Shown: piece by piece, positions 1 through 64,000 of the stretch
How the letters are laid out: the number at the start of each line of letters is the position of its first letter
Numbering within the stretch: the first letter of the stretch is position 1
NCBI GenBank assembly: GCA_046484805.1
Contig: JAWOIF010000157.1
Coordinates: 35,000 to 98,999 of the forward strand
Direction: 5' to 3'
Origin: Bacteroidales bacterium
GTDB taxonomy: Bacteria > Bacteroidota > Bacteroidia > Bacteroidales > VadinHA17
Length of the DNA stretch: 64,000 nt
Program-made: the position numbers and the translations under genes
Notes under the pieces: generated by a model
Databases searched by the model: none
Told to the model about the DNA's origin: nothing
The model's input: only the letters and a program-made list of their open reading frames with translations

Positions 1-794
1 GGTGCAATTTCCCCGGATGATGGAATGCTTCCTGACGGATCCATTTCTGACGGATCCATTTCTGACGGATCCATTTCTGACATGGCAAGCTTCATCTCAG
101 TTACCTGGTCGTGGAAGTATTTTACCGGTTCTGAATTGGGATAAAGTGCATATAGTATTGAGTCTACCTTCAAAAAATACTCAAAGTTATCGGCGGGATG
201 AAGTATCGGGGCTCCGGGTGTCAGCTGCTGGTATAATGCAAGAAGAGAGGCTAGTGATGTTGGGTTGTCATCAATGTATCTCCTTGTGTACTCCTCCATC
301 TGATCGATTATGGAAAAGGCCCTTTCGTCGAGTTCGCCAATAATGTTTTCAAGATCAGGATTGTCGAGGTTATCCATATAGACATCCTGTAGTTCCTGAA
401 GCGCGGTTATTGCTCCGCGGAGTTCCTTGTTAAACTTCATCATCAGTTCGGTACCCTCTGCACCTGATAGTTTTGTAGGAACATTGAGTGAATCAAAATC
501 GGCCTCAATTTTAAGATGTTCGCCCGGATCAATAAGTATGGTCAGGAAGCTGCTATTTGTTGCTTTCATCATATAGAAAACGGGACTGTCGGATTTTCTC
601 TTGAATTTGAAGTCTCCGGTACTGCCAATCAATACCGAGTCGACAGTCTCAATAGCATCAGACTTTAGCTCATCGAGATATATGTAAGCATCGGCGGGAG
701 CCCCATTAATCTTTCCTGAAATCATGTGTGAGTTCTCTTTGCAGCTAAAAGCAACGATCGCTATCAGTGTCAGTATTAAAACCCTGTTCTTCAT
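1..794 (-). CDS. Lipoprotein with DUF4369-like N-terminal domain (TlpA/thioredoxin-family type); C-terminal part lies outside the window
   Basis: Absent from the ORF track because it has no stop in the window. Reverse-complement translation from ATG 794-792 gives MKNRVLILTLIAIVAFSCKENSHMISGKINGAPADAYIYLDELKSDAIETVDSVLIGSTGDFKFKRK... It has a lipobox (AFSC). The I.G.I.G...YL...D...G.F.F pattern is typical of domains that precede thioredoxin folds in Bacteroidota. Confidence 0.6.
   Translation of the reverse strand, partial: MKNRVLILTLIAIVAFSCKENSHMISGKINGAPADAYIYLDELKSDAIETVDSVLIGSTGDFKFKRKSDSPVFYMMKATNSSFLTILIDPGEHLKIEADFDSLNVPTKLSGAEGTELMMKFNKELRGAITALQELQDVYMDNLDNPDLENIIGELDERAFSIIDQMEEYTRRYIDDNPTSLASLLALYQQLTPGAPILHPADNFEYFLKVDSILYALYPNSEPVKYFHDQVTEMKLAMSEMDPSEMDPSEMDPSGSIPSSGEIA
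32..81. repeat. In-frame 15-bp tandem repeat, about 3.3 copies (CTGACGGATCCATTT)
   Basis: Perfect copies at 32-46, 47-61 and 62-76, plus a partial copy at 77-81. On the minus strand it encodes (EMDPS)x3 within the partial lipoprotein gene. Confidence 0.95.
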
Positions 795-995
795 TCTCTC
801 TCTGTTTTATTATTGAAGTGCAAATATAGCCTTTTTGAAACACTTACCATTCCTGCCAGCTTCTAAATTCATTCTGTATAATCAATACCGATAGTACAAG
901 GTTATATTTTCATGAATTTTTCTGTTTACTTTGCAAAATCGTTCAAAAAGTGTTAATTTTTAGAACTATTAAAATCAGTTAATTAGTCACTTCTT

Positions 996-2933
996 ATGGG
1001 GTATGTTATTTTCGATAAATCGCAGGTTGTCAACCTGGAATACTCGTTGCCGCGGGAGATCGTTAGAACAAACAGGGCGGGTTCCTATTCATCGACAACA
1101 ATTGTAGGGTGCAATACCAGAAAGTACCATGGGCTGCTGGTTTGTCCGGTCGAAGCCTTCGGAAACGAAAGACACGTACTTCTGTCTGCACTTGACCTGA
1201 CGGTCATTCAGAACGATAAATCTTTCAATACCGGTGTGAGGAAATATGAGGGGGAATACTATAATCCGAAGGGGCATAAATATATTGAGGATTTTAGCAT
1301 TGAATATATACCGATGATGACTTTTCGGGTAGGAAATGTATTGCTTCGTCAGGAAAGGCTGCTCGTTCATTATGAAGAGCAATTACTTTACAGGTACACA
1401 ATTCTTGAAGCCGCTGAGCCCCTGAAGCTTCAGATAAGACCATTTCTGGCCTTCCGGAGTATTCACGGCCTTACAAAGGCAAACATGGCAGCCAATACCT
1501 GGGTGGGCACGATTAAAAATGGGATTGATATTTGTCTTTATGATGGCTTTCCGACACTGAACATGCAGCTTTCATGTAAGGCAGAATTTGTGCACATGCC
1601 AGACTGGTACCGTGATGTTGAATATATTGAGGAAAAAAACCGGGGTTATGATTGCAATGAAGACCTTTTCAACCCCGGGTTTTTTGAGATAAAAGCCACA
1701 GAGGGAGATGTGATTTTGTTTTCTGCCTCGACAAAGGAGGAAAATACAACAGGCCTGAAATCCAAATTCACCAAAACAATCAGGAGGAAAGTACCGAGAA
1801 ACAGCTTTAAACATTGTCTTGAGAATGCTTCTCAGCAGTTTATTGAGAAGCATGGCAATTCAACTCTTATCATAGCTGGCTACCCGTGGTTCGGGGCGTG
1901 GGGAAGGGATACATTTATAGCTCTGCCCGGGATTGCTCTGGGCAGGAAACGGGAAGGTTTTTACGAAGAGGTTCTCGACACACAGGTCTCACGCATGAAA
2001 GATGGGCTTTTTCCGAATATGGGCAGCCCTGATAATCCTGCATTCAATTCCGTAGATGCACCACTATGGTTTTTCTGGGCCCTTCAGCAATATGAACTTC
2101 AGACCGGCCGTGATCCCTGGCTCAGTTATGGCAATGCTGCAAAGTCGGTATTGGGCGCATATCGCGACGGAACACATTATAATATACACATGAGGGAGAA
2201 CGGACTAATATACGCCTCAGCTGAGGGGAAAGCCCTCACCTGGATGGATGCTGTTGTTGAAGGAGTTCCCGTTACTCCCCGTGGAGGATATGCAGTTGAG
2301 ATAAATGCCCTGTGGTATAATGCTGTCTGTTACACCCTCGAACTGGCAAAAAGGGCCGGTGACAGGAAATTCGTAAAAGAATACGAAAAATTGCCGTCAC
2401 TGATAGCAGAGTCTTTTGTCTCCCTGTTCTGGAATGAGAAATCAGGTATGCTGGCAGATTACATTAGTGATGAGGAAGGCCCTGACTTTTCTGTGAGACC
2501 CAATATGACAATAGCCACTTCACTACCTTACTCTATGCTTGACACAACTCAGATGAAGAGTGTGCTTGACAAGGCAGCCTCAGAGCTGCTGACCCCACGC
2601 GGACTAAGATCATTGAGCCCCAACAATGAAAAATACTGCGGAACCTATTACGGCAACCAGAAAGAAAGGGATAATGCATATCATCAGGGAACAGTATGGC
2701 CGTGGCTTATTGGTCCCTTCTGTGACGGTTGGCTGAGGGTATATGGTAATTCCGGCATGGAAAAGGTCAGGAAACTGATAATGGAATTTGAGGAGGTGAT
2801 GACAGAGCATGGTGTTACAACAATCTCTGAGATCTATGACGGAGACCCCCCTCATCAGGCCAGGGGAGCTATCTCACAGGCATGGAGTGTAAGTGAAATA
2901 CTTAGAATTTATGCTTTGATCAATGATGAATAA
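996..2933 (+). CDS. Glycogen debranching enzyme, archaeal/amylo-alpha-1,6-glucosidase type (GH133-like)
   Basis: 645-aa ORF. The N-terminus (REIVRTNRAGSYSSTTIVGCNTRKYHGLLV) and the C-terminal six-hairpin region (GYPWFGAWGRDTFIALPG, QGTVWPWLIGPF, QAWSVSEILR) match this family by eye. It is the first gene of the glycogen cluster. Confidence 0.85.
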   Translation: MGYVIFDKSQVVNLEYSLPREIVRTNRAGSYSSTTIVGCNTRKYHGLLVCPVEAFGNERHVLLSALDLTVIQNDKSFNTGVRKYEGEYYNPKGHKYIEDFSIEYIPMMTFRVGNVLLRQERLLVHYEEQLLYRYTILEAAEPLKLQIRPFLAFRSIHGLTKANMAANTWVGTIKNGIDICLYDGFPTLNMQLSCKAEFVHMPDWYRDVEYIEEKNRGYDCNEDLFNPGFFEIKATEGDVILFSASTKEENTTGLKSKFTKTIRRKVPRNSFKHCLENASQQFIEKHGNSTLIIAGYPWFGAWGRDTFIALPGIALGRKREGFYEEVLDTQVSRMKDGLFPNMGSPDNPAFNSVDAPLWFFWALQQYELQTGRDPWLSYGNAAKSVLGAYRDGTHYNIHMRENGLIYASAEGKALTWMDAVVEGVPVTPRGGYAVEINALWYNAVCYTLELAKRAGDRKFVKEYEKLPSLIAESFVSLFWNEKSGMLADYISDEEGPDFSVRPNMTIATSLPYSMLDTTQMKSVLDKAASELLTPRGLRSLSPNNEKYCGTYYGNQKERDNAYHQGTVWPWLIGPFCDGWLRVYGNSGMEKVRKLIMEFEEVMTEHGVTTISEIYDGDPPHQARGAISQAWSVSEILRIYALINDE

Positions 2934-2948
2934 TTTATACCGGCGGTT

Positions 2949-4241
2949 ATGAGAGTACTGATGTTCGGGTGGGAGTTTCCTCCACACATCTCGGGAGGTC
3001 TGGGGACGGCAAGTTACGGCCTTACCAAGGGTATGGCTTCTCTGGGAAGCGTTGGGGTGATCTTTGTGGTGCCAAAAGCATGGGGTGATGAAGATCAGGG
3101 TGTTGTCAGACTGGTTGGTGCCAACAATATTCCTGTTGCATTCAAGACAATAAATTATGCCGGCGTAAAGAAAAGCGTCGATAAGATAGAAGTAGAGTCA
3201 CGCATTATACCTTATACTGATCCGGAGGAGTATTGGAAATATACAAGGACAGAGTCAGATGAAAGAAAGATATATGTAACTACTGATGATAAGGGAAGGA
3301 TTGAATTTACCGGAAAGTATGGTCCTACCCTTATGGAGGAGATAAGAAAGTATGCAGTAGTGGCTTCGGTGATAGCTACTGAATATGATTTTGAGATCAT
3401 TCATGCACACGACTGGCTGGCTTATCCGGCCGGGATAGCAGCAGCAAAGGCATCGGGTAAGCCGCTGGTAATACATGTCCATGCCACAGACTTCGACAGG
3501 AGCGGTGGCAATGTAAATCCTGAAGTGTATGCCATAGAAAAAAGCGGGATGGAATTTGCCGATAAGATCATTACTGTCAGTAACCTCACCCGTGACATAG
3601 TAATCAATAAATATGGCATCGACCCCAATAAAGTTGTAACTGTTTACAATGCCGTTGACCAGGTTGAGTTTTCTGAAAGTAGCTCATTGATAAAGGGTTT
3701 CGATGATAAAGTGGTGACTTTCCTTGGCAGGATTACCATGCAGAAGGGTCCTGAATACTTCATCGAAGCAGCCCACAGAGTCCTGAAAGTGATGAATAAC
3801 GTCAGGTTTGTGATGGCAGGGTCGGGTGATATGATGGATAGAATGATCAGGCGTGCAGCAGCCCTGCGCATTACAGACAGGTTCCATTTCACGGGATTTC
3901 TTCGCGGAAACGATGTCTTCAGAATGCTTGCATTGAGCGATCTATATATTATGCCATCGGTTTCTGAACCTTTTGGCATATCTCCTCTGGAAGCAATGCA
4001 GTCGAATGTGCCGGTAATCATAAGTAAGCAGTCAGGAGTTGCAGAGATACTCACGCATGCCGTCAAGGTTGATTTCTGGGATATTGATGCCATGGCAGAC
4101 GCCATATACGGAATTTTGAAATATCCGGCTCTCTCACGAATGTTCATTAAGAACGGAAGGGAAGAGGTTATTGCCCTGAAATGGGAGAACTCTGCCAGGC
4201 AGGTAAGGAAAGTATACAATGAAGTATTGAAAAGAATATAA
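2949..4241 (+). CDS. Family 4 glycosyltransferase (glycogen-synthase-like, GT-B fold)
   Basis: 430 aa. N-terminal MRVLMFGWEFPPHISGGLGTA motif, and a C-terminal E..G(I/L).(P/L)LEAM motif (SEPFGISPLEAM). It lies between the debranching enzyme and GH57. Confidence 0.8.
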   Translation: MRVLMFGWEFPPHISGGLGTASYGLTKGMASLGSVGVIFVVPKAWGDEDQGVVRLVGANNIPVAFKTINYAGVKKSVDKIEVESRIIPYTDPEEYWKYTRTESDERKIYVTTDDKGRIEFTGKYGPTLMEEIRKYAVVASVIATEYDFEIIHAHDWLAYPAGIAAAKASGKPLVIHVHATDFDRSGGNVNPEVYAIEKSGMEFADKIITVSNLTRDIVINKYGIDPNKVVTVYNAVDQVEFSESSSLIKGFDDKVVTFLGRITMQKGPEYFIEAAHRVLKVMNNVRFVMAGSGDMMDRMIRRAAALRITDRFHFTGFLRGNDVFRMLALSDLYIMPSVSEPFGISPLEAMQSNVPVIISKQSGVAEILTHAVKVDFWDIDAMADAIYGILKYPALSRMFIKNGREEVIALKWENSARQVRKVYNEVLKRI

Positions 4242-4252
4242 CATGATACATA

Positions 4253-5701
4253 ATGAAGCAAAGTACCAATAAAGCGATTTGCCTGCACTTTGTGGTTCAT
4301 CAGCCTTTCAGGCTGAAGAGGTACAGGTTTTTTGACCTTGGGAATGATCATTACTACTATGATGATTATACTAATGAGTCAATTATGAGGAGGGTGGCAA
4401 CAAGATGTTATCTGCCTGCCAACAAGATCATTCTTGACCTGATAAAAAAGCATAAGGGGAAGTTCAGAACGGCTTTTTCGATCAGCGGACTGGCGATTGA
4501 CCAGATGCAGTTATACGCACCTGAGGTAATTGAATCCTTCAGGGAACTGGCCGCTACAGGATGTGTGGAATTCCTGGCAGAAACAAATTCTCATTCGCTG
4601 GCATCACTAAAAAGCCGTGAGGAATTTGAGACACAGGTAAATCTCCATATGTTGAAGATGAAGACCCTTTTCGGTGTGGAGCCTACGGCGATAAGGAATA
4701 CAGAGATGATCTATTCCGATGAGATAGGTTCATGGATGGCTGACATGGGATTCAGGGTCACTCTTACTGAGGGGGCCAAACACATTCTGGGATGGAAAAG
4801 TCCGAACTTTGTTTACTGTAACTCTATCAACCCCAGGCTTAAGGTGCTTTTACGCAATTTTGTACTGAGTGATGATATTGCATTCAGATTCTCCAACCGG
4901 GGATGGTGCGAATGGCCGCTCACAGCATCAAAATATGCAGGTTGGATTAACCAGGCTGCCACATCAGGTGAAGTGGTAAACCTGTTTGTTGACTACGAGA
5001 CATTTGGAGAGCACCAGGTAAAGGAGACAGGTATAATGGATTTCCTCTCTCATCTTCCCTCCGCAATTCTTAAGTCGACGCCCTTCACCTTCATGACACC
5101 GACCGAAACAGGGAATAGATTTCAGCCTGTAGCTGCTGTCCCGGTTCCTTCGCCTGTTTCATGGGCAGATGAAGAGCGCGATTTGACAGCATGGCTGGGT
5201 AATGAACTCCAGACAGCTGCTTTCAGTAAACTCTATGATCTGTCAGGTAAGATCGAAAAATGCGCCAGCGATGAGCTTAAGAAAGACTGGGTTTATCTGC
5301 AGTCGAGCGATCATTTCTACTACATGAGCACCAAGTTCTTTTCTGATGGTGCGGTTCATTCTTATTTCAATCCTTACGATACTCCATATGAGGCGTTCAT
5401 GAACTACATGAATATTTTGAGCGACTTTGAATTGCGCATCAATCTGGAGGTACCGTGCAGTGAAGATTACATTTTGTCACTGAAGCTTAGTGAGGCAGCA
5501 AGAGAGAAGGATGCATTGATCGAAAAGCTTCAGAATGAGATAGAGAGCCTGAGGAAAAAAACCTCCTCAGGCAAGGTTACAAAAAGACCTGCAAGGGGAA
5601 AGGCCACTAAGGGAGTTTCGGCAAAAAGTGCCGGCAAGACTCCAGTGCAGGATGGAGCTTCCGGGCGTACCAAAGGCAGGGTACAAAAGAATTCAAAGTG
5701 A
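4253..5701 (+). CDS. GH57 family alpha-glucan-active enzyme (alpha-amylase/branching-type) with basic C-terminal tail
   Basis: 482 aa. The HQP(F/Y)R start motif (VVHQPFRLKRY), the ETFGEH catalytic-region motif and the WADEERD motif are typical of GH57. The last 80 aa or so are coiled-coil plus a Lys/Gly/Ser-rich stretch. Confidence 0.8.
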   Translation: MKQSTNKAICLHFVVHQPFRLKRYRFFDLGNDHYYYDDYTNESIMRRVATRCYLPANKIILDLIKKHKGKFRTAFSISGLAIDQMQLYAPEVIESFRELAATGCVEFLAETNSHSLASLKSREEFETQVNLHMLKMKTLFGVEPTAIRNTEMIYSDEIGSWMADMGFRVTLTEGAKHILGWKSPNFVYCNSINPRLKVLLRNFVLSDDIAFRFSNRGWCEWPLTASKYAGWINQAATSGEVVNLFVDYETFGEHQVKETGIMDFLSHLPSAILKSTPFTFMTPTETGNRFQPVAAVPVPSPVSWADEERDLTAWLGNELQTAAFSKLYDLSGKIEKCASDELKKDWVYLQSSDHFYYMSTKFFSDGAVHSYFNPYDTPYEAFMNYMNILSDFELRINLEVPCSEDYILSLKLSEAAREKDALIEKLQNEIESLRKKTSSGKVTKRPARGKATKGVSAKSAGKTPVQDGASGRTKGRVQKNSK

Positions 5702-5720
5702 GTAAGAATAATTTGTAAAG

Positions 5721-8700
5721 ATGATAACGAAGATGAAGCCTGATTTTTTATTCGAGACCAGCTGGGAAATTTGCAATAAGGTAGGTGGTATCCATACGGT
5801 CATATCAACAAAAGCACTGAATATTGTTAATGAATTAGGGAATAATTATATACTGATAGGCCCGGATGTGTGGCGTGAAGATACCAAAAACCCTGAATTC
5901 ATACCCGATGAGACTCTGTTTGCGGCCTGGAAAGGATTTGCTGCGGGTGAAGGTCTCAGAGTCAAGACGGGGAGATGGAACATAGCAGGAAAGCCAATTG
6001 TCATGCTGCTGGACTTCACTCCTTATTTTGGTCAGCAGGACGAGATATTTGCCAGGTTCTGGGAGACATACAAGCTTGACAGCATCTCGGGTCAGTGGGA
6101 TTATGTTGAGCCGGCACTTTTCGGATATGCTGCCGGCAAACTAATTGCCAGCTTTACCACCTTCTACAGGGAGAGTCAGGCAGTAGTCGCTCAGTTTCAT
6201 GAATGGATGACGGGTACAGGAGTATTGTATCTCAAAGAAACTGCTCCATGGGTGGCAACCTCATTCACAACCCATGCAACCGTGCTGGGTCGCTCTATAG
6301 CAGGGAATAACCGTCCCCTTTATGGTCAGATGAAGCAATATGTGCCTTCACAGGTAGCTCTTGAATTCAATGTTACGGCAAAACAATCACTGGAAAAATT
6401 GAGCGCAGTTGAGGCAGACGTATTTACTACTGTAAGCGGTATAACTTCCAAAGAGTGTGCTCACTTCCTTGGGAAGGAGGTTAACTATGTTACTCCAAAC
6501 GGTTTTGAAGATTCATTTGTTCCGCCGGCTTCCGAATTCGGAAAGAAGCGTGAAGCAGCAAGAAACAAACTTCTTGATGTTGCTGAGGCGGTCTTTGGTT
6601 ACACACCATCTTCAGATGCCTTACTGCTTGCACTAAGCGGCAGGTATGAATTCAGGAACAAGGGAGTGGATATTTTTATTGATTCACTGGGCTGTCTTAA
6701 CCGCGACACTAAACCGGGAAAGGAGATAATCGCTTTTATCCTTATGCCGGCTTACCATTCCGGTCCGCGTGCCGATATCCAGTCAGCCCTCAATGACAGT
6801 AATTCGAAGAATACCGGAGATAAGTATCTTACACACGGACTGCATTATCCTGGCACCGACCCGGTTTTGTCAAAGATAGCAGTCAATAAACTGACCAATG
6901 AATCAGGTTCAAGGGTGAAAATAATCTTTGTGCCCTCATATCTTAACGGTGATGACGGAGTATTCAATATACCATACTTTGATCTGCTTATTGGATTCGA
7001 CCTTACTTCTTTCCCATCCTACTATGAACCATGGGGCTACACTCCATTGGAAAGCCTGATGTTCTCGATTCCTACAATTACCACTACCCTGGCCGGATTC
7101 GGACTATGGGTGAAGACCCATTTTGAAAACCCCGGCAAAGGAATTGCAGTCATTGATAGAACCGATGAAAATGAACAGGAAGTAATAAAGGAGATGTGTA
7201 AATTCATTTCTGAATTTACCCGTCTCTCATCTGACAAGGTAGAAGAGGCAAGGGGAAAAGCCCATGAGATATCAAGGATTGCGATGTGGGATACTCTTGT
7301 TACTCATTATTATGATGCTTATTCCTATGCTCTTGTTTCCTCTGAGGTCAGAAGATCAGAACCGAGAGAATTTGCCATTGCACTTGCCGGTCAGGCTGGC
7401 GAAAGCAGGAAACCTCACCAGGTTCCGGTGTGGAAAGATATCTTCGTTCAGTCTGATGTGCCGGAAAGAATGACATGCCTTAAAGAGATAGCCTGCAACC
7501 TTTGGTGGTCGTGGAATAATGAAGCTGAAAATATGTTCCAGAGGATGGCCCCGTCACTATGGGAAGCCTGTGGTCATAATCCAAGGCTCCTCATTGAAAA
7601 GATAGATTACAAGAGGTTGAAGGTGCTCTCGGAGGATGAGGATTTCATCACGGAAATGGACAGGATATACGCGATTTTCAGGGAGTATATGGACAGACCC
7701 GATGATGCTTCCAAACCAAGGGTCGCATATTTTAGTATGGAATTCGGTATACACCATTGCCTGAAGATCTATTCAGGGGGACTTGGTATTCTGGCAGGCG
7801 ATTATCTTAAGGAAGCAAGCGACTCAAATGTGCCGCTGGTAGCAATAGGCCTTCTATACAGGTACGGGTACTTCAGGCAGAAACTTGGTCCTAAAGGAGA
7901 GCAGATCGCAATTTACGAAGCAGAGGATTTCTCACATCTTCCCCTGTGCCCGGTAAAAGATCAGGAGGATAACCATTTGTCGGTCAGCCTTGTCTGGCCG
8001 GGGAGAAACGTGCTGGCAAGGGTTTGGGAGGCAAAGATCGGAAAGGTAACGCTCTACCTGCTCGATACAGATTTTGATGAAAACAGCCACGAGGACAGAT
8101 CAGTAACCCATCATCTGTATGGTGGAGACAATGAGAACAGACTCAAACAGGAGCTGGTACTTGGTATTGGAGGAATAAGGGTTCTCAGAAAGCTGGGGAT
8201 AACACCCGATATCTATCATAGTAATGAGGGACATTCAGCTTTCATTGGAATGGAGAGGCTGTTCCATCTTATCGGAGATAATCACCTCAGGTATGAAGAG
8301 GCGGTTGAAGTTGTGAGGTCCTCTACTCTTTTCACAACACATACTCCGGTGCCGGCAGGACATGATGCATTTGATGAAGATCTGTTAAGGAGATATATAT
8401 CTCATTATCATTCCCGACTGAAGATATCATGGGATGAACTTATGGCGCTCGGGAGGTGTTCGTCAGAACCCGAACGAAAGTTCAATATGAGTTATCTGGC
8501 AACAAGGCTTTCACAGCAAGTCAATGGTGTAAGTAAGCTTCACGGAGAGGTTTCAAGGGCAATGTTCAACAAGCTCTGGCCGGGTTACCTTAAGGAAGAG
8601 CTTCATATCGGGCATGTGACCAATGGTGTTCACCATCCGACATGGTTGGCGCCACAGTGGCGTGACGTTTATGAGGAGCTTACCGGGCAGCGCTACTTTG

Positions 8701-9956
8701 ACCAGACAGACAGAAGCCTTTGGGAAAGAATATACTCGCTTGAAGACAAAAAGGTATATGATATCAGAAGAGAACTGAAATCAGCATTGTTCAAGGCAAT
8801 CAGGAGTAAGCTTCAGAGTGAAATGATCGACAAGCACGTTAGCCCGAGGAAGCTGCTGAATATAAGTACCCATCTTGATGAGAAAGTATTGACAATTGGT
8901 TTTGCCAGAAGATTCGCAACCTACAAGAGAGCTCACCTTCTGTTTACTGATCTTGACAGGCTTGATGCCCTTGTTAATAATCCCGATCAGCCCGTACAGT
9001 TCATATATGCAGGTAAGGCTCACCCTCAGGACGGAGGTGGACAGGGTCTTATACAACGCATAAATGAAATATCGCAGATGCCGAGGTTTGCAGGAAAGAT
9101 TCTTTTCCTTGAGAATTACAACATGGAGCTTGCAAAGCTATTGGTCAGAGGTGTTGACATATGGCTTAATACTCCTACGAGGCCACTGGAGGCTTCGGGT
9201 ACAAGCGGCGAGAAGGCGGTTATGAATGGAACCCTCCATTTCAGCGTACTTGACGGATGGTGGGTGGAAGGCTTCAGGGCATTTGCGGGCTGGGCCCTGC
9301 CTCAGAAGAGAATTTTCACCAATCAAATCCTTCAGGATGACATAGATGCTGAAACTATTTACAATATGCTTACATATGAAATTGTGCCTGCATACTATTC
9401 ATTTAATGAAAATAATATTCCGGTGGAGTGGATCAGCCTGGTAAAAAACACCATGGTAAGGATTGCTCCGGAGTTTACGATGAAGAGGATGATTGATGAC
9501 TATATTGAAAAATACTATCAGCCACTCTGGAACCGTAGTCGTCGCATAATTTCAGATGAGTTTGCCCTTGCAAGGGAGATGGCCTCCTGGAAGGAGGAAA
9601 TGGTAAGAGAATGGGATAATATTGATATTCTATCCTATAATATCGAGAAACCTGATGGAAATGTTTACAGGTCGGGCAGAAAATACAGGGCAGAGGTTGT
9701 TCTCGATGTTAATACTATTCAGCAGGAGTTTGTCGGGGTCGAGTATGTTCTGACAAGGATGAAGACGACAGGGGAGTATGAATTTGTTGCCAGTGGAGAA
9801 TTCAAACCAGTGGGCTTCAAGAAAGGTAAGTGCTATTTCAGGGCAGAGCTGACACCTGAGAAGGCTGGATCATTCTTCTATGGAATCAGGATATTCCCCA
9901 AGCATAAGATGCTTCCCCACAGACAGGATTTTCCCCTGCTGAGATGGATTGTTTAA
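5721..9956 (+). CDS. Fusion protein: GT3 (eukaryote-like) glycogen synthase N-terminal half + GT35 alpha-glucan phosphorylase C-terminal half
   Basis: One uninterrupted 1,411-aa ORF. The N-half has LFETSWEICNKVGGIHTVISTKA and YEPWGYTPLES (GT3 signatures). The C-half has LWWSWNNEA (DUF3417-type N-terminus), GGLGILAGDYLK and EASGTSGEKAVMNG (PLP-lysine motif of phosphorylases). Confidence 0.85.
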   Translation: MITKMKPDFLFETSWEICNKVGGIHTVISTKALNIVNELGNNYILIGPDVWREDTKNPEFIPDETLFAAWKGFAAGEGLRVKTGRWNIAGKPIVMLLDFTPYFGQQDEIFARFWETYKLDSISGQWDYVEPALFGYAAGKLIASFTTFYRESQAVVAQFHEWMTGTGVLYLKETAPWVATSFTTHATVLGRSIAGNNRPLYGQMKQYVPSQVALEFNVTAKQSLEKLSAVEADVFTTVSGITSKECAHFLGKEVNYVTPNGFEDSFVPPASEFGKKREAARNKLLDVAEAVFGYTPSSDALLLALSGRYEFRNKGVDIFIDSLGCLNRDTKPGKEIIAFILMPAYHSGPRADIQSALNDSNSKNTGDKYLTHGLHYPGTDPVLSKIAVNKLTNESGSRVKIIFVPSYLNGDDGVFNIPYFDLLIGFDLTSFPSYYEPWGYTPLESLMFSIPTITTTLAGFGLWVKTHFENPGKGIAVIDRTDENEQEVIKEMCKFISEFTRLSSDKVEEARGKAHEISRIAMWDTLVTHYYDAYSYALVSSEVRRSEPREFAIALAGQAGESRKPHQVPVWKDIFVQSDVPERMTCLKEIACNLWWSWNNEAENMFQRMAPSLWEACGHNPRLLIEKIDYKRLKVLSEDEDFITEMDRIYAIFREYMDRPDDASKPRVAYFSMEFGIHHCLKIYSGGLGILAGDYLKEASDSNVPLVAIGLLYRYGYFRQKLGPKGEQIAIYEAEDFSHLPLCPVKDQEDNHLSVSLVWPGRNVLARVWEAKIGKVTLYLLDTDFDENSHEDRSVTHHLYGGDNENRLKQELVLGIGGIRVLRKLGITPDIYHSNEGHSAFIGMERLFHLIGDNHLRYEEAVEVVRSSTLFTTHTPVPAGHDAFDEDLLRRYISHYHSRLKISWDELMALGRCSSEPERKFNMSYLATRLSQQVNGVSKLHGEVSRAMFNKLWPGYLKEELHIGHVTNGVHHPTWLAPQWRDVYEELTGQRYFDQTDRSLWERIYSLEDKKVYDIRRELKSALFKAIRSKLQSEMIDKHVSPRKLLNISTHLDEKVLTIGFARRFATYKRAHLLFTDLDRLDALVNNPDQPVQFIYAGKAHPQDGGGQGLIQRINEISQMPRFAGKILFLENYNMELAKLLVRGVDIWLNTPTRPLEASGTSGEKAVMNGTLHFSVLDGWWVEGFRAFAGWALPQKRIFTNQILQDDIDAETIYNMLTYEIVPAYYSFNENNIPVEWISLVKNTMVRIAPEFTMKRMIDDYIEKYYQPLWNRSRRIISDEFALAREMASWKEEMVREWDNIDILSYNIEKPDGNVYRSGRKYRAEVVLDVNTIQQEFVGVEYVLTRMKTTGEYEFVASGEFKPVGFKKGKCYFRAELTPEKAGSFFYGIRIFPKHKMLPHRQDFPLLRWIV

Positions 9957-10026
9957 AGGTTCGGAAGCCTCTTTTTTTGATAGTTATTGAATGAAGTGCA
10001 TCGAAAGTTACCGGATTGCTCTACAG

Positions 10027-12066
10027 TTAAAAACTGTTTAGGTCTCTCACGCTTCTTAATGGTATTCTTCTGAATACCAGCCCAGTACGTGCCGGAAGGT
10101 ATATTTTGACATAGAATGGGGCGTTTACCGGGTACCTCCCGCCGGGATGTTCGGCTGCATATATAATGCTTCTGTCGATACGGTTAAAGCCACCGAACCG
10201 TTCGTCGTCGGTATCGAGTACTATTTCAAAGCGTCCTTTTGCCCTGATGCCGTAATCTGACCATGACTTGTCAGGGTGAAAGTTAAATGCAAAAAGAAGA
10301 TCACCCCTCATAAATGAAATTACCTTATCACTGTCATTTTCTGTTGCGGTTTCGATATTAAGTGTTTCGAGGAACCTGAATTTCTGCTGAAGACTTAGCA
10401 TTTCCTCATCGAATAGCCTGAGATAATCAAATTTAAGATCAGGATTATCACTCAGGGACCATTGTCTGCGGGCATGTTTATAGCTCCAGTTGTTACCCTC
10501 CCTGGGGAAATCTATCCATTCGGGATGACCAAACTCGTTACCCATGAAATTAAGGTATCCTCCACCTGCGGTTCCGAAAGTTATAAGTCTGATCATCTTA
10601 TGGAGGGCCATTCCCCTGTCAACCACAAGACTTACACTGCTCTTATTCATTGATGTGTACATCTCTGCGTCGATCATCCTGAAAATAAGAGTTTTATCCC
10701 CCACCAGCGCCTGGTCGTGAGATTCGCAATAACTGATAACCTTTTCTTCCGGTCTCTTTTGCTTAAGTTCATAGAAGAGGCGTCCGGTGCTCCACTGTTC
10801 ATCCGGTACATCCTTGACCAGTTTTATCCAGTAGTCGGGTACGCCCATAGCCATTCTGTAATCGAAGCCATAACCCAAAGTTTCCACAGGCGCAGCAATT
10901 CCGGGCATCCCGCTCATTTCTTCAGCAATTGTAACTGCTGAAGGTTTAACTGTATGAATCAGCTTGTTCGCCAATGCCAGGTAGATAATTGCATCTTCAT
11001 CCTGCCCGCCGTCATAATACTCTTCGTACGAAAGAAAATCCTTGTTGAGCCCGTGATCATAATATATCATGCTGGTTACCCCGTCAAACCTGAAACCGTC
11101 AAAGCGGTATTCATTCAGCCACCAGGCACAGTTTGAAAGCAGGAAATGCAGAACATGGTCCTTTCCATAATCGAAGCAGAGGGAATCCCATGCCTTGTGT
11201 ACCCTTCTCTCTCCGGCATGAAAGTAGAGACCCGGGTTTCCGTCAACGAGAGCAAGACCTTCATTTACATTACTTACCGAGTGGGAGTGGATTATATCCA
11301 TAATAACTCTCAGTCCATATCCATGGGCTGTATCAACCAGTTCCTTAAGCTCTTCCGGTGTTCCGAATCTGGAAGAGACAGCAAAGAAGCTTGAGACATG
11401 ATATCCGAACGAGCCGTAGAAGGGATGCTCCTGTATAGCCATCAGCTGCAGCGTGTTGTATCCTAACCTCGCTATCCTCGGCAGCACACTTTTTGTAAAC
11501 TGCCTGAAGGTTCCTGTATTTTCTTCTTCGCTGGCCATTCCTACGTGTGCTTCGTAGATAAGAGGCGGCCCATCAGGGGGTTTGAAACGGGTGTTTTTCC
11601 ATTGGTAGGCAACTGCCGGTGACCACACCTGTGCCGAGAATATCTTTGTGTCGTCGTCCTGGAAAAGTTTTGAGGCGTAAGAAGGTATTCTCTCTCCGTT
11701 GCCTCCCTTCCAGTTGACGCTTAGCTTGTAAAGATCTCCATGCTTCAGAGCCTCCTCAGGCAGAATAATCTCCCAGTTGCCAGGTTCTCTGGTTTGAGAA
11801 AGGTGGTATTCCTCTGATTCCTTCCAGTCACTGAAGGTTCCTATAAGGTATACTGATGTGGCATTGGGGGCATATTCTCTGAAAACCCAACCGGAATCTG
11901 TCCTGTGAAGACCGTACCAGAGGTACCCCAATGCAAACTCTGTCAGATCCTTTCCCCCGGTAAGGGTTATTTCGCGTGACAAGAATTTACGATAGCGGTT
12001 TTCAATGACGCCGGAATAAGGGCGAAGCCATGAATCTACTGAAAAGAAAGGTTCGGAACCGGCCAT
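10027..12066 (-). CDS. glgB: 1,4-alpha-glucan branching enzyme, eukaryote-like GH13 subfamily
   Basis: 679 aa. GH13 conserved regions are present: VIMDIIHSH, DGFRFDGVTSM, TIAEEMSG, YCESHDQ. It is convergent with the glycogen operon. Confidence 0.9.
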   Translation of the reverse strand: MAGSEPFFSVDSWLRPYSGVIENRYRKFLSREITLTGGKDLTEFALGYLWYGLHRTDSGWVFREYAPNATSVYLIGTFSDWKESEEYHLSQTREPGNWEIILPEEALKHGDLYKLSVNWKGGNGERIPSYASKLFQDDDTKIFSAQVWSPAVAYQWKNTRFKPPDGPPLIYEAHVGMASEEENTGTFRQFTKSVLPRIARLGYNTLQLMAIQEHPFYGSFGYHVSSFFAVSSRFGTPEELKELVDTAHGYGLRVIMDIIHSHSVSNVNEGLALVDGNPGLYFHAGERRVHKAWDSLCFDYGKDHVLHFLLSNCAWWLNEYRFDGFRFDGVTSMIYYDHGLNKDFLSYEEYYDGGQDEDAIIYLALANKLIHTVKPSAVTIAEEMSGMPGIAAPVETLGYGFDYRMAMGVPDYWIKLVKDVPDEQWSTGRLFYELKQKRPEEKVISYCESHDQALVGDKTLIFRMIDAEMYTSMNKSSVSLVVDRGMALHKMIRLITFGTAGGGYLNFMGNEFGHPEWIDFPREGNNWSYKHARRQWSLSDNPDLKFDYLRLFDEEMLSLQQKFRFLETLNIETATENDSDKVISFMRGDLLFAFNFHPDKSWSDYGIRAKGRFEIVLDTDDERFGGFNRIDRSIIYAAEHPGGRYPVNAPFYVKIYLPARTGLVFRRIPLRSVRDLNSF

Positions 12067-12206
12067 GGATAAATTAATTATCAGGATAAAATTAGCACAG
12101 AAAAAACATCTTCCAAACCAGCTACTAAAAAATCAGCACTATAAATCATTATATATCCTGTAAAGGCAAAAAAATATATAACATTATTAAATTTGTCGCG
12201 GAGTTT

Positions 12207-13142
12207 ATGAGAATTTTCGAAATTGATAATGTTTCGGGAATTAAATCCCCGGTAGTTACTATGGGTGCCTTTGACGGTGTCCACCGGGGTCATACTATGC
12301 TTCTTGCCAGGCTTCGCGAAAAGGCCCGTGAGCTTGGAGGAGAGTCTGTCGTCGTTACCTTCAGACCGCATCCAAAACTGGTTCTGGGTAAGTTCAGCAG
12401 CAATATCAGCCTTCTTACAAGCAATGAAGAGAAACTTTTTCTGCTTCGTGAAGCCGGAATTGACAATACAGTTATTCTTGACTTTAACGATGAACTCATT
12501 CAGATGGAAGCCTGTGAATTTATTGAGAAGGTTCTTGCAGGGCGTCTTGGCATGAAGCATCTTGTAGTAGGATTTAACCACCGGTTTGGGAGAGGGGGCA
12601 GCGGTGACTTCAGCGAGATATCAGAGTGCTCAGGTCGCTTTGGATTTGGGGTGGAACGTGTCGGTAGTCTTGAAACCAACCGGGGTGTAATAAGCTCAAC
12701 AGGTATAAGAGAAGCTCTTGCCGGTGGAGACCTGGCCGGTGCTAACGAGATGCTGGGGTACATTTATTTTTTAAGAGGTACGATTGTAGCTGGCCGGCAG
12801 CTTGGACGCTCCATTGGATTTCCGACTGCAAATGTCAGCCCTGACTTTCCGTTCAAGATTCTTCCCGGAGTAGGGGTCTACGCTGTTACAGTCAGATTCA
12901 ACGGCAACCAGTTTGGAGGTATGGCCAATATAGGCTTCAGACCCACTTTCAATGAGATATCGGCTCCAAAATCAGTAGAGGTCCATATATTCAATTTCGA
13001 CCAGCAGATTTACGGTCAGTCAGTTACGCTCTCCTTTCATCACCGTTTAAGAGATGAGATGAAGTTTTCTTCAGCAGAAGACCTGCGGCAACAGTTGATC
13101 GCCGATAAGAAGGAGGCAGAAAGGGTGCTAAAGGGTATATGA
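12207..13142 (+). CDS. ribF: Bifunctional riboflavin kinase / FAD synthetase
   Basis: 311 aa. Contains GAFDGVHRGH (nucleotidyltransferase motif) and a C-terminal riboflavin kinase region (GFPTAN...GMANIGFRPTF...VEVHIF). Confidence 0.92.
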   Translation: MRIFEIDNVSGIKSPVVTMGAFDGVHRGHTMLLARLREKARELGGESVVVTFRPHPKLVLGKFSSNISLLTSNEEKLFLLREAGIDNTVILDFNDELIQMEACEFIEKVLAGRLGMKHLVVGFNHRFGRGGSGDFSEISECSGRFGFGVERVGSLETNRGVISSTGIREALAGGDLAGANEMLGYIYFLRGTIVAGRQLGRSIGFPTANVSPDFPFKILPGVGVYAVTVRFNGNQFGGMANIGFRPTFNEISAPKSVEVHIFNFDQQIYGQSVTLSFHHRLRDEMKFSSAEDLRQQLIADKKEAERVLKGI

Positions 13143-13202
13143 TTTAGTCGGATAACCCTGAAATTTTTGTAAATTTGCACCTTAAATTAAATCACTAATA
13201 TT

Positions 13203-14618
13203 ATGGCAGTAATTGCAGAAGCATTATCATACAAGGTCAGTGACATTTCGCTTGCCTCATTCGGCAGAAAAGAGATTGAGATAGCCGAAATGGAGATGCC
13301 TGGTTTAATGTCGCTAAGAAGGAAATATACATCTTCCAAACCTTTAAAAGGAGCCCGCATAACCGGGTCGCTTCACATGACAATTCAGACAGCAGTGCTG
13401 ATAGAAACCCTTGTAGAACTGGGCGCTGATGTACGCTGGGCGAGTTGTAATATCTTCTCAACTCAGGATCATGCCGCTGCAGCCATCGCTGAAAGAGGTA
13501 TTCCGGTTTTTGCATGGAAGGGAGAGACCCTTGAGGAGTATTGGTGGTGTACTGCCCAGGCTCTTTCATTTCCGGGGGGGAAAGGTCCACATCTGATAGT
13601 TGACGATGGAGGGGATGCTACCCTGATGGTACACAAAGGTTATCAGGCTGAAAATGACCCGTCGTTGCTCGAGATTAAACCTTCCAGCCGTGAAGAGTCG
13701 GTCGTAATTATGACCCTGAAGAATATTTTTAATGAGGATCCTCAGAAGTGGCACCGTGTAGTTGAAGATCTCAGGGGAATTTCAGAGGAGACAACCACTG
13801 GAGTACACAGGCTTTATCAGATGCTTGACGAAGGAAAGCTTCTTGTACCGGCAATAAATGTCAACGATTCGGTTACCAAGTCAAAGTTTGACAACCTTTA
13901 TGGTTGCCGGGAATCGCTCGCTGACGGCATAAAAAGAGCTACTGACGTGATGATAGCCGGCAAAGTGGTTGTCGTTTGCGGTTATGGTGATGTTGGCAAA
14001 GGTTGTGCCCATTCGATGAGAATGTATGGTGCGAGGGTTATTGTTACTGAGATTGATCCGATCTGTGCCCTGCAGGCTGCTATGGAAGGATTTGAGGTTA
14101 AAACCATTGAGGAGTCTCTGACAGAAGGTAACATTTACGTAACTGCTACGGGTAACCTTAATGTCATTACTGTTGAGCATATGGCTGCAATGAAGGATCA
14201 GGCTATTGTCTGCAATATTGGCCATTTCGATAACGAAATTCAAATGGACCGGCTTGAGATATGGCCGGGCATAGAAAGGATGAATATCAAACCCCAGGTT
14301 GATAAATACATTTTTCCTGATGGTCACGCCATCTTCATATTGGCGGAAGGCAGGCTTGTGAATCTGGGATGTGCAACCGGACACCCTTCTTTTGTAATGA
14401 GCAACTCATTCAGCAACCAGACGCTTGCCCAGCTTGACCTCTGGGAAAATCATTATGAAGTTGGTGTTTACAGGCTTTCAAAGCAACTTGATGAGGAGGT
14501 TGCGAGACTGCATCTTGAACAGCTTGGGGTTAAGCTTACAACACTGACCGACGAGCAGGCCGCATACATTGGTATTCCTGTAAAAGGCCCGTTTAAGCCT
14601 GATCATTACCGTTATTAA
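13203..14618 (+). CDS. ahcY: Adenosylhomocysteinase
   Basis: 471 aa. Contains the MPGLM motif, [21 protein letters not shown] and the NAD-binding [14 protein letters not shown] motif. Full-length family match by eye. Confidence 0.95.
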
Positions 14619-14632
14619 ACCAGGGCGCCGGT

Positions 14633-15112
14633 TCAGTATTTATTCCAGACGGTTATAATCGGGGATGTGAAACTTACCTTGTAGTTCTTTAATGGGTATT
14701 TGCCTGGCCCTGACGAAGGTGTGCCGAATGAGGGAAGTGCGTAGTTTGTACTGCAATCGGGACAGACAGCGTAAATGCCATCAACGTTTACTGCAACGGC
14801 TTTTCCGCTGGTTACAAAATCGTGGGGACATGTGCGGTCGAAAGCAAGGAACTCCCACATTGTTGCATGATAAATAATAATACCATTACCGGAATATCCG
14901 GCGGCAGGGTAACCGATGTTATTTGTTGATGCGTTTACCAGAGCATGATTGCCCGGAGCTGACAGATCAGCGAATTCAGGATCGTTGAGCGATATCGAGA
15001 AATTGACGTATTCATCAGGTATAACGTCATTTTTATTACGTTCGCAACCCGTCACAGCAATCAACAGGATAGCCGTTAATAAAAAAATATGTAAATTTGA
15101 GGCTGTTCGCAT
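14633..15112 (-). CDS. Hypothetical lipoprotein with Rieske-like C-x-H ... C-x-x-C motif
   Basis: I prefer the ATG at 15112 over the TTG at 15133. Signal plus lipobox (LLIAVTGC). The C-terminal half contains AFDRTCPHDF-x-AVCPDCSTNY, which resembles a Rieske fold with the second His replaced by Cys. Confidence 0.55.
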   Translation of the reverse strand: MRTASNLHIFLLTAILLIAVTGCERNKNDVIPDEYVNFSISLNDPEFADLSAPGNHALVNASTNNIGYPAAGYSGNGIIIYHATMWEFLAFDRTCPHDFVTSGKAVAVNVDGIYAVCPDCSTNYALPSFGTPSSGPGKYPLKNYKVSFTSPIITVWNKY

Positions 15113-15192
15113 GCAAGGGTGTTTCTTTTGCAAAGATATCTACTCTGGAGGTATGAACGTGAATTTTTGATTATTATTACATGAAATAGCTG

Positions 15193-15558
15193 ATGAAGAG
15201 GATATTGACAAGAATAGCACCCCTGGTTCTGATATTACTTGCATTTTCGGTGAATGATACTATGGCACAGGCATATAAGCCCCGGCCATTCAAGAAGGTG
15301 AAAACAAAAGAGACCAAAGTTAAGGAACCAAGGGCTGTCGTAAAGGCCAAAAAGGAGCAGGATAAAAACCAGAGAAAGCTTAAAAAACAGGAGAAAAAGG
15401 CAATTATAGATGGCAAAAAGCGTCATTTTCAGATACAGCCGGCCAGCGTAAAGGAACGTATGAAACAAAATGAGAAGGAGATAGCACTGCGTGAAAAGAG
15501 CAGACAGAAGAATATTAAAAAAGCCTCACGGGCGGCAGCAAAAAAATATAAACAGTGA
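15193..15558 (+). CDS. Secreted, extremely Lys-rich small protein (hypothetical)
   Basis: 121 aa. N-terminal signal peptide (LVLILLAFSVNDTMAQA), followed by K/E/Q/R low-complexity sequence. No family recognised. Confidence 0.5.
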   Translation: MKRILTRIAPLVLILLAFSVNDTMAQAYKPRPFKKVKTKETKVKEPRAVVKAKKEQDKNQRKLKKQEKKAIIDGKKRHFQIQPASVKERMKQNEKEIALREKSRQKNIKKASRAAAKKYKQ

Positions 15559-15564
15559 AACACC

Positions 15565-16092
15565 ATGGAAGAAGAAAAGGGATTCGGTAATATTATTTTC
15601 TACATTATTCTGGGAATAATTGCCATAGTCAGTTCAATCAAGGGAAAAAAGAAGCAGCAACCAGAAGTTCCGGGAGGCTCAAAACCATCTGAGACCGGAC
15701 GTAGCTACTTCCCTGATGAACTCTTTGATGATGAAGAAGATGAGTCTGCTCCTGAAAGAGGGTACTGGGAAGAGACAAATCGCAAAGAACCTGTCATTGA
15801 TGCTCCCGGCCGTACAGCTGCGGCATATTCGCAAGAATTGGAAGGTAGATATGAAGAACCAATGGCCGGGAAGTTTGCCAATGAAGGAGTCTCAGCTCTT
15901 GACCATCAGGCAACAGCAAGAAGATTCGAAGAACTGCTTAAGGAGCCTTCAATACATGACGGCTTTGACTGGAATGAATCGGAGCAGGAGACTGAAGATG
16001 AGACAAGCTTTAATATTGACCGGCTTTCAGAAGAGTTTGACGCCCGTCAGGCAGTTATCTTTTCTGAGATCATTAGCAGAAAAGAGTATTAA
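15565..16092 (+). CDS. Membrane-anchored acidic protein (hypothetical)
   Basis: 175 aa. It starts 7 nt after the preceding gene. One N-terminal TM helix (IIFYIILGIIAIVSSI) is followed by an Asp/Glu-rich region. No family recognised. Confidence 0.5.
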   Translation: MEEEKGFGNIIFYIILGIIAIVSSIKGKKKQQPEVPGGSKPSETGRSYFPDELFDDEEDESAPERGYWEETNRKEPVIDAPGRTAAAYSQELEGRYEEPMAGKFANEGVSALDHQATARRFEELLKEPSIHDGFDWNESEQETEDETSFNIDRLSEEFDARQAVIFSEIISRKEY

Positions 16093-16126
16093 CAGACAAT
16101 GATTTAACCCGGTTTTTAACCGGTAT

Positions 16127-16157
16127 TTTGTTTTTTCGTAAAGAAATTATATATTTG
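16127..16157 (+). promoter_or_regulatory. Bacteroidota sigma-A type promoter upstream of greA (-33 TTTG / -7 TATATTTG)
   Basis: TTTG at 16127-16130, a 19-nt spacer, then TAnnTTTG at 16150-16157. This lies 65 nt upstream of the greA ATG. Confidence 0.55.
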
Positions 16158-16221
16158 TAGATATACGAAGAGTTCCGACCAGTTCGGGATTCTTCTTGTT
16201 TTTAATGCAGAGAAGAGAGAT

Positions 16222-16695
16222 ATGGCAGACATTATTTACGTGACAGAAGAGGGTCTTCAGAAACTTAAGGATGATCTTGAGCAATTGAGAGGTATCGAGA
16301 GGCCTAGTATATCGGCTCACATTGCGGAAGCAAGGGATAAGGGCGATCTTTCTGAGAACGCAGAATATGCTGCTGCCAAGGAAGCCCAGGGCATGCTGGA
16401 GCTGAAAATTGCCAAACTGGAGGACCTGATTTCAAAAGCAAGAGTGATTGATGAATCAAAGATAGGAACCTCATCAGTGAAGATACTTAACAAGGTCAAA
16501 ATAAAAAACCGCAAGACAAACTCTGTGATGGAATACCAGCTGGTTCCCGAAAGTGAAGCCGATCTGAAGCAGGGTAAAATTGCCGTTGGTTCGCCGATAG
16601 CGCAGGGACTCATAGGCCGCAAGGTTGGAGAGGTGGTTGACATTACGGTCCCCTCCGGTGTCCTTCAGTTCGAGATAATGAACATTTCTCTTTAA
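16222..16695 (+). CDS. greA: Transcription elongation factor GreA
   Basis: 157 aa. Contains the coiled-coil N-domain with ARDKGDLSENAEYAAAKE and a typical C-terminal domain. Confidence 0.95.
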   Translation: MADIIYVTEEGLQKLKDDLEQLRGIERPSISAHIAEARDKGDLSENAEYAAAKEAQGMLELKIAKLEDLISKARVIDESKIGTSSVKILNKVKIKNRKTNSVMEYQLVPESEADLKQGKIAVGSPIAQGLIGRKVGEVVDITVPSGVLQFEIMNISL

Positions 16696-16706
16696 TATCA
16701 CTCGAT

Positions 16707-17111
16707 ATGGCAACAATATTTACCAAAATCATCAACGGAGATATCCCCTGCTACAGGGTTGCCGAAAACTACAAGTTCATAGCTTTCCTCGACATAAATC
16801 CACTGCGAGAGGGACATACACTTATCGTCCCCAAAAAGGAGATAGATTATTTCTTCGACCTCGATGAGGAGACCTTATCTGAAATCATGGTATTTGCCCG
16901 AAGGGTTTCGGTTGCCATAAGGGAGGTTATTCCATGTAACCGTATTGGTGTCGTTGTGCTTGGCCTTGAGGTGCCTCATGCACATATCCATCTTATTCCG
17001 ATGGACCGTGAAGGTGACATCAGCTTTACAAATCCGCGCCTGAAACTTACTCCTGATCGTTTCACTGAGATTGCAGCACTGATAGAAGAGAAGGTCAATC
17101 TGCGGGACTGA
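16707..17111 (+). CDS. HIT (histidine triad) family protein
   Basis: 134 aa. Contains the histidine triad HAHIHLIP and the N-terminal CxFC-like IFTKIINGDIPCY region. Confidence 0.9.
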   Translation: MATIFTKIINGDIPCYRVAENYKFIAFLDINPLREGHTLIVPKKEIDYFFDLDEETLSEIMVFARRVSVAIREVIPCNRIGVVVLGLEVPHAHIHLIPMDREGDISFTNPRLKLTPDRFTEIAALIEEKVNLRD

Positions 17112-17171
17112 TAAATTGCAACCTTACATTTTCTTTATTATCTTGGCGGAAGTGGAAATTACTCTCGCTTT

Positions 17172-17879
17172 ATGAACATTGCAGCCTCGTTGGCCGATGA
17201 TCTCTTTTCGTTATTGTTCCCGCGTCTGTGCCATGCATGTGGTGATCACCTGGTACGGAATGAGAATGTTATCTGTACAGGATGCCGGGTGGCAATACCT
17301 AAAACAGGGTTTGAGGCGGTAAGAGACAACTTTGTTGAAAAACTCTTCTGGGGCAGATGCAGACTTGAAAAGGCAACGGCTCTTGCATTCTATATCAAGG
17401 GAGGTAAAATGAGCAGGCTGGTCTACAGGCTGAAGTATGACGGCTACCGGGAAATAGGTGCTGAGATGGGCAGGATGCTTGCTGTCTCTTTAATGTCGGC
17501 CGGGTTCCTTGATGATATTGATTGTCTGGTTCCGGTACCACTCCACCCGGCCAGGGAAAGAAAGAGAGGTTTTAATCAGAGTCTCATAATTGCTGAAGGG
17601 TTATCATCACTATCAGGTATAGAGATTGTGTCAGGAAGCCTGGTGCGAATATGTGGGGCTGATACCCAGACTGTCAGGTCAAGAACCGAGAGGTGGAGAA
17701 ATGTTGAGGGTATTTTCGCTGTAAAAAATGAAGATGAATTACTCCACCGGCATGTCCTGCTTGTCGATGATGTAATAACCACGGGGTCGACCATTGACGC
17801 ATGCTATGCCGCACTCTCCGGTATTCAGGGAATCAGGGTCAGCGCAGCATCACTGGCTGTAGCCATGGCTATAGTATGA
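17172..17879 (+). CDS. comF: ComF family protein (phosphoribosyltransferase domain)
   Basis: 235 aa. N-terminal Cys pairs (CHACG...CTGC) and a C-terminal PRTase motif (VLLVDDVITTGST). Confidence 0.85.
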   Translation: MNIAASLADDLFSLLFPRLCHACGDHLVRNENVICTGCRVAIPKTGFEAVRDNFVEKLFWGRCRLEKATALAFYIKGGKMSRLVYRLKYDGYREIGAEMGRMLAVSLMSAGFLDDIDCLVPVPLHPARERKRGFNQSLIIAEGLSSLSGIEIVSGSLVRICGADTQTVRSRTERWRNVEGIFAVKNEDELLHRHVLLVDDVITTGSTIDACYAALSGIQGIRVSAASLAVAMAIV

Positions 17880-17887
17880 TTACAGGG

Positions 17888-18460
17888 TTAGCGATCGTTA
17901 CCTGAGATTCTGCCGGGATTCTTTCCTATGAAGTCTTTCCATCCGCTGTAGCCTTTACCCGACACCGGCCTGTTACTCTGGTAAAAATGACAGAGAGCGG
18001 CACCGAGAGCGTCGGTAGCATCCAGAAGTACCTCCTGTTCATGGAAGTTGAGGATATGCATGAGCATACCGGCAACCTGCTCCTTTGATGCAGCCCCTCT
18101 TCCTGTGATTGACAGCTTTATCTTACGTGGAGCATATTCAAAGACGGGGACAGACCGGTAAAGGGCTGCAGCTATGGCTGCACCTTGTGCTCTTCCCAGC
18201 TTGAGCATCGATTGTATATTTTTACCGTAGAAAGGAGCTTCGATTGCCAGCTCATCAGGATGGTATTTGTCAATCAGTTCAAGCGTGGCCTCAAATATCT
18301 TCCTGATTCTTAGAAAATGGTCATCGGAGCGCAACAACTCTATCACTCCCATTGTAACCAGTGCGGGAGAATTGCCCTTTACACGGATAATACCGTAGCC
18401 CGTTGCAGATGTGCCCGGGTCTATGCCCAGTATTATCCTATCCTGTAGGGCAGTGCTCAA
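17888..18460 (-). CDS. ruvC: Crossover junction endodeoxyribonuclease RuvC
   Basis: 190 aa. ILGIDPGTSATGYG at the N-terminus plus the conserved acidic residues. Full-length match by eye. Confidence 0.93.
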   Translation of the reverse strand: MSTALQDRIILGIDPGTSATGYGIIRVKGNSPALVTMGVIELLRSDDHFLRIRKIFEATLELIDKYHPDELAIEAPFYGKNIQSMLKLGRAQGAAIAAALYRSVPVFEYAPRKIKLSITGRGAASKEQVAGMLMHILNFHEQEVLLDATDALGAALCHFYQSNRPVSGKGYSGWKDFIGKNPGRISGNDR

Positions 18461-19780
18461 TTATTTAACTGTTCCGGGATGTCTGATAAAAAAGTTCTTC
18501 TGCCAGTCGGGCCTTTCGTCGACTGTAATTGTCGGTTTGTATTCATACATCCGGCCAGTCTTGGTGCCCCCTGACTCCAGATACTCTATCGCAGCCTTCA
18601 GGCTAAGCTCATCAGGGTCGCCGAAATCACGGGTAATATCATCAGGAGAATACTGATGGGGAAAGAAACCAAGGAAATAGTCCCCATAGTTATCAGCGTT
18701 TACCAGCTGGAAGGTAACGGGTGCAAATACATAAAGCTTTTTATCTTCGGTAAAGGCATACATCCCGACGGGCTTACCATTGGTTGTGTCACCAAAACAC
18801 TTTACATCGACATATGGCATCAGCCCGTTAATGATATTCTCACTGGCTGAGGCAGTTTCTCTTGTTGTAATGACAGCCATCCTGTTGATGTTCAGCGAGT
18901 AACCGGTAGTTTTAAGCAATACAGACTCATCTTCTGTTGTCTTTTTGTCATTATGCCTGGCTTTGATAAATATGTTTCCTGCTTCTGAATTGCCTGCAAT
19001 GTAGCTCGCCAGGTCGATAGCAACATCGAGCATACCCCCGGAGTTGTATCTGAGGTCGATTATCAGGTCTTTTATCTGGTTGTTGATGAAGAGAGCGAAC
19101 GCATCCTCCAGTTCCCTGAATGAAGGCTCTATGAATGCCTCAAATGCCAGGTATCCGGTTTTGCCGGAAGAAAGATCGAGAATGTCATACTTAAGTACGC
19201 TATTAACCTGAAACTGCTCTTTTGCAGAGGAGATGGTCACATCGTCACCTTCCGGGGTCGTAAATACAAATGTATTGACAATGCCCGGCTGTCTGAGACC
19301 CATTACCGCATCATACTCAGCGTATTTACCTTCAGCCAGTAATGCAGCAATATCTGTTCCGTTCACCGATTTTACTATCCATCCTCTTCTTACTCCCTCG
19401 GGATATAGGGGTGACCTCTCATATATCATTGCTATTCTTGCCTTTAATGTTGTATCAAGGCCTATCCTGATACCATGACCGGCGAAGGTGCCTTCATAAT
19501 ACGACGTAAAAGACTCGTAATCTGTCACAAAGCTCCATCTGTCGGCAGGCCGGTATCTCATTGCATTAAGGAGGGTATAGGGGTCTTCATAATCATTCTT
19601 TACCACAGTTGGCATATCCTTATACCAGAAGTACCATTCACCCATCAGGTTATAGAGAATATCCCGGGCTCTCATATCTTCAGTATAGGTCGGCTCATCA
19701 TCTATCGGATCGACCTTTTTTTCACAAGCTGTCAGGATAATAGCTGAGGTTATCAGCAGAAATATAATTTGCTTTTTCAT
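18461..19780 (-). CDS. S41 family peptidase lipoprotein
   Basis: 439 aa. Lipobox (IILTAC). Contains an S41 catalytic-region motif (TRETASASENIINGL) and the DLRYNSGG motif. Its stop abuts the ruvC start. Confidence 0.8.
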   Translation of the reverse strand: MKKQIIFLLITSAIILTACEKKVDPIDDEPTYTEDMRARDILYNLMGEWYFWYKDMPTVVKNDYEDPYTLLNAMRYRPADRWSFVTDYESFTSYYEGTFAGHGIRIGLDTTLKARIAMIYERSPLYPEGVRRGWIVKSVNGTDIAALLAEGKYAEYDAVMGLRQPGIVNTFVFTTPEGDDVTISSAKEQFQVNSVLKYDILDLSSGKTGYLAFEAFIEPSFRELEDAFALFINNQIKDLIIDLRYNSGGMLDVAIDLASYIAGNSEAGNIFIKARHNDKKTTEDESVLLKTTGYSLNINRMAVITTRETASASENIINGLMPYVDVKCFGDTTNGKPVGMYAFTEDKKLYVFAPVTFQLVNADNYGDYFLGFFPHQYSPDDITRDFGDPDELSLKAAIEYLESGGTKTGRMYEYKPTITVDERPDWQKNFFIRHPGTVK

Positions 19781-19837
19781 CTTATGATTATTATTAATTA
19801 ATACAAAGTTACAATTATCTTATAACCAATAAACAAA

Positions 19838-20719
19838 TTAACCCCCTTTCCGGTTCTGGAAAATTATACCTGATATTATCAGTACGAGCCCGATAAGGGT
19901 AGTATAATAAACGGGTTCTTTGACAATAAAGTGTATAAATATGAGAGAAAGAAACGGGGTCAGATAGACAAGATTACCGATTTTGTCGTTCGTTTTTGCG
20001 AGCTGCATTGCCCTAAGCCATAGATAAAATGTCAGCCCCATCTCAAATATGCCGGTATAGACAGATGCCAGTATTCCCTTTATTCCGACACTTAACACCG
20101 GGGAACCGGTTACCAGTGTTGCTATGATCAGGTAAAGAGATGCAATGAAAAAGTTGACAAATAGTTTTACTGCCTGGTCACGTCTGTCACGTACATTCAT
20201 TATGAAGTATAGCGCCCACAGGATGGAACTTCCCGTTGCCAGTAATACTCCCTGGGTATCTGATCTGCCCGGACTGAAAGGAGCGTTCTGTGATGCTATA
20301 AGGTAAACCCCCGCAAAGCTGATAAAGAGTGAAACAAAGCTTCTGGCCGGAATTTTTTGTTTTAACAGCGGAACTGAAAGAAAAACAAGTACAATGGGCC
20401 AGATCATGTTCAGGGGCTGGGCAACCTGTGCAGGAAGCAGGTCGTAGGCCCTTAGCAGTATAAGGTAATAGATGAACGGGCTTAGCAGACCCAGTAAGGC
20501 AGAAGCCAACAAGTCACGCGGTGTGGTAGCCCTCAGTTGCGGTAGCTTACCTGTAATGACGACTATAAGAAAGAGAACGGTTGCTGAGACCACCGAAGCT
20601 ATTGTCAGAATGGTTAGCACGGGGGCCTCAGCCAGGGCAGTCTTGAACGCCGTTGGGATGGTAGACCAGAAAAAAATTGCCATCCCGGCATATATATAGG
20701 ACTGTTTGTTTTGTTCCAT
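19838..20719 (-). CDS. DMT superfamily (EamA-like) transporter
   Basis: Polytopic membrane protein with two EamA-like halves. I prefer the ATG at 20719 (MEQNKQSYIYAGMAIFFWSTIP), because the longer track ORF would overlap the serS 3' end. Confidence 0.8.
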   Translation of the reverse strand: MEQNKQSYIYAGMAIFFWSTIPTAFKTALAEAPVLTILTIASVVSATVLFLIVVITGKLPQLRATTPRDLLASALLGLLSPFIYYLILLRAYDLLPAQVAQPLNMIWPIVLVFLSVPLLKQKIPARSFVSLFISFAGVYLIASQNAPFSPGRSDTQGVLLATGSSILWALYFIMNVRDRRDQAVKLFVNFFIASLYLIIATLVTGSPVLSVGIKGILASVYTGIFEMGLTFYLWLRAMQLAKTNDKIGNLVYLTPFLSLIFIHFIVKEPVYYTTLIGLVLIISGIIFQNRKGG

Positions 20720-20738
20720 GCCGGGGCTTAACAGATTG

Positions 20739-22010
20739 TCAAATAATTTCAAATCCCGTGTAGGGTACAAGTATTCCCGGAATCCTGATCCCGTCGGGAG
20801 TCTGATTATTCTCCAGCAGTGCAGCCACAATCCTGGGCAGGGCAAGTGCACTTCCATTGAGTGTGTGTGCCATACGGGTCTGCTTCTCTCCCTTTATACG
20901 GTACCTGCATTTCAGCCTGTTGGCCTGGAATGTTTCGAAATTGGAGACCGAGCTGACCTCAAGCCAACGCTTTTGTCCGGCCGACCAAACCTCAAAGTCA
21001 TAGGTAAGAGCCGAAGTGAAAGAAATGTCCCCACCACACAGTTTGAGAATCCTGTATGGCAGTCCGAGTTTTATAATAAGGCCTTCAACATGCTCTGCCA
21101 TCTCTTCTAGGGCATTATATGATGACTCCCGGGTGGTTATCTGTACTATTTCCACCTTGTCAAACTGGTGCAACCTGTTAAGGCCCCTTACATGAGCTCC
21201 CCAGGAACCGGCTTCCCTTCGGAAGCAGGGGGTGTAGGATATGTTTTTAACTGGCAGCTGCGATTCGTCGAGTATTACATCGCGGTAGAGGTTTGTAACC
21301 GGTACTTCGGCAGTGGGTATCAGATAGAGGTTGTCTATGCCCACATGATACATCTGTCCGTCCTTATCAGGTAATTGTCCGGTACCAAATCCTGAATCTT
21401 CATTGACGACCACCGGGGGTTGAACCTCATGATATCCCGCCCTGGTGCCTTCGTCGAGGAAAAAGTTTATTAAAGCTCTCTGCAACCGCGCTCCCTTGCC
21501 CAGATATACAGGAAACCCCGCTCCGGTAATTTTGGTTCCAAGTTCAAAGTCTATTATATTGTGCTCTTTGATAAGATCCCAGTGCGCTTTTGCGCCTTCA
21601 GGCAAATTAGTGATTTTGCCTCCTTCACGTACGACCAGATTTTGCTCAGCTCCCTTGCCGGGGGGTACAGAATCGTGAGGCAGATTCGGCAACTTAACAA
21701 TCTCCTCATTCAGTTTGACCTCAATGTCAGCCAGATGAGCAGCGTGAGACCTTATCTCCTCCTTCATCGACTGGGTCTTATCCTTAACAGCTGCTACTGC
21801 AGCACTATCACCCGATTTCATAAGAGAGCCTATCTCTTTCGAAATACGGTTTATGTCAGCCTGAAGTGACTCTGTGAGGGTGAGTAGTTCACGCCTTTCC
21901 CGGTCGAGTTTCAAAATCTGTTCAACAATATTGGTAACGTCGAGGTTCTTTACCTTCAGTTTTTTGATTACCAGTTCACTGTTTTCCCTGATAAGATTAA
22001 TTGTAAGCAT
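20739..22010 (-). CDS. serS: Seryl-tRNA synthetase
   Basis: 423 aa. N-terminal coiled-coil arm and class II core motifs (TPCFRREAGS..., GSALALPR). Confidence 0.95.
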   Translation of the reverse strand: MLTINLIRENSELVIKKLKVKNLDVTNIVEQILKLDRERRELLTLTESLQADINRISKEIGSLMKSGDSAAVAAVKDKTQSMKEEIRSHAAHLADIEVKLNEEIVKLPNLPHDSVPPGKGAEQNLVVREGGKITNLPEGAKAHWDLIKEHNIIDFELGTKITGAGFPVYLGKGARLQRALINFFLDEGTRAGYHEVQPPVVVNEDSGFGTGQLPDKDGQMYHVGIDNLYLIPTAEVPVTNLYRDVILDESQLPVKNISYTPCFRREAGSWGAHVRGLNRLHQFDKVEIVQITTRESSYNALEEMAEHVEGLIIKLGLPYRILKLCGGDISFTSALTYDFEVWSAGQKRWLEVSSVSNFETFQANRLKCRYRIKGEKQTRMAHTLNGSALALPRIVAALLENNQTPDGIRIPGILVPYTGFEII

Positions 22011-22040
22011 TGCCTGTGTTTGTTATTACGGAAGCCATCA

Positions 22041-22093
22041 AAAGTAACAAAAACTCCTGAATCTGTTCCGTTTCACGGACAAATCCAGGAGTT
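22041..22093 (-). terminator. Rho-independent terminator after rplU-rpmA
   Basis: Long imperfect hairpin at 22051-22093 (AAACTCCTG...CAGGAGTTT, with inner TCCGT/ACGGA). On the minus strand it is followed by TTTTGTTACTTTT. It lies 23 nt downstream of the rpmA stop. Confidence 0.75.
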
Positions 22094-22115
22094 TCAATAT
22101 GGGTTATAGTTCCTG

Positions 22116-22376
22116 TTATGCGCCGTCTGGACGAACAGAAACGAATGATCTGTTGTTCTTTCTTTTTCTGAATTCGACAACTCCGTCGATCAGTGCAAAA
22201 AGTGTATGGTCCTTACCCATACCGACATTATCCCCGGGGTGGTGTACGGTGCCCCTCTGGCGGATAATAATATTCCCTGCTTTGGCAGTCTGGCCTCCGA
22301 AAAGCTTGAGCCCTAGTCGTTTGCTTTCCGATTCGCGGCCGTTGCGTGAACTACCTACTCCCTTCTTGTGTGCCAT
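22116..22376 (-). CDS. rpmA: 50S ribosomal protein L27
   Basis: 86 aa. [22 protein letters not shown] is the canonical N-terminus. Confidence 0.97.
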
Positions 22377-22414
22377 GGTCTGATATTTTTATTCTTTTTC
22401 TATAATAATCCTGT

Positions 22415-23113
22415 TTATTCACTTTTAGGCTTACGTGCCGAAGCCTTCTTCACAGGCGGCTTCTTATCTGCACTTGCTGCCGTAGCCTTTTTTGGAGCAG
22501 CCTTGCTGGCCGTAGCTTTCTTTTCAGTTGCTTTTGGCGCTGCTTTTGTCTCCTTTTTTACCGTTGCTTTCTTAACCGTTGCTTTCTTTTCGGCTGGTGC
22601 TTTCTTCTCCGCAGTATTCTTTTCAGCCGGAGCTTTCTTCTCAGTTGCTTTTGTGGCTGCTTTTGTCTCTTTCTTTACCGGAGCCTTCTTTTCGACACTC
22701 TTCTTTTCAGCCGTAGCTTCAGCCTTTACTGCCTCTGCCTTCACTTCAGATTTGGGTACACTTTCCTTCGCAGCCGCCTTTTTAGGCTTCCTTCCCTCAG
22801 CCTTCTCATGTATGCTCACAATTTCAACGTGAGTGAAATACTGACGGTGTCCGGTACTCTTCTGATAACCTTTTCTCCGCTTTTTCTTGAAAACAATTAC
22901 TTTGTCACCACGAACCTGGTCAATAACCTTCCCTTCAATCAAGGCATCCTTTATTAAGGGGTCTCCGACGATAATTTTGTCTCCGTTTTCAATAAGCAGA
23001 ACCTTGTCAAATTCCACTTCGGTTCCCTCTTCAATCTCAAGCTTGTGAACGAAAATCTTCTTTCCTTCTTCAACTTTAAACTGCTGCCCTGCAATTTCGA
23101 CTATTGCGTACAT
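22415..23113 (-). CDS. rplU: 50S ribosomal protein L21 with about 130-aa Lys/Ala/Glu-rich C-terminal extension
   Basis: aa 1-101 (MYAIVEIAGQQFKV...GHRQYFTHVEIVSI) form a complete L21 core. The same frame continues for 131 more codons of AKKxE-type low complexity with no intervening stop. Confidence 0.9.
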   Translation of the reverse strand: MYAIVEIAGQQFKVEEGKKIFVHKLEIEEGTEVEFDKVLLIENGDKIIVGDPLIKDALIEGKVIDQVRGDKVIVFKKKRRKGYQKSTGHRQYFTHVEIVSIHEKAEGRKPKKAAAKESVPKSEVKAEAVKAEATAEKKSVEKKAPVKKETKAATKATEKKAPAEKNTAEKKAPAEKKATVKKATVKKETKAAPKATEKKATASKAAPKKATAASADKKPPVKKASARKPKSE

Positions 23114-23207
23114 TATTAACTTGTTTTATGTTTCTCCGTAAGGCGTGCGGCATATTTGCAACGCAACTTCTTCAAGCCCTGGCGGATTTTCTCCGTTTTT
23201 CGGACTG

Positions 23208-23237
23208 CAAAGATAATAAAAACAGGACATATGCAAA
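23208..23237 (-). promoter_or_regulatory. Bacteroidota-type promoter for rplU-rpmA
   Basis: On the minus strand: TTTG (plus-strand 23234-23237), an 18-nt spacer, then TATCTTTG (23208-23215). This leaves a leader of roughly 85-95 nt before the rplU ATG. Confidence 0.55.
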
Positions 23238-23444
23238 CCGCAATAGCTAATTTTATCGGGTTAAATCAATTATTTCGCCATCATAAGCTGTCAGTTTATA
23301 ATCCTCCCCATTCTCCGTCAGATACAATATCCCAGGCTGGCTCTGCGGTGTTTATGAAAAAGCTACGGCACTTAATCGATATTACTTACAATATCTTTAT
23401 ATTTGCCGGGTGACACAACGGTTCACATCTTTCATTTTGTAGTT

Positions 23445-24038
23445 ATGCAAAGAGTGAAACTTAAGGTTTTGGGAATTTCCTACAGCCAGACTCAATCGGG
23501 AGCCTATGCGCTGGTCCTTGCCGAAGAGACAGGCGAAAGACGTATGCCGATTATTATCGGAGGTTTTGAAGCACAGTCGATAGTCATTAAGCTTGAAAAC
23601 CTGAATCCACCCAGGCCTCTGACCCATGATCTTTTCAAGAGTTTTGCCGACTCATTTGGCATTACTCTTTTTGAAGTTGTAATAGACAGGTTTGAAGATG
23701 GGGTTTTTTACTCGAAACTGATATGCAGTGACGGGGAGAAAGACTTTTCTATAGATTCACGAACTTCTGATGCCGTTGCTCTTTCCCTCAGGTTCAATTG
23801 TCCGATTTTCACTACCGAAGATATAATGGAAAGGGCAGGCATAATTATTGACCAGGCGACCGCAGAGCCTCAGCCTGAGAGTGAAGAGAACAGAGTTGCC
23901 GATGAGGGTGGTAAAGACTACGTCTCGCTCTCCGATGAAGAACTAACAAAGATGATGGAGGAAGCAGTCGCCCGTGAGGATTATGAGAAGGCAGCGGCGA
24001 TGAAGAGTGAAATAGACAGAAGAAAGAGAAGAAAATAG
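23445..24038 (+). CDS. Bifunctional nuclease family protein (DUF151) with C-terminal UVR motif
   Basis: I prefer the ATG at 23445 (MQRVKLKVLGISYSQTQSGAYALVLAEE...) over the TTG at 23403. The C-terminus EELTKMMEEAVAREDYEKAAAMKSEI is UvrB/C-like. Confidence 0.8.
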   Translation: MQRVKLKVLGISYSQTQSGAYALVLAEETGERRMPIIIGGFEAQSIVIKLENLNPPRPLTHDLFKSFADSFGITLFEVVIDRFEDGVFYSKLICSDGEKDFSIDSRTSDAVALSLRFNCPIFTTEDIMERAGIIIDQATAEPQPESEENRVADEGGKDYVSLSDEELTKMMEEAVAREDYEKAAAMKSEIDRRKRRK

Positions 24039-24060
24039 AGAGACTACAGAGACTTCCCGC

Positions 24061-25557
24061 ATGAGAAAGATAATTATTGTACTGGCAATTTTAATCCCCT
24101 CAATGGGGGTTTTTGCTGCTGTCGCTCCTGATACCATCGCTGTTAAGCAGGATACTCTTGAAGTTGCGGTTCAGACCGATCAGCAGGAGTCAACGGTTTC
24201 TGCTGCAACACCCGGTAGTCTGGCTTCGGGGGGGAATGTGATTGATACATCGCTTAGTTCGGGTATAACATTGACCGGTATTCTGAGGGGCCTCCTCGGA
24301 ATGTTTGTGATACTGGCGATAGCATGGGTCTTCAGCAAAAATCGACGGGCTATAAACTGGAAAGTAGTAATTATCGGACTGACCATTCAGATTCTTCTTG
24401 CTGTTGGGATCCTGTATGTGCCGTTCATCAGGTTCTTCTTTGAGTTTGTGGGTAAGGTTTTTGTCAAGATACTCGATTTTACCAAGGAGGGAAGTATTTT
24501 CCTCTTCGGTAACCTTATGGATATTGACTCGTTCGGGATGATCTTTGCATTCCAGATACTGCCTACAATAATATTTTTCTCGGCACTGACATCGCTTCTT
24601 TTTTACCTTGGCATAATTCAGAAGGTTGTTTATGCCCTGGCCTGGGTGATGACCAAAACAATGCGTTTAAGCGGCGCAGAAAGCCTTTCGGTGGCCGGAA
24701 ATATATTTCTCGGTCAGACTGAGTCGCCTCTAATGGTAAAGGCATATCTGCCAAAAATGAATCCTTCTGAAATTATGCTGGTAATGACAGGAGGAATGGC
24801 GACCCTTGCAGGAGGTGTGCTGGCTGCATACATAGGATTTCTGGGAGGAGGTGATCCGGTCCAGCGACTGATATTTGCCAAACATCTGCTGGCAGCATCC
24901 GTAATGGCAGCCCCCGGTGCAGTGGTGATAGCTAAAATGCTTGTTCCCCAGGTAGATGAGGTAGACCGTGAGATAGAGATTACCCGCGATAAGGTGGGAA
25001 GCAACATTCTCGATGCCGTGTCTAATGGTACTACGGAAGGACTGAGGCTTGCAGCAAATGTCGGAGCCATGCTGCTTACCTTCCTGGCTTTTATTGCATT
25101 CATAAACTATATATTCCTGAAGCTTGGACAGTGGACAGACATCAATGATGCGATTGCCGCAGCAACGGGAGGCAATTTCGACCGCCTGTCGCTGCAGTTC
25201 ATCCTTGGTTATACATTTGCACCGATAATGTGGCTTATAGGCGTGGGTGTCGAAGATATTACACTGCTGGGCAGACTTCTTGGAGAAAAGGTGATAATGA
25301 CAGAGTTTGTCGGCTACATAAGCCTTGCCGAACTTAAGGAGGCAGGTGCCTTCGTGCACAACAAATCGATTATAATGGCTACATATATGCTTGCCGGTTT
25401 TGCAAACTTCGCATCGATAGGTATCCAGATAGGCGGTATCGGATCACTGGCTCCAAACCAGAGGTTACTTCTTTCCAGATTTGGTTTCAGAGCCCTGCTG
25501 GCAGGAACCCTGGCATCACTGATGTCGGCTACTATAATCGGAACAATACTGGGATAA
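24061..25557 (+). CDS. Concentrative nucleoside transporter (NupC/CNT family)
   Basis: 498-aa polytopic membrane protein with CNT-type conserved blocks (GNIFLGQTESPL, MTGGMATLAGGVLAAY, GFANFASIGIQIGG). About 70 extra N-terminal residues include a signal-like helix. Confidence 0.85.
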   Translation: MRKIIIVLAILIPSMGVFAAVAPDTIAVKQDTLEVAVQTDQQESTVSAATPGSLASGGNVIDTSLSSGITLTGILRGLLGMFVILAIAWVFSKNRRAINWKVVIIGLTIQILLAVGILYVPFIRFFFEFVGKVFVKILDFTKEGSIFLFGNLMDIDSFGMIFAFQILPTIIFFSALTSLLFYLGIIQKVVYALAWVMTKTMRLSGAESLSVAGNIFLGQTESPLMVKAYLPKMNPSEIMLVMTGGMATLAGGVLAAYIGFLGGGDPVQRLIFAKHLLAASVMAAPGAVVIAKMLVPQVDEVDREIEITRDKVGSNILDAVSNGTTEGLRLAANVGAMLLTFLAFIAFINYIFLKLGQWTDINDAIAAATGGNFDRLSLQFILGYTFAPIMWLIGVGVEDITLLGRLLGEKVIMTEFVGYISLAELKEAGAFVHNKSIIMATYMLAGFANFASIGIQIGGIGSLAPNQRLLLSRFGFRALLAGTLASLMSATIIGTILG

Positions 25558-25587
25558 AAGATTATAATAGTAAATAGAGTTAGGTTT

Positions 25588-27534
25588 ATGAGGGTATTAG
25601 TTGCAATAATTTGCCTTTGTGCGGGTACTTTCGTTACACTGCACGGCAAGCAGTATTCATTGGTTTCGCCCGACAGTAATATTGAGGTCAGGATTAGTGT
25701 TGAAGGTTCGGTAAGCTTTTCGGTTTACTGGCAGGAAAGTCTCGTGGCGGGTCCGTCCGAAATTGCAATGGAGCTTGATGGAGGCAGAATGATCGGCAGG
25801 AATGAAACTGTCTCACGTGCCTCAACACAGTCGGTGAACAACATGCTGAAACCTGTTGTCGCACACAAGAACGCAGTGGTAAGGGATGAATACAATTCGC
25901 TCTCATTGCGCCTGCGGTCAGGTTTCACAATAAGTTTCAGGGCTTATAACGACGGGGTGGCCTACAGGTTTGAATCCTCTCTCAAAGGAGACCTGACGGT
26001 TGTTAACGAAGTGGCTGATATCTCTTTTCCTGAGGGAACCACATCGTGGTATCCGCTTGAGGATAGTTTTTTGTCGCATAACGAACGTACCTATCTGAAG
26101 ACATCACTCGATACTGTCACTGACAAACACCTGGCAAGCCTGCCGGCGCTCTTTGTGGTAAACGGAATTAACGTACTCCTTACGGAATCAGACCTCGAAG
26201 ATTACCCCGGAATGTGGATAAAGGGTAACGGCAATGGAGGCATTCAGGGTGTCTGGCCGGCTTATCCTGCAGCAGAAAGGCTTATCCGTGACAGAACACT
26301 ATCGGTTACTGAACGCAAACCATACATTGCAGCCACAAAGGGAACCCGTATCTTCCCGTGGAGGGCTCTTATCATCTCCCCGACTGACGGAGGCCTGATT
26401 GAGAGCGAAATGGTATTCAAACTGGCGCCTGAATGTAAGCTTAAGGAGACAGGCTGGATCAGACCCGGTAAGGTGGCCTGGGACTGGTGGAACGCCAACA
26501 ACATATACGGTGTTGATTTCAGGGCAGGACTGAATACCGATACCTATAAGTATTATATAGACTTTGCCTCTGAAAACGGCATTGAATATATTATCCTCGA
26601 CGAGGGCTGGTACAGGCTTGGTAATGTGCTTGACATCTCTCCGCAATTTGACCTTACCGAACTGTTCAGGTATGCTGAAGAGAAAAATGTAGGGATAATA
26701 CTGTGGGTGGTATGGAAGACATTCTATGACCAGATTGATGAGGCTCTTCCAAAATTTGCAGAGTGGGGCGCAAAGGGTATTAAGGTTGATTTTATGCAGC
26801 GTGATGACCAGCCGGTCGTAAACTTCTATCACGAGATTGCCCTAAGGGCGGCAGAATATCAAATGCTGGTTGATTTTCACGGTTCCTACAAGCCCGTGGG
26901 AATGATCAGGACTTACCCCAATGTACTTACCAGTGAAGGATTGAAAGGGCTTGAACATTGTAAATGGAGCGATGATGCCAATCCTGAACATAACGTAACT
27001 ATTCCTTTCATACGGATGGTGGCAGGCCCAATGGATTACACCCCGGGGGCGATGGTGAATATGGACAGGGCCAGTTTCAAGCCTATGTACAACAGACCTG
27101 CAAGCCTCGGCACAAGAGTTCACCAGATGGCTATGTATGTTGTCTATGAGAGTCCGTTGCAGATGCTCGCCGATAATCCTTCCAACTACAGGCGTGAGCC
27201 TGAGTGTACCTCTTTTATGGCATCAGTTCCGGTAGTATGGGATGAGACCAAAGTGCTTCATGCCAGTATAGGCGACTATGTTGTTGTGGCACGCCGCCAT
27301 GGAGATGATTGGTATATAGGGGCAATGAGTGACTGGACGGCAAGGGAGTTTGATATAGATCTTTCATTTTTGCCCGGGGGTGACTATGTAGTTACTTCTT
27401 TTGCCGATGGCATTAATGCTGACAGGTATGCCAGTGATTACAAGAAGAGTATAACTACCATTAATGCGAATACCGCTGTAAATATAAAAATGGCTCCCGG
27501 CGGCGGATGGGTGGCAAGAATAGCCCCCAAATGA
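25588..27534 (+). CDS. GH97 family glycoside hydrolase (alpha-glucosidase/alpha-galactosidase type)
   Basis: 648 aa with a signal peptide. GH97-typical blocks are present (YIILDEGW, GIKVDFMQRDDQ, VDFHG, EGLKGLE, PMDYTPG). Confidence 0.85.
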   Translation: MRVLVAIICLCAGTFVTLHGKQYSLVSPDSNIEVRISVEGSVSFSVYWQESLVAGPSEIAMELDGGRMIGRNETVSRASTQSVNNMLKPVVAHKNAVVRDEYNSLSLRLRSGFTISFRAYNDGVAYRFESSLKGDLTVVNEVADISFPEGTTSWYPLEDSFLSHNERTYLKTSLDTVTDKHLASLPALFVVNGINVLLTESDLEDYPGMWIKGNGNGGIQGVWPAYPAAERLIRDRTLSVTERKPYIAATKGTRIFPWRALIISPTDGGLIESEMVFKLAPECKLKETGWIRPGKVAWDWWNANNIYGVDFRAGLNTDTYKYYIDFASENGIEYIILDEGWYRLGNVLDISPQFDLTELFRYAEEKNVGIILWVVWKTFYDQIDEALPKFAEWGAKGIKVDFMQRDDQPVVNFYHEIALRAAEYQMLVDFHGSYKPVGMIRTYPNVLTSEGLKGLEHCKWSDDANPEHNVTIPFIRMVAGPMDYTPGAMVNMDRASFKPMYNRPASLGTRVHQMAMYVVYESPLQMLADNPSNYRREPECTSFMASVPVVWDETKVLHASIGDYVVVARRHGDDWYIGAMSDWTAREFDIDLSFLPGGDYVVTSFADGINADRYASDYKKSITTINANTAVNIKMAPGGGWVARIAPK

Positions 27535-27545
27535 TCTATTGAGGC

Positions 27546-28340
27546 ATGAAGCAATATCTTGACCTGCTTAATCATGTAATTCACCACGGCACAGAAAAGA
27601 GTGACCGTACCGGGACAGGTACAAAAAGCGTTTTCGGTTACCAGATGCGATTTGATCTGCAGCACGGATTTCCGCTGATGACGACCAAGAAGCTGCATGT
27701 GAAGTCGATAATACATGAGCTTCTCTGGTTCATAAGCGGTGATACCAATATCAGATATCTGAAGGACAATGGAGTCCGTATCTGGAACGAATGGGCCGAT
27801 GAAGAGGGCAACCTTGGACCGGTATATGGTTACCAGTGGAGGTCATGGCCTGTAGCCGGAGGCGGGTCGGTAGACCAGCTTTTACAGGTGTCAGAATCTA
27901 TAAGAAAGAATCCTGATTCACGACGGCACATTGTCACCGCCTGGAATCCGGGTGAAATTGAAAAGATGGCACTGCCTCCGTGTCACATTCTTTTCCAGTT
28001 TTACGTCGCTGACGGCAGACTCTCCTGTCAGTTGTATCAGCGCAGTGCAGATATATTCCTTGGGGTTCCGTTCAATATTGCATCATATTCATTTCTATTG
28101 ATTATGATGGCTTCTGTAACAGGACTTAAGCCGGGAGAGTTCATTCATACCCTTGGCGATGCGCATATATATCTTAACCATACAGAGCAGGTTAAACTTC
28201 AGCTTTCGCGTGAACCACTCCCTCTGCCAATCGTGAGTGTCAATCCTGCCGTGAAAGATATTACCGCTTTCAGGTATAAGGATTTTACAATAGACAATTA
28301 TGAGGCACATCCACATATAAAAGGTGAAATATCAATATAA
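27546..28340 (+). CDS. thyA: Thymidylate synthase
   Basis: 264 aa. Contains [17 protein letters not shown], the LPPCH active-site Cys and GDAHIY. Confidence 0.97.
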
Positions 28341-28348
28341 GGCTTAAG

Positions 28349-28843
28349 ATGATATCAATTATAGTAGCCATAGCGCAGAATTACGCGATAGGAAAGAATA
28401 ATGACCTTCTCTGGCATCTTCCTGCCGATCTGAAAAGATTCAAAAGACTTACTTCAGGGAATTGCGTGTTAATGGGCAGGAAGACATGGGAGTCGTTACC
28501 GGTAAAACCGTTGCCGGGGAGAAAGAATATTATCCTTACCGATAATCCTGAAGATTGCTTTGAGTGCTCATATACTGCCTTCACAATAGACGAGGCACTG
28601 GAACAGTGCAAGGGATGTGAAGAGGTATTCGTTATCGGAGGAGGGTCGGTATATCGTCAGTTCATGGATATTGCCGACAGGCTTTATATCACATGGGTTG
28701 ATAAAAAGTTCGAGGCTGACACCTGGTTTCCTGAAATTGATCCTGCTGTATGGGAGGAGACAGAACGTGAAGGAGATTTTTTTGACGAACCTAACGGCTT
28801 CACATACAGGTATGTAACCTATATGCGCCGTAGCCGGCGGTAA
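28349..28843 (+). CDS. folA: Dihydrofolate reductase
   Basis: 164 aa. Contains IGKNNDLLWHLPADLKRFKRLT and GGGSVY. It lies 8 nt after thyA. Confidence 0.95.
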   Translation: MISIIVAIAQNYAIGKNNDLLWHLPADLKRFKRLTSGNCVLMGRKTWESLPVKPLPGRKNIILTDNPEDCFECSYTAFTIDEALEQCKGCEEVFVIGGGSVYRQFMDIADRLYITWVDKKFEADTWFPEIDPAVWEETEREGDFFDEPNGFTYRYVTYMRRSRR

Positions 28844-28928
28844 CTTTCTTCTCTTTTTTTCGTTGTAACGGTTAAACTATTTGCATGCAGGGTCATCTAT
28901 AAGCATGTAAAAAGTATTAACCTAATAA

Positions 28929-29798
28929 ATGATCATTATGAAAACAAGGATTTTAATAGCAATGTCAGTAGTTGCACTTGCAATAGCAGCAGTCTCGTGC
29001 CAGAAGAGCGACCTTATTACCGAAAAGGATCTCGATATGGCTGAAGATAATGTTATTGCTGAAGCAATATTCGATGATATTTTCAACTCTGTCGATATAG
29101 CTTCATGGTTGCTGGAAGGAGCAATGAAGAGCGATTTTTCAAAAGGAATGGCGCTCTCTTCTGATTCCTGTCCGGTAGTTACGGTAAATTTCCCTGATGG
29201 TACGACCTGGCCGAAGGTAATTACTATAGATTACGGTGACGGCTGTACAATAAATGAAGTAACCAGGAAAGGAAAGATAATTATTGAGATCACTGCACGT
29301 CGTCATGTAACAGGTTCAATGAGAACAGTTACATTCGATGGTTACTATTTCAACGATATTGCTGTTGAGGGAACCAAGAGCATTAAGAACCTGGGCCCCA
29401 ACAGTAGCGAGAACATTGTGATTGAAGTAAAGCTTGAGGGAGGAAAAATGACTCTTCCCGACGGCAAAACAATAGAGAGAGAGGTTAACCGTCAGAGGGA
29501 ATGGATAGCCGGGCTTAATACGCCATTTTATATATGGGATGACGAATGCCTGATTACTGGTACTACCTCAGGTAAAAACATAAATGATGTAACCTACACA
29601 ACCACTATTTCGACTCCGCTGCTCTGGAAGAGGGTTTGCAGATTCATTGTGTCGGGTGTTATATTAATTGAGCGGGAAGGCTTTGATCCGGTTGAACTCG
29701 ATTACGGCGATGGGGAATGTGATGCAAAGGCAGTCTTGCGCCGGGGAGATGAGGAGAAAGAGATTCTAATCAGAGTAAGGCATAAGAGGATGTTGTAG
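28929..29798 (+). CDS. Hypothetical lipoprotein
   Basis: 289 aa. Signal plus lipobox (IAAVSC). No family recognised. It is followed by a strong terminator. Confidence 0.6.
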   Translation: MIIMKTRILIAMSVVALAIAAVSCQKSDLITEKDLDMAEDNVIAEAIFDDIFNSVDIASWLLEGAMKSDFSKGMALSSDSCPVVTVNFPDGTTWPKVITIDYGDGCTINEVTRKGKIIIEITARRHVTGSMRTVTFDGYYFNDIAVEGTKSIKNLGPNSSENIVIEVKLEGGKMTLPDGKTIEREVNRQREWIAGLNTPFYIWDDECLITGTTSGKNINDVTYTTTISTPLLWKRVCRFIVSGVILIEREGFDPVELDYGDGECDAKAVLRRGDEEKEILIRVRHKRML

Positions 29799-29812
29799 AA
29801 ACTAAAACAAAG

Positions 29813-29855
29813 AGAGGCTGTCTCAAAACAAATTATTGAGGCAGCCTCTTTTTTC
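29813..29855 (+). terminator. Rho-independent terminator (left copy of the islet-bracketing hairpin)
   Basis: 14-bp stem, 29813-29826 / 29836-29849 (AGAGGCTGTCTCAA / TTGAGGCAGCCTCT, one G-U pair), a 9-nt loop, then a T6 run. Confidence 0.85.
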
Positions 29856-30063
29856 CCCATGTTAACCAATTTCTCGTATTGAGATTAAAAAACTTTGGTT
29901 TTTATTTGTAGACATTCAACTGTGGGTTCTTTTCGCTTTTTCCTATCATTTCTGCAAGGTTTTTCCCTAGTTTACCCAGAACCTTGCAAATTGACAAATT
30001 ATGTTTTCGATATATATTGTTAATTATCAACAATATAGACTGTTTATAAGGATCGACTAATTA

Positions 30064-30098
30064 TTAGAGGCAAAGAATCAAATAATCTTTGCCTCTAA
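30064..30098 (-). terminator. Perfect 13-bp hairpin downstream of the toxin operon (possible terminator)
   Basis: TTAGAGGCAAAGA (30064-30076) pairs with TCTTTGCCTCTAA (30086-30098) across a 9-nt loop. The flanking T-runs are weak in both orientations, so function and strand are uncertain. Confidence 0.4.
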
Positions 30099-30196
30099 GA
30101 TTTAATTTAATTCCCATATGGATAAGGATAAATTGGTCTTGGCGCAACATATGTATTATCTACTGGTGTTGTTGGTTGCGTTATATTTGATTTTGG

Positions 30197-30428
30197 TCAA
30201 TTCTTATGTAATTCATAAGCTCCGGCGGTACTAATCGCAGGCCAAAACCATTTTGGAGGTCTACTTCCGGGAGGATAATACTTATCATTTTGTAATCGAT
30301 TAATTTCTGGGTCAAAACTCCAATCAGTTGGATTGCCACGACTTGTTGTTGTTCTTTCCAAATTTGGATTTAAAATACTTTTACCTGCTAAGTGCAAAAT
30401 TATTGCCGATGTAATTCCAAAAACTCAT
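30197..30428 (-). pseudogene. Small ORF with hydrophobic N-terminus, split by a frameshift at a T5 (plus-strand A5) run
   Basis: The ATG at 30428 opens only 15 codons (MSFWNYIGNNFALSR*). The 66-codon track ORF (30197-30397, TTG start) is in the adjacent frame. Deleting one T at 30419-30423 would give MSFGITSAIILHLAGKSILNPN...AYELHKN. Confidence 0.4.
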
Positions 30429-30452
30429 TCCCCTCCCTGTGAACCGACCTCT

Positions 30453-30923
30453 CTATAATTCAACCTCTAAATTATCTATAACCTCCTTTTTACCATTACA
30501 ATATTTTACAAAAACAAACTCTAAATTCTCATATTTCAACTTAGTATATCCAACCACATTATCCGTTTTATCGAGTTCAGCTACTTTAACGCTATCTAAC
30601 AGAGAAGAATTACTTTGAAATGCTACGAAAACAAACGTCTTTTCAGATTTATCTTTATACTTTACCTCAATATAATTCATTGAGGTATAATTGTTATAGT
30701 TAAAATTGTATTTAGCAATTTTGTATTCGGAAGCAACTTCACCAGTTAATGTAGAACAGACAATGTTTTTGTATAGAGATTCTGCTATATTATCCCAGTC
30801 ATCATAAGCTTCTCCATCTTCCCATTTTATTTTTGCTTTTTCAAGCCAAGGAATTATTGCCAATAATGCGCCTCTGAATATTACTACTAAATCGGTTACA
30901 GATGTTTTCAATTTGTTGCTCAT
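30453..30923 (-). CDS. Putative cognate immunity protein of the RHS toxin (unknown family)
   Basis: The ATG at 30923 lies 2 nt after the RHS stop codon (30926-30928). The product is 156 aa (MSNKLKTSVTDLVVIFRGALLAIIPWLEK...) with no signal peptide. The longer track ORF start (31040) would overlap the toxin gene and was rejected. Confidence 0.6.
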   Translation of the reverse strand: MSNKLKTSVTDLVVIFRGALLAIIPWLEKAKIKWEDGEAYDDWDNIAESLYKNIVCSTLTGEVASEYKIAKYNFNYNNYTSMNYIEVKYKDKSEKTFVFVAFQSNSSLLDSVKVAELDKTDNVVGYTKLKYENLEFVFVKYCNGKKEVIDNLEVEL

Positions 30924-30925
30924 AA

Positions 30926-33900
30926 TTAATTTCCCCATATTCGTTTTATTAGATTTAGTTGCTCTTGTGTCGGTGCCACTTTCGGTCCAAATCCTTGACC
31001 TGGTATTACTGACTTCGCCCTTTCCCTTGTTATATCCCAAATCACCTGTCCTTGTTGATTAGTAATAAGAACTCTACCTTCTACACCACCTTTAACAACC
31101 GAATTAGCGGGACCAGTAGCGTTCTTTAGCAATTGGCCACTTCTACCTCCTTTAATAACGATATCTGAGTGAGTTGCAAGATTGCTTACCCCCTTACTGG
31201 CAACTACTGTAGTTTTAGCACCAAAATTTATCGTAGAAGCCTTTCCTAAAGTAAAAACTTCCCCAGCACATACCAAAAACCAACCAGCTGCATTCAAGTA
31301 GTCACCAGCATAAATTGCATCCATTGTTCTTGCACTTGAACTTAAACCAGGCCAATTGTAAATGCTGTACCAAGCTTGCCCCCTTCCATTTGTGGCCATT
31401 ACTGCATCCTTTGCGCGCCAGCGAATTGGTTTTTCAGGATTGACTACTACCTCAGGGATAACGAATGCATTTTCCCAATCAGAATTCTCGAAAGAAGCAG
31501 AATTGGTGCCATAATCAATTTCCGGGTTATCGCCGGTAGTACTTTCAGGGATTGAGGAAGATCCTCCTCCATTGAAAATTCTTTTCAAGAAATCCTTCAG
31601 CCATCCTCGCTTATAACCTGTTGGATCAATATATTTTAACGGGTTATTCAGGCAGTAAGTATACCTGTTGAAGTTCTGGACATTTGAGGGTGACTGTATG
31701 AACGGGTCAGGACTCAGGAACATAGCAAGCAACGGATCATAAACTCTGCCATTCATATTAATTATTCCGAAATCATCGAGATGCTGGTGTCCTGTGAAAC
31801 CTCTGTCAAACCGAAATTCCGTGTTAAAGGTGTCAAAATCCCAGTCATCTGTGGACCTCCTGCGACCCCAGGGATCAAAGCTCAACCACTCTTCGGCAGT
31901 CCCTGAGCTGTTTGTAATAACATCAAATGAGCCCAGGATGTCGCTATGAATATAGAAGATGGAATCTCCCCCTGTCTTAGACTCCAGAATAGCAGATAGT
32001 CCTGATGGGGTATATATGTAGTAAAGCTCCCTTGTACCCTTTACCGTGTCTACTTCCTTTTCATAACTACCGAGTGCGAAGTATTTAGTAAGTCTGGTCA
32101 CCGAGTTCTCTTCCTGAATAGTCTTTATTCTTCTCTGATCCGGTCCGTAGGTTATGGAAAGGTTCTTGTTAAGGATTCCATCCGAGACTGAAACTGTGTT
32201 TATCTTATTGAACTTTGTATATGTAATGTTCTGAGTGGGGAGGTTCTCAATAAGTGGGGTTCTGTCAGTAATGGAGTCAAGGCGGTGCACATAGGTTGGA
32301 TTATAGCAAAATGTTCCGACATCGCGCTTCGATATTATATTGCCTAAGCCTCCTGAATCATATGTTAACGACAGAGTGTCAGTCCCTATAACTGCGGTAA
32401 TTAACCTGTCCTGGCTGTCATAAGTAAAATACTCTTCGTTGTATGTGCCGGAAGAATTCAGACCTTTTCGCTTAACAATATTACCAAAGGTACTACTAAA
32501 ATCATAATCCCAGTCCTGTATTTGAATAGTTCCTTTTACTGATTCAATCTTATCAAGGTAACCATACTGATCAAAAGAGATAGTGGTATTTACCCCGTTG
32601 CCCAAATCGTAATTATCTATAATTCCGTATTGGTTCATACTATTGGCTTGCCAAATCGTAGTAAGGCTTGAAGATACTTCAAGATTAACCTGGTTCAGAT
32701 AACCATAGTTATTGTAATCATATGAAATGGTTGCAAAATTGTTAAATCCGGCAGAAGAGATGTCTCCATTTGCGAGGTAAGAGTACTGTGCAGTAAAGAT
32801 GTTTCCAGGCTCAATCCTTTCAGACTTTGATGCAACCCTGAATAAAGAGTCGTAGGTGAAGGTATGTTCAGATCCGTTGGTCGATAAAATGCTTGTAAGA
32901 TAGCTTGAGGAAGAATTGTAAGTGTATGTAATGGTATCCCCACCAAGCCTTGCAACCTTAGTTAATCTTCCAAGAGGATCATATTCCATATCAACAACAC
33001 TGCCTTCAGCATCTGTTTGCCTTATAAGCTCTCCGTATATATTGTAATCATAATCTGTTATTCCGGCATCAATATCGATCAGCTCATCCTGGAATCCATA
33101 CTGATCATAAGTGATGACGGTTGTCCCTGAGGGTGAGGTAATAGACGTTACCTTGCCGTCTGGATTATAAGCATATTGAATTGTTCCTCCTGGTTCTGTT
33201 GTCTCAACAATCAAACCGGATTCATCAATTTCCCGGGAAAAAGATCTGTTACCTTTTGTTATGGTTGTTTTCAGCGGTGTGTAAGTATAGCTGGTTGTAA
33301 CATTCTGTGGAAAAACGGTTTCTGAGGAGAGCCTGTTTTTAGAATCATAATTGTATTCAACATACTGTGTTCTGCTTTCACCATCAAAATAAGGGGAATA
33401 GGCTTTATTAATCCTGCCATTAACGTCATACTCTTTGTCTGTAATCAGGAATGTTCCGTCAAAGCCCTGAGTCTTGGCTCTGACTTCTCTGCCAAGAATA
33501 TCATAGAAAGTATATGTAACAGGATTGCCGGATGAACTGGTTTTAACATAATAGAGATCATCAGCATTTTCCACTCCACATGACCAACCCAGATTTATAT
33601 ATTCTGTATTGCCTGATGGATACTCTACCGTGGTTATATTACCAAAAGCATCATAAGAGAATTTTGTTGAGAGGCCATTATGATCAACACTGCTTTTGAG
33701 CCCTCCTGAAGATTGGAAGTAAGAATATGTTGTTGTCTTTCCAAGTGGATTGGTATTTGAGACCATGAATCTCTTCCTTGGAGATTCCCAACTCATTTCA
33801 GTAGTCTTTGACGTTGTACCATCACTTATCTGAATAGAGGTAGAATTACCATAGTTATCATAAGTATACGTAACCCTCAGAGTATCTGTTGTACCGAATA

Positions 33901-36730
33901 ATCTCGTTTCTTTTTTTAGTTTTCCGGAAAGATAGTATTCATACAGGTTGTTTCTGACAATGGTATCACCCCCTCGGGTTGTCATAATTATTTCATTATG
34001 AGGCATTCCATGACCTGTAAAGTTCGAATATGCTTCTACGACACTCACTGTTATATTATCATTCAAATCCATGAATTTGGTTACTGTGGATGTTATGTTC
34101 CCAAGAGTGTCTATTGTTGCTGACACCTGATTTTTTACGTCGTTACTTATATCATAGTCTGTAGAGAGACTACGATATGCAAAAAATCTTTTCCCATCAA
34201 ACAAAGAATCGATTGATTGTTCATATTCTTGCCTTTGCACGAGTTCGCCACCAAAGAAAATTCTTGTTTGTGAAAGGTAGGTATTGAAAAACAGGGTGTC
34301 ATAGGAGAGTTCTATTATTGTGCTGTCTGTGGTTATATTGTCGCAGATGAAGTTTTTCGTAAAACCAAGCGACCCTTTGCCCCGAAGGTGTTCCTTTAGA
34401 TTGGAGTAATAATATGTTTTTTCACCTAATAAGACTTCTGTATTATCATTATATATCTTTACATTATGAACTACTTTTTTAGGGTAAATAGCTCTTCTTA
34501 CATATGAATGAAATGTTTCAGATTCTGTAAGATAGATACTGGAATTAGTAAGCAGGCCATATTGGATATGATGAGTCAGGTTCAGCCCATTGGTGATAGC
34601 AACAATCAAACCCCTTTTGTCTCCCGGGTAAAACTCCAAAACTTTGTCCCCTCCATTATTCATCATAATAAGAAGGTCTGTTGTTCCATCAAAGTTATTG
34701 TCCAGCAGATTCGAGTATCTCGGTTTTTGAGCCCCCGAATAAATGGATTCGGTTTTGAACTGAAGGCCGGTACTTATATACATGTCTTCTGTAAGAATGT
34801 CGGTATAGGTCATAGCCTCTCCCGGAATACCGGTTGCTTCTTTAATATATAATGATTTAAATATATCTGTTTTACCGTCCCTGTTGAAATCATGAACGAA
34901 TAATTGAAGACTTAGCTCTTCGTAATAAGTAATGGGTTCAGGCTCGCCACCTAAAGGAGGTTCTCCGCCAACTGGCTGACCAACAAAGGAGTAAATAGAT
35001 ATTGGGCCTTGAACAGAATGGAAAGTTTCTCCGTCAGAAAAGGCAATTCTGGTTCGTATTGAGTCCGGTATCGAATACTTGTCAACTAACAACAAATCTG
35101 TCTTCCCATCACCGTTAAAATCACCACTATAGTATTCATCATTATAAGAATTATAATAATAACTGACGAGGATTCTAAAGTCCTCATCATATTTAACATA
35201 TTCATATATTTTGAATACGCCGTTATTCTCAGTAAGAATATCCGACTTTCCATTACCATTAAAATCAATCACAGAAACATTTCTTACACCAGAAAAGGAT
35301 AAAAAGTGCTGACCCTGAATGTTAATACCTTGTATGGTGCCTGATGAATAATAGCCTCCTGAGTAATTGACAAACATTCTATCTATATCTCCATCCCCGT
35401 CAAAATCTCCTGGAATACAGTATCCGACATTGTTTGCCGAAGTGTTATATCTGTAATTTCTGGCACTCACATTAACCAACTCCACTCCATCCAGCTCATA
35501 ATACTTGAAGTCCTCATAATAAGTAGATCGGTATTGCCAATATGTATCATCATCTCCATCAGCGTCATAGTCGAAAACCACAATGCCAATGAAGGCTGAG
35601 TTCAGGACGCCGGAGTCAGTGTTTACATAATCATCTATATCCTCATTATAGAGGTATAATTTCCATACATCTGATGTGCTATATATGGTTTTCTTTGCCA
35701 TTGTAATATAATCAGGTTTGCCATCACCATTAAAGTCACCTGTGAAGATGCGTTTATCGCTTGTTGTAACGGACCCGGCATCTACAAGCCTGGTCGATGG
35801 CAAACTATTAGTCCCCCACTGGAACCTGGTATTATTGAATGAAGATCCATCACCGGCAGATTCACTAATCTCAACTAATTTTGTGTAAAAGTTGGTATTA
35901 TAATCGAAGTCATACCTTCTGACAAGAGTATCATCGCAAATAACTTCTATCTTGTTTATAAGCAGCTTCTGCGGAGTCTCACCGCCAGGGAAGAATACCT
36001 GGTTCTTGTTTTGTCTCGTTTCATATGAGAATGCAATTTCATTATACGGAATCAAATTCTCTGAATTATTTCCTGTATAGTGGATGCTTTCAAGAAAGGA
36101 CTGACCGATAGAATAGTTGTATCCATAATTGAAAGAAATATAATTGCCATGAACATCTGTAATCATTGTAACATTCCAAACAATTGCCCGGGAGTTGTCA
36201 TCCACTACCTTTGAGTTTGACGCATTGCCATACTCAATGACAGTACCATCTTTCATTATTACCTCGAACCATGCGGGACCACTTGTTCCATGTGATATAA
36301 TGGTTGCAAAGGTTTCTGATTCAGTCTTATATGTTGAGTTGTCTCCACCATAAGCACCTGTTGCAGAAATCAGATAATTACCATCAAGTGCAAAAAGATC
36401 ATCGCTATCCATATCAATTGCCTTAACAACTCCATTCATGTAATAGGGCGTAACAACCCTGTAAATGGAAGTAAGCCCTTTAAGATGAAAGTCCTTTCCA
36501 AATAAACCTTCTCCCGAGCAGCTATTGTAATCTATACTTAGCTGGGGGCTCATTCCTCCTGTTCCCGGGGAGGCAAAAACCGGTATTGTATAAGTTGATG
36601 CACCACTTAAAGACACGGAAAAGACTCCTTGTGCAGAGCCGACAATCCTTGTCGTATCAATGACAGAGGGAAAAGCAGAAATATTGAAAGATAATATAAT
36701 GAATATTGCTACGGATATTTGTTTTTTCAT
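30926..36730 (-). CDS. RHS/YD-repeat polymorphic toxin: signal peptide + SpvB-N domain + FG-GAP/VCBS repeats + YD-repeat shell + RHS core + 228-aa C-terminal toxin module
   Basis: 1,934 aa. Signal peptide: MKKQISVAIFIILSFNISAF. SpvB-like: STYTIPVFASPGTGGMSPQLSIDYNS..GLFGKDFHLKGLTSIYR. FG-GAP-type motifs: GDFNGDGKPD, GDFDGDGDID, DFNGNGKSD, GDFNGDGKTD, HDFNRDGKTD. There are many YD repeats (YTYDNYGN, FSYDAFGN, YAYNPDGK, MEYDPLGR...). RHS core: YIHSDILGS...FDPWGRRR...GRVYDPLLAMFLSPDP...NNPLKYIDPTGY. Confidence 0.9.
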   Translation of the reverse strand: MKKQISVAIFIILSFNISAFPSVIDTTRIVGSAQGVFSVSLSGASTYTIPVFASPGTGGMSPQLSIDYNSCSGEGLFGKDFHLKGLTSIYRVVTPYYMNGVVKAIDMDSDDLFALDGNYLISATGAYGGDNSTYKTESETFATIISHGTSGPAWFEVIMKDGTVIEYGNASNSKVVDDNSRAIVWNVTMITDVHGNYISFNYGYNYSIGQSFLESIHYTGNNSENLIPYNEIAFSYETRQNKNQVFFPGGETPQKLLINKIEVICDDTLVRRYDFDYNTNFYTKLVEISESAGDGSSFNNTRFQWGTNSLPSTRLVDAGSVTTSDKRIFTGDFNGDGKPDYITMAKKTIYSTSDVWKLYLYNEDIDDYVNTDSGVLNSAFIGIVVFDYDADGDDDTYWQYRSTYYEDFKYYELDGVELVNVSARNYRYNTSANNVGYCIPGDFDGDGDIDRMFVNYSGGYYSSGTIQGINIQGQHFLSFSGVRNVSVIDFNGNGKSDILTENNGVFKIYEYVKYDEDFRILVSYYYNSYNDEYYSGDFNGDGKTDLLLVDKYSIPDSIRTRIAFSDGETFHSVQGPISIYSFVGQPVGGEPPLGGEPEPITYYEELSLQLFVHDFNRDGKTDIFKSLYIKEATGIPGEAMTYTDILTEDMYISTGLQFKTESIYSGAQKPRYSNLLDNNFDGTTDLLIMMNNGGDKVLEFYPGDKRGLIVAITNGLNLTHHIQYGLLTNSSIYLTESETFHSYVRRAIYPKKVVHNVKIYNDNTEVLLGEKTYYYSNLKEHLRGKGSLGFTKNFICDNITTDSTIIELSYDTLFFNTYLSQTRIFFGGELVQRQEYEQSIDSLFDGKRFFAYRSLSTDYDISNDVKNQVSATIDTLGNITSTVTKFMDLNDNITVSVVEAYSNFTGHGMPHNEIIMTTRGGDTIVRNNLYEYYLSGKLKKETRLFGTTDTLRVTYTYDNYGNSTSIQISDGTTSKTTEMSWESPRKRFMVSNTNPLGKTTTYSYFQSSGGLKSSVDHNGLSTKFSYDAFGNITTVEYPSGNTEYINLGWSCGVENADDLYYVKTSSSGNPVTYTFYDILGREVRAKTQGFDGTFLITDKEYDVNGRINKAYSPYFDGESRTQYVEYNYDSKNRLSSETVFPQNVTTSYTYTPLKTTITKGNRSFSREIDESGLIVETTEPGGTIQYAYNPDGKVTSITSPSGTTVITYDQYGFQDELIDIDAGITDYDYNIYGELIRQTDAEGSVVDMEYDPLGRLTKVARLGGDTITYTYNSSSSYLTSILSTNGSEHTFTYDSLFRVASKSERIEPGNIFTAQYSYLANGDISSAGFNNFATISYDYNNYGYLNQVNLEVSSSLTTIWQANSMNQYGIIDNYDLGNGVNTTISFDQYGYLDKIESVKGTIQIQDWDYDFSSTFGNIVKRKGLNSSGTYNEEYFTYDSQDRLITAVIGTDTLSLTYDSGGLGNIISKRDVGTFCYNPTYVHRLDSITDRTPLIENLPTQNITYTKFNKINTVSVSDGILNKNLSITYGPDQRRIKTIQEENSVTRLTKYFALGSYEKEVDTVKGTRELYYIYTPSGLSAILESKTGGDSIFYIHSDILGSFDVITNSSGTAEEWLSFDPWGRRRSTDDWDFDTFNTEFRFDRGFTGHQHLDDFGIINMNGRVYDPLLAMFLSPDPFIQSPSNVQNFNRYTYCLNNPLKYIDPTGYKRGWLKDFLKRIFNGGGSSSIPESTTGDNPEIDYGTNSASFENSDWENAFVIPEVVVNPEKPIRWRAKDAVMATNGRGQAWYSIYNWPGLSSSARTMDAIYAGDYLNAAGWFLVCAGEVFTLGKASTINFGAKTTVVASKGVSNLATHSDIVIKGGRSGQLLKNATGPANSVVKGGVEGRVLITNQQGQVIWDITRERAKSVIPGQGFGPKVAPTQEQLNLIKRIWGN

Positions 36731-36775
36731 AACAGGCTTTTTTATAATGACTTATTGTAGCATCATCTTATACAT

Positions 36776-37225
36776 TTATCTATACCCCGATTTAATAATC
36801 TTCCAGTCATATACTTCTTTTTCCATTCGAATGCGGAGAACATAAACCCCATCCCTCAATCCTGTAAGGTCGACCTCCATTTCATTGGAGTTGATGGCTT
36901 TTGTTAAGAGAAGATTCCCATTTAAGTTGTATACAAAATACTTAGACCTAAATCCTACTTCAAACCCTGAGAGTTCAATTTTTATTTTGCCCCTGGTGGG
37001 ATTAGGAAAGACTTTCATGAAGAATTCCTGTTCAACCTTTATTGGTTTAAATTCTTCAGGCGTCGTAACCGGAAATTCAAGAGGCATCAATTGCTCAATA
37101 ACAATTTCCCTGCAAGTCCTGTTGCCATTTGCATCATAGGAATAAAATTGTCCTCTTCCCTGTCCTGCTAAATGTAAACAAGAAGACAGGAGGAAAATTA
37201 AGAAAATTAAGGTTCCTTGTTTCAT
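36776..37225 (-). CDS. Small secreted protein: signal/lipobox + one YD repeat + T9SS type-A C-terminal sorting domain
   Basis: I prefer the ATG at 37225 over the TTG at 37273. 149 aa: MKQGTLIFLIFLLSSC (signal/lipobox), FYSYDANGNRT (YD motif), then KVFPNPTRGKIKIEL...VYNLNGNLL...GVYVLRI...KIIK (Por secretion tail pattern). It ends 45 bp upstream of the RHS start. Confidence 0.7.
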   Translation of the reverse strand: MKQGTLIFLIFLLSSCLHLAGQGRGQFYSYDANGNRTCREIVIEQLMPLEFPVTTPEEFKPIKVEQEFFMKVFPNPTRGKIKIELSGFEVGFRSKYFVYNLNGNLLLTKAINSNEMEVDLTGLRDGVYVLRIRMEKEVYDWKIIKSGYR

Positions 37226-37415
37226 GATGTGATATAGTATTGGTGACAGATCGAATTGTATTGCAGAAAGCAAATTACATCATAGATTTAGCTTTACCAA
37301 ATCTTTTTTCAGATGAAAAACCCAAAATATAGTTGATATACAGGCCTGGTTGAAAATTTGGAATGACAACTATTAAGTTAGTATAACTCGGTCCAGCAGA
37401 GATAATGATATGCAC

Positions 37416-37452
37416 TAAAAAGAAGAGAGGCTGCCCTTTTGAGACAGCCTCT
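37416..37452 (-). terminator. Rho-independent terminator of clpX (right, inverted copy of the islet-bracketing hairpin)
   Basis: The minus strand reads AGAGGCTGTCTCAAAAGGGCAGCCTCT followed by CTTCTTTTT. It lies 45 nt downstream of the clpX stop. Confidence 0.7.
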
Positions 37453-37496
37453 GTGTTTTTATCTAAACTCTGTTTTCAGAATATTCCAATAAGATG

Positions 37497-38714
37497 TCAG
37501 GCTGATTTTAGCATTTTCATGTTTATCCTTTCAAGCTTTTTCATTGCATATTCGGTTGCAACCATAAATTCATTCTCATCGGTAGATGGGAGTTCGAACA
37601 TGGCATCTATCATTATTGATTCGCATATTGCTCTTAGTCCCCGTGCTCCGAGTTTGAATTCTATTGCTTTGTCAACTATGTAGTCGAGGGCTTCATCACT
37701 GAATGAGAGCTTGATACCGTCCATTTCAAACAGCTTGATATATTGCTTGGTAATGGCGTTCTTCGGATCAGTAAGGATTTCCCTGAGAGCCTTGCGATCG
37801 AGTGGATCGAGGTGTGCCAGTACCGGCAGCCGGCCGATAATTTCAGGTATCATGCCGAAAGACCTGAGGTCCTGAGGGGCGATGTACTGAATCAGGTTTC
37901 CCTTGTCTACCCTTTCACGGTGCTTTGAGGCCCCGTAGCCAACAACCTGGGTGTTAAGCCGTGAGGCTATCTTCTTTTCTATTCCGTCAAAGGCACCTCC
38001 GCATATAAAAAGGATGTTCTTTGTATCAACGGGAATCATCTTCTGCTCCGGGTGCTTCCTGCCTCCCTGCGGGGGCACATTAACCACTGCGCCTTCCAGC
38101 AGTTTCAGCAGGCCCTGCTGAACACCCTCGCCGGAAACGTCACGTGTGATGGAAGGATTATCACCTTTGCGGGCTATCTTGTCTATCTCGTCGATGAAAA
38201 CGATGCCTCTTTCAGCAGCCTTTACGTCATAATCGGCGTTCTGCAGCAGCCTTGTGAGGAGACTTTCGATGTCTTCACCTACATAACCGGCTTCGGTAAG
38301 CACTGTTGCATCGACAATTGTAAATGGTACATGCAGCATCTTTGCTATCGTCCTTGCCAGAAGGGTCTTGCCGGTACCTGTTTCACCCACCAGAATGATA
38401 TTTGATTTTTCTACCTCAATATCATCATTTTCGGTTTTCTGTGTAAGCCTCTTGTAATGGTTGTAAACAGCCACGGCAAGGATTTTCTTGGCATCGTGCT
38501 GTCCGATTACATATTGATCGAGAAACTCTTTTATCTCAATGGGCTTCAGAAGGTTTATCTCTTCTACGGAGAAACCCGATTTACTGCCCATCTCTTCAAC
38601 CATGATATTGTGAGCCTGCTCAATGCAGTGATCACAAATATGGCCATCGAGACCGGCAATAAGGATATTGGCCTCTTTCTTGGTTCTGCCGCAGAACGAA
38701 CATTTGTCCATCAC
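37497..38714 (-). CDS. clpX: ATP-dependent Clp protease ATP-binding subunit ClpX
   Basis: 405 aa. N-terminal zinc finger (CSFCGR...CDHC), Walker A ([11 protein letters not shown]) and Walker B (IVFIDEIDK). Confidence 0.97.
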
Positions 38715-39397
38715 TATTTCTTTTCTTTTGGTCTGAAGAGGACTTCATCGATGAGGCCGTAAGCTTTTGCCTCTTCCGCTGTCATCCAGTAATCACGGTC
38801 CGAATCCTTTTCCACTTTTTCGGCGTCTTTGCCGGCGTGTAAAGCAATTATCTCGTATAGTTCCTTTTTAAGCTTCATAATTTCACGGGCCATGATTTCA
38901 ATGTCGGCAGCCTGCCCTTCTGCACCTCCCGAGGGCTGGTGCAGCATCACGCGCGAGTGTTTCAGTCCCGACCGTTTGCCCTTGGTTCCTGCAGTAAGCA
39001 AGACAGCGGCCATCGAGGCAGCCATGCCGGTACATATAGTTGCAATGTCGGCTGTTATGTACTGCATGGTGTCGTAGATACCGAGCCCGGCATATACAGA
39101 GCCACCCGGACTGTTAAAATATATCTGTATATCCTTTCCAGGGTCTGTTGAATCGAGATAGAGAAGCTGTGCCTGTATAATATTTGCCACATCATCATAT
39201 ATCGGTAGCCCCAGGAAGATGATCCTGTCCATCATCAACCGTGAAAAAACGTCCATCGTTGCAATGTTAAGCTGCCTCTCCTCGATGATTGTGGGAGAGA
39301 TATAACTTCCGGAAACGGTTGCATATTTGTGCAGCATCAGACTGCTAAGTCCTTTCTTGCTTCTTGCAAATTTCCCGAAATCATCAAAGTTGCTCAT
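38714..39397 (-). CDS. clpP: ATP-dependent Clp protease proteolytic subunit ClpP
   Basis: 227 aa. Contains the [11 protein letters not shown] active-site Ser region and the MLHQP His region. Its stop overlaps the clpX start by 1 nt. Confidence 0.95.
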
Positions 39398-39464
39398 GAT
39401 CAGTAGAATTGGTTCAGATTCAAAATTACTAAATTATCCCTAAAATATTGTATTCATGTCACTG

Positions 39465-40808
39465 CTATTCGAACAGTTTGTTGAACTGTTCGGAGGTAAT
39501 CTTCTTTTCATCGAGTTTTACATTTTCCCTGATGAAGTCGGTAACCTTTGTGTCAAGCACCCTGTCTGCCAGTCTTCTGGCCTCTTCTTCCTTCTTGAGT
39601 AATTCACGGGCATAGACGGAAATCTGTTCATCTGTTGCATAATAGAGGCCATATTGCATGAATTGGTTGCGTGTTATAGCCATGGCTTCCTGCATAAGGT
39701 CCTCTTCAGAAACCTTTAATTCGTTCATGGAGGCCACCCTGTTTCTTATAAGCTGCCATTTCATGTCTTTCCTGAAAGAATCAAACTCCTTTTCAATCTG
39801 CTCTTCAGACAAATCTTTATTTGCAGTCAGAAGCCACCTTTTCAGGAAGGCCTCGGGAAGGTCAAGCTTAGTTTTCTCAACCGCGTAATCTATAGCATCG
39901 ACCCTGAAACGGTAGTCACTCTCTTTTCTCAGGTTCTCAGCAATCTCTTCCTCAACCTTACTGATGAATTGAGTTTCGGTCATATCTTCTTCACCGCCAT
40001 ATACTTTTTTGAAGAACTCAGCATTGAGACTGGCAGGTTCGAAAGTGCTTACAGACTCGATCTCCAGAGCGAAATTTCCAACTGCGTAATCTAAGTCATC
40101 TTTCGCGATCTTGAGGAAAGAAGAAATCTCCGTTTCGTTTTTCAGTGTCTTCCTGATATCGAATATTACTGTTTCTCCCACTCTCTTACCGATAAACAGG
40201 TTCTTTTCAGACTCTTCATCTACCATCGAAAGAAGCAGAGAGACGTTTTCAGCCCTGATTCCGCCCTCGGCGGGTTCGTTGTCTTCGTTTAGTGATACGG
40301 TAGTCCCCTTTATCATTGACTGTTCCCCAACAGTATCATTTTCTATGAATTCTCCGTGGCGGCGGCGGTGGTTATCAATGAAACCATCCTTCATTTTTTG
40401 GTCAGGGGTGATAATATAATATGGTATCTTACTCTTCTTTGAGAACTGAGGCTCAAACTGTGGAGTCAGGCCAATGTCAAAACTGAAGGTGAAATCTGTC
40501 ATATTGTCGAATTCATCAGGATCAGCTTCATGAGGAAGAGGATCTCCCAGAATATCGAGTTTCTCTGTAGTAATGTAGTCAGACAGCTTATTCGAAACAA
40601 TACCGTTCAATTCCTCAAGCAACACGGCCTTGCCATACAGTTTTCTGATCAGTCCCATAGGCGCCATTCCCGGGCGAAAGCCCTTTAGCTGTGCATTGCG
40701 GCGCTGTTTTTTCAGTGCTGACTCAACTTCCTCGTGATAGTCAGGTTTTTCTACCGTAACCTTAACAACTGCATTTAGTTCATCAATCTTTTCAAGCGTG
40801 ATATTCAT
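39465..40808 (-). CDS. tig: Trigger factor
   Basis: I prefer the ATG at 40808 (MNITLEKIDELNAVVKVTVEK...) over the TTG at 40844. Contains the GFRPGMAP ribosome-binding signature. It lies upstream of clpP-clpX. Confidence 0.92.
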   Translation of the reverse strand: MNITLEKIDELNAVVKVTVEKPDYHEEVESALKKQRRNAQLKGFRPGMAPMGLIRKLYGKAVLLEELNGIVSNKLSDYITTEKLDILGDPLPHEADPDEFDNMTDFTFSFDIGLTPQFEPQFSKKSKIPYYIITPDQKMKDGFIDNHRRRHGEFIENDTVGEQSMIKGTTVSLNEDNEPAEGGIRAENVSLLLSMVDEESEKNLFIGKRVGETVIFDIRKTLKNETEISSFLKIAKDDLDYAVGNFALEIESVSTFEPASLNAEFFKKVYGGEEDMTETQFISKVEEEIAENLRKESDYRFRVDAIDYAVEKTKLDLPEAFLKRWLLTANKDLSEEQIEKEFDSFRKDMKWQLIRNRVASMNELKVSEEDLMQEAMAITRNQFMQYGLYYATDEQISVYARELLKKEEEARRLADRVLDTKVTDFIRENVKLDEKKITSEQFNKLFE

Positions 40809-40884
40809 CCGTTTAAATTTTTTGTTTTGCAAAAAACCGCCCAAACCCTCTTTCTGTCGATCCGTTTAAGCGGTTTAAATCAGG

Positions 40885-40966
40885 TGCGGATGAAGGGACT
40901 CGAACCCCCACGCCCTAAGGCACAAGATCCTAAGTCTTGCGCGGCTACCAATTACGCCACATCCGC
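40885..40966 (-). tRNA. tRNA-Leu (anticodon TAG)
   Basis: The minus strand reads GCGGATGTGGCGTAATTGGTAGCCGCGCAAGACTTAGGATCTTGTGCCTTAGGGCGTGGGGGTTCGAGTCCCTTCATCCGCA. It has a 7-bp acceptor stem, an anticodon stem CAAGA/TCTTG with loop CTTAGGA, a long variable arm and a TTCGAGT T-loop. CCA is not encoded. Confidence 0.9.
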
Positions 40967-41019
40967 GTGAAATTCCGCGCAAAGGTACAAAAATAATCAT
41001 TATGGCAATGAGGATCTGA

Positions 41020-41745
41020 CTATCTTCTAAGTTCAAAATTTTTGCCCAGGTACACTTTTCGTACATGTTCATCTTCAGCGAGTTGATCGGCTGTACCCGA
41101 TTTCAGGATGTTTCCTTCAAAGAGAAGGTATGCCCTGTCGGTTATTGACAGGGTTTCATGAACGTTATGATCGGTTATAAGAATGCCGATATTTTTATCC
41201 TTAAGACTGGCTACAATCTCCTGTATATCCTCCACGGCTATAGGGTCAACGCCTGCAAATGGTTCATCTAGCAATATGAATTTAGGTTTCAGCGACAGGG
41301 CTCTGGCTATTTCAGTGCGCCTGCGTTCGCCTCCCGAAAGCTGATATCCTTTGCTTTTCCTTATCCTGGTGAGCCCAAACTCTGACAATAGCGTTTCCAC
41401 CCTCTCTTTCTGTTCTTCGGCGGGCATATCAGCCATTTCAAGAACGGCTTTCAGGTTGTCTTCAACCGACAGATTCCTGAAAATCGAGGGTTCCTGTGCA
41501 AGGTAGCCAATCCCCTTCCGGGCTCTCTTGTAGACCGGCAGGTCGGTTATTTCTTCCTGGTCGAGGAAGATTCTGCCCTCATTGGGCTTTATCAACCCCA
41601 CGATCATATAAAACGAAGTTGTCTTTCCCGCTCCGTTGGGGCCGAGCAGACCTACAATCTCTCCCTGTTGAACCTCGATTGAAACATGGTCGACAACGGT
41701 CCGTTTTCTATATCTCTTAACCAGATTTTCGGTATATAGTCTCAT
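41020..41745 (-). CDS. lptB: LPS export ABC transporter ATP-binding protein LptB
   Basis: 241 aa. Walker A (GPNGAGKTT), signature (LSGGERRR) and Walker B (ILLDEPF). The length and the C-terminal VRKVYLG motif are typical of LptB. Confidence 0.9.
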
Positions 41746-41751
41746 GTGTCT

Positions 41752-42633
41752 CTATAAAGATCTGTTTTCACCCGGGTTTGCCGAATACTCTGCTTCTCTT
41801 CTTCTGTCCTCCTCAAGGCGTCTCCTCTCTACCCTTCGCGAAATAACAATCCCAGCCTCGTACAATATCAGCAGAGGCAGGCATACAAGTACCTGGCTGA
41901 AGATGTCAGGAGGCGTAATGATGGCAGCCAGCAGAAGGATGACCACCAGGGAGTGCTTACGGTATTTTTTCAGGAACACAGGGGTTACCAGCCCGATTCG
42001 CGACAGGAAATAGATAACGATTGGCAGCTCAAAAATGAGACCGCTGGCAAGCGATATTGAGGTTATTGTTCCGATATATGACCTGAGGAATATCTGATTG
42101 GTTACCTGAGCACTCACGGTATAAGAACTAAGGAAGTGTATCGACAGAGGGGCAATTATGAAATATCCGAACAACACTCCCGTAAGAAACAGTACCGAAG
42201 AGTAAAAGACTGCTCCCCTGGCATGGGTATATTCGTTATCATAAAGAGCCGGTTTGAAAAACCTCCAGAATTCCCAGAAAATATAGGGAAACGCAACTAT
42301 AACACCTGAAATCAGTGAAATTGCTATATGTGTTGTAAACTGGCCTGCCATTTTGATATTGATGATCTCAAAATGGGTCCGGTTGATGCAGAGAGCCTTG
42401 ATGTTTACCAGTTCACCAAGGCGGCAGAGTAACCTGTTCGTAAGGAATCCGGGATCCTTCGGTGATAGTATTATCTTGTCAAAAATAATATCCTTGAAGA
42501 GGAAGGCAACAATGGCCATAACGAAAATTGCAAGCACTGCTCTGATAATATGCCACCGCAACTCCTCGAGATGCTCCAGGAATGTCATCTCTCCTTCACT
42601 TTTCGTTTTTCCACCTCCTCTTGGTGCCATCAT
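41752..42633 (-). CDS. tatC: Twin-arginine translocase subunit TatC
   Basis: Contains MTFLEHLEELRWHIIRAV and six TM segments. The start is uncertain: the track uses the TTG at 42669, there is an ATG pair at 42633/42630, and the ATG at 42588 is also possible. It lies 6 nt upstream of lptB. Confidence 0.85.
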   Translation of the reverse strand: MMAPRGGGKTKSEGEMTFLEHLEELRWHIIRAVLAIFVMAIVAFLFKDIIFDKIILSPKDPGFLTNRLLCRLGELVNIKALCINRTHFEIINIKMAGQFTTHIAISLISGVIVAFPYIFWEFWRFFKPALYDNEYTHARGAVFYSSVLFLTGVLFGYFIIAPLSIHFLSSYTVSAQVTNQIFLRSYIGTITSISLASGLIFELPIVIYFLSRIGLVTPVFLKKYRKHSLVVILLLAAIITPPDIFSQVLVCLPLLILYEAGIVISRRVERRRLEEDRRREAEYSANPGENRSL

Positions 42634-42910
42634 CAATAGAGAATTAAGCTGTTGTATAGCAGCATGCAAAGATGCGAAAACTAATTTACCTTTACAATAC
42701 AGGCTTAAAATACCTCACCAGCGGTTGTCTGAACAATTTTCAATAAAAAAACCATACCATTGCATATCTCATTTTGGTTTTTATCTAACAATAAAATTGT
42801 TTATATTTGGTTACATGTACTTGTGATCATTAAAGTACTGGTGTAATTATTATAATTGAGTACTGAAAGGGGTGTTTATTTGATTTTTTGCATTTATATG
42901 GTTTGTTATT

Positions 42911-45091
42911 ATGTTCGATGACTCTTCCATACATGGGTATCTGAAGAAATATTTCGGTTTCGACAACTTCAAGGGTAACCAGGAACCGATCATCAAGAAT
43001 GTTCTTGCCGGCAATGATACTTTTGTTCTGATGCCCACGGGAGGAGGTAAGTCTCTATGCTATCAGTTACCTGCCGTGATGGAATCGGGAACGGCAATTG
43101 TCATATCTCCGCTGATTGCCCTGATGAAGAATCAGGTTGACGCCATGCGTAATTTCAGTACCGATGATAATGTGGCACACTTTCTCAATTCATCGCTTAC
43201 AAAATCGGCAATAAGCAAAGTGAGGAAAGATGTGCTGGGTGGAAATACCAAACTGCTTTATGTAGCCCCCGAGTCGCTTACAAAGGAGGAAAATATCGAT
43301 TTCCTGCGCAACATTGAGGTCTCTTTCTATGCCATTGATGAAGCCCACTGCATATCTGAATGGGGTCATGATTTCAGACCTGAGTACCGCAGGATAAGAC
43401 CTATGATAGATACGATAGGCCGCTCGCCTATAATAGCGCTCACTGCTACTGCTACTCCCAAGGTGCAGCACGATATTCAGAAAAACCTCGGGATACTTGA
43501 TGCTGAAATCTTTAAATCCTCTTTCAACAGGGCAAACCTCTATTATGAGGTGAGGCCCAAACAGGAGGTCTCCAAGGAGATTATAAAATATATTAAGAAC
43601 AATGCCGGTAAGTCAGGCATCATATACTGCCTGAGCAGAAAAAAGGTGGAGGAACTTGCCGAGATGCTGAAAGTCAACGGCATCAAGTCGTTGCCTTATC
43701 ATGCCGGCATGGATTCGGCGACCCGTACAATGAATCAGGACAAATTCCTTATGGAGGAGGCAGATGTGATAGTAGCCACTATCGCATTTGGAATGGGAAT
43801 CGACAAGCCTGATGTGAGGTATGTAATCCATTATGATATTCCCAAGAGCCTCGAGGGCTACTACCAGGAAACCGGAAGAGCCGGCCGCGACGGCGGAGAG
43901 GGCCGGTGCATCACATATTACAGCTATAGCGACATTGTTAAGCTTGAGAAATTCATGCACGGCAAACCTATTGCTGAGCAGGAGATAGGCAAGCAACTGC
44001 TTCTCGAAACAGTCTCCTATGCCGAGTCATCGGTCTGTCGCCGCAAACTGCTGCTGCATTATTTCGGTGAAGAGTATGAACCTGAAAATTGTGAAGCCTG
44101 TGATAACTGTCTTCACCCTAAAACCCAGTTCGAAGGCGCCGATTACGTGGTTAGCATTCTCGAGGCAGTGCTCGCAGTCAGGGAAAAATTCAAGGCCGAT
44201 CATATTGCCAACATCCTCGCAGGGAAAGCCACAAGTGCCATCAAGTCATACAAGCATCATAAACTCGAAATATTCGGAACAGGTGATGAAAAAGACGAGA
44301 GGTTCTGGAATATGGTTATCAGGCAGGCTCTTATTGCCAGGCTACTGACAAAGGATATAGAGAACTACGGACTGCTGAAGCTGACAAAGAAAGGGAATGA
44401 CTTCCTCGAAAAACCCGAGCCGTTCTTGCTGACCGAAGACCATGATTACAGCGAGGCTTCAGAAGAGGATGCAGCCTTCGGGGCACGTACAGCCGCTGTT
44501 GATGAAGAGCTGGTAAGTATTCTGAAGGATCTTAGAAAAAAGATCTCAAAACAGAAAAATGTACCTCCTTTTGTTATTTTTCAGGATCCCTCTATTGAGG
44601 AGATGGCTATTCAGTACCCGGTTACAATCGAAGAGCTGCAGAACATTTCAGGGGTGGGAGCCGGAAAAGCCCAACGGTACGGACATGAGTTCGTTGAAGT
44701 GATAAAGAGGTATGTGGAGGAGAAAGAGATCATCAGACCTCTTGACATGGTTGTAAAATCAGTGGTCAATAAATCGGGGCTGAAGGTTTACATTATCCAG
44801 AGCATTGACAGAAAAAGATCGTTTGAAGATATCGCAAATGCCAAGGGACTCGACCTCGATGAACTCATTTCAGAGGTTGAGGCCATAGTTCACTCCGGAA
44901 CCAGGCTTAATCTCGATTACTATATAGACGAAGTGATAGACGAAGAAAGGCAGGAAGATATTTTTTTGTATTTCAGGGAGGAGGCCGAGACCGACAGCAT
45001 CGAGGAAGCCATACAGGAACTGGGTGGCGAATTTGAGGAGGAGGAGATAAGGCTAATGCGCATCAAGTTTCTCTCTGAGCTGGGCAACTGA
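42911..45091 (+). CDS. recQ: ATP-dependent DNA helicase RecQ
   Basis: 726 aa. Contains PTGGGKSLCYQLPA, DEAHCISEWGHDFRPEY, the zinc-binding CRRK...C..CDNC region and a C-terminal HRDC region. Confidence 0.96.
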   Translation: MFDDSSIHGYLKKYFGFDNFKGNQEPIIKNVLAGNDTFVLMPTGGGKSLCYQLPAVMESGTAIVISPLIALMKNQVDAMRNFSTDDNVAHFLNSSLTKSAISKVRKDVLGGNTKLLYVAPESLTKEENIDFLRNIEVSFYAIDEAHCISEWGHDFRPEYRRIRPMIDTIGRSPIIALTATATPKVQHDIQKNLGILDAEIFKSSFNRANLYYEVRPKQEVSKEIIKYIKNNAGKSGIIYCLSRKKVEELAEMLKVNGIKSLPYHAGMDSATRTMNQDKFLMEEADVIVATIAFGMGIDKPDVRYVIHYDIPKSLEGYYQETGRAGRDGGEGRCITYYSYSDIVKLEKFMHGKPIAEQEIGKQLLLETVSYAESSVCRRKLLLHYFGEEYEPENCEACDNCLHPKTQFEGADYVVSILEAVLAVREKFKADHIANILAGKATSAIKSYKHHKLEIFGTGDEKDERFWNMVIRQALIARLLTKDIENYGLLKLTKKGNDFLEKPEPFLLTEDHDYSEASEEDAAFGARTAAVDEELVSILKDLRKKISKQKNVPPFVIFQDPSIEEMAIQYPVTIEELQNISGVGAGKAQRYGHEFVEVIKRYVEEKEIIRPLDMVVKSVVNKSGLKVYIIQSIDRKRSFEDIANAKGLDLDELISEVEAIVHSGTRLNLDYYIDEVIDEERQEDIFLYFREEAETDSIEEAIQELGGEFEEEEIRLMRIKFLSELGN

Positions 45092-45115
45092 GGCTTCCTG
45101 TTCGGGGATACACGC

Positions 45116-46249
45116 TCACCACTTTTTTTTACTGAAAAGTCCGCCAAAAACAGATATTAGTGCGTAAAACGGATATATAAGCTGCGCGACCGGGAAATAC
45201 CAGATAAGATCCGTTCTGTTATGGAAGCGCAGCCTGTTTATAATGACCAGCGAGTCAGGTATCGATTTTACCAGAAGCAGTATAACGGCTGTTCTGATAA
45301 ATACCGGGTCGATGAATGACAATACAATGTATGTTGCGGTGATTGCACAGGCAAGTAGTACCGCCAGGCCTGCAAAAATGGTTGAAGGATCGTTGTAGAA
45401 AAGCGACTTCGATGCCCAGCGTGATCGCTGCCTGATGAAACCGGAAATAGTTCCGGCAACTTCTGTCCTGACGGTTGCGCTTTCAGATTCAACCCATTCA
45501 ACCGGTATACCTTTCCTCTTCAGGTAGTGAAGAAAGAAGATATCGTCGCCTGATGGCATGTCACTGCCAGGTAATTGTTCCAATCCCGGGTATAAATCGC
45601 GCCTGAATGCCAGGCCGGCACCATTGCACAACAGGGGATCGCCCAGCAAGGCTGATCCCGCAGTAACTCCCTGAAGGCTAATAAACTCAAGCTGCTGAAG
45701 TTTGCTGAACAGGGAGTTATTGCCAGTGAGTTCAACCGGACAGATGATCATTCCGGCTTTGGACATTTTGTAATGTGACGCGATCGCAAGTATCCAATCT
45801 TTCCCCACCCGGCAGTCATCATCAGTAGTAATAATAAGTTCACCTTCAGCCTCACTTATAGCTGTATCAATAGCGCCCTTCTTGCCTGAACCCCTGTTAG
45901 GCACTACTCTGAATCCGGGCAGATCGGCCTTTTGGGTATACATTTCCCAACTGCCACCCGAGTCGTCGGCTATAATTACCTCATATGCATTATGATTATA
46001 GATCTGAAGAGTAAGGTCAGATAATAAATCCTCACTCGCCTCCGGGCTCCTGCAGGTGGTAATTATTACCGAGACTTTCACTGATGATGCGGGCCGGGGA
46101 TAGGAGGGTTCAATCCTGCTGAGCCCCTGGCATACCCGAACAATTACAAAAAGATATGGTACAAGAAATATAAAAGAGTACCATGCAATATCAATCCCTG
46201 AGCCATTCATACATTTTGTAGTGAGAACCGTCCATTCCCATCGACTCAT
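45116..46249 (-). CDS. Membrane-bound family 2 glycosyltransferase
   Basis: Contains a GT-A core (VSVIITTCR..., IIADDSGG, TDDDC) flanked by TM helices. The ATG at 46249 overlaps the upstream GNAT gene by 59 nt. The alternative ATG at 46210 overlaps it by 20 nt. Confidence 0.75.
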   Translation of the reverse strand: MSRWEWTVLTTKCMNGSGIDIAWYSFIFLVPYLFVIVRVCQGLSRIEPSYPRPASSVKVSVIITTCRSPEASEDLLSDLTLQIYNHNAYEVIIADDSGGSWEMYTQKADLPGFRVVPNRGSGKKGAIDTAISEAEGELIITTDDDCRVGKDWILAIASHYKMSKAGMIICPVELTGNNSLFSKLQQLEFISLQGVTAGSALLGDPLLCNGAGLAFRRDLYPGLEQLPGSDMPSGDDIFFLHYLKRKGIPVEWVESESATVRTEVAGTISGFIRQRSRWASKSLFYNDPSTIFAGLAVLLACAITATYIVLSFIDPVFIRTAVILLLVKSIPDSLVIINRLRFHNRTDLIWYFPVAQLIYPFYALISVFGGLFSKKKW

Positions 46250-46646
46250 ATGTCTTCTGCGCCCTCAGGTTCCCGGTCTCGACATAGAGTCTGAGGCCCC
46301 CCACACCCTCTTTCATCGCAGCTTCCTTTATGAATTCATACATCTTTCTGAAAACACCCCTGCGTCTGAATTCCGGTAAGACATATACCGACTGGAACCA
46401 ACAGATATCCGTATTTCTCCAATCGCTCCACTCATATGTCATCAGCAGTGATGCGATTACCTTGCCGTCTGCCTCGGATATAAAATACCTCCCTTTCCCC
46501 CTGCCGGAGAAAATTGCGTTTACACCTCTGGTGACCCTCTCCATGTCAAGTTCCAGGTTTTCTGTCTCCCTGGCCATGGCCAGCTGGAAATCGCGTATTA
46601 TCGGTGCATCGCCTTCACTGGCGGCTCTTACAACTATATTTTCCAT
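46191..46646 (-). CDS. GNAT family N-acetyltransferase
   Basis: 151 aa. Contains an acetyl-CoA binding region (VLPEFRRRGVFRKMY). Confidence 0.8.
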   Translation of the reverse strand: MENIVVRAASEGDAPIIRDFQLAMARETENLELDMERVTRGVNAIFSGRGKGRYFISEADGKVIASLLMTYEWSDWRNTDICWFQSVYVLPEFRRRGVFRKMYEFIKEAAMKEGVGGLRLYVETGNLRAQKTYESMGMDGSHYKMYEWLRD

Positions 46647-46694
46647 CGGTGATTAGTAATTATGATTGCAATTTACCAAAAATAATCAGACCGG

Positions 46695-49600
46695 TTAATA
46701 TTCGTCCCAGCTCCTGATGGCTATATTATCTTCGGTCAGCTTGCAGAATGCGAGAATAAATGCAGATGCTAGCCTTGCGTTGGTAAGCAGCGGAATATTG
46801 AAATCAATGGCGCTCCTCCTTATCTGGTAATCATTGTTCAGCTCCGTGGGTGACAGATCCTTGGGTATGTTAACAACAAGGTCAACTTCCCTGCTGCTGA
46901 TCAGCTCAATGGTGTTTGGTGATTCTTTTTCATCAGGCCAGTAGGCGACCTCCGCTTCAACTCCGGCATTTTCGAGGAATAGCTGGGTCCCTCGGGTTGC
47001 GAACAGCCTGTATCCTTTCTCCTTCAGGGCTCTGGCACTGTTGAGCATTTCCACCTTCGAGCGGGCAGGACCAGTTGAGAGAAGGATGCTTTTACGAGGC
47101 ACCCTGTAACCCACTGAAAACATTGCCTTCAGTATGGCTTCATAGAATCCTTCACCTATGCATCCGACCTCTCCGGTTGAGGCCATATCGACACCTAATA
47201 CCGGGTCGGCCCTGGCAAGTCTCGAGAAACTGAACTGCGGAGCCTTTACTCCCACATAGTCAAGGTCAAAAACCGATTTATGAGGCTTGGCGACCTCAAC
47301 GTTCAGCATGACTTTGGTTGCCAGTTCAATAAGATTGACCTTTAAAACCTTCGATACGAAGGGCATACTTCTCGACGCCCTCAGATTACACTCGATCACC
47401 TTTATGTCGTTATCCCTTGCCAGAAACTGAATATTGAAAGGCCCCGTTATATTCAGTGAACCTGCAATAAGCCTTGATATTCTCTTAATTCTTCTTGCTG
47501 TCTCAAAATATATCTTCTGTGCCGGAAATACAATTGTGGCATCTCCTGAATGGACCCCCGCGAATTCGACATGCTCACTTATAGCATAGGCTACTATTTC
47601 CCCACCCGAGGCGACTGCATCGATCTCAATCTCCTTGGCATTCTCAATGAACTCTGATACCACCACGGGATACTGCTTTGAGACGTTTGATGCAAGCTCC
47701 AGAAAATGGGTTAACTCGTTACGGTTAGAGACCACGTTCATGGCAGCTCCTGACAGTACGTATGACGGTCTGACAAGGACAGGGAAGCCTATACGGTCGA
47801 CAAATCCGAATATTTCATCTATACTGGTCAGCTCCATCCACCGGGGCTGATCAATACCGAGCCTGTCGAGCATTGATGAGAACTTATGCCTGTTCTCTGC
47901 CTTGTCGACAGAGGAGGCGGAGGTGCCCAGTATCGGAACATGCTCTTTATGGAGCCTCATGGCCAGGTTGTTTGGTATCTGGCCACCCATTGAGAGTATA
48001 ACCCCGGCAGGAGTTTCCAATTCGATTATGTCCATGACCCTTTCGAAGGAGAGCTCGTCAAAGTAGAGTCTGTCACATATGTCATAGTCGGTACTTACGG
48101 TTTCAGGATTATAGTTTATCATTACTGACCTCAATCCCTGCTTCCTGATTGTTTCGATGGCATTTACAGAGCACCAGTCAAACTCTACGCTTGACCCTAT
48201 CCGGTAAGCACCTGATCCAAGCACTATTACCGACCGCTTGTCATTATGGTACCATATATCATGCTCAGAACCACTGTATGTAAGATACAGGTAATTAGTC
48301 ATTGCAGGATATTCAGCAGCCAGGGTGTCTATCTGCTTTACCCATGGAATAATGCCATGCGCCTTCCTCTGTTTCCTTACCCTGAGAAGCGCTTCCTGAA
48401 TCTCTTCAGGTTCAGATCTGAGAACATATCTTGCAACCTGAAAATCACTGAAACCATGTATCTTAGCTTCTCTGAGCAACTCTGCAGGAAGTTCCGAAAG
48501 GGAGTTGTATTTCGACAGCCTTTCTGCTATGTCGTTAATATTTCGTAGTTTGTACAGGAACCATCTGTCAATTTTGGTAAGTTCATTGATTTCATCAATT
48601 GAGAAACCAAGCCTTAGAGCCTCGGCAATCGAGAAAATCCTCATGTCAGTAGGCTCGGCCAGCTCTTTTCGTACATCTTTGAATGTCAGGTTCCTGTTGC
48701 CGACAAAGCCGTGCATGCCCTGACCTATCATCCGTAACCCTTTCTGAATGACTTCCTCAAAGGTGCGGCCTATTGCCATAACCTCACCCACACTCTTCAT
48801 GCTGCTACCCAGTTCATGAGAAACTCCTTCGAACTTATTGAGGTCCCATCTGGGAATCTTGCATACAATGTAATCCAGTGCGGGTTCAAAACATGCTGTG
48901 GTAGTTTTGGTGACACTGTTTTTAAGTTCATGCAGACCGTAACCAAGGGCGAGTTTGGCTGCGACAAAGGCAAGCGGGTATCCGGTAGCCTTCGATGCCA
49001 GTGCGCTTGAGCGTGAAAGTCTTGCATTAACCTCTATGACCCTGTAATCTTCCGAGCCGGGATCGAGTGCATACTGCACGTTACACTCACCGATTATACC
49101 GATATGCCTGATAATTTTGACAGAGAGTTCCCTGAGCTTATGGTATTCAGTGTTGGTGAGGGTCTGAGACGGTGCCACCACGATGCTTTCGCCGGTATGA
49201 ATTCCAAGGGGGTCGAAGTTCTCCATGTTACAGACGGTGATGCAATTGTCGTAGCAGTCCCTTACAACCTCATATTCAACCTCCTTCCATCCTTTTAGTG
49301 ACTCTTCAACCAGTATCTGGGGGGAAAATGAGAATGCCTTTGTGGCAATGTTTCTCAGTTCCTCACTGCTCGAGGCAAATCCGCTTCCCTGTCCGCCAAG
49401 GGTATATGCCGCCCTTATTATCACAGGGAAACCAAGCATTTCAGCTGCCTTCAGTGATTCTTCTACAGAACCGGCAGCTATGCTTCTTGGTGTATCAATA
49501 TTGATTTCATCAAGTTTCCTGACAAACAGCTCACGGTCTTCGGTATCCATAATAGCCGCTACCGGCGTTCCCAATACCTTTATGCCATATTTTTCAAATA

Positions 49601-49913
49601 CCCCGCTGGTGTAGAGTTCCGTTCCGCAGTTAAGTGCCGTCTGTCCCCCGAAGGAGAGAAGTATCCCGTCAGGTCTCTCCTTTTCGATTACCCTGGTCAC
49701 ATATGAGGGAGTTACAGGCAGAAAGTAGATCTTGTCCGCTATCCCTTCTGACGTCTGAACTGTTGCAATATTGGGATTGATCAGTACTGTAAAGACACCC
49801 TCTTCCTTAAGCGCCTTGAGCGCCTGCGAGCCTGAATAGTCAAATTCGCCTGCCTCTCCGATTTTCAGTGCGCCTGACCCCAGTACGATCACCTTTTCGA
49901 TTCCGTTTTCCAT
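46695..49913 (-). CDS. carB: Carbamoyl-phosphate synthase large subunit
   Basis: 1,072 aa. Duplicated ATP-grasp halves and an MGS-like C-terminal domain. Collinear with CarB throughout, by eye. Confidence 0.97.
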   Translation of the reverse strand: MENGIEKVIVLGSGALKIGEAGEFDYSGSQALKALKEEGVFTVLINPNIATVQTSEGIADKIYFLPVTPSYVTRVIEKERPDGILLSFGGQTALNCGTELYTSGVFEKYGIKVLGTPVAAIMDTEDRELFVRKLDEINIDTPRSIAAGSVEESLKAAEMLGFPVIIRAAYTLGGQGSGFASSSEELRNIATKAFSFSPQILVEESLKGWKEVEYEVVRDCYDNCITVCNMENFDPLGIHTGESIVVAPSQTLTNTEYHKLRELSVKIIRHIGIIGECNVQYALDPGSEDYRVIEVNARLSRSSALASKATGYPLAFVAAKLALGYGLHELKNSVTKTTTACFEPALDYIVCKIPRWDLNKFEGVSHELGSSMKSVGEVMAIGRTFEEVIQKGLRMIGQGMHGFVGNRNLTFKDVRKELAEPTDMRIFSIAEALRLGFSIDEINELTKIDRWFLYKLRNINDIAERLSKYNSLSELPAELLREAKIHGFSDFQVARYVLRSEPEEIQEALLRVRKQRKAHGIIPWVKQIDTLAAEYPAMTNYLYLTYSGSEHDIWYHNDKRSVIVLGSGAYRIGSSVEFDWCSVNAIETIRKQGLRSVMINYNPETVSTDYDICDRLYFDELSFERVMDIIELETPAGVILSMGGQIPNNLAMRLHKEHVPILGTSASSVDKAENRHKFSSMLDRLGIDQPRWMELTSIDEIFGFVDRIGFPVLVRPSYVLSGAAMNVVSNRNELTHFLELASNVSKQYPVVVSEFIENAKEIEIDAVASGGEIVAYAISEHVEFAGVHSGDATIVFPAQKIYFETARRIKRISRLIAGSLNITGPFNIQFLARDNDIKVIECNLRASRSMPFVSKVLKVNLIELATKVMLNVEVAKPHKSVFDLDYVGVKAPQFSFSRLARADPVLGVDMASTGEVGCIGEGFYEAILKAMFSVGYRVPRKSILLSTGPARSKVEMLNSARALKEKGYRLFATRGTQLFLENAGVEAEVAYWPDEKESPNTIELISSREVDLVVNIPKDLSPTELNNDYQIRRSAIDFNIPLLTNARLASAFILAFCKLTEDNIAIRSWDEY

Positions 49914-49982
49914 CGATCACCGTTTGGGAGGCAAAAATAGAAGAAAAAACAATATATATCATTTAAGATTAAAATAAATGTA

Positions 49983-50014
49983 TAAATTTGCATTATGAAT
50001 GCATAAATATGCAT
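49983..50014 (+). promoter_or_regulatory. argR promoter -7 box (TAAATTTG) overlapping an array of ATGCA-type palindromes (candidate ArgR operator)
   Basis: TAnnTTTG lies at 49983-49990. TGCATTATGAATGCA (5-5-5 palindrome) and ATGCATAAATATGCAT (14/16 palindrome) lie at 49989-50014, with half-sites at about 10-nt spacing. The region sits between divergent carB and argR. Confidence 0.45.
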
Positions 50015-50044
50015 ACGTAAAACGAACATGAAAATTTTTAACGG

Positions 50045-50518
50045 ATGAAAAAGCCTGAGAGATTAAAGCTGATTGAGGAGATAATTGCCGGAGGTAATAT
50101 TTCGTCACAGGAAGAGATTCTCAGGATTCTGGAGGGTTCAGGGATAAAGTGTACACAAGCTACGCTTTCCCGCGATTTAAGGCAGATAGGGGTGGGTCGC
50201 TTTTCCGATGGCGGCGGTACCCCATACTACAGGGTGGTCAGGAGTGGTCAGGTCTCACCTGACAATGCCTCAGAGATTTATCATCGCGCCATAATTACTC
50301 TGCTGTGGGCCAGGGAGTTGATGATTATTAAAACATCTCCGGGTTTTGCGGCTGGAGTGGCCTCGACGATCGACACTGCCTGTAAGGATGGGATAGCCGG
50401 TACTGTTGCCGGTGATGACACAATAATCCTTATCCCTGCAGACGGCTTCTCCAAAGCTGAGGTAATGAAGAGCCTGGGAGATATATTTCCGGGCATTGAT
50501 GCTCTAAGGAGGGTCTGA
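50045..50518 (+). CDS. argR: Arginine repressor
   Basis: 157 aa. N-terminal winged helix (SQEEILRILEGSGIKCTQATLSRDLRQIG) and a C-terminal oligomerisation/arginine-binding domain (GTVAGDDTILI). Confidence 0.9.
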   Translation: MKKPERLKLIEEIIAGGNISSQEEILRILEGSGIKCTQATLSRDLRQIGVGRFSDGGGTPYYRVVRSGQVSPDNASEIYHRAIITLLWARELMIIKTSPGFAAGVASTIDTACKDGIAGTVAGDDTIILIPADGFSKAEVMKSLGDIFPGIDALRRV

Positions 50519-50596
50519 CCATCCGGTTTTGCTCACTCTGCCGGATCTCCCTGAAAATATCGGTAACAATCAGGCGATGCTGATAGCTTATCAGTA

Positions 50597-50614
50597 AATA
50601 AATAATTATTCATA
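50597..50614 (-). promoter_or_regulatory. ARG-box-like site upstream of argG
   Basis: The minus strand reads TATGAATAATTATTTATT. Against the enterobacterial ARG-box consensus TNTGAATWWWWATTCANW, the second half-site is ATTTA. It lies 18-35 nt upstream of the argG ATG. Confidence 0.35.
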
Positions 50615-50631
50615 TTTTATTATAAAACAAA

Positions 50632-51888
50632 ATGGACAAAGTAATTCTTGCATACAGTGGTGGATTGGATACATCGGTGATACTTAAATGGCTTGTCAAT
50701 AAGGGTTATTCAGTAACGGCATATGTTGCTGACGTGGGTCAAAACGATGATTTCACAGAGGTTAAAAGGAAGGCTCTGGAGATCGGTGCTGAGAAGGTGG
50801 TGATATCAGATCTGAAGAGGGAGTTTGTAACAGATTATATTTTCAATGCTGTCAAGGCCAATGCCATATATGAGGGAAGGTATCTTCTTGGAACTGCACT
50901 TGCACGACCTCTGATAGCTAAAAAGCAGATAGAGATTGCCGGTGAAGAGGGGGCACGATATGTTGCTCACGGGGCAACCGGCAAGGGAAACGACCAGGTA
51001 AGGTTTGAGCTTGCCTATTATGCCCTCAGGCCTGACATCAGTATCATTTCGCCGTGGAAGGAGCATGATTTCCTTTCCAGATTCGGGGGAAGGACAGACC
51101 TGTTGAGATACGCTGCAGAGAACGGCATTCCGGTTAAGGCTTCGGTTGACAAGCCCTACAGTGAGGATGATAATCTTATGCATATAAGCCACGAAGCCGG
51201 CATACTCGAAGACCCTCTCTATTTTGCCGGTGACGGTATTCTTTCGAAAATAAGGAGCCCTCTGAATGCCCCTGACACAGGTACGCATATTTCAATAGAG
51301 TTTATGGACGGTCTGCCGGTGAAAGTAGTCAACAGGGATGATGGTTTTGCTGTATGCGATCCGCTTTCGCTCTTCACCTACCTTAATAGTCTTGGTTCCG
51401 CCAATGGTATTGGACTGACAGACATGGTTGAGAACCGTTATGTCGGTATCAAGTCGAGGGGTATTTATGAAACACCCGGGGCAACGATATTGATGGCGGC
51501 TCACATGGATATCGAGGGAATTGCAATGGATCGTGAGGTGATGAAGCTGAGAAATATGCTGGCGCCGGTATTCTCGGAACTGGTATATAATGGTTTCTGG
51601 TTCAGTCCTGAAATGGATTTTTTGATGGCGGCACTCAATAAAAGCCAGGAGATGATTGATGGTACTGTCCATCTCTGTCTTTATAAGGGCAATGTGATGA
51701 TTGAAGGACGTGAATCGCCATCATCGCTTTATGACAAGGAGCTCTCAAGTATGGATATTGAAGGTGGGTTCGACCAGACCGACAGCAGGGGCTTTATTCG
51801 CATCAATGCCATCAGGCTAATGGCTCACAGGGCGATTGTGGGGGCCGGGTCAGAACAAAAACAACCTGCTTATGAAACTTTGGGATAA
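50632..51888 (+). CDS. argG: Argininosuccinate synthase
   Basis: 418 aa. Contains AYSGGLDTS (ATP pyrophosphatase motif) and [13 protein letters not shown]. Confidence 0.96.
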
Positions 51889-53200
51889 GGGTTTAACAAG
51901 CGATGGCAGAGTCGATGATTTTACTGCCGGCAGGGACCGGATTCTTGACAGAAGGCTTTTGGTATGGGACATTGCAGGTACAATGGCTCATGCCGTTATG
52001 CTTTATGAATCCGGAATCATCTCGCGGGAAGAGAAGGTTATATTACTGGAGGCTCTGCACTCAATTTTTCAAAAAGCTGAAGCCGGTCTGACTGAATGGG
52101 ACCCTGAGTTTGAGGATGTACACAGCATGGTTGAAGCTGAGCTTGTCAGCATAACCGGAGAGTCGGGGAAAAAGATACATGCCGGCAGGTCAAGGAATGA
52201 TCAGGTTCTGGTTGATATCTCGCTGTGGTTGCGCCATGAAATAGCCCTGATTGCGGACGATGCCTTTGGTCTTCTTGAAAAGATTGCATCACTTGGAAGG
52301 AGATATTCCGGCACAATGATGCCTGGGCATACTCATCTGCAGCCTGCCATGCCATCGACTTTCGGTCTTTGGTTCGGTTCGTATGCTGAAAGCCTGGGGG
52401 AGGACCTGCTGGCTCTTTCCGGTGCATGGTCTGCAGTTAATGTCTCTCCTGCCGGTACGGCAGCAGGATACGGCACCTCACTACCTCTGAAGAGGGAGGT
52501 TGTTGCCTCGCTTCTAAAGTTCGAAAGGATGGTTGTGAGTTCTCCTTATGCCCAGATGAGGAGGGGGAAAATGGCTAAGATTGTTGCAGATGCAATCGCT
52601 TCAACGGCCTTTTCTCTGAACCGTCTTTCCGGAGATATATGTCTCTTTCTTTCCGGCGAGTTCTCCTTTCTGGGTTTGAGTGACTCTTTTTCAACGGGTT
52701 CCTCAATAATGCCCCAGAAGAAGAATCCTGATGTCTTCGAAATAATCAGGGCACGAACCAATCTCCTTTTATCTTTGCCCGGAACCATCATAATGATGAC
52801 CACTAACCTGCCACCCGGGTATAACAGGGATTACCAGGTAATTAAGGAGGTACTGTTCCCGGCGGCAGATGAAATAAGATCACTTATCTCTATGACAGGC
52901 TATATGCTTGACGGGTTGAGGGTGCGGGATAATATAATGGAGGGCAGATACAATGAAGTATATGCTACGGAAGAGGCAAACCGTCTGGTATTGAAGGGTG
53001 TGCCTTTCAGGGATGCATACCGTAAAGTGGCAGGTGAAGTTGGCACCCGCAGCTTTAGGGCTACAACTCCTGCCGACTATACTCATCTTGGCAGTATTGG
53101 CAACCCCGGTATTGACGAGATACTTGAATTCGCCGGAAAAGTCGCCGGCACCATTGCCCTCATACCAGCATCTGAAATTGTTTCCGGGATCATGGATTAA
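51872..53200 (+). CDS. argH: Argininosuccinate lyase
   Basis: I prefer the ATG at 51872 (MKLWDKG...) over the GTG at 51836. It overlaps argG by 17 nt. Contains the fumarate-lyase signature [12 protein letters not shown]. Confidence 0.93.
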
Positions 53201-53238
53201 TAGCCCGCGCTTCTGCAATAGAAATCTGACGGGGAGGG

Positions 53239-54327
53239 TTAGCGACTCTCCCCGTTCTTTTCTATCATTTCTATGAATTCGTCGAAAAGAAAATCGGTAT
53301 CGGTCGGTCCGCCGGAGGCTTCGGGATGGAACTGAGTGGAAAAGAACGGCTTGAATTTGTGTCTCATACCCTCGTTTGTGTTGTCATTCACGTTGATAAA
53401 CAACGGCTCCCATTCGGGAGGAAGGGTTTCGTTATCGACTGCGTAGCCATGATTCTGTGAGGTGATGTAGGCCCTGTTAGATCCTGCCCGAAGAACAGGC
53501 TGATTGTGACTTCGATGCCCGTATTTAAGCTTGAAGGTATCTGCGCCGGCAGCAAGGGCCATCAACTGGTTACCAAGACATATTCCGAATACCGGTTTTG
53601 ATGAATCCAGCGATTTTCTTATGTTATCGATAGTGCAACCGCACATCTTCGGGTCACCGGGCCCGTTTGAGATAAATAACCCGTCATACTCTTCCCCATG
53701 GTAGTCATAATCCCATGGAACCCTTATTACCGTAGTGTCACGCTTTAGCAGATTCCTGATAATATTGTACTTGACCCCGCAATCTATCATTACAATGCGG
53801 TGTTTGCCATTACCGTATACCTTTACCTCACGACTGCTTACCTCACTTACCAGATTTATTGAGTTAGGATCATAAAAGGAGGTTTCACTACCTTCAGGTT
53901 CTATCTTCCCAAGCATCGAACCCTTTTCCCTGAGCCTTTTGGTCAGGGCCCTGGTATCGATACCATAAATACCAGGTACGTTGTTCTTCATGAGCCAGTC
54001 ACCCAGGCTCTCGTCAGCATTCCAATGGCTGTACTCAAACGAGTAATCAGAGACTATCAGTCCAGATATATGTATCGACGATGATTCATAAAATCTTAGC
54101 AGATCATTTTCATTATCCCTGCCCGGAGCCCCGTAGTTACCTACAAGAGGGTAGGTAAGACATAAGATCTGCCCACGGTAGGACGGATCAGTAAGGCTTT
54201 CCGGGTAACCAGTCATTGCTGTGTTGAACACGACCTCGCCAGAAGCCGGACAGGTAGCCCCGAATGATCTGCCGCTGTAGAATGAGCCGTCTTCAAGGGT
54301 TAATTTTACCGGAATTCCTTTCTTCAT
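53239..54327 (-). CDS. carA: Carbamoyl-phosphate synthase small (glutamine amidotransferase) subunit
   Basis: 362 aa. Contains the GATase triad region (GICLGNQL...HPE) and a CarA N-domain. Confidence 0.95.
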   Translation of the reverse strand: MKKGIPVKLTLEDGSFYSGRSFGATCPASGEVVFNTAMTGYPESLTDPSYRGQILCLTYPLVGNYGAPGRDNENDLLRFYESSSIHISGLIVSDYSFEYSHWNADESLGDWLMKNNVPGIYGIDTRALTKRLREKGSMLGKIEPEGSETSFYDPNSINLVSEVSSREVKVYGNGKHRIVMIDCGVKYNIIRNLLKRDTTVIRVPWDYDYHGEEYDGLFISNGPGDPKMCGCTIDNIRKSLDSSKPVFGICLGNQLMALAAGADTFKLKYGHRSHNQPVLRAGSNRAYITSQNHGYAVDNETLPPEWEPLFINVNDNTNEGMRHKFKPFFSTQFHPEASGGPTDTDFLFDEFIEMIEKNGESR

Positions 54328-54509
54328 TTTTGAAACAGACTTCTTTAAATATGCATCTCTTTTCCGGGTTGTAAAGATACTTAAAATAGCACACCCTCTA
54401 ACCGGTAGTCCTGCTGCTCTACAATTTAAGCCTAAACTTTAAAATGAATCATATATTATTCTTACTTTTATGAGCGATTTCATTTATGTAAACTAATTAA
54501 TATTGATAT

Positions 54510-55328
54510 ATGAAACAAATCCGTAATTACGTAATTGTATCTGTTCTGGCGATTATTACAATCGGTGCAGGTGCCTGCAGGAACAGGTCAACTTCTGAGC
54601 AGAGTCAGATAGAGCTTGACCAGAGAGAAATGATTGAACAGCAGATAGAGGAGAGCGTCTACCCGCTGCCAACATCTGCAGACGTCATTAAAATGCTTAC
54701 AGAGCTTGACGTAGGCTATATTATCGGCATTTCCAATCCGGTTGATAATGCCCCGAGATATCTTACCAGCAGAAGCAGGGCGATCAATCTCGGTATTTAC
54801 GGTGCTGATCTCAGCTATGCAACTCTCTATAATATACAACAGGCTGTTATCAATTACCTTAATGCAATCCGCATTCTTGCTAATGAGCTTAATATGAGTC
54901 AGATATATGATGAGGCTCTTTATAATGAAATTAGAGATAATTTTGATAACCGCGATGAGCTGGTAAATATTCTTACTGATGCATTCAACAACACATTCAC
55001 TTTTCTGAATAATAACAACCAGGAGTCCCTGGCAATGCTTGTAGTTGGAGGAGCCTGGCTGGAGGGGATGTACATCACGACTAATATTTCAGAGTCGGTC
55101 TATCACGTTGAAGGTATAGTAAGGGTTTTGCTTGAGCAGAAGAAATCGTTTGAACTCTACCTTGAGATTGTAAAGCCTTATGAAGATGACCCGCTGCTAA
55201 GTGAATTCGTCAGAGAACTTAAACCGATTGAAGAAATATATGCCGGTATAACAACATCTCTTTCGCTTGATAACGTAGAGGATCTTACGAAAGCAATAGC
55301 AGAGGTTAGAGATAAGCTTATTTTCTGA
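54510..55328 (+). CDS. Hypothetical lipoprotein
   Basis: 272 aa. Signal plus lipobox (IGAGAC). Predicted helical. No family recognised. Confidence 0.6.
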   Translation: MKQIRNYVIVSVLAIITIGAGACRNRSTSEQSQIELDQREMIEQQIEESVYPLPTSADVIKMLTELDVGYIIGISNPVDNAPRYLTSRSRAINLGIYGADLSYATLYNIQQAVINYLNAIRILANELNMSQIYDEALYNEIRDNFDNRDELVNILTDAFNNTFTFLNNNNQESLAMLVVGGAWLEGMYITTNISESVYHVEGIVRVLLEQKKSFELYLEIVKPYEDDPLLSEFVRELKPIEEIYAGITTSLSLDNVEDLTKAIAEVRDKLIF

Positions 55329-55346
55329 GGGTTATAAGTAACATTG

Positions 55347-55376
55347 CCGCAAAGCATAATTCTTTGCGGTTTTTTT
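55347..55376 (+). terminator. Rho-independent terminator
   Basis: CCGCAAAG (55347-55354) pairs with CTTTGCGG (55362-55369) across a 7-nt loop, followed by a T7 run. Confidence 0.8.
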
Positions 55377-55388
55377 CATTGTATTTTT

Positions 55389-58300
55389 ATGAGAGACTCT
55401 GTATTACTTGCCCTGATACATATATTCGCCATTATCTCAACTGTTAAACCGGGGAGTGTAACCGCCAGGGGCAGGAAGATACTGAGGAGCTATCTGCGCA
55501 GATACCTTAACAGGGAGCTTGAGGAGAAATACTATGAAATGTTTGAGAGCAACCTTGATTTCTATGCCTCCGAACTCAAGACCATTGACGAGCAGGATCT
55601 TTTTGATGACAATTCTCTGATAACTTTCCAGATAACCAACATCTGTCGTCAGATTAAGAAAGGGCTGTTGCTTGATGAAAGAATGGTAGTCTTTCTGCAA
55701 TTACTCGAGTTCGCTTTTGAAGACAGGGTTGTTACTTCACAAGAGAGGATAATAATCGATATTGTAGCCCGCACCTTTAATATACCTCCGGCCGAGTTCG
55801 AAAATGCATATGCCTTCATGATAGGCGGAGATTTCGATAAGGTAGCTCCGTCAAATATGCTTTTAATCGAAGGCATCGGTGATCAGAATGTTGACAGCAA
55901 ACCTCAGTTCAAAAACTTTCATCTATGGAACCATATGAAGGTAAAGGGGTTCAGTGGTTCTCTCTATTTGCTTCTTATCGAGAGTACCGGCTCTATTCTG
56001 CTTACCTATGAGGGGAACCAGGAGCTCTATTTCAAGGGGCGAGATATTATTCCCTACCGGGCATACCTGCTCGACAGGGGTGTGAATATAAAGGGACCCG
56101 GAATTGAGCCGATCTATTATTCAAAGGTTTACAAGTCGTTTATTGTAGGCAAGTTTGCACACAAGGTTGTTTTCGAAGGTCATGGGATAGAATACCGTTT
56201 CAGAGGGTCGGTGTATGGGTTGAGGAATATGAGTTTTTCTGTTGAGTCAGGAAACCTTGTGGGGATTATGGGTGGCAGCGGAGTGGGTAAGACGACCCTT
56301 CTAAAGGTCCTTAACGGCAAGTTCAGTCCTTCATCGGGGAATGTTTACATAAATGGTTATGATCTTCATAACGAAAGTGATGCCCTTGCCGGTCTTATAG
56401 GTTATGTGCCTCAGGACGATCTGCTGATTGAGGAGCTGACAGTATATCAGAACCTATACTATAATGCCAGGCTCTGCTTTGGTGATTTCAGCGAAGAGCA
56501 GTTAAAAGACGTGGTCGATAAGGTGCTGGCTGATCTTGAGCTGTCCGAAATCAGGGATCTGCAGGTGGGAGATGTACTCAGCAAAAAAGTGAGTGGAGGA
56601 CAGAGAAAAAGGCTTAATATCGGTCTCGAACTTATGAGGGAGCCTGCTGTACTTTTTGTCGATGAGCCGACTTCGGGCCTTTCATCACATGATTCGGAAA
56701 AAGTGATGGTCTTGCTCAAAAATCTGGCTCTTAAAGGCAGGCTTGTCTTTGCGATAATACATCAGCCTTCATCGGATATCCTCAAATTATTTGACAGGCT
56801 ATGGCTTCTTGATAAGGGAGGGTATATGATCTATGACGGAGACCCTGTCGATTCATTGGTCTATTTCAAAAGTGAGGTATCTCAGGCGAATGCTGGTGAA
56901 AGTGAATGCCCTAATTGTGGTAATGTAGAGACTGAGAGCATTCTTCAGATAGTTGAAGCCAGAGTTATTGATAATGAAGGGTACCCTGCTAAAGCCCGGC
57001 AAATACAACCTGAGGAATGGTATTCCAAGTATCTCGCTAAAATGCAGGTCATCCCTGCTCCTGATCCCTCCCGTATACCACTGCCACCGAGTAATTTCAA
57101 GGTACCCCGGAAACTTAACCAGGTTCGCACCTTTGTAAAGCGTAACTTTACACGTAAACGGGCTGATAGCCAGTATATGACCATAAATTTAGTGGAAGCA
57201 CCCCTGCTTGCCTTTATTCTCGGTTACTTTTCAAAGTATCTGACTGCCGGAGGCTATATTTTTTCAGCCAACAGGAACTTACTTGTTTTCCTCTTTATGT
57301 CAGTGATTGTTGCTGTTTTTATCGGCCTTACCGTTAGCGCTGAAGAGATATTCAGAGACAGAAAAGTGCTTGAAAGAGAAAGATACCTCAATATCAGCAG
57401 ACTCGCATATCTGGTTTCAAAAGTTAACTTCCTTTTCGTATTATCTGCCATTCAGACTTTATCGTATGTTGTTGTAGCCCATCTGATTTTGGAAATCAAT
57501 GGTATGCTTCTTAGCCACTGGCTAATTATTTTTTCAGCAGCATGCTATGGCAATATGATGGGATTGAACATCTCTGCCGGTATGCGTTCGGCAATCAGCA
57601 TCTATATCCTCATCCCCCTGCTGCTGGTACCCCAGCTTCTGTTTGGTGGAGCAATGATACGTTTCGATGATCTGCACAAATCAATCAGCAGCAAGGTTTA
57701 CGTTCCTGTAATAGGCGATATTATGGGAACCAGATGGGCGTATGAAGCACTGATGGTCGAACAATTTAGAAGTAACCATTACCAGAAGCCTTTCTTTGAA
57801 ACAGAGATGGCGATAAGTCAGAATGACTGGCATGCATCGTTCCTTTTACCGGCTCTTAAAACAAAAATAGAAGAGTGCCGGGTTGCAGGAGACAGGGAAG
57901 AGTATCGCATGCATGCAGAAAAGAACTTCAGGCAGCTGAATTATCATTTCAATCAACTTTCAGAACAAACAGGTATCGTTCCGGGAGATTGGATCGCAAA
58001 GCTTAACCGGTCTGACTTTGATGAAAACACTGCAAGTCTGGCTACAAGGCATGCCGATAGTCTGAGACTCTGGTACCGTGCCGAATGGACAAAAAATGTG
58101 ATTGAAAGGGATGCTATTGTGGAATCGCTTTTGGAAGCCGGTGGGAGGGAGGCACTGGTCACTATCAGGGAGAATAACCATAATGAAAGCATCGCCGATT
58201 TTGTCCTGAATCGTAACTATGTTGAAAAGATCTATGAAACAGATGACAGGATAATCCAGAAAGCCGACCCCGCATATATGGAACCAATGTCAAATTGGGG

Positions 58301-58502
58301 ACGTGCGCATTTCTACGCACCCTATAAGAAGCTGGGTAATTTGAAAATAGACACTCTGTGGTTTAATATCATGGCCTTGTGGCTTATGTCAGGAATATTT
58401 TTTATAACACTCTATTATAATCTGTTGAGAAAACTTATCGATTTGACAGAGTCATTTCATATACCGGTTTTCAGAAAATTTGCCTCCCACCTGAGAGCCT
58501 GA
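55389..58502 (+). CDS. ABC-G-like transporter (NBD then ABC-2 permease) with large N- and C-terminal extensions
   Basis: I prefer the ATG at 55389, because the track's TTG at 55344 lies inside the upstream terminator. Walker A (GGSGVGKTT), signature (VSGGQRKR) and Walker B (LFVDEPTSGL) are present. The NBD is followed by a multi-TM ABC-2-type domain, and a final TM helix sits at the C-terminus. Confidence 0.85.
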   Translation: MRDSVLLALIHIFAIISTVKPGSVTARGRKILRSYLRRYLNRELEEKYYEMFESNLDFYASELKTIDEQDLFDDNSLITFQITNICRQIKKGLLLDERMVVFLQLLEFAFEDRVVTSQERIIIDIVARTFNIPPAEFENAYAFMIGGDFDKVAPSNMLLIEGIGDQNVDSKPQFKNFHLWNHMKVKGFSGSLYLLLIESTGSILLTYEGNQELYFKGRDIIPYRAYLLDRGVNIKGPGIEPIYYSKVYKSFIVGKFAHKVVFEGHGIEYRFRGSVYGLRNMSFSVESGNLVGIMGGSGVGKTTLLKVLNGKFSPSSGNVYINGYDLHNESDALAGLIGYVPQDDLLIEELTVYQNLYYNARLCFGDFSEEQLKDVVDKVLADLELSEIRDLQVGDVLSKKVSGGQRKRLNIGLELMREPAVLFVDEPTSGLSSHDSEKVMVLLKNLALKGRLVFAIIHQPSSDILKLFDRLWLLDKGGYMIYDGDPVDSLVYFKSEVSQANAGESECPNCGNVETESILQIVEARVIDNEGYPAKARQIQPEEWYSKYLAKMQVIPAPDPSRIPLPPSNFKVPRKLNQVRTFVKRNFTRKRADSQYMTINLVEAPLLAFILGYFSKYLTAGGYIFSANRNLLVFLFMSVIVAVFIGLTVSAEEIFRDRKVLERERYLNISRLAYLVSKVNFLFVLSAIQTLSYVVVAHLILEINGMLLSHWLIIFSAACYGNMMGLNISAGMRSAISIYILIPLLLVPQLLFGGAMIRFDDLHKSISSKVYVPVIGDIMGTRWAYEALMVEQFRSNHYQKPFFETEMAISQNDWHASFLLPALKTKIEECRVAGDREEYRMHAEKNFRQLNYHFNQLSEQTGIVPGDWIAKLNRSDFDENTASLATRHADSLRLWYRAEWTKNVIERDAIVESLLEAGGREALVTIRENNHNESIADFVLNRNYVEKIYETDDRIIQKADPAYMEPMSNWGRAHFYAPYKKLGNLKIDTLWFNIMALWLMSGIFFITLYYNLLRKLIDLTESFHIPVFRKFASHLRA

Positions 58503-58541
58503 ACCTGAGTAGAAGAGATTGCAACCACTATATTTGTCCTG

Positions 58542-59357
58542 ATGATGACAGTGATTAAGCCAAAGAAGAGCCTGGGTCAACACTTTCTGAAGGACAGGAA
58601 TGTCGCTGCCCGTATAGCCGGCACACTTACCGGAGAGGGTTATGACAGTGTAATAGAGGTTGGACCAGGGATGGGAATACTGACCCATTTCCTGTTGGAA
58701 CGGAATTTTCCCCGGTTCGTAGCAGCTGAAATAGACAGGGAGTCGACAGAGTATCTTCGGCAAAGATTTGGCAACAGTCTGGAGCTGATTGAGGGAGATT
58801 TTCTCAGACTTAGTCTTGATGAATTGTTCGCCAACAAGTTTGCCATAACCGGAAACTTCCCCTACAACATTTCCAGTCAGATCTTCTTCAAGGCCCTTGA
58901 GTACAGGCACAAAGTAGCCGAAGTCACAGGCATGATACAGAAGGAGGTAGCCGACAGAATCCACTCCGGCCCGGGTTCGAAAAGGTATGGTATCCTTAGC
59001 GTTCTTTTGCAGGCGTGGTTTAAGACAGAGGTGTTATTTACTGTTCCGCCACATCTTTTCATACCTCCCCCGAAGGTTAATTCTGCGGTCATCAGGCTTA
59101 CCAGAAACAGTGTTACTAATCTAGAGTGTGATGAGGAACTATTCTTCAGCGTGGTAAAGCAGGCCTTCAACCAGCGGAGAAAGACCCTGAGGAACTCTCT
59201 CAAAGTGAAATTCACGTTAAAAGAAATAGATGATAAACTATTGAATCTCAGAGCCGAACAACTTGAAGTCGGTTCTTTTGTGGAGATAACCAGAATAATA
59301 AAAACAAACCTGGATAATGACATTAAGAAGAGAAATAAGCAGGGACTTTCTGAATGA
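58542..59357 (+). CDS. rsmA: 16S rRNA (adenine1518/1519-N6)-dimethyltransferase
   Basis: 271 aa. Contains KKSLGQHFL, the SAM motif (VIEVGPGMGILT) and NFPYNISS. Confidence 0.95.
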   Translation: MMTVIKPKKSLGQHFLKDRNVAARIAGTLTGEGYDSVIEVGPGMGILTHFLLERNFPRFVAAEIDRESTEYLRQRFGNSLELIEGDFLRLSLDELFANKFAITGNFPYNISSQIFFKALEYRHKVAEVTGMIQKEVADRIHSGPGSKRYGILSVLLQAWFKTEVLFTVPPHLFIPPPKVNSAVIRLTRNSVTNLECDEELFFSVVKQAFNQRRKTLRNSLKVKFTLKEIDDKLLNLRAEQLEVGSFVEITRIIKTNLDNDIKKRNKQGLSE

Positions 59358-60684
59358 ATTGCGAAGTGCAATAGCATCGGGAGATGAAAAGAAGGCCCAG
59401 TTGATGATGGAGGGCCTTCATGCCGCTGACATAGCTGATATCTATGATGAGATTTCCACTGAAGAGGCCCGCTTCCTTTATCTGTCGCTTGATTCCGAAA
59501 GAGCTGCCGATACGATTGCCGAACTTGATGAGGACGACAGGGAGGAGTTCCTCGAGAATATTCCGAGTGAAGTAATTGCACAACAGTTCATCAATGAAAT
59601 GGATACCGATGATGCTGCAGATGTAATTGCAGATATGTCGGAAAAGAAGAAGCAGGAGGTTCTCAGGCACATTGAGGACATTGATCATTCAGGCGATATT
59701 GTAGACCTGCTGTCATATGATGAGGATACTGCCGGTGGTCTGATGGCCAAGGAGCTCGTAGTGGTGAATCAGAACTGGACAGTACTGACATGCCTGAAAG
59801 AGCTGGGGCGGCAGGCTGATGAAGTTGACGAGGTATACTACCTGTATGTTGTTGATGATGACAATATTCTTAAAGGTCTGGTTTCGTTGAAAGATCTTGC
59901 TATCAGCAAAAACTCCACGATAATCAATAAGATTGTAGAGAAGGATATCTATTATGCAACAGTGGATGAAGATGCTGAAGAGGTTGCTCAGATGATGCAG
60001 AAATACGACCTGGTTGCGATACCGGTTGTTGATGCAATTGGTCGTCTGGTTGGCCGAATCACGATCGATGATGTGGTTGACGTGATACGTGAGGAGGCTG
60101 AACGTGACTATCAGCTGGCTTCCGGTCTTACTGAAGATGTTGAGTACTCTGATAATATCTACCGTAATGCCAGGGCGAGGCTGCCCTGGCTGGTAATAGG
60201 TTTAGCCGGCGGTATATTTGGCGCCCTCATTCTTGGCCGGTTTGAAAGCAGCCTCAGAATCTACCCGGAAATGGTTTTTTTCATACCCCTTATTGCTGCA
60301 ATGGGAGGTAATGTGGGTATTCAGTCATCTGCAATTATAGTGCAGGGCCTTGCCAACAACACACTAAGGCTCGACAGTTTTGTAACAAAACTAAGTAAGG
60401 ACTTTATGGTAGCTATGATAAATGCCGTGATACTGTCAGGATTGATTTTTGGTTATAATTTTCTTGTAAGTGATTCATTCGCACTAACCATAACAGTAAG
60501 TGCGGCTCTGATGGCCGTGATAATATTTGCATCGATGTTCGGCACAATAATACCGATAATGCTTAACAGGTTTGGTGCAGACCCTGCACTGGCTACAGGC
60601 CCTTTTATCACTACTTCAAACGATATAATGGGACTGCTTATCTATATGCTGGTGGGCCGTTTGTTATATGGTGTATTTGCCTGA
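59317..60684 (+). CDS. mgtE: Magnesium transporter MgtE
   Basis: 455 aa. Contains an MgtE-N domain (LHAADIADIYDE), tandem CBS domains and a C-terminal TM domain (GGNVGIQSS...). The ATG at 59317 overlaps rsmA by 41 nt. Confidence 0.93.
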   Translation: MTLRREISRDFLNELRSAIASGDEKKAQLMMEGLHAADIADIYDEISTEEARFLYLSLDSERAADTIAELDEDDREEFLENIPSEVIAQQFINEMDTDDAADVIADMSEKKKQEVLRHIEDIDHSGDIVDLLSYDEDTAGGLMAKELVVVNQNWTVLTCLKELGRQADEVDEVYYLYVVDDDNILKGLVSLKDLAISKNSTIINKIVEKDIYYATVDEDAEEVAQMMQKYDLVAIPVVDAIGRLVGRITIDDVVDVIREEAERDYQLASGLTEDVEYSDNIYRNARARLPWLVIGLAGGIFGALILGRFESSLRIYPEMVFFIPLIAAMGGNVGIQSSAIIVQGLANNTLRLDSFVTKLSKDFMVAMINAVILSGLIFGYNFLVSDSFALTITVSAALMAVIIFASMFGTIIPIMLNRFGADPALATGPFITTSNDIMGLLIYMLVGRLLYGVFA

Positions 60685-60780
60685 CTATTTAGAAGGTTTT
60701 TATTCATCTAATTCCAATAAAAATATCTATTTTTACGCGGCTTTTAAGTCAGGGGATTCTTATACCGTAATTTGCAGATA

Positions 60781-62304
60781 ATGAATGATAAAAAAATCAA
60801 GAGTGCACTAATCTCAGTATATCATAAGGAAGGTCTCGAACCTGTTGTACGGAGACTGGCAGAACTTGATGTCAGGATTTATTCTACGGGTGGGACATAT
60901 GATTTTATAATAGGCCTTGGAGTTAATGCGGAGGCGGTTGAGACTCTTACTTCATACCCTTCAATCCTTGGAGGAAGGGTCAAGACCCTACACCCGCGGA
61001 TCTTTGGAGGTATCCTCGGAAGACGCGGTAATCAGTCTGATATAGAACAAATGAGCCAGTATCAGATACCCGAGATAGATCTGGTTATTGTCGACCTTTA
61101 TCCGTTTTCTGAGACAGTCAGATCACAAGCCACTCAACAGCAGATAATTGAGAAGATAGACATAGGCGGTATATCGCTCATCAGGGCTGCAGCAAAAAAC
61201 TTCAACGATGTACTGGTGGTAGCCGGTTCACATATGTACACTAACCTTCTGGATATTCTTGAAAGCAGCAACGGATTTTGTTCGATTGATAAGAGGAAGC
61301 TTTTCGCTACCGATGCCTTCAGGGTAACCTCGGGTTATGATACTGATATTTTCAACTACTTCAATAAGCCCAGTGAGTTGAATGCCCTTCGCATCAGTGC
61401 TGATTACAATCTGCCTCTGAGATATGGTGAGAATCCTCATCAGAAAGCAACTTTTTATGGAGATCTATCTGAACTGTTCGTGAAGCTGCACGGCCGGGAG
61501 ATCTCTTATAACAATCTGCTCGATATTGATGCTGCACTGAATTTCATAAGACTGTTCGAAGATCCGACGGTCGCAATCATCAAGCATAACAATGCCTGTG
61601 GTCTTGCTTCAGGTTCTGATATTACAGTAGCATGGGCCAGGGCGCTGGCTGGTGATCCTCTGTCAGCCTTCGGGGGCATCATTGCCACCAACAGGCAGAT
61701 AGACATGGAGACTGCCTCTGAAATCAATAAAATATTCTTTGAGGTGCTAATTGCTCCGGGTTTTGCTCCCGAAGCTCTCACCCTTTTCTCAAAGAAAAAG
61801 AACAGAATCATCCTCGAGCTCAGGAAATATCCTGATACCGATACTTCATGCCGCTCTGCGCTTAATGGGTTTTTATGGCAGGAGACCGACAGATACCAGG
61901 TTTCCGGCTCCGAACAGAAATGCGTTACGGAAAGAGTTCCCTCTGAAGATGAGATGGCAGACCTCGACTTTGCAAACAGGATAGTAATGAATACTAAGTC
62001 GAATGCTATTGTGCTGGTTAGGGAGAGGCAGCTTATCGGCTCAGGAACAGGGCAAACATCAAGGGTAGATGCCGTTAAGCAGGCAATTGAAAAGGCACGC
62101 ATATTCGGCTTTGAAACATCAGGAGCAGTTATGGCATCTGATGCATTCTTCCCTTTCCCCGATAGTATCACTCTGGCTGCTGCTGCAGGAATCCGGGCTG
62201 TGGTACAGCCCGGAGGCTCGGTAAAAGATCAGGAGTCTGTAGATGAGTGTAACAGGAGTGGTTTAGCAATGATTTTTACGGGCATAAGACATTTCAGACA
62301 TTAG
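60781..62304 (+). CDS. purH: Bifunctional AICAR transformylase / IMP cyclohydrolase
   Basis: I prefer the ATG at 60781 (MNDKKIKSALISVYHKEGL) over the TTG at 60772. Contains an MGS-like N-domain, the GGRVKTLHP motif and a C-terminal AICARFT domain. Confidence 0.96.
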   Translation: MNDKKIKSALISVYHKEGLEPVVRRLAELDVRIYSTGGTYDFIIGLGVNAEAVETLTSYPSILGGRVKTLHPRIFGGILGRRGNQSDIEQMSQYQIPEIDLVIVDLYPFSETVRSQATQQQIIEKIDIGGISLIRAAAKNFNDVLVVAGSHMYTNLLDILESSNGFCSIDKRKLFATDAFRVTSGYDTDIFNYFNKPSELNALRISADYNLPLRYGENPHQKATFYGDLSELFVKLHGREISYNNLLDIDAALNFIRLFEDPTVAIIKHNNACGLASGSDITVAWARALAGDPLSAFGGIIATNRQIDMETASEINKIFFEVLIAPGFAPEALTLFSKKKNRIILELRKYPDTDTSCRSALNGFLWQETDRYQVSGSEQKCVTERVPSEDEMADLDFANRIVMNTKSNAIVLVRERQLIGSGTGQTSRVDAVKQAIEKARIFGFETSGAVMASDAFFPFPDSITLAAAAGIRAVVQPGGSVKDQESVDECNRSGLAMIFTGIRHFRH

Positions 62305-62329
62305 AATAATTAATAACTAAAATATACCG

Positions 62330-63352
62330 ATGGGCCTTTTTTCGTTTTTGACACAGGAGTTAGCCATTGATCTTGGCACTGCCAATACAATAATAATCCA
62401 TAATGACAAGGTGGTGGTTGACGAACCATCTATAGTCGCAATAGACAGGCATACCAATAAGTTAATCGCCATAGGTGAGGAAGCCAGGCAGATGCATGGT
62501 AAAACACATGAGAATATCCGCACGGTACGTCCCCTTCGTGATGGAGTCATTGCTGACTTCAATGCTGCCGAACAGATGATCAGGGGTATGATAAAGCTGA
62601 TCAACAAAGGGCCTCGTCTTTTTTCCCCCTCCCTGAAAATGGTTGTTTCCATTCCTTCGGGAAGTACCGAGGTTGAAATAAGGGCTGTACGTGATTCTTC
62701 TGAACATGCAGGAGGAAGGGATGTCTATATGATATATGAACCGATGGCTGCTGCAATAGGGATAGGTTTAGATGTCGAAGCACCTGACGGTTGCATGGTG
62801 GTTGATATCGGTGGCGGAACCACTGAAATTGCTGTTATTGCTTTGGGAGGTATAGTATGCAACAAGTCAATAAGAATAGCCGGTGACGGATTTACTGCCG
62901 ATATTCAGGCCTATATGAGGCACCAGCACAATGTAAAGATCGGTGACCGGACAGCTGAAGATATCAAGATTGCAGTTGGTGCTGCCTTGCCTGACCTTGA
63001 AAACCCGCCTTCCGACTACGTTGTGAGAGGACCAAATATTATGACCTCACTGCCTATAGAAATACCTGTTTCTTATCAGGAGATTGCCCACTGCCTCGAT
63101 AAATCACTATCTAAGATTGAAACTGCCATACTGGGGGTTCTTGAACAGACTCCTCCTGAACTCTATGCCGATATCGTTGCCAGGGGAATTTATCTGGCCG
63201 GTGGGGGTGCTCTTTTAAAAGGACTGGATAAAAGATTAACAGATAAGATCAATATACCCTTCAGGGTTGCTGAAGATCCGTTGCACTCCGTTGCACGGGG
63301 TACCGGTGTTGCACTTAAAAATGTTGACAAGTTTCAGTTCCTGATGAGGTAA
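62330..63352 (+). CDS. mreB: Rod shape-determining protein MreB
   Basis: 340 aa. Contains actin-fold motifs (DLGTANT, VVDIGGGTTE, GIYLAGGGALL). Confidence 0.97.
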   Translation: MGLFSFLTQELAIDLGTANTIIIHNDKVVVDEPSIVAIDRHTNKLIAIGEEARQMHGKTHENIRTVRPLRDGVIADFNAAEQMIRGMIKLINKGPRLFSPSLKMVVSIPSGSTEVEIRAVRDSSEHAGGRDVYMIYEPMAAAIGIGLDVEAPDGCMVVDIGGGTTEIAVIALGGIVCNKSIRIAGDGFTADIQAYMRHQHNVKIGDRTAEDIKIAVGAALPDLENPPSDYVVRGPNIMTSLPIEIPVSYQEIAHCLDKSLSKIETAILGVLEQTPPELYADIVARGIYLAGGGALLKGLDKRLTDKINIPFRVAEDPLHSVARGTGVALKNVDKFQFLMR

Positions 63353-63368
63353 TATACCCGGATGCTGG

Positions 63369-64000
63369 ATGAGGAACCTTCTTAATTTTCTCTCACGCTA
63401 TAGCAATGTTTTTATATTCCTGATTCTGGAAGCAGTATCGGTATGGCTTCTTGTTAATGCTGAGGGATATCAGTCGTCAAGGTTTCTGGGAGCCATGAGG
63501 GGTACGACTCATTACCTGGGGGTAAAGGTAAGCGGCATAACCGAATATGTTGGGTTGAGAGATGAGAACAGAAGGCTCGCTGCCGAGAATCTGGCACTAC
63601 TGCAAAATTTAGATGCAGTTAGAAAACACGAAAATCCTGCCTTACACACAAATACTATAGTCAGTTCTGAAAAGGAATTTACATATATTTCAGCCAGGAT
63701 TATCAATAATTCGGTAAACAAGCAACGGAACTTCATTTCGCTCGACAAGGGAAGAAATGATGGTATTGAACCTGAGATGGCTGTAACAGGTCCGGATGGA
63801 GTAGTAGGAATAGTAGTTTCGGTATCTGACAATTTTAGTTTTGTAATGTCGGTACTTAATCTCGATTTCAGGATGAGTGTCAGACTTAGGAAGAGTGGTT
63901 ATTTTGGTTCATTGAACTGGGACGGCTTGTCAGCGCGAAAAGCAAGGCTGTCGGAGATTCCATATCATGTCAGTGTGGCCTTTGGTGATACGATTGAAAC
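63369..64000 (+). CDS. mreC: Rod shape-determining protein MreC (3' end outside the window)
   Basis: Absent from the ORF track because it has no stop in the window. My own translation from ATG 63369 gives MRNLLNFLSRYSNVFIFLILEAVSVWLL...LRDENRRLAAENLAL...GIEPEMAVTGPDGVVGIV. This is the typical MreC layout, directly after mreB. Confidence 0.85.
   Translation, partial: MRNLLNFLSRYSNVFIFLILEAVSVWLLVNAEGYQSSRFLGAMRGTTHYLGVKVSGITEYVGLRDENRRLAAENLALLQNLDAVRKHENPALHTNTIVSSEKEFTYISARIINNSVNKQRNFISLDKGRNDGIEPEMAVTGPDGVVGIVVSVSDNFSFVMSVLNLDFRMSVRLRKSGYFGSLNWDGLSARKARLSEIPYHVSVAFGDTIE

Follow-up and report, generated by a model that had tools for sequence, protein, structure and literature searches.

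The window, by which we mean the whole 64-kb stretch of DNA that was analysed, belongs to a Rikenellaceae-like Bacteroidales genome and contains a 7.6-kb island of low GC that carries a polymorphic-toxin operon of three genes. The central gene is a single uninterrupted reading frame for a large RHS protein, with a small partner gene upstream, a putative immunity gene downstream, and a terminator-like hairpin at each edge of the island:

29801..29851, no strand assigned: left edge of the low-GC island, a terminator-like hairpin with one copy of a 20-nt direct repeat
30453..30923, minus strand: putative immunity gene, 156 aa, its ATG 2 nt past the RHS stop codon
30926..36730, minus strand: RHS open reading frame, 1,934 aa, 216.4 kDa
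30929..31381, minus strand: variable toxin tip, aa ~1784-1934
31382..31612, minus strand: post-cleavage conserved linker, aa 1707-~1783, common to a close relative with another toxin
31613..31876, minus strand: Rhs-associated core, aa 1619-1706, ending in DPTGY
31877..34633, minus strand: RHS/YD-repeat shell, aa ~700-1618, with RHS_repeat, YD_repeat_2x and partial RHS_core matches
34676..35737, minus strand: FG-GAP/VCBS beta-propeller, aa 332-685, with FG-GAP_3 in five stretches and an FG-GAP match
36119..36610, minus strand: SpvB/TcB N-terminal domain, Pfam match at aa 41-204, the region reaching ~aa 300
36671..36730, minus strand: predicted Sec-type signal peptide of the RHS protein, aa 1-20, read from the translation
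36776..37225, minus strand: partner gene, 149 aa, with signal peptide, YD-type hairpin, linker and T9SS type-A CTD
37414..37460, no strand assigned: right edge of the island, a near-identical terminator-like hairpin (the clpX terminator) with the second repeat copy

The island edges are free of tRNA genes, the sole one being a tRNA-Leu at 40883-40966, 3.4 kb off, and no integrase was found in the window. The remaining scanned ORFs are housekeeping genes, including those for glycogen metabolism, ribF, ahcY, greA, ruvC, serS, thyA, folA, clpXP, tig, tatC, recQ, carAB, argRGH, mgtE, purH and mreB. Pfam and NCBIfam scans of ~45 ORFs detected no TcA, T6SS, PAAR/VgrG or CDI (CdiB) gene within the 64 kb, in agreement with what an earlier note on this DNA had claimed. 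The same scans found no T9SS component in the window, and no TPS domain, filamentous haemagglutinin repeats or CdiB were found in the RHS protein or the window. Readings of the locus as a T6SS effector, a CDI system or a true Tc toxin were rejected, as the domains or partner genes that they require were not found within the window and a Sec signal is present.

The N-terminus of the RHS protein (MKKQISVAIFIILSFNISAF) consists of an n-region and a strongly hydrophobic h-region (highest 10-residue Kyte-Doolittle mean 2.90). The same type of N-terminus, with the hydrophobic h-region kept, is seen in 22 of 24 aligned family members, supporting the signal peptide predicted in the earlier note at aa 1-20. 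The SpvB match (PF03534, E = 8.7e-13, 48.5 bits against a cut-off of 22) falls within the SpvB-N-like region that the note had placed at about aa 30-300. Where it had reported at least five FG-GAP motifs, we count seven of the Ca-binding type, with the form D-x-N/D-x-D/N-G-x-x-D, at aa 332, 387, 442, 489, 537, 614 and 677; FG-GAP_3 scores 41.2 bits over its five stretches (cut-off 26.9). A YD shell, an RHS core ending in DPTGY at aa 1706 and a C-terminal toxin next to it had also been described, and this order was recovered with RHS_repeat (E = 1e-23, 83.6 bits, cut-off 22), YD_repeat_2x (52.5 bits, cut-off 15.8) and Rhs_assc_core (TIGR03696, aa 1619-1705, 61.8 bits, cut-off 32.5), DPTGY itself occupying aa 1702-1706. 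All domain matches of the protein exceed the curated cut-offs, and the domain annotation that the note had proposed as a check, carried out with Pfam and NCBIfam, confirms SpvB, FG-GAP, RHS repeat and Rhs core. TEN_YD-shell and TcdB_toxin_midN domains are present among the homologues, many of which have the latter (PF12256); the RHS protein of the window has no PF12256 match at E <= 0.1.

Seven residues of the core (R1662, D1665, P1666, D1675, D1702, P1703 and G1705) are invariant in 24 homologues, and the Rhs core is presumed to be an aspartyl autoprotease together with its cleavage site. The protein thus has what characterises RHS/YD polymorphic toxins, namely RHS/YD repeats followed by an Rhs core with the putative catalytic aspartates D1665 and D1675 and DPxG at 1702-1705. 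Its signal peptide, SpvB domain and FG-GAP propeller, all N-terminal in the RHS toxin, are those of the 'TcdB/TcaC' class. Domain scans gave no match to a CTD of its own at the C-terminus, which is occupied by the toxin.

The earlier note treated this architecture as an oddity. Database comparison shows instead that a very common Bacteroidota family is normally built in this way: there are >1,000 RHS homologues, mostly from Bacteroidota, each with ~87% of the query covered, and their C-terminal toxin Pfams differ at the same position (e.g. PF15528, PF14113 and PF15535). The architecture was already described in 2012, when Zhang et al. (PMC3482391) catalogued it as the 'TcdB/TcaC' polymorphic-toxin trafficking class with Bacteroidetes among its hosts.

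The region after DPTGY (aa 1707-1934) comprises 228 aa with a pI of 9.5. BLASTP against a 92%-identical relative (L006) showed that identity continues to ...PEKPIRWRAK and then ends; past ~aa 1783 the two diverge, and L006 has another toxin tip and another immunity gene. The tip begins with a helical pre-toxin module (WYSIYNWPG...EVFTLG), followed by a core of ~85 aa, over most of which the AF2 model has pLDDT >90. The tip has zero sequence matches in Pfam or the PDB, and a Foldseek search of its model against the PDB gave no significant match; its 31 homologues are mostly orphan RHS tips. The 156-aa protein encoded downstream shows no obvious signal peptide, and orthologues with 72% and 55% identity lie directly downstream of homologous tips in two further loci (L085 and L086), so that both geometry and synteny point to an adjoining cognate immunity gene. 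Tip exchange between close relatives is evident from the partial query coverage, the differing C-terminal Pfams and the L006 swap. Judged by these patterns, the RHS locus behaves as a polymorphic toxin with a cognate immunity gene, and its targets are most probably other bacteria, because the 156-aa downstream protein would be an immunity factor.

The partner gene lies on the same strand as the RHS gene, and 45 bp separate its stop codon from the start of the latter. Its product has a signal peptide (aa 1-22, ending ...LAG, with Q as the next residue), a single YD-type beta-hairpin (aa ~26-46, QFYSYDANGNRTCREIVIEQL), a linker (aa ~47-68) and a T9SS type-A sorting domain (aa ~72-145), the last matched by both Por_Secre_tail (PF18962, 42 bits, cut-off 27) and TIGR04183 (42.8 bits, cut-off 23). 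NCBI lists a protein of 149 aa with 100% identity (P0152) under the name 'T9SS type A sorting domain-containing protein [Bacteroidales bacterium]'. In the AF2 model, strands 26-30 and 36-46, which make up the predicted hairpin, are followed by a seven-strand sandwich at 69-146. Alignment of the partner family showed that K142 and K145 near the C-terminus are invariant, and a near-C-terminal lysine is reported to contact PorV (PMC10994853). With its signal peptide, CTD beta-sandwich and near-C-terminal lysine, the partner has the features of a T9SS type-A cargo.

The hairpin is the other conserved part of the partner: Y30, D31, G34 and N35 are invariant, the consensus is f.YDa.GNR..R (motif [FY]xYDxxGNRxxR), and the linker is variable. 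In longer variants, both elements keep their terminal positions, N-terminal for the hairpin and C-terminal for the CTD, and the extra sequence is inserted between them. When Pfam was run on 10 partner passengers, RHS_repeat was the top match in 5, in one consistent register and at sub-threshold values (E 0.016-0.16); the partner of the window has no RHS_repeat match. A hairpin-only HMM scored barely above shuffled controls against the RHS shell repeats, which is not significant. The hairpin may thus be called a YD repeat at the motif level only.

The earlier note had linked the toxin to this upstream T9SS-CTD gene, and the link proved to be the key point of the locus. Of 34 low-GC loci, 26 have the partner directly upstream of the RHS gene and 8 are without it, whereas only 3 of 19 high-GC loci have it there; in the reverse direction, an SpvB-RHS gene comes after the partner gene in 30 of 32. 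The partner is therefore a conserved gene, tightly and reciprocally linked across Bacteroidota-like loci. A search for a docking site, comparing 30 partner-associated with 12 partner-less high-GC RHS proteins, revealed no group-specific segment; the comparison is confounded by phylogeny and gave 3 group-specific columns scattered among 213 conserved ones. The same adjacency has been reported in Apibacter, where Rhs genes adjoin genes for T9SS type-A sorting-domain proteins and the authors took their products for probable T9SS-associated proteins rather than T6SS effectors (Steele and Moran 2021, PMC8125069). In the literature, we found no mechanistic test of the RHS/T9SS-CTD gene adjacency and nothing useful on T9SS in Rikenellaceae or Alistipes. 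The locus is thus a member of an already known toxin family, and the puzzle of its export, which the earlier note raised, is real but less surprising than was implied, having been recognised before (PMC8125069 and PMC3482391).

How would such a protein leave the cell? We consider the chances about even that this RHS toxin acts against bacteria and is coupled to T9SS through a separate protein, which provides the sorting or anchoring signal in trans. This signal would have to come from the 149-aa protein because T9SS reads the C-terminus of its substrates, which is here filled by the encapsulated toxin. The RHS protein would be exported by Sec to the periplasm and fold there as a TcB-TcC-type cocoon, made of SpvB, the seven-motif FG-GAP propeller and the RHS shell, within which the Rhs core would cut DPTGY between G and Y and leave a toxin of ~25 kDa held inside. 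The partner would undergo its own Sec export and then dock on the cocoon by its YD-type hairpin, most simply through beta-strand addition, in the way that TcC joins TcB. The type-A CTD of the partner would then bind PorV and SprA. Once transport is complete, PorU would cleave off this CTD and attach the short passenger to anionic LPS, so that the cocoon is left tethered on the cell surface, from where contact-dependent delivery and entry into the target cell could follow. The more specific version, in which the partner is a dedicated adaptor whose hairpin complements beta-strands of the ~190-kDa cocoon and whose CTD carries or tethers it through T9SS, is advanced tentatively and is, in our estimate, possible more than probable. 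Several points count against the model: the hairpin is a YD repeat at the motif level only, the docking-site comparison gave no RHS segment specific to partner-associated proteins, 8 of 34 low-GC loci are without the partner, and no T9SS component was found in the window. In the SprA and Tc-toxin structures, moreover, the width of a folded BC-type cocoon roughly matches or exceeds that of the SprA pore, and we know of no demonstrated T9SS co-transport of a protein that lacks a CTD. A similar logic of T9SS export has been proposed for the TANFOR toxins (PMC7073777).

The Sec-exported cocoon might also leave the periplasm without T9SS, for example in OMVs or through lysis of a subpopulation. The small CTD protein would then have another, linked task: it might catch released cocoons as a surface receptor or docking peptide, serve as a tag for kin recognition, or act as a regulator. 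In favour of this, the RHS protein itself lacks a CTD, its interaction with the partner is one that we infer, and the 8 partner-less low-GC loci together with most high-GC homologues do without the partner altogether. Release by T10SS-dependent lysis is also the route of canonical Tc toxins, according to the accessible part of one report (PMC10847048). However, a direct physical partnership is indicated by the reciprocal linkage in 30 of 32, by the 45-bp spacing and by a hairpin that is strictly conserved. In addition, the high-GC lineages lack the partner and, presumably, T9SS as well, a pattern more in keeping with an adaptation to T9SS in particular than with an accessory role of a general kind. 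We therefore regard an exit independent of T9SS as unlikely, although it deserves to be weighed.

Combined SpvB, propeller and RHS regions are also the architecture of a TcB-TcC fusion, and the protein could in principle be the BC component of a true Tc (ABC) toxin against eukaryotic cells with its TcA encoded elsewhere in the genome. The Sec signal peptide speaks against this; to our knowledge, characterised TcB proteins have none. The tightly coupled, conserved immunity gene also counts against it, and no TcA-type domain was found in the window, in the gene tables of related loci (L001, L002/L003 and L004) or in 8 of the largest non-RHS ORFs neighbouring related loci. Tc-positive genomes can hold orphan TcC genes, but the Tc census is 96% Proteobacteria and 3% Firmicutes (PMC7861908), and we consider this reading very improbable.

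A teneurin-like surface protein for adhesion or recognition, whose C-terminal 'toxin' is not a weapon, seems just as improbable. Homologues do match TEN_YD-shell, one of them (P0094) is named 'Teneurin-like YD-shell domain-containing' in UniRef, and the tip is without a recognisable catalytic fold. On the other hand, close relatives swap the tip, a cognate protein encoded downstream of it is conserved, the RHS protein retains an intact autoprotease motif, and known toxin Pfams such as PF15528, PF14113 and PF15535 take the same position in homologues. T6SS commonly carries Rhs proteins as cargo, and T6SS(iii) occurs in Bacteroidales. A T6SS(iii) effector loaded through a VgrG/PAAR protein encoded elsewhere is nevertheless the least credible possibility, as the protein starts with a Sec signal peptide and then SpvB and shows no PAAR, prePAAR or VgrG-binding module, no T6SS gene was found in the window or in the L001, L002/L003 and L004 gene tables, and Steele and Moran drew the same conclusion for Apibacter (PMC8125069).

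If the trans-signal model holds, this would be the first case of piggyback (hitch-hiker) export by T9SS and a general answer to how toxins with an occupied C-terminus use a secretion system that reads C-terminal signals. It would make T9SS an interbacterial weapon across the Bacteroidota and widen its rules of substrate recognition, and the hairpin and CTD together could serve as a simple handle to display large cargo on Bacteroidota surfaces. Bacteroidota dominate gut, oral, soil and marine communities and have thousands of giant SpvB-RHS toxins; the linkage to the partner gives the old question of a TcA-less, TcB-TcC-like cocoon a concrete and genetically testable answer. Should the model prove wrong, what remains is a polymorphic toxin-immunity island that is ordinary and well-formed.

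Finally, we compared the locus with known systems. The BC cocoons of Tc toxins (Photorhabdus TcdB2-TccC3 and Yersinia YenB-YenC2) have the same order of SpvB, FG-GAP-type propeller gate, RHS/YD shell and autoprotease core, and likewise encapsulate a hypervariable C-terminal toxin; both natural and engineered TcB-TcC fusions exist. In contrast to them, the locus has a Sec signal, an adjoining immunity gene, a Bacteroidota host and a small T9SS-tagged partner, with no TcA in the window or in the related loci sampled, whereas lysis (T10SS) sets Tc toxins free and TcA injects them. For the 'TcdB/TcaC' class, Zhang et al. 2012 assumed a TcdB/TcaC-like export route, and the accessible part of that article does not mention a partner with YD-hairpin and T9SS-CTD (PMC3482391). 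The Apibacter SpvB/TcdB-Rhs proteins belong to the same family and show the same gene adjacency, reported as a passing remark on one genus, without the partner architecture, the breadth across the phylum or a mechanism (PMC8125069).

T6SS Rhs effectors (RhsA, Tse15 and Photorhabdus Tre23-Rhs) are similarly antibacterial, with an RHS cocoon, core autocleavage, an encapsulated polymorphic toxin and downstream immunity. They differ in being cytoplasmic and VgrG-loaded, with N-terminal PAAR, prePAAR or clade domains and a plug, and lack the SpvB domain, propeller and signal peptide found here. Teneurins share a YD shell plugged by a beta-propeller, derive from bacterial YD toxins and are represented among the matches of our homologues by TEN_YD-shell; they are, however, adhesion receptors of eukaryotes and type-II membrane proteins, their propeller is of the NHL type, and they have no immunity gene. 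TANFOR toxins (Jana, Salomon and Bosis 2020, PMC7073777) resemble the RHS protein in having a signal peptide, a polymorphic C-terminal toxin, an immunity gene and no CTD of their own, and they lie in neighbourhoods rich in CTD-bearing T9SS substrates, with T9SS export put forward as a hypothesis. Their delivery module is TANFOR and not SpvB/RHS, and the neighbours are large SprB/Fn3/PKD proteins in place of a ~145-aa hairpin-CTD partner. WapA of Bacillus subtilis and Streptococcus also combines a Sec signal, RHS repeats and a polymorphic toxin with immunity. It is a Gram-positive protein that uses its own wall-binding repeats as anchor, with no outer membrane to cross and no separate adaptor, but its cell-wall-anchored display on the producer surface for contact-dependent inhibition is the functional outcome that we propose here.

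The RHS protein is encoded by a single intact reading frame, and its SpvB, FG-GAP, YD-shell and Rhs-core regions, which an earlier note had read from the translation, were all borne out by profile scores above curated cut-offs. The features of this gene and of the upstream partner gene are as follows.

30926..36730 (-): RHS ORF, single and intact, 1,934 aa, 216.4 kDa
RHS protein, N-terminus: MKKQISVAIFIILSFNISAF, n- and h-regions of a Sec signal
RHS protein, aa 41-204: SpvB, profile search, 48.5 bits, above curated cut-off
RHS protein, aa 332-685: seven Ca-binding-type FG-GAP motifs
RHS protein, five stretches: FG-GAP_3, 41.2 bits, above curated cut-off
RHS protein: RHS_repeat, 83.6 bits, above curated cut-off
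RHS protein: YD_repeat_2x, profile match above curated cut-off
RHS protein, aa 1619-1705: Rhs-associated core, 61.8 bits, above curated cut-off
RHS protein, aa 1702-1706: DPTGY
36776..37225 (-): partner ORF, 149 aa, its end separated from the RHS start codon by 45 bp

The FG-GAP/VCBS motifs, earlier put at 'at least five', number seven, and the RHS core does end at DPTGY. Residues R1662, D1665, P1666, D1675, D1702, P1703 and G1705 of the core motif are invariant across 24 relatives. The predicted signal peptide is likewise supported, with the Sec-signal-like N-terminus kept in 22 of the 24 aligned relatives. The window protein passes directly from signal peptide to SpvB; many homologues (seen in P0001, P0003, P0004, P0009, P0020 and P0033) carry an extra domain of ~60 aa right after the signal peptide, with the motif ...ARD.V.L.PGF.Y.... 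Scanning ~45 ORFs across the 64 kb with Pfam and NCBIfam revealed housekeeping genes only and no TcA, T6SS, PAAR/VgrG or CdiB genes, in agreement with the absence of such partners noted before. The earlier observation is real and its interpretation correct. Elsewhere in the window, a 1,411-aa ORF (5721-9956) within a glycogen-metabolism cluster encodes glycogen synthase, DUF3417 and carbohydrate phosphorylase domains as one fusion.

Among the candidates scored from a search of 5.8 billion proteins, 1,061 homologues of the RHS protein were found at E <= 1e-10, nearly all of 1,900-2,400 aa with SpvB, FG-GAP, RHS and TEN_YD-shell, and often TcdB_toxin_midN. Named sources were Bacteroidales, Bacteroidia, Chitinophagaceae, Saprospiraceae, Spirosoma, Niastella and similar taxa. 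Query coverage was ~87% in nearly all of them, i.e. everything except the C-terminal tip, where the homologues bear differing toxin Pfams. The closest relative in this collection shares 50% identity. The RHS protein, diverging by 50%, belongs to a family that is known and very abundant. Zhang et al. (2012) list the SpvB-RHS architecture as the 'TcdB/TcaC' class of polymorphic toxins, with Bacteroidetes among its hosts (PMC3482391), and a census of genuine Tc toxins, requiring adjacency to tcA or tcB, gave 96% Proteobacteria and 3% Firmicutes (PMC7861908). The partner, compared with the 50% maximum for the RHS protein, is present at 100% identity as P0152 on a 110-kb NCBI MAG contig, and the deposited annotation may have missed the RHS gene or classed it as a pseudogene.

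P0152 is named 'T9SS type A sorting domain-containing protein' (NCBI: 'Bacteroidales bacterium'), and the partner scores above cut-off for both Por_Secre_tail and TIGR04183. It is ordered as a signal peptide (...LAG|Q), the motif QFYSYDANGNRTCR, a variable linker and the CTD (PNPT...G.YVL...WKIIK). In the AlphaFold prediction, strands 26-30 and 36-46 form a beta-hairpin that coincides exactly with the motif; a linker of ~20 residues with hardly any regular secondary structure follows, and then a sandwich of seven strands. Across 28 distinct partners, conservation is confined to the signal peptide with its ...AQ end, the hairpin f.YDa.GNR..R and the CTD; in a second alignment, Y30, D31, G34, N35, K142 and K145 are invariant. 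RHS_repeat was the top match of the hairpin in five of ten partners, in one register and below threshold, with none for the window's partner, and a hairpin-only profile against the shell repeats was not significant. Judged from these comparisons, the hairpin is a YD repeat at motif level only. Long partner variants of 424-1,301 aa keep the YD-like segment N-terminal and the CTD C-terminal with extra domains between. Examples are L010:4035-5510, L008:3202-4476 and L066:158-4063 (metagenome loci), with inserts such as FlgD_ig; their layout is consistent with a bipartite dock-and-sort design.

The link that the earlier note drew to the upstream T9SS-CTD gene holds: the partner is conserved and its linkage to SpvB-RHS genes is reciprocal, both architecture and linkage being direct observations. 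The same small gene lies upstream in L001, the closest RHS homologue, and in L002 and L003 (33% identity). A partner profile built from these small upstream proteins was run on the 79 metagenome loci that the RHS alignment had recovered. The counts take in loci that cover the RHS N-terminus plus 900 bp or more upstream of it, a GC below 0.48 serving only as a proxy for Bacteroidota. A same-strand CTD-bearing partner stood immediately upstream in 26 of 34 low-GC loci, typically with a gap of 0-370 bp, and in 3/19 high-GC loci. In the reverse direction, 32 partner genes had 1.5 kb or more of sequence downstream, and 30 of these are followed by an SpvB-RHS gene. Four of the eight low-GC loci lacking the partner (L004, L015, L016 and L075) have N-terminally extended RHS proteins. 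No RHS segment specific to partner-associated proteins was found between 30 partner-associated and 12 partner-less high-GC proteins, a comparison confounded by phylogeny. In some operons, one or two genes of ~310-420 aa lie between partner and RHS gene (L002:6980-7918, L003:3377-4303, L007:8307-9569 and L001:6002-7972). The Peptidase_S74 domain (tail-fibre/endosialidase chaperone) present in those of L002, L003 and L007 hints that the accessory may be fibre-like. Next to the RHS gene of L007 lies a gene for a 126-aa protein with a C-terminal YD motif and no CTD.

The tip of the window protein comprises a helical pre-toxin module (WYSIYNWPG...EVFTLG) and a core of ~85 aa. The former is common to five homologues (P0147-P0151) that diverge from the query across the core; the latter is kept in ~26 mostly orphan RHS tips, including Amoebophilus Aasi_0845. 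AlphaFold predicts the core as beta strands and a C-terminal helix (pLDDT >90 over most of it), and no match was found in Pfam, PDB sequences or, by Foldseek, PDB structures. The downstream ORF starts 2 nt past the RHS stop codon, and proteins 72% and 55% identical to it directly follow homologous tips on unrelated contigs, so that it is the predicted cognate immunity gene. The toxin target might be cytoplasmic, possibly nucleic acid, given the basic pI (9.5) of the C-terminal region and the lack of an obvious signal peptide in the immunity protein. A metagenomic relative, L006 (59-4449), is 92% identical through the shell; similarity runs 77 residues beyond DPTGY and stops at ~aa 1783, where an unrelated tip begins; the gene behind that tip, of 180 aa, is different as well. 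Replacement of a toxin-immunity cassette is seen here directly, and ~aa 1783 marks its junction. Repeated YxNG/G-K motifs, seen by eye, suggest that the 180-aa product may be MORN-like. Homologues of the window tip also occur in arrays of short orphan toxin-immunity modules (L085:896-3786, L086:374-5442 and L087:22-5442), which are typical of RHS 'displaced tip' clusters.

The RHS gene lies within a 7.6-kb island (~29.8 to 37.4 kb) of ~38-39% GC compared to ~45% in the flanks, between thyA, folA and a 289-aa gene on one side and clpX-clpP-tig on the other. Near-identical terminator-like hairpins at both edges (29801-29851 and 37414-37460) have in common the 20-nt direct repeat ACTAAAAnnAAGAGAGGCTG. 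This suggests that the island was inserted into an intergenic terminator separating the folA-side genes from clpX, and that the terminator was duplicated. The edges showed neither an integrase nor a tRNA. A 98%-identical fragment is known from an uncultured Rikenellaceae MAG. The ~600 bp 3' of the immunity gene (29852-30452) have no convincing ORF, with a 19-nt inverted repeat (30058-30104) and a 66-aa ORF (30197-30397, -), and may be a decayed orphan cassette or operon terminator region.

The export puzzle of SpvB-RHS toxins has been recognised before. Most Apibacter rhs genes have SpvB/TcdB N-termini and adjoin T9SS type-A sorting-domain genes; Steele and Moran (2021) considered them 'probably' T9SS-associated and this aspect of T9SS 'not well understood' (PMC8125069), and Jana et al. 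(2020) made a parallel, untested T9SS proposal for TANFOR toxins (PMC7073777). In full texts, with most subscription journals outside the scope, we found nothing on the partner's hairpin-CTD architecture, phylum breadth or experimental test. New here are the quantified reciprocal linkage to a minimal partner (YD-like hairpin plus T9SS type-A CTD) and a testable trans-signal model.

We propose tentatively, as a possibility rather than a probability, that the partner supplies the T9SS signal in trans to the RHS cocoon, because this signal must be C-terminal while the C-terminus of the RHS protein is the toxin, cleaved and kept in the shell. Partner-cocoon binding, co-transport, tethering and target entry are steps that we infer. 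Both proteins would be exported by Sec, and the hairpin would then dock on the cocoon, most simply by beta-strand addition to a sheet edge, as TcC joins TcB in Tc toxins. Two points weigh against such transport: a folded BC cocoon has roughly the width of the SprA pore and, to our knowledge, hitch-hiker export is not established for T9SS. The CTD would then engage PorV within the SprA pore, by the mechanism described in PMC10994853. After removal of the CTD and attachment of A-LPS, the cocoon would stay on the cell surface as a tethered protein, placed for contact-dependent delivery. These two events are the standard fate of type-A cargo. More speculatively, receptor binding and membrane passage could fall to the propeller and the hydrophobic pre-toxin module. 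In the main rival reading, release is independent of the T9SS, by OMVs or lysis, and the partner would serve as a peptide for docking or recognition at the surface. The readings as true Tc toxin, as T6SS effector and as CDI each conflict with a defining feature that was tested. The surface-tethered cocoon proposed under the trans-signal reading would resemble WapA of Gram-positive bacteria in function.

Follow-up and report, generated by a model that had tools for sequence, protein, structure and literature searches.

We find that the last 228 residues of an Rhs protein encoded in the 64-kb stretch of Bacteroidales DNA analysed here (the window) are best explained as a payload that an Rhs polymorphic toxin can release, and that this payload ends in an 85-aa domain which, as judged from sequence comparison, is a previously unannotated, widespread and strongly conserved family. 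The domain and the 161-aa ORF that follows it very likely make up a new family of toxin-immunity pair. Taken as a whole, the locus is probably best explained as encoding a polymorphic toxin of a new family that acts in the cytoplasm, possibly as a metal-independent RNase.

The Rhs carrier and its modular tail

The carrier (Table 1) runs from a Sec-type signal peptide through an SpvB N-terminal domain, FG-GAP repeats, RHS/YD repeats and an Rhs-associated core to the tail, with Pfam matches to RHS_repeat (1e-23), SpvB (8.7e-13) and FG-GAP_3 (2.5e-10) and NCBIfam matches to TIGR03696 (6.6e-17) and YD_repeat_2x (3.7e-14); the signal peptide is a prediction from our own reading of the N-terminus, MKKQISVAIFIILSFNISAF. 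The features that it shares with Rhs polymorphic toxins are the RHS/YD repeats and a core that ends in a DPxG-type motif right before the payload. This core holds two DP motifs (SPDPFIQ...IDPTGY), which lie 22 residues apart as compared to 17 in Rhs1 and of which the last reads DPTGY rather than DPLGL. In Rhs1 the second Asp of the paired DPLGL motifs is the catalytic one, and autoproteolytic release is documented by the D1338N data (PMC8636562). By analogy with the work on Rhs1 and TcC we infer a cut after DPTGY, which would free a payload that starts at K1707.

Table 1. Features of the Rhs locus, in positions of the window
Feature	Position	Residues	Strand	Basis or properties
Putative cognate immunity gene, 161 aa	30453..30938		(-)	pI 5.2, no signal peptide
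Rhs carrier gene	30926..36730 (incl. stop)	1934 aa	(-)	ORF and translation
Predicted toxin domain, GGRSG...GPxNS...GR..T[ND]..G.V..D[IV]T..R.K...PG.GFG.K..PT	30929..31183	1850-1934	(-)	Family alignments, profile search
Pre-toxin module, QAWYSIYNWPGLSSSARTMDAIYAGDYLNAAGWFLVCAGEVFTLGKAS..., and short spacer	31184..31378	1785-1849	(-)	Identity to six other proteins
Variable Gly/Ser/Asn-rich linker	31379..31612	1707-1784	(-)	Outside every homologue alignment
DPTGY motif, predicted autoproteolytic site	31613..31627	1702-1706	(-)	Computed position
Rhs-associated core, aspartyl-protease plug ending in cleavage motif	31616..31876	1619-1705	(-)	TIGR03696
Upstream small ORF, ~149 aa	36776..37225		(-)	Signal peptide, YD-like 'YSYDANGNR' stretch, T9SS type A C-terminal sorting domain

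The payload is modular: a linker that varies is followed by a pre-toxin module that is shuffled between proteins and by a basic 85-aa toxin domain; the alignments of homologues to the tail start at about tail residue 67-80. The pre-toxin module (WYSIYNWPG...AGWFLVCAGEVFTLG) is common to six other proteins with at least four unrelated C-termini, at 59-65% identity in P0038, P0043, P0044, P0046 and P0047 and at 45% identity over a longer stretch in P0039. With its '...EVFTLG' motif it takes the same place between scaffold and interchangeable toxins as the PT-TG, PT-HINT and PT-VENN modules (Zhang et al. 2012, PMC3482391), whereas the Pfam PT-TG model (PF14449) has no match in the 228-aa tail at E<=1, nor has residues 1785-1849 any other Pfam match at that level, so that the likeness to PT-TG is one of position and shuffling. 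By these two properties the segment appears to behave as a pre-toxin linker outside PT-TG.

The initial annotation had placed a 228-aa tail after DPTGY at 30929-31612 and had taken everything after the motif as payload. Its coordinates and the ends that it quoted are exact (K1707-N1934, from KRGWLKDFLKRIFNGGGSSS to ...LIKRIWGN), and the tail indeed follows an Rhs-associated core (TIGR03696, residues 1619-1705) that ends at DPTGY. It had also called the middle segment a pre-toxin linker of TG type, of which the pre-toxin part is borne out by the module's occurrence in proteins with other C-termini and the TG part finds no counterpart in Pfam.

With regard to known systems, the protein is similar to Rhs1-Tre23 of Photorhabdus laumondii and RhsA of Pseudomonas protegens in its RHS repeats, its core with DPxG, its variable C-terminal payload and its downstream immunity gene. 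Unlike them, it begins with a Sec signal, SpvB and FG-GAP in place of a PAAR or T6SS adaptor, and its payload falls outside the described toxin families. The likeness to the TcB-TcC cocoon of the Tc toxins (Photorhabdus TcdB2-TccC3, Yersinia entomophaga BC) lies in the way that one polypeptide combines SpvB, an FG-GAP/beta-propeller, the RHS shell and the aspartyl-protease plug, much like a fusion of B and C. Relatives with the same toxin domain also carry TcdB_toxin_midN, whereas this Pfam model has no match in the window's Rhs protein. Besides the Rhs gene no ORF of more than 1500 aa that might encode a partner TcA was found in the 64-kb window, and none is adjacent; an ORF of 1411 aa lies ~20 kb away. 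In contrast to the Tc toxins, the window locus has a putative cognate immunity gene, which makes an antibacterial or a universally toxic payload likelier than one specific to insects.

Upstream, on the same strand, a small ORF with a match to Por_Secre_tail (TIGR04183, 3.8e-11 in NCBIfam) stops 46 nt before the Rhs start codon and is a possible accessory gene of the Rhs protein. No Rfam families or terminators were found in the Rhs locus, and toxin, immunity and pre-toxin module each occur only once in the window.

The proposed toxin domain family and its putative immunity partner

Since its last 85-90 residues have many homologues, the stretch that encodes the toxin domain is, on comparative grounds, real coding sequence and not a chance ORF. 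The first homologue search returned 41 close homologues, together with 6 additional matches that cover the pre-toxin module only, and an exhaustive profile search gave 249 representatives with E<=1e-3, corresponding to ~250 clusters at 50% identity; 197 of these representatives reach E<=1e-10. One match in that search, P0223 (1391 aa, 15 matched stretches), was discarded as spurious, being the translation of a low-complexity repeat.

The domain forms the extreme C-terminus of 160 of 165 proteins (~97%), and 23 loci from species-representative genomes place it in at least eight bacterial phyla. Its carriers are mostly Rhs proteins, from Bacteroidota, Planctomycetota, Myxococcota, Pseudomonadota and Actinomycetota; outside the Rhs proteins it was found on a T7SS_signal protein and a PT-HINT protein. 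Polymorphism thus runs both ways, with the toxin domain on several scaffolds and the pre-toxin module joined to at least four other C-termini. An orphan tip-plus-immunity cassette of the domain is present in an array. No phage, plasmid or viral carriage of the family was found in INPHARED, PLSDB or IMG/VR.

Between phyla the domain retains 45-70% identity, with a mean column identity of 47-74% over the whole 85 aa, a degree of conservation that suits an enzyme and a tight binder that inhibits a conserved target equally well. The conserved residues include R1863, K1869, N1876, S1877, R1886, T1890, D1899, T1901, R1904 and K1906, of which D1899 is the sole invariant acid; in the family alignment neither His nor Cys nor a core Glu is conserved, and no column exceeds 4% His or 2% Cys. 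The family is basic, its median pI being 10.2 and its median net charge +5, and six Arg/Lys positions are near-invariant; this composition may hint at nucleic acid.

At its ATG the 161-aa ORF shares 13 nt with the end of the Rhs gene, stop codon included, and the same overlap recurs often among the loci of the family. Among 25 loci from different phyla, 20 have a homologue of the ORF directly downstream of the toxin (phmmer E 1e-12 to 1e-82), and in close relatives the two are found on adjacent locus tags. The window's copy is 100% identical to a 161-aa protein of a Bacteroidales MAG (P0048) and has 85 other homologues; the homologues have a pI of 4.5-5.3 and no signal peptide. By Foldseek the AF2 model of the protein (pLDDT 89.5) is without a neighbour in the PDB. 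From its acidity and genomic position we read it as a putative immunity protein, which would bind and block the toxin in the producer. Because this putative immunity protein has no export signal, we infer that the toxin acts in the cytoplasm of the target cell.

Relation to known folds and possible modes of action

The 228-aa tail matches no family of Pfam or NCBIfam at E<=1, and the sole Pfam match of the last 98 aa was to SEF14_adhesin, at E=0.07 and below the cut-off of that model. When 97 members were scanned against Pfam, NCBIfam and PHROGs at E<=10 no family recurred, and in Pfam no match to a PemK, CcdB or Ntox model came up. When the most divergent members served to build a profile, it retrieved family members only, and PDB sequences together with Foldseek against the PDB or BFVD gave no confident link to a characterised family. 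Among the described Ntox/Tox domains, the families with a public profile gave no match; the motifs listed for Ntox23, Ntox25, Ntox30, Ntox39 and Ntox40 in the toxin table of Zhang 2012 do not fit the domain, and neither that table nor a motif search of the literature produced a description of the family.

The AF2 model of the toxin domain (pLDDT 87, pTM 0.79) has six beta strands, with a helix at the C-terminus; strand 1 is followed by the GGRSG loop, after which comes a short helix, and the conserved polar residues (GGRSG, GPxNS, D.T..R.K) are placed at loops and strand ends. Among the top 50 Foldseek matches in the PDB every TM-score is <=0.35, and none is an RNase, a MazF/CcdB-type or an ART structure. 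BFVD gave as its best neighbours a phage protein with the label glycosyltransferase (E=0.02, probability 0.97, TM 0.50) and a MuF-like minor capsid protein, both of which fall short of the 1e-3 threshold. Some PDB sequence matches, to WD40 and WRAP-T designs, were set aside as spurious, since they sum the repeats of a 17-aa 'GQLLQTLTG' match.

These results agree with the initial annotation in that the tail has no known catalytic signature and in that the last ~90 aa would be the toxin proper, beta-rich in the model and coinciding with the conserved 85-aa domain. The single His to which it drew attention exists in the window protein (H1854) and is not a family feature, the position being Arg in 77% of members. 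It had further suggested either a small RNase-like family or a new toxin fold, and had named a confident match to a characterised toxin family among the outcomes that would count against its reading; the profile and structure searches gave none, which supports the second suggestion, whereas for the first the RNase folds tested (MazF/Kid, ColE3, barnase, RelE and RNase Sa) gained no support. Both the toxin and the immunity models are confident and neither has a Foldseek neighbour in the PDB. We tentatively suggest that the GGRSG domain could represent a toxin fold that is new, and whose activity or target is undescribed for polymorphic toxins, either a His-free RNase of new architecture or an inhibitor of a universal cytoplasmic machine, and that its 161-aa partner could be a new immunity fold.

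With regard to mechanism, the Rhs shell would enclose the tail and the aspartyl-protease core would cut after DPTGY, as in other Rhs and TcC proteins. The freed domain might then act as a small metal-independent endoribonuclease, in which the Gly-rich GGRSG loop and the short helix after it would hold an RNA phosphate, while the set of R1863, K1869, R1886, T1890, D1899, T1901, R1904 and K1906 would provide acid-base catalysis without His. Such chemistry would resemble that of MazF or colicin E5 with no detectable homology to either. The toxin shares with MazF/Kid and colicin E5 a small size (85-115 aa), a basic charge, conserved residues of the Arg/Lys/Thr type and the lack of a catalytic His, and on this analogy its chemistry may be similar; in contrast, there is no sequence or profile similarity and no Foldseek match, and the six strands and GGRSG loop of the model are unlike the MazF architecture. 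Counting against an RNase, each RNase fold tested by hhalign had a probability of <4%, and Foldseek found no RNase neighbour. Drawn from size, charge, residue types and analogy, RNA cleavage is for us a possible activity, though a doubtful one.

Alternatively, the domain might be a non-enzymatic poison that blocks a highly conserved piece of cytoplasmic machinery by stoichiometric binding, as CcdB blocks gyrase; the ribosome, elongation factors, gyrase and RNA polymerase would be examples of such targets. This would fit the unusually high conservation over all 85 aa in at least eight phyla (mean column identity 47-74%), the lack of a classical catalytic dyad, His or core Glu, and the very small size of the domain. 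We consider it unlikely, given that the conserved polar residues occupy loops and strand ends, as would rather be expected of an active site, that no similarity to CcdB or ParE-type poisons was detected, and that the Rhs payloads characterised so far are mostly enzymes.

A still less probable alternative is an enzyme acting on a nucleotide or cofactor, for instance an NAD(P)+ glycohydrolase, an ART-like or another nucleotide-modifying enzyme, with GGRSG as its phosphate-binding loop. The order of strand, Gly-rich loop and helix at GGRSG does resemble a phosphate-binding nest, R1863 followed by S1877 loosely recalls the first two of the R-S-E ART motifs, and the BFVD neighbours, among them the glycosyltransferase-labelled phage protein and the MuF-like protein, would be in keeping with it, but they lie below the 1e-3 threshold. 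The R-S-E assignment itself was rejected: the family has an Arg and an Asn-Ser, but the third motif has neither a conserved Glu nor a conserved Gln to fill it, D1899 being the only invariant acid, and the many ART structures of the PDB are absent from the Foldseek top 50. Known ARTs and NADases are also far larger than 85 aa.

There is little chance that the domain is a diverged form of a known small toxin fold overlooked by sequence methods, be it the SH3-like barrel of MazF/CcdB, the beta sheet of colicin E3 or the barnase/BECR fold. Its C-terminal helix, VAPTQEQLNLIKRIWGN, resembles the ends of E. coli MazF (VAPEELQLIKAKINVLIG) and CcdB (LMFWGI), and hhalign aligned this 18-aa stretch; a 20-column stretch also aligned with ColE3. 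The hhalign probabilities themselves, obtained with thin profiles and provisional reference sequences and so a weak test, were 0.1-1.6% for MazF/PemK/CcdB (single sequences and a five-sequence profile, 0.1% for the five-sequence MazF/Kid profile), 0.6% for colicin E3 and <4% for barnase, RelE, CcdB, RNase Sa, ribosomal protein L27 and Sso7d. No such structure is found in the Foldseek PDB top 50 (TM-scores <=0.35), the MazF/PemK/CcdB fold included, and none of the 97 scanned sequences matched Pfam PemK, CcdB or Ntox at E<=10. For colicin E3 the D..H..E..R set was ruled out, the family having no conserved His or Glu. A likeness to the GGQ loop of release factors (SGQ.VK) was likewise dropped, as the per-member Pfam scan gave no RF-1 match.

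Finally, a structural, adhesive or sorting domain followed by a chaperone or unrelated ORF would accord with the weak SEF14 adhesin match (E=0.07), and is most improbable in view of the domain's place after the Rhs autoproteolysis motif, where payloads lie, its swapping with other C-termini behind one pre-toxin module, its several delivery scaffolds, its linkage to one small acidic ORF with often overlapping start and stop codons, and the orphan tip-plus-immunity cassette in an array.

Significance of the family

Rhs and related polymorphic toxins have been a repeated source of new enzymes, among them base-editor deaminases, (p)ppApp synthetases and RNA-targeting ADP-ribosyltransferases. The cytoplasm-acting toxin family that we propose here is a compact candidate, with 85 aa, exceptional conservation in at least eight phyla and a single dedicated putative immunity family, and it is absent from the databases searched (Pfam, NCBIfam, PHROGs, PDB and BFVD). 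Once its activity is defined, annotation pipelines would gain a named toxin-immunity pair for hundreds of proteins now called 'hypothetical' or 'RHS repeat-associated'. If the toxin is one more small RNase, the gain would be chiefly in annotation; its activity might also reveal a new means of killing bacteria.

A modular tail behind an Rhs core

By its domain content the carrier is an Rhs protein: RHS_repeat (1e-23), an SpvB N-terminal domain (8.7e-13) and FG-GAP repeats are recognized by Pfam, and the Rhs-associated core TIGR03696 (NCBIfam) spans aa 1619-1705, ending at DPTGY. Photorhabdus Rhs1 has two DPLGL motifs and is cut at its C-terminal site behind the second, whose Asp is catalytic (PMC8636562); paired DP motifs are likewise found in the window protein (SPDPFIQ...22 aa...IDPTGY). 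Because the core ends at DPTGY and the motif pair is equivalent to that of Rhs1, the reading of the tail as a released payload is well founded; the tail would be enclosed in the Rhs shell and then released by autoproteolysis. The two stretches of tail quoted in the initial annotation match the translation exactly.

Features of the Rhs-immunity locus (window coordinates) and of the Rhs protein
Feature	Protein (aa)	Window (nt)	Strand	Remarks
Rhs ORF		30926-36730	minus	1934 aa
DPTGY motif	1702-1706	31613-31627	minus	computed position
Tail	K1707-N1934	30929-31612	minus	228 aa, exact
Linker	1707-1784			Gly/Ser/Asn-rich; covered by no homologue
Pre-toxin module	1785-1849			QAWYSIYNWPG...AGWFLVCAGEVFTLGKAS...; by homology
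Conserved toxin domain	1850-1934			by homology
Immunity ORF		30453-30938	minus	161 aa, just downstream of Rhs
Immunity ATG/Rhs stop overlap		30926-30938	minus	13 nt, within the last toxin codons (...IWGN, stop)
Upstream small ORF		36776-37225	minus	about 149 aa, 46 nt upstream of Rhs gene
AT-rich, ORF-less stretch		29800-30452		650 bp, between immunity gene and convergent lipoprotein-like gene
Rhs-immunity island		29800-37400		GC lower than surroundings
1411-aa ORF		5721-9956	plus	about 20 kb from Rhs

Homology splits the tail into three parts. The middle part recurs at 59-65% identity in five of six other proteins (P0039, the sixth, shows 45% across a longer stretch), and since at least four unrelated C-termini follow it there, it behaves as a shuffled pre-toxin module, which bears out the earlier suggestion of a pre-toxin linker; it gave no match to Pfam PT-TG. 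None of the six (P0038, P0039, P0043, P0044, P0046 and P0047) has any Pfam match. By eye, P0043 resembles GIY-YIG proteins (GIVRYVGIT...R...EH), and P0046 and P0047 have a small terminal domain with conserved K/H/R/E residues; these other C-termini may be further unannotated toxin tips.

The island is surrounded by housekeeping genes of a Bacteroidales-type genome, and GC is 0.31 in the immunity gene and 0.36-0.42 in Rhs as compared to 0.45-0.53 in the neighbouring clpX/clpP flank. The AT-rich stretch showed neither a terminator nor an Rfam family, and no TcA-sized partner gene is adjacent to Rhs. In the product of the upstream small ORF, a signal peptide is accompanied by a segment resembling a YD repeat ("YSYDANGNR") and by a C-terminal sorting domain of T9SS type A (TIGR04183, 3.8e-11); this protein could connect the Sec-exported Rhs with the cell surface or with type IX secretion.

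The toxin domain and its partner protein

The tail is a modular payload behind the Rhs cleavage motif, and its conserved C-terminal domain is carried on several delivery scaffolds. Of the 47 clusters returned by a first search, 41 align with the final 85-90 aa (45-84% identity). An exhaustive HMMER search (36-sequence profile, 1.84 billion cluster representatives) recovered 249 proteins with E<=1e-3, of which 197 reach E<=1e-10. In 160 of 165 proteins the domain stops no more than 12 residues short of the C-terminus. Carriers are mostly Rhs proteins, some with SpvB, TcdB_toxin_midN, FG-GAP or DUF6531 domains; the domain also occurs behind a PT-HINT domain and in an actinobacterial T7SS_signal protein. 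Scanning one genome per species gave 23 loci in Bacteroidota, Planctomycetota, Acidobacteriota, Myxococcota, Verrucomicrobiota, Actinomycetota, Alphaproteobacteria and other Pseudomonadota, and Cyanobacteria (partial); searches of phage, plasmid and viral-contig collections yielded none.

The domain is strictly coupled to one acidic cytoplasmic partner. The window's immunity protein matches one predicted in a Bacteroidales MAG at 100% identity; there are 85 more homologues, and no Pfam domain is present in any of them. In 20 of 25 toxin-domain loci, covering every phylum sampled, a homologue (phmmer E 1e-82 to 1e-12) begins within a few bases of the toxin stop, the other loci being truncated contigs or partial matches. 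The 13-nt overlap recurs exactly in Bacteroidota and one Hyphomicrobiales locus (L001, L003-L012, L017), with 4 or 1 nt in other phyla; this recurrence suggests that translational coupling was kept along with the cassette. Every homologue has an acidic pI (4.5-5.3) and no signal peptide; the hydrophobic segment at the N-terminus is an amphipathic helix that is conserved and bears charged residues. These features mark a dedicated immunity family against a cytoplasm-acting toxin. The toxin would thus act in the cytoplasm, and the partner would neutralise it by binding.

The closest relative of the domain (P0001, 84% identity; L001 4001-9149, JGI contig Ga0558720_00025) is an orphan Rhs tip of 382 aa with its immunity gene behind it; two further tip-like/small-ORF pairs come next, beside a HipA_C gene and a fragment of an integrase, and the whole forms an orphan toxin-immunity cassette array. 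In the obligate amoeba symbiont Candidatus Amoebophilus asiaticus 5a2 (L003, CP001102.1 about 1064666-1075100), a 144-aa version (Aasi_0845) is directly followed by its immunity gene, and the two ORFs ahead of it (759 and 539 aa) may represent a carrier broken into fragments.

Candidate activities

The AlphaFold2 model of the domain (36-sequence alignment; pLDDT 87, pTM 0.79) runs from strand 1 through a GGRSG loop, a short helix and five more strands to a C-terminal helix. Among 159 members, no column exceeds 4% His or 2% Cys, Glu reaches at most 18% in the beta core, and D1899 is the only invariant acidic residue; conserved are R1863 (99%), K1869 (94%), N1876 (89%), S1877 (92%), R1886 (97%), T1890 (97%), T1901 (98%), R1904 (100%), K1906 (99%) and K1917 (95%), with a median pI of 10.2. 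Most members have Arg in place of H1854, the only His in the window's domain, so this residue is not catalytic.

We tentatively favour metal-independent RNA cleavage, because the domain is small and strongly positively charged, its Gly-rich loop and helix could hold phosphate, and its Arg/Lys/Thr/Asp set recalls His-free RNases, alike in chemistry only. Alternatively, the domain might inhibit a conserved target stoichiometrically, which we consider unlikely, or be a nucleotide- or NAD-using enzyme, which seems more doubtful still.

Neither the tail against Pfam and NCBIfam, nor 97 diverse members taken singly against Pfam, PHROGs and NCBIfam (E<=10), gave anything significant; PDB sequences returned only spurious WD40 repeat-sum matches to single-sequence and profile queries; Foldseek TM-scores against PDB were all <=0.35, none with E<=1e-3; the family's most diverged sequences, used as a profile, retrieved only family members from 5.8 billion proteins; and no family in the table of Zhang et al. 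2012 has the domain's motifs. A diverged known fold is very improbable. Kinship with MazF/CcdB, raised by the likeness of the C-terminal helix to their ends, was not borne out (profile-test probabilities 0.1-1.6%), and ColE3, barnase, RelE and RNase Sa likewise failed. The best Foldseek matches of the predicted structure (m254552168715) in BFVD were a 148-aa phage protein labelled glycosyltransferase (A0A8S5TVS2; E=0.02, probability 0.97, TM 0.50) and a MuF-like minor capsid protein, and neither reaches the usual threshold. The nearest structural neighbours, A0A8S5TVS2, A0A8S5UYN8 and A0A8S5M376 ("minor capsid protein", 406 aa, possibly a MuF-toxin fusion), are all uncultured siphovirus proteins and not significant by E-value.

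The initial annotation of a toxin payload lacking an assignable catalytic signature describes something real, and its interpretation holds: this is a predicted toxin-immunity family on an Rhs protein, previously unannotated, inside a class that is well known, the Rhs polymorphic toxins. The pair is unsurprising as a system; its interest lies in being a compact and clearly delimited candidate for a novel activity.

What the first reader, a model, noticed from the sequence alone, without database searches (positions are those of the whole stretch)
36776..37225. Stand-alone protein of signal peptide + single YD repeat + T9SS C-terminal domain, encoded directly upstream of the RHS toxin: possible trans-acting T9SS sorting adaptor
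Seen in sequence. The 149-aa ORF has a signal/lipobox (MKQGTLIFLIFLLSSC) and exactly one canonical YD motif (FYSYDANGNRT). A short linker follows, then a type-A Por-secretion-tail-like domain (KVFPNPTRGKIKIEL ... VYNLNGNLL ... GVYVLRI ... KIIK). The 1,934-aa RHS gene starts 45 bp downstream on the same strand. Established knowledge. T9SS cargo need a C-terminal CTD. In RHS/Tc-type cocoons the C-terminus is the encapsulated toxin, released by the DPxG(L/Y) aspartyl autoprotease. An RHS toxin therefore cannot easily carry its own functional CTD. Inference. The small protein could dock onto the RHS shell through its YD strand and provide the T9SS signal in trans, a split-CTD export route for an RHS toxin that has a Sec signal but no visible secretion partner. 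I am not aware of such an adaptor having been described. A less exciting alternative is a remnant of an older RHS gene that picked up a CTD.
Basis: partly seen in the sequence, partly recalled or inferred. Interest (0 to 1): 0.75.

Follow-up and report, generated by a model that had tools for sequence, protein, structure and literature searches.

The report
T9SS-tagged YD-hairpin partner of RHS toxins
A small secreted protein, made only of one RHS-type beta-hairpin, a flexible tether and a type IX secretion tag, is encoded just in front of a large RHS toxin gene. It belongs to a large conserved family that nearly always sits there, so it probably links these toxins to the Bacteroidota export machinery, though no test run here shows that it does.

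Summary
A 149-aa ORF lies on the minus strand (37225..36776), 45 bp upstream of a 1,934-aa SpvB/FG-GAP/RHS toxin. It consists of a signal peptide, one YD-type beta-hairpin, a ~27-aa disordered linker and a type-A T9SS C-terminal domain (CTD). The CTD passes the HMM cut-offs and matches solved CTD folds.

It is not a gene remnant. It belongs to a family with roughly 1,000 or more 90%-identity clusters (1,152 hits at E<=1e-10, some possibly CTD-only). In 248 of 252 retrieved proteins the architecture is identical and the motif [YF]xYDxxGNR is essentially invariant at the mature N-terminus.

Linkage holds in both directions. 15 of 18 relatives have a SpvB-RHS gene immediately downstream, and two more have one a gene away. 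Of 58 low-GC metagenomic SpvB-RHS loci, 44 have the small gene adjacent upstream, against 0 of 26 high-GC loci. None of 35 complete partner RHS proteins has its own CTD. Two named hosts that could be checked are T9SS-positive.

Two papers have remarked in passing that T9SS-cargo genes lie next to rhs genes (P. gingivalis 2019, Apibacter 2021). Neither described the hairpin, the family or a trans-CTD mechanism.

The parts
37426..37452 (-). Terminator-like hairpin between clpX and the small ORF. It marks the start of a separate transcription unit.
   Evidence: 11-bp stem with 6 GC pairs and a T-rich tail, on the minus strand. No terminator-like site was found in the 45-bp gap between the small ORF and the RHS gene.
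36776..37225 (-). Small ORF, 149 aa plus stop: a T9SS type-A CTD protein with a single YD hairpin
   Evidence: ORF and translation. (CTD HMMs above cut-off). (100% identical to an NCBI protein of a Bacteroidales MAG). (structure model).
37163..37225 (-). Signal peptide, aa 1-21. Cleavage is probably before Gln22.
   Evidence: Hydrophobic helix at aa 3-17 in the model. Q22 is invariant in alignment A1. A Q lies within 12 aa upstream of the motif in 242/252 relatives. A lipobox-like pattern occurs in only 8/142 relatives. No signal-peptide predictor was available.
37103..37150 (-). Single YD-type beta-hairpin, aa 26-41 (QFYSYDANGNRTCREI), at the mature N-terminus
   Evidence: Strands 26-30 and 36-41 with pLDDT 80-94. 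The motif is invariant in the family. The family profile's hairpin positions match YD repeats of the RHS and a teneurin-like shell.
37022..37102 (-). Flexible linker, aa 42-68
   Evidence: pLDDT 58-76 with no secondary structure. In the family the linker has a median length of 25 aa (5-95%: 21-38, up to 63). It is rich in Glu and Ser and poorly conserved.
36779..37021 (-). T9SS type-A C-terminal sorting domain, aa 69-149
   Evidence: PF18962 42.4 bits and TIGR04183 42.8 bits. Seven-strand sandwich with pLDDT above 90. Foldseek matches 8glk_D (NucA CTD) and 8qb1 (mirolase CTD). A C-terminal K[IV][IV]K motif is present in 242/252 relatives.
36731..36775 (-). 45-bp intergenic spacer between the small ORF and the RHS gene
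   Evidence: No terminator-like site was found here. In relatives the gap is typically -4 to 60 bp.
30926..36730 (-). RHS polymorphic toxin, 1,934 aa. It is like a TcB-TcC fusion: signal peptide, SpvB, FG-GAP propeller, RHS shell, Rhs core ending in IDPTGY (aa 1619-1705), and a C-terminal toxin of unknown family (aa 1706-1934; nt 30929-31615).
   Evidence: The RHS has no CTD. The C-terminal 229 aa have no NCBIfam match.
30453..30923 (-). Candidate immunity gene, 156 aa. Its ATG lies 2 nt after the RHS stop codon.
   Evidence: ORF. (no family match, as is usual for immunity proteins). GC content is 0.30 against 0.44 for the window. The assignment rests on position only.

Best explanation
The 149-aa protein is a dedicated accessory partner of the SpvB-type RHS toxin encoded immediately downstream. 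It probably links that toxin to the type IX secretion system.

Shown here:
- It is a genuine Sec/T9SS substrate by sequence and fold.
- Its passenger is reduced to one N-terminal YD beta-hairpin on a flexible, acidic ~25-aa tether.
- This architecture is conserved in roughly 1,000 or more protein clusters.
- The gene is co-oriented with, and apparently co-transcribed with, an RHS gene whose product has a signal-peptide-like N-terminus but no CTD.
- The pairing is seen only in low-GC (Bacteroidota-type) loci.

Inferred:
- In the periplasm the lone hairpin cannot fold on its own. It adds as an extra strand pair to an edge of the RHS beta-sheet, as the TcB and TcC halves of a Tc cocoon join.
- The CTD then engages PorV/SprA.
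- As a result the RHS toxin is either carried across the outer membrane with the small protein, or is held at the cell surface by it after the CTD is processed or retained.
- There the toxin acts on neighbouring cells, and the producer is protected by the downstream immunity protein.
For: CTD identity:
- HMMs above cut-off.
- Fold match to the CTD in a substrate-bound translocon structure.
- The family profile hits solved CTDs.

Family and constraint:
- The top 150 of a profile search of 1.84 billion representatives are mostly 135-190-aa full-length matches.
- 1,152 clusters at E<=1e-10.
- The motif is 100% conserved at Y, D, G and N, while linker length varies.

Linkage from the small gene to RHS:
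- 4 of 6 first homologues have a SpvB-RHS gene 4-25 bp downstream. One has it two genes away and one contig is truncated.
- 8 of 8 family members from reference genomes.

Linkage from RHS to the small gene:
- 44 adjacent, plus 2 within 3 kb, of 58 low-GC SpvB loci. 0 of 26 high-GC loci.

Other support:
- All 16 aligned partner RHS proteins start with a hydrophobic, signal-peptide-like N-terminus. 0 of 35 complete ones carry a CTD.
- There is a terminator before the small ORF and none between it and the RHS. The pair shares low GC relative to its flanks.
- The two genes are inherited together (Mantel r 0.60, 0/2000 permutations).
- Hosts that could be checked are T9SS-positive. B. timonensis AP1 (the same assembly as L026) and Draconibacterium orientale have 5 of 5 core genes. 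Most Bacteroides species have 0-1 (PMC7073777 Supplemental Data 2).
- Independent authors reached the same loose inference for P. gingivalis and Apibacter.
Against: - No direct evidence of binding or co-export exists, either here or in the papers found.
The 1,200-aa cap could not have held a full shell in any case.
- RHS_repeat/YD HMMs do not score the hairpin, so 'YD repeat' rests on a 10-residue motif plus weak profile matches.
- The Mantel correlation falls to 0.11 among distant pairs. This shows co-inheritance, not co-evolution.
- 11 of 58 low-GC SpvB-RHS loci lack the gene, so it is not universally required.
- In L001 the gene lies after the RHS, not before it.
- GC content was used as a stand-in for taxonomy.
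- From my own knowledge: a folded TcB-TcC-type cocoon with its propeller is about as wide as, or wider than, the SprA lumen. Passage of the folded complex is therefore physically questionable.
- Whether this MAG has a T9SS is unknown. No T9SS gene and no other CTD protein lies in the window.
Confidence: 0.45

Rival explanations
1. Surface display without co-export. The small protein crosses the T9SS alone. It ends up as a short YD-hairpin peptide, either tethered to the cell surface after PorU processing or held by a PorV-like barrel through an uncleaved CTD, as PorU and PorZ are. The RHS protein reaches the outside by another route (vesicles or lysis) and docks there. Alternatively, the peptide marks self cells.
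For: The evidence on anatomy and linkage is the same as for the main explanation. The variable-length acidic linker looks like a tether. This reading avoids the size problem of moving a folded cocoon through SprA.
Against: No alternative export route for the RHS is evident. No test separates this reading from co-export. A 20-residue hairpin alone is a weak anchor for a ~220-kDa protein.
Confidence: 0.18
2. Periplasmic assembly factor or edge cap. The hairpin transiently caps or nucleates the growing RHS beta-sheet during folding in the periplasm. The CTD only serves to dispose of the factor afterwards.
For: The gene is tightly paired with and lies 5' of the RHS gene. A lone hairpin is suited to beta-edge binding.
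Against: High-GC SpvB-RHS proteins fold without such a factor (0 of 26). Strong conservation of all CTD motifs argues that export itself is the selected function. Nothing else about a chaperone is visible in a 20-residue element.
Confidence: 0.1
3. Independent or regulatory T9SS cargo. The small protein acts on its own, for example as a signal to T9SS regulation in the way PorA, a small CTD protein of P. gingivalis, affects PorXY-SigP. It merely travels with RHS cassettes.
For: A small CTD protein with a regulatory role is on record (PMC7712824, title and abstract seen). The cassette looks horizontally acquired (low GC), so hitch-hiking of genes is conceivable.
Against: The element conserved outside the CTD is precisely an RHS-type hairpin. 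The association is with one toxin class only. It persists across Bacteroidales, Flavobacteriales, Chitinophagales and Marinilabiliales-type genomes at 25-40% identity.
Confidence: 0.07
4. Decayed fragment of an older RHS gene that happened to acquire a CTD.
For: It has only one YD motif, and RHS-repeat HMMs do not hit it.
Against: The family has about 1,000 clusters of constant length and architecture. The motif is invariant, and signal peptides and CTDs are intact, at 25-40% pairwise identity.
Confidence: 0.01

Closest known systems
T9SS type-A CTD cargo proteins (Por_Secre_tail, TIGR04183/PF18962), e.g. NucA, RgpB, mirolase
   Same: An N-terminal Sec signal and a ~77-aa C-terminal beta-sandwich with the PNP, GxY and K-x-x-K motifs. 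The HMMs score above cut-off, and the fold superposes on CTDs seen bound to PorV/SprA.
   Different: The passenger is not an enzyme or adhesin. It is a ~20-residue hairpin plus a disordered tether. The CTD makes up more than half of the mature protein.
Published notes of T9SS-cargo genes next to rhs genes: P. gingivalis PGN_1817/PGN_1818 (Moradali et al. 2019, PMC6775972) and Apibacter SpvB/TcdB-type rhs genes (Steele and Moran 2021, PMC8125069)
   Same: The same gene arrangement and the same loose inference that these RHS proteins are associated with the T9SS.
   Different: Those papers give one or two sentences each. They do not define a family, mention a YD hairpin, survey co-occurrence or propose a trans-CTD mechanism. 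I could not obtain PGN_1817 or the Apibacter sequences, so their membership in this family is presumed and not shown.
TANFOR polymorphic toxins of Bacteroidetes (Jana, Salomon and Bosis 2020, PMC7073777)
   Same: These are Sec-signal, CTD-less polymorphic toxins whose neighbourhoods are enriched in CTD-bearing genes. They are hypothesised to be T9SS substrates.
   Different: The toxin scaffold differs (TANFOR, not SpvB-RHS). The neighbours are large SprB/PKD/Fn3 proteins, not a minimal hairpin-CTD protein.
Secretion adaptors of other polymorphic toxins (T6SS Eag/DUF1795, DUF4123 and DUF2169 with VgrG/PAAR; small partner proteins of T7SS LXG toxins). From my own knowledge.
   Same: A small protein encoded just upstream of the toxin connects it to a secretion machine. 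The gene pair is conserved while the toxin tip varies.
   Different: No sequence or fold relationship. The machine is different. Here the adaptor would itself carry the complete secretion signal.
TcB-TcC cocoon assembly in Tc toxins. From my own knowledge.
   Same: The partner RHS has the TcB-TcC domain order: SpvB, FG-GAP propeller, RHS, Rhs core. In Tc toxins two polypeptides join by continuing one RHS beta-sheet. This is the kind of contact proposed for the hairpin.
   Different: The contribution here is a single hairpin, not half a shell. No TcA-like gene was found in the window.
Cognate partners of T9SS type-B CTD cargo (SprB with SprF/PorP-like proteins). From my own knowledge.
   Same: A cargo-specific accessory protein is encoded next to the T9SS-dependent cargo.
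   Different: There the cargo carries the CTD and the partner is an outer-membrane protein. Here the cargo lacks a CTD and the partner carries it.

Membership tests
T9SS type-A CTD cargo (TIGR04183 / PF18962) | CTD profile scores above the curated cut-off | tested here: met
   PF18962 42.4 bits (cut-off 27). TIGR04183 42.8 bits (cut-off 23).
T9SS type-A CTD cargo (TIGR04183 / PF18962) | Domain lies at the extreme C-terminus and has the 7-strand beta-sandwich fold of solved CTDs | tested here: met
   aa 69-145 of 149, pLDDT above 90. Foldseek 8glk_D TM 0.89 (target-normalised), rmsd 1.8 A; also 8qb1.
T9SS type-A CTD cargo (TIGR04183 / PF18962) | N-terminal Sec signal peptide | tested here: inconclusive
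   Hydrophobic helix at aa 3-17 and a conserved Gln after it. No signal-peptide predictor was available. SPI versus SPII cleavage is unresolved for this particular protein (LSSC at 13-16).
T9SS type-A CTD cargo (TIGR04183 / PF18962) | Host genome encodes a T9SS (GldK/L/M/N, SprA, PorV) | not testable with these tools
   No T9SS gene in the 64-kb window. For relatives, B. timonensis AP1 and D. orientale have 5/5 core genes in PMC7073777 Supplemental Data 2.
T9SS type-A CTD cargo (TIGR04183 / PF18962) | T9SS-dependent export and CTD processing | not testable with these tools
   Needs secretome or proteomic experiments.
RHS / YD-repeat proteins (PF05593, TIGR01643) | Repeat profile hit | tested here: not met
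   No hit at E<=1 for the small protein. There are only weak matches of the family's hairpin profile to YD repeats.
RHS / YD-repeat proteins (PF05593, TIGR01643) | Many tandem repeats forming a shell | tested here: not met
   One hairpin only. 122 of 142 relatives have exactly one motif. The second match in the others appears to fall in the CTD's own YDxxG strand (position judged from example sequences, not tallied).
RHS / YD-repeat proteins (PF05593, TIGR01643) | YxYDxxG(R/N) core motif | tested here: met
   FYSYDANGNR is present. The motif is invariant in the family.
   The window protein fits L-S-S-C, but only 8/142 relatives have any lipobox-like pattern. Gln is conserved instead.
TcB-TcC-type RHS toxin (the downstream partner) | SpvB N-terminal domain, FG-GAP propeller, RHS repeats, Rhs-associated core ending in DPxG, variable C-terminal toxin followed by an immunity gene | tested here: met
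   SpvB 48.5 bits, FG-GAP_3 41.2, RHS_repeat 83.6, TIGR03696 61.8 bits at aa 1619-1705...IDPTGY. A 156-aa ORF starts 2 nt after the stop codon. Toxin and immunity activities were not tested.
Trans-acting secretion adaptor of a polymorphic toxin | Encoded next to the toxin and conserved as a pair across taxa | tested here: met
Trans-acting secretion adaptor of a polymorphic toxin | Binds the toxin and is required for its secretion | not testable with these tools
Experiments are needed.

The most novel reading that the evidence does not exclude
The T9SS can export, or surface-mount, a large CTD-less protein by a hitch-hiker route. A 15-kDa adaptor supplies the whole sorting domain in trans and grips its ~220-kDa RHS cargo with a single YD hairpin that continues the cargo's own beta-sheet. 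This would be the first trans-acting CTD described for the T9SS. It would make the T9SS a delivery route for RHS toxins in interbacterial antagonism across Bacteroidota, including gut Bacteroides such as B. timonensis and oral P. gingivalis.
Probability: 0.3. Interest if true: 0.85.

Novelty: new variant of a known kind. Interest (0 to 1): 0.65.

Why it matters
All described T9SS substrates carry their own C-terminal sorting domain. RHS toxins cannot easily do so, because their C-terminus is the encapsulated toxin.

How the abundant Sec-signal, SpvB-type RHS toxins of Bacteroidota leave the cell is unknown. A conserved, minimal hairpin-tether-CTD partner gives that question a concrete, testable answer.

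If confirmed, it would define a new targeting mode for the T9SS. It would assign the T9SS a role in contact-dependent or secreted antagonism in gut, oral and environmental Bacteroidota. It would also offer a very small module for attaching heterologous cargo to the T9SS.

Even if co-export is wrong, this is a large, unnamed and tightly RHS-linked protein family. At present it is annotated only as 'T9SS type A sorting domain-containing protein'.

Tried and rejected
1. Multimer-style modelling. I built chimeras of the mature small protein, a GS linker and RHS residues 22-1041, for the window and five orthologous pairs. The 1,200-aa cap would also have left an artificial open sheet edge, so a positive result would have been ambiguous.

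2. The search for related loci with SpvB N-terminal alignments failed twice for lack of a conserved stretch. I replaced it with a degenerate DNA pattern for the SpvB motif YNSQGGNG.

3. Long top hits of the profile search (P0009, P0012, P0146) were checked as possible RHS-CTD fusions. They are SprB- or Ig-repeat proteins with repeated CTD-like domains and are irrelevant.

4. 'Long' family members (175-310 aa) were checked for extra domains. They are mis-called starts or have longer linkers.

5. Membership of P. gingivalis PGN_1817 in the family could not be established. No sequence was accessible, and the only other paper that mentions it merely lists it.

6. A possible contradiction was considered: family members occur in Bacteroides, a genus whose model species lack a T9SS. 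It was resolved. B. timonensis AP1 has all five core T9SS genes, whereas B. thetaiotaomicron, B. uniformis and B. stercoris have 0-1.

7. The DUF3244 neighbour had no sequence match in the PDB. The fibre-like neighbours, the toxin tip and the immunity candidate had no family match or only weak ones.

8. Literature searches for T9SS plus piggyback, YD repeat or SpvB, and a term search inside a 2023 T9SS effector review, found no description of a trans-acting CTD.

9. The Mantel test shows co-inheritance but not co-evolution, so I give it little weight.
Full report
**1. What is in the window**

The ORF reported at 36776-37225 is real but lies on the minus strand, with its ATG at 37225 and its stop at 36778-36776. 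Forty-five bases downstream on the same strand, a 1,934-aa ORF begins (36730..30926).

Pfam and NCBIfam place the following on the large protein:
- SpvB at aa 41-204
- FG-GAP repeats
- RHS repeats
- an Rhs-associated core at aa 1619-1705, ending in ...YIDPTGY

It has a ~229-aa C-terminal tip with no family match and no T9SS sorting domain. A 156-aa ORF starts 2 nt after its stop codon and is the expected immunity candidate.

Upstream lie clpX, clpP and tig. A strong terminator-like hairpin (37452..37426) separates clpX from the small ORF. No such site lies between the small ORF and the RHS gene.

The cassette has lower GC than its housekeeping flanks: small gene 0.37, RHS 0.39 and immunity 0.30, against 0.44-0.47. 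It therefore looks like an acquired three-gene unit. The small protein is 100% identical to an NCBI protein of a Bacteroidales MAG.

**2. Anatomy of the small protein**

The C-terminal half is a type-A T9SS sorting domain. PF18962 scores 42.4 bits (cut-off 27) and TIGR04183 scores 42.8 bits (cut-off 23).

An AlphaFold model built on a 142-sequence family alignment has mean pLDDT 86.9. It shows four parts:
- a signal helix at aa 3-17
- one beta-hairpin at aa 26-30/36-41
- a low-confidence linker at aa 42-68
- a seven-strand sandwich at aa 69-145

The best PDB fold match is the NucA CTD bound in the T9SS translocon (8glk_D), followed by the mirolase CTD. The family profile also finds CTDs of solved T9SS cargo by sequence.

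RHS-repeat and YD-repeat HMMs do not hit the small protein, so it is not an RHS-repeat protein in the family sense. The hairpin is nevertheless YD-like. The family profile's hairpin positions match three YD repeats in the neighbouring RHS. They also match, weakly, a teneurin-like YD shell in the PDB (E 0.008).

The 'lipobox' is not a family feature: only 8 of 142 relatives have one. A Gln is near-universal just before the hairpin (Q22 invariant; 242/252). This fits signal peptidase I cleavage before Gln, and the hairpin then forms the very N-terminus of the mature protein.

**3. It is a large, constrained family**

A word-indexed search found only 8 relatives. A profile search of 1.84 billion representatives returned mostly full-length 135-190-aa matches at E 1e-29 to 1e-35 among its top 150. 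A second profile search found 1,152 clusters at E<=1e-10.

Of 252 retrieved proteins of 125-320 aa, 248 have the same layout:
- The motif is [YF]-x-Y-D-x-x-G-N-R-[ITV]-x-R. Y, D, G and N are at 100%, the first R at 98% and the second R at 90%.
- The linker is poorly conserved and rich in Glu and Ser. Its median length is 25 aa, and it reaches 63 aa.
- The CTD is 77 aa and ends in K[IV][IV]K in 242 of 252.

Apparent long variants are mis-called starts or have longer linkers. A conserved hairpin and CTD joined by a variable spacer is the signature of two functional ends on a tether. This excludes a decaying remnant.

**4. Linkage to RHS, tested in both directions**

*From the small gene.* Six of the first homologues had readable contexts:
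- Four have a SpvB/FG-GAP/RHS gene starting 4-25 bp downstream.
- One has the RHS two genes upstream.
- One sits on a truncated contig whose downstream gene opens with BACON/PKD domains.

All eight family members found in reference genomes have a SpvB-RHS gene downstream. They come from Bacteroidales, Paludibacteraceae, Flavobacteriales, Chitinophaga, Xylanibacter and Draconibacterium. Seven are immediately adjacent and one has a 158-aa ORF in between. Four further members, chosen only for contig length, all have the RHS gene 5-40 bp downstream.

*From the RHS gene.* I scanned metagenomes with a degenerate DNA pattern for the SpvB motif YNSQGGNG. This gave 113 loci with a SpvB ORF, of which 84 had at least 900 nt upstream.

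| Locus GC | Loci | Small gene adjacent | Within 3 kb | Partial copy | None |
|---|---|---|---|---|---|
| below 0.5 | 58 | 44 | 2 | 1 | 11 |
| 0.5 or above | 26 | 0 | 0 | 0 | 26 |

GC content is only a proxy for Bacteroidota versus other phyla.

Further points:
- All 16 aligned partner RHS proteins begin with a hydrophobic, signal-peptide-like N-terminus.
- None of 35 3'-complete partners has a CTD of its own.
- Distance matrices of the small proteins and the RHS N-termini correlate (Mantel r 0.60, 0/2000 permutations). The correlation drops to 0.11 among distant pairs, so this shows co-inheritance and not co-evolution.

**5. T9SS in the hosts**

Family members occur in genomes labelled Bacteroides, and B. 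thetaiotaomicron and B. fragilis lack the T9SS (PMC5445135). I therefore checked a published table of T9SS core genes (PMC7073777 Supplemental Data 2):
- B. timonensis AP1, the very assembly that carries locus L026, has GldK, GldL, GldM, GldN and SprA (5 of 5). So do B. cellulosilyticus and Draconibacterium orientale.
- B. thetaiotaomicron, B. uniformis, B. stercoris and B. caecimuris have 0-1.

The one apparent contradiction thus turns into support. Whether the MAG of this window has a T9SS cannot be seen from 64 kb.

**6. Mechanism**

*Shown:* a Sec/T9SS-type protein whose only passenger is an N-terminal YD hairpin on a flexible tether. It is encoded in one unit with, and almost exclusively next to, Sec-signal, CTD-less SpvB-RHS toxins.

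*Inferred:* a lone hairpin has no hydrophobic core and most plausibly folds by adding to a beta-sheet edge. The obvious sheet is the RHS shell next door, and the TcB and TcC halves of Tc cocoons join in that way (my own knowledge). The CTD would then take the complex to PorV/SprA. Alternatively, after export it would hold the toxin at the surface.

I put 0.45 on this 'physical link between RHS and the T9SS or cell surface' reading. Within it, true co-export of the RHS gets about 0.3. Four rivals remain:
- surface display without co-export (0.18)
- a periplasmic capping or assembly factor (0.10)
- an independent or regulatory cargo such as PorA (0.07)
- a gene remnant (0.01)

The main objections are these:
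- There is no binding evidence at all.
- A folded cocoon with its propeller may not fit the SprA lumen (my own knowledge).
- 11 of 58 low-GC loci lack the gene.

**7. What is already known**

Two papers noticed the arrangement in passing:
- Moradali et al. 2019 wrote that PGN_1817, a 'T9SS-cargo protein', lies upstream of the largest Rhs gene of P. gingivalis. They suggested a mechanistic link (PMC6775972).
- Steele and Moran 2021 wrote that most Apibacter rhs genes have SpvB/TcdB N-termini and lie next to type-A sorting-domain genes. They concluded that these genes are probably T9SS-associated, and that this 'warrants further investigation' (PMC8125069).

Jana et al. 2020 made the parallel argument for TANFOR toxins (PMC7073777).

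None of these defines the family, the single YD hairpin, the two-way co-occurrence or a trans-CTD mechanism. My searches, and a term search inside a 2023 T9SS effector review, found no such description. I therefore rate this a new variant of a known kind: a T9SS cargo and toxin accessory of an undescribed type.

**8. Other recurrent neighbours**

In 27 of 58 loci with upstream sequence, the gene or genes before the small ORF belong to one family of 126-805-aa secreted proteins. They have YadA-like head repeats and a conserved C-terminal module, W[AP]D[YF]VF...HLP...LLxKxEExTLY. In L044 and L057 this gene sits between the small gene and the RHS.

Bacteroides-type loci instead carry a TPR protein and a DUF3244 beta-sandwich protein upstream.

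The window has neither, so the small-gene/RHS pair is the conserved core.

Noticed in passing
L001:1395-2525, L008:879-1979, L017:6670-7944, L015:5384-6481, L044:6966-8957, L057:8960-10996 and others (27 of 58 loci): A third recurrent gene family lies just upstream of the small gene, or between it and the RHS gene. These are secreted 126-805-aa proteins with YadA/BimA-like head repeats and a conserved C-terminal module, W[AP]D[YF]VF...HLP...LLxKxEExTLY. No Pfam or NCBIfam family passes threshold. They may be a trimeric fibre component of the same system. The family is absent from the window.
   Followed up: partly
L026:7723-9983, L027:211-2471, L030:7739-9980: In Bacteroides-type loci the operon is TPR protein (~585 aa), DUF3244 beta-sandwich protein (~126 aa), small YD-CTD protein, then RHS. 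The TPR gene also occurs in L060 and L070. The DUF3244 fold resembles a CTD: 3sd2, 4g5a and 3d33 appear among the fold matches of the small protein.
   Followed up: partly
window 30453-37225: The small-gene/RHS/immunity cassette has lower GC (0.37, 0.39 and 0.30) than the flanking housekeeping genes (0.44-0.47). It sits directly after the tig-clpP-clpX operon, which suggests a horizontally acquired island.
   Followed up: partly
N-termini of RHS partners, e.g. L015:8490-8700, L017:8462-8650, L036, L073, L083: Many partner RHS proteins carry an extra N-terminal segment between the signal peptide and SpvB. It has a recurring pattern (...Y[VT]A[RQ]xxIxLxPGFx[YF]...). The window's RHS lacks it and runs straight from the signal peptide into SpvB.
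   Followed up: no
L084:4939-6021; L023:4715-5188; L127: Variants of the small protein. L084 encodes a 365-aa form with an extra N-terminal domain before the YD-CTD part, directly upstream of its RHS. L023 has a 157-aa CTD-like protein with a degenerate motif (YTYSPRGQ) downstream of an RHS. L127 has a partial copy.
   Followed up: no
L037, L058, L085, L096, L112, L121, L136: These low-GC SpvB-RHS loci have no small YD-CTD gene in the available upstream sequence. In the four inspected (L037, L058, L085, L096) the upstream gene is a 315-487-aa secreted protein, apparently of the fibre-like type. This may be an alternative arrangement.
   Followed up: partly
window 36731-37225: The small ORF and the RHS ORF are in the same reading frame (starts 495 nt apart). 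Two stop codons and a short MYKMMLQ mini-ORF separate them. This is probably coincidental.
   Followed up: no
window 5721-9956 (+): A 1,411-aa ORF fuses a glycogen synthase domain, DUF3417 and a glucan phosphorylase domain. It lies within a glycogen-metabolism cluster that also has a debranching enzyme at 996-2933 and a branching-enzyme-like gene at 10027-12066.
   Followed up: no
window 28929-29798 (+): A 289-aa ORF with a signal/lipobox-like N-terminus (...AAVSC) and no Pfam match lies just beyond the cassette on the opposite strand.
   Followed up: no
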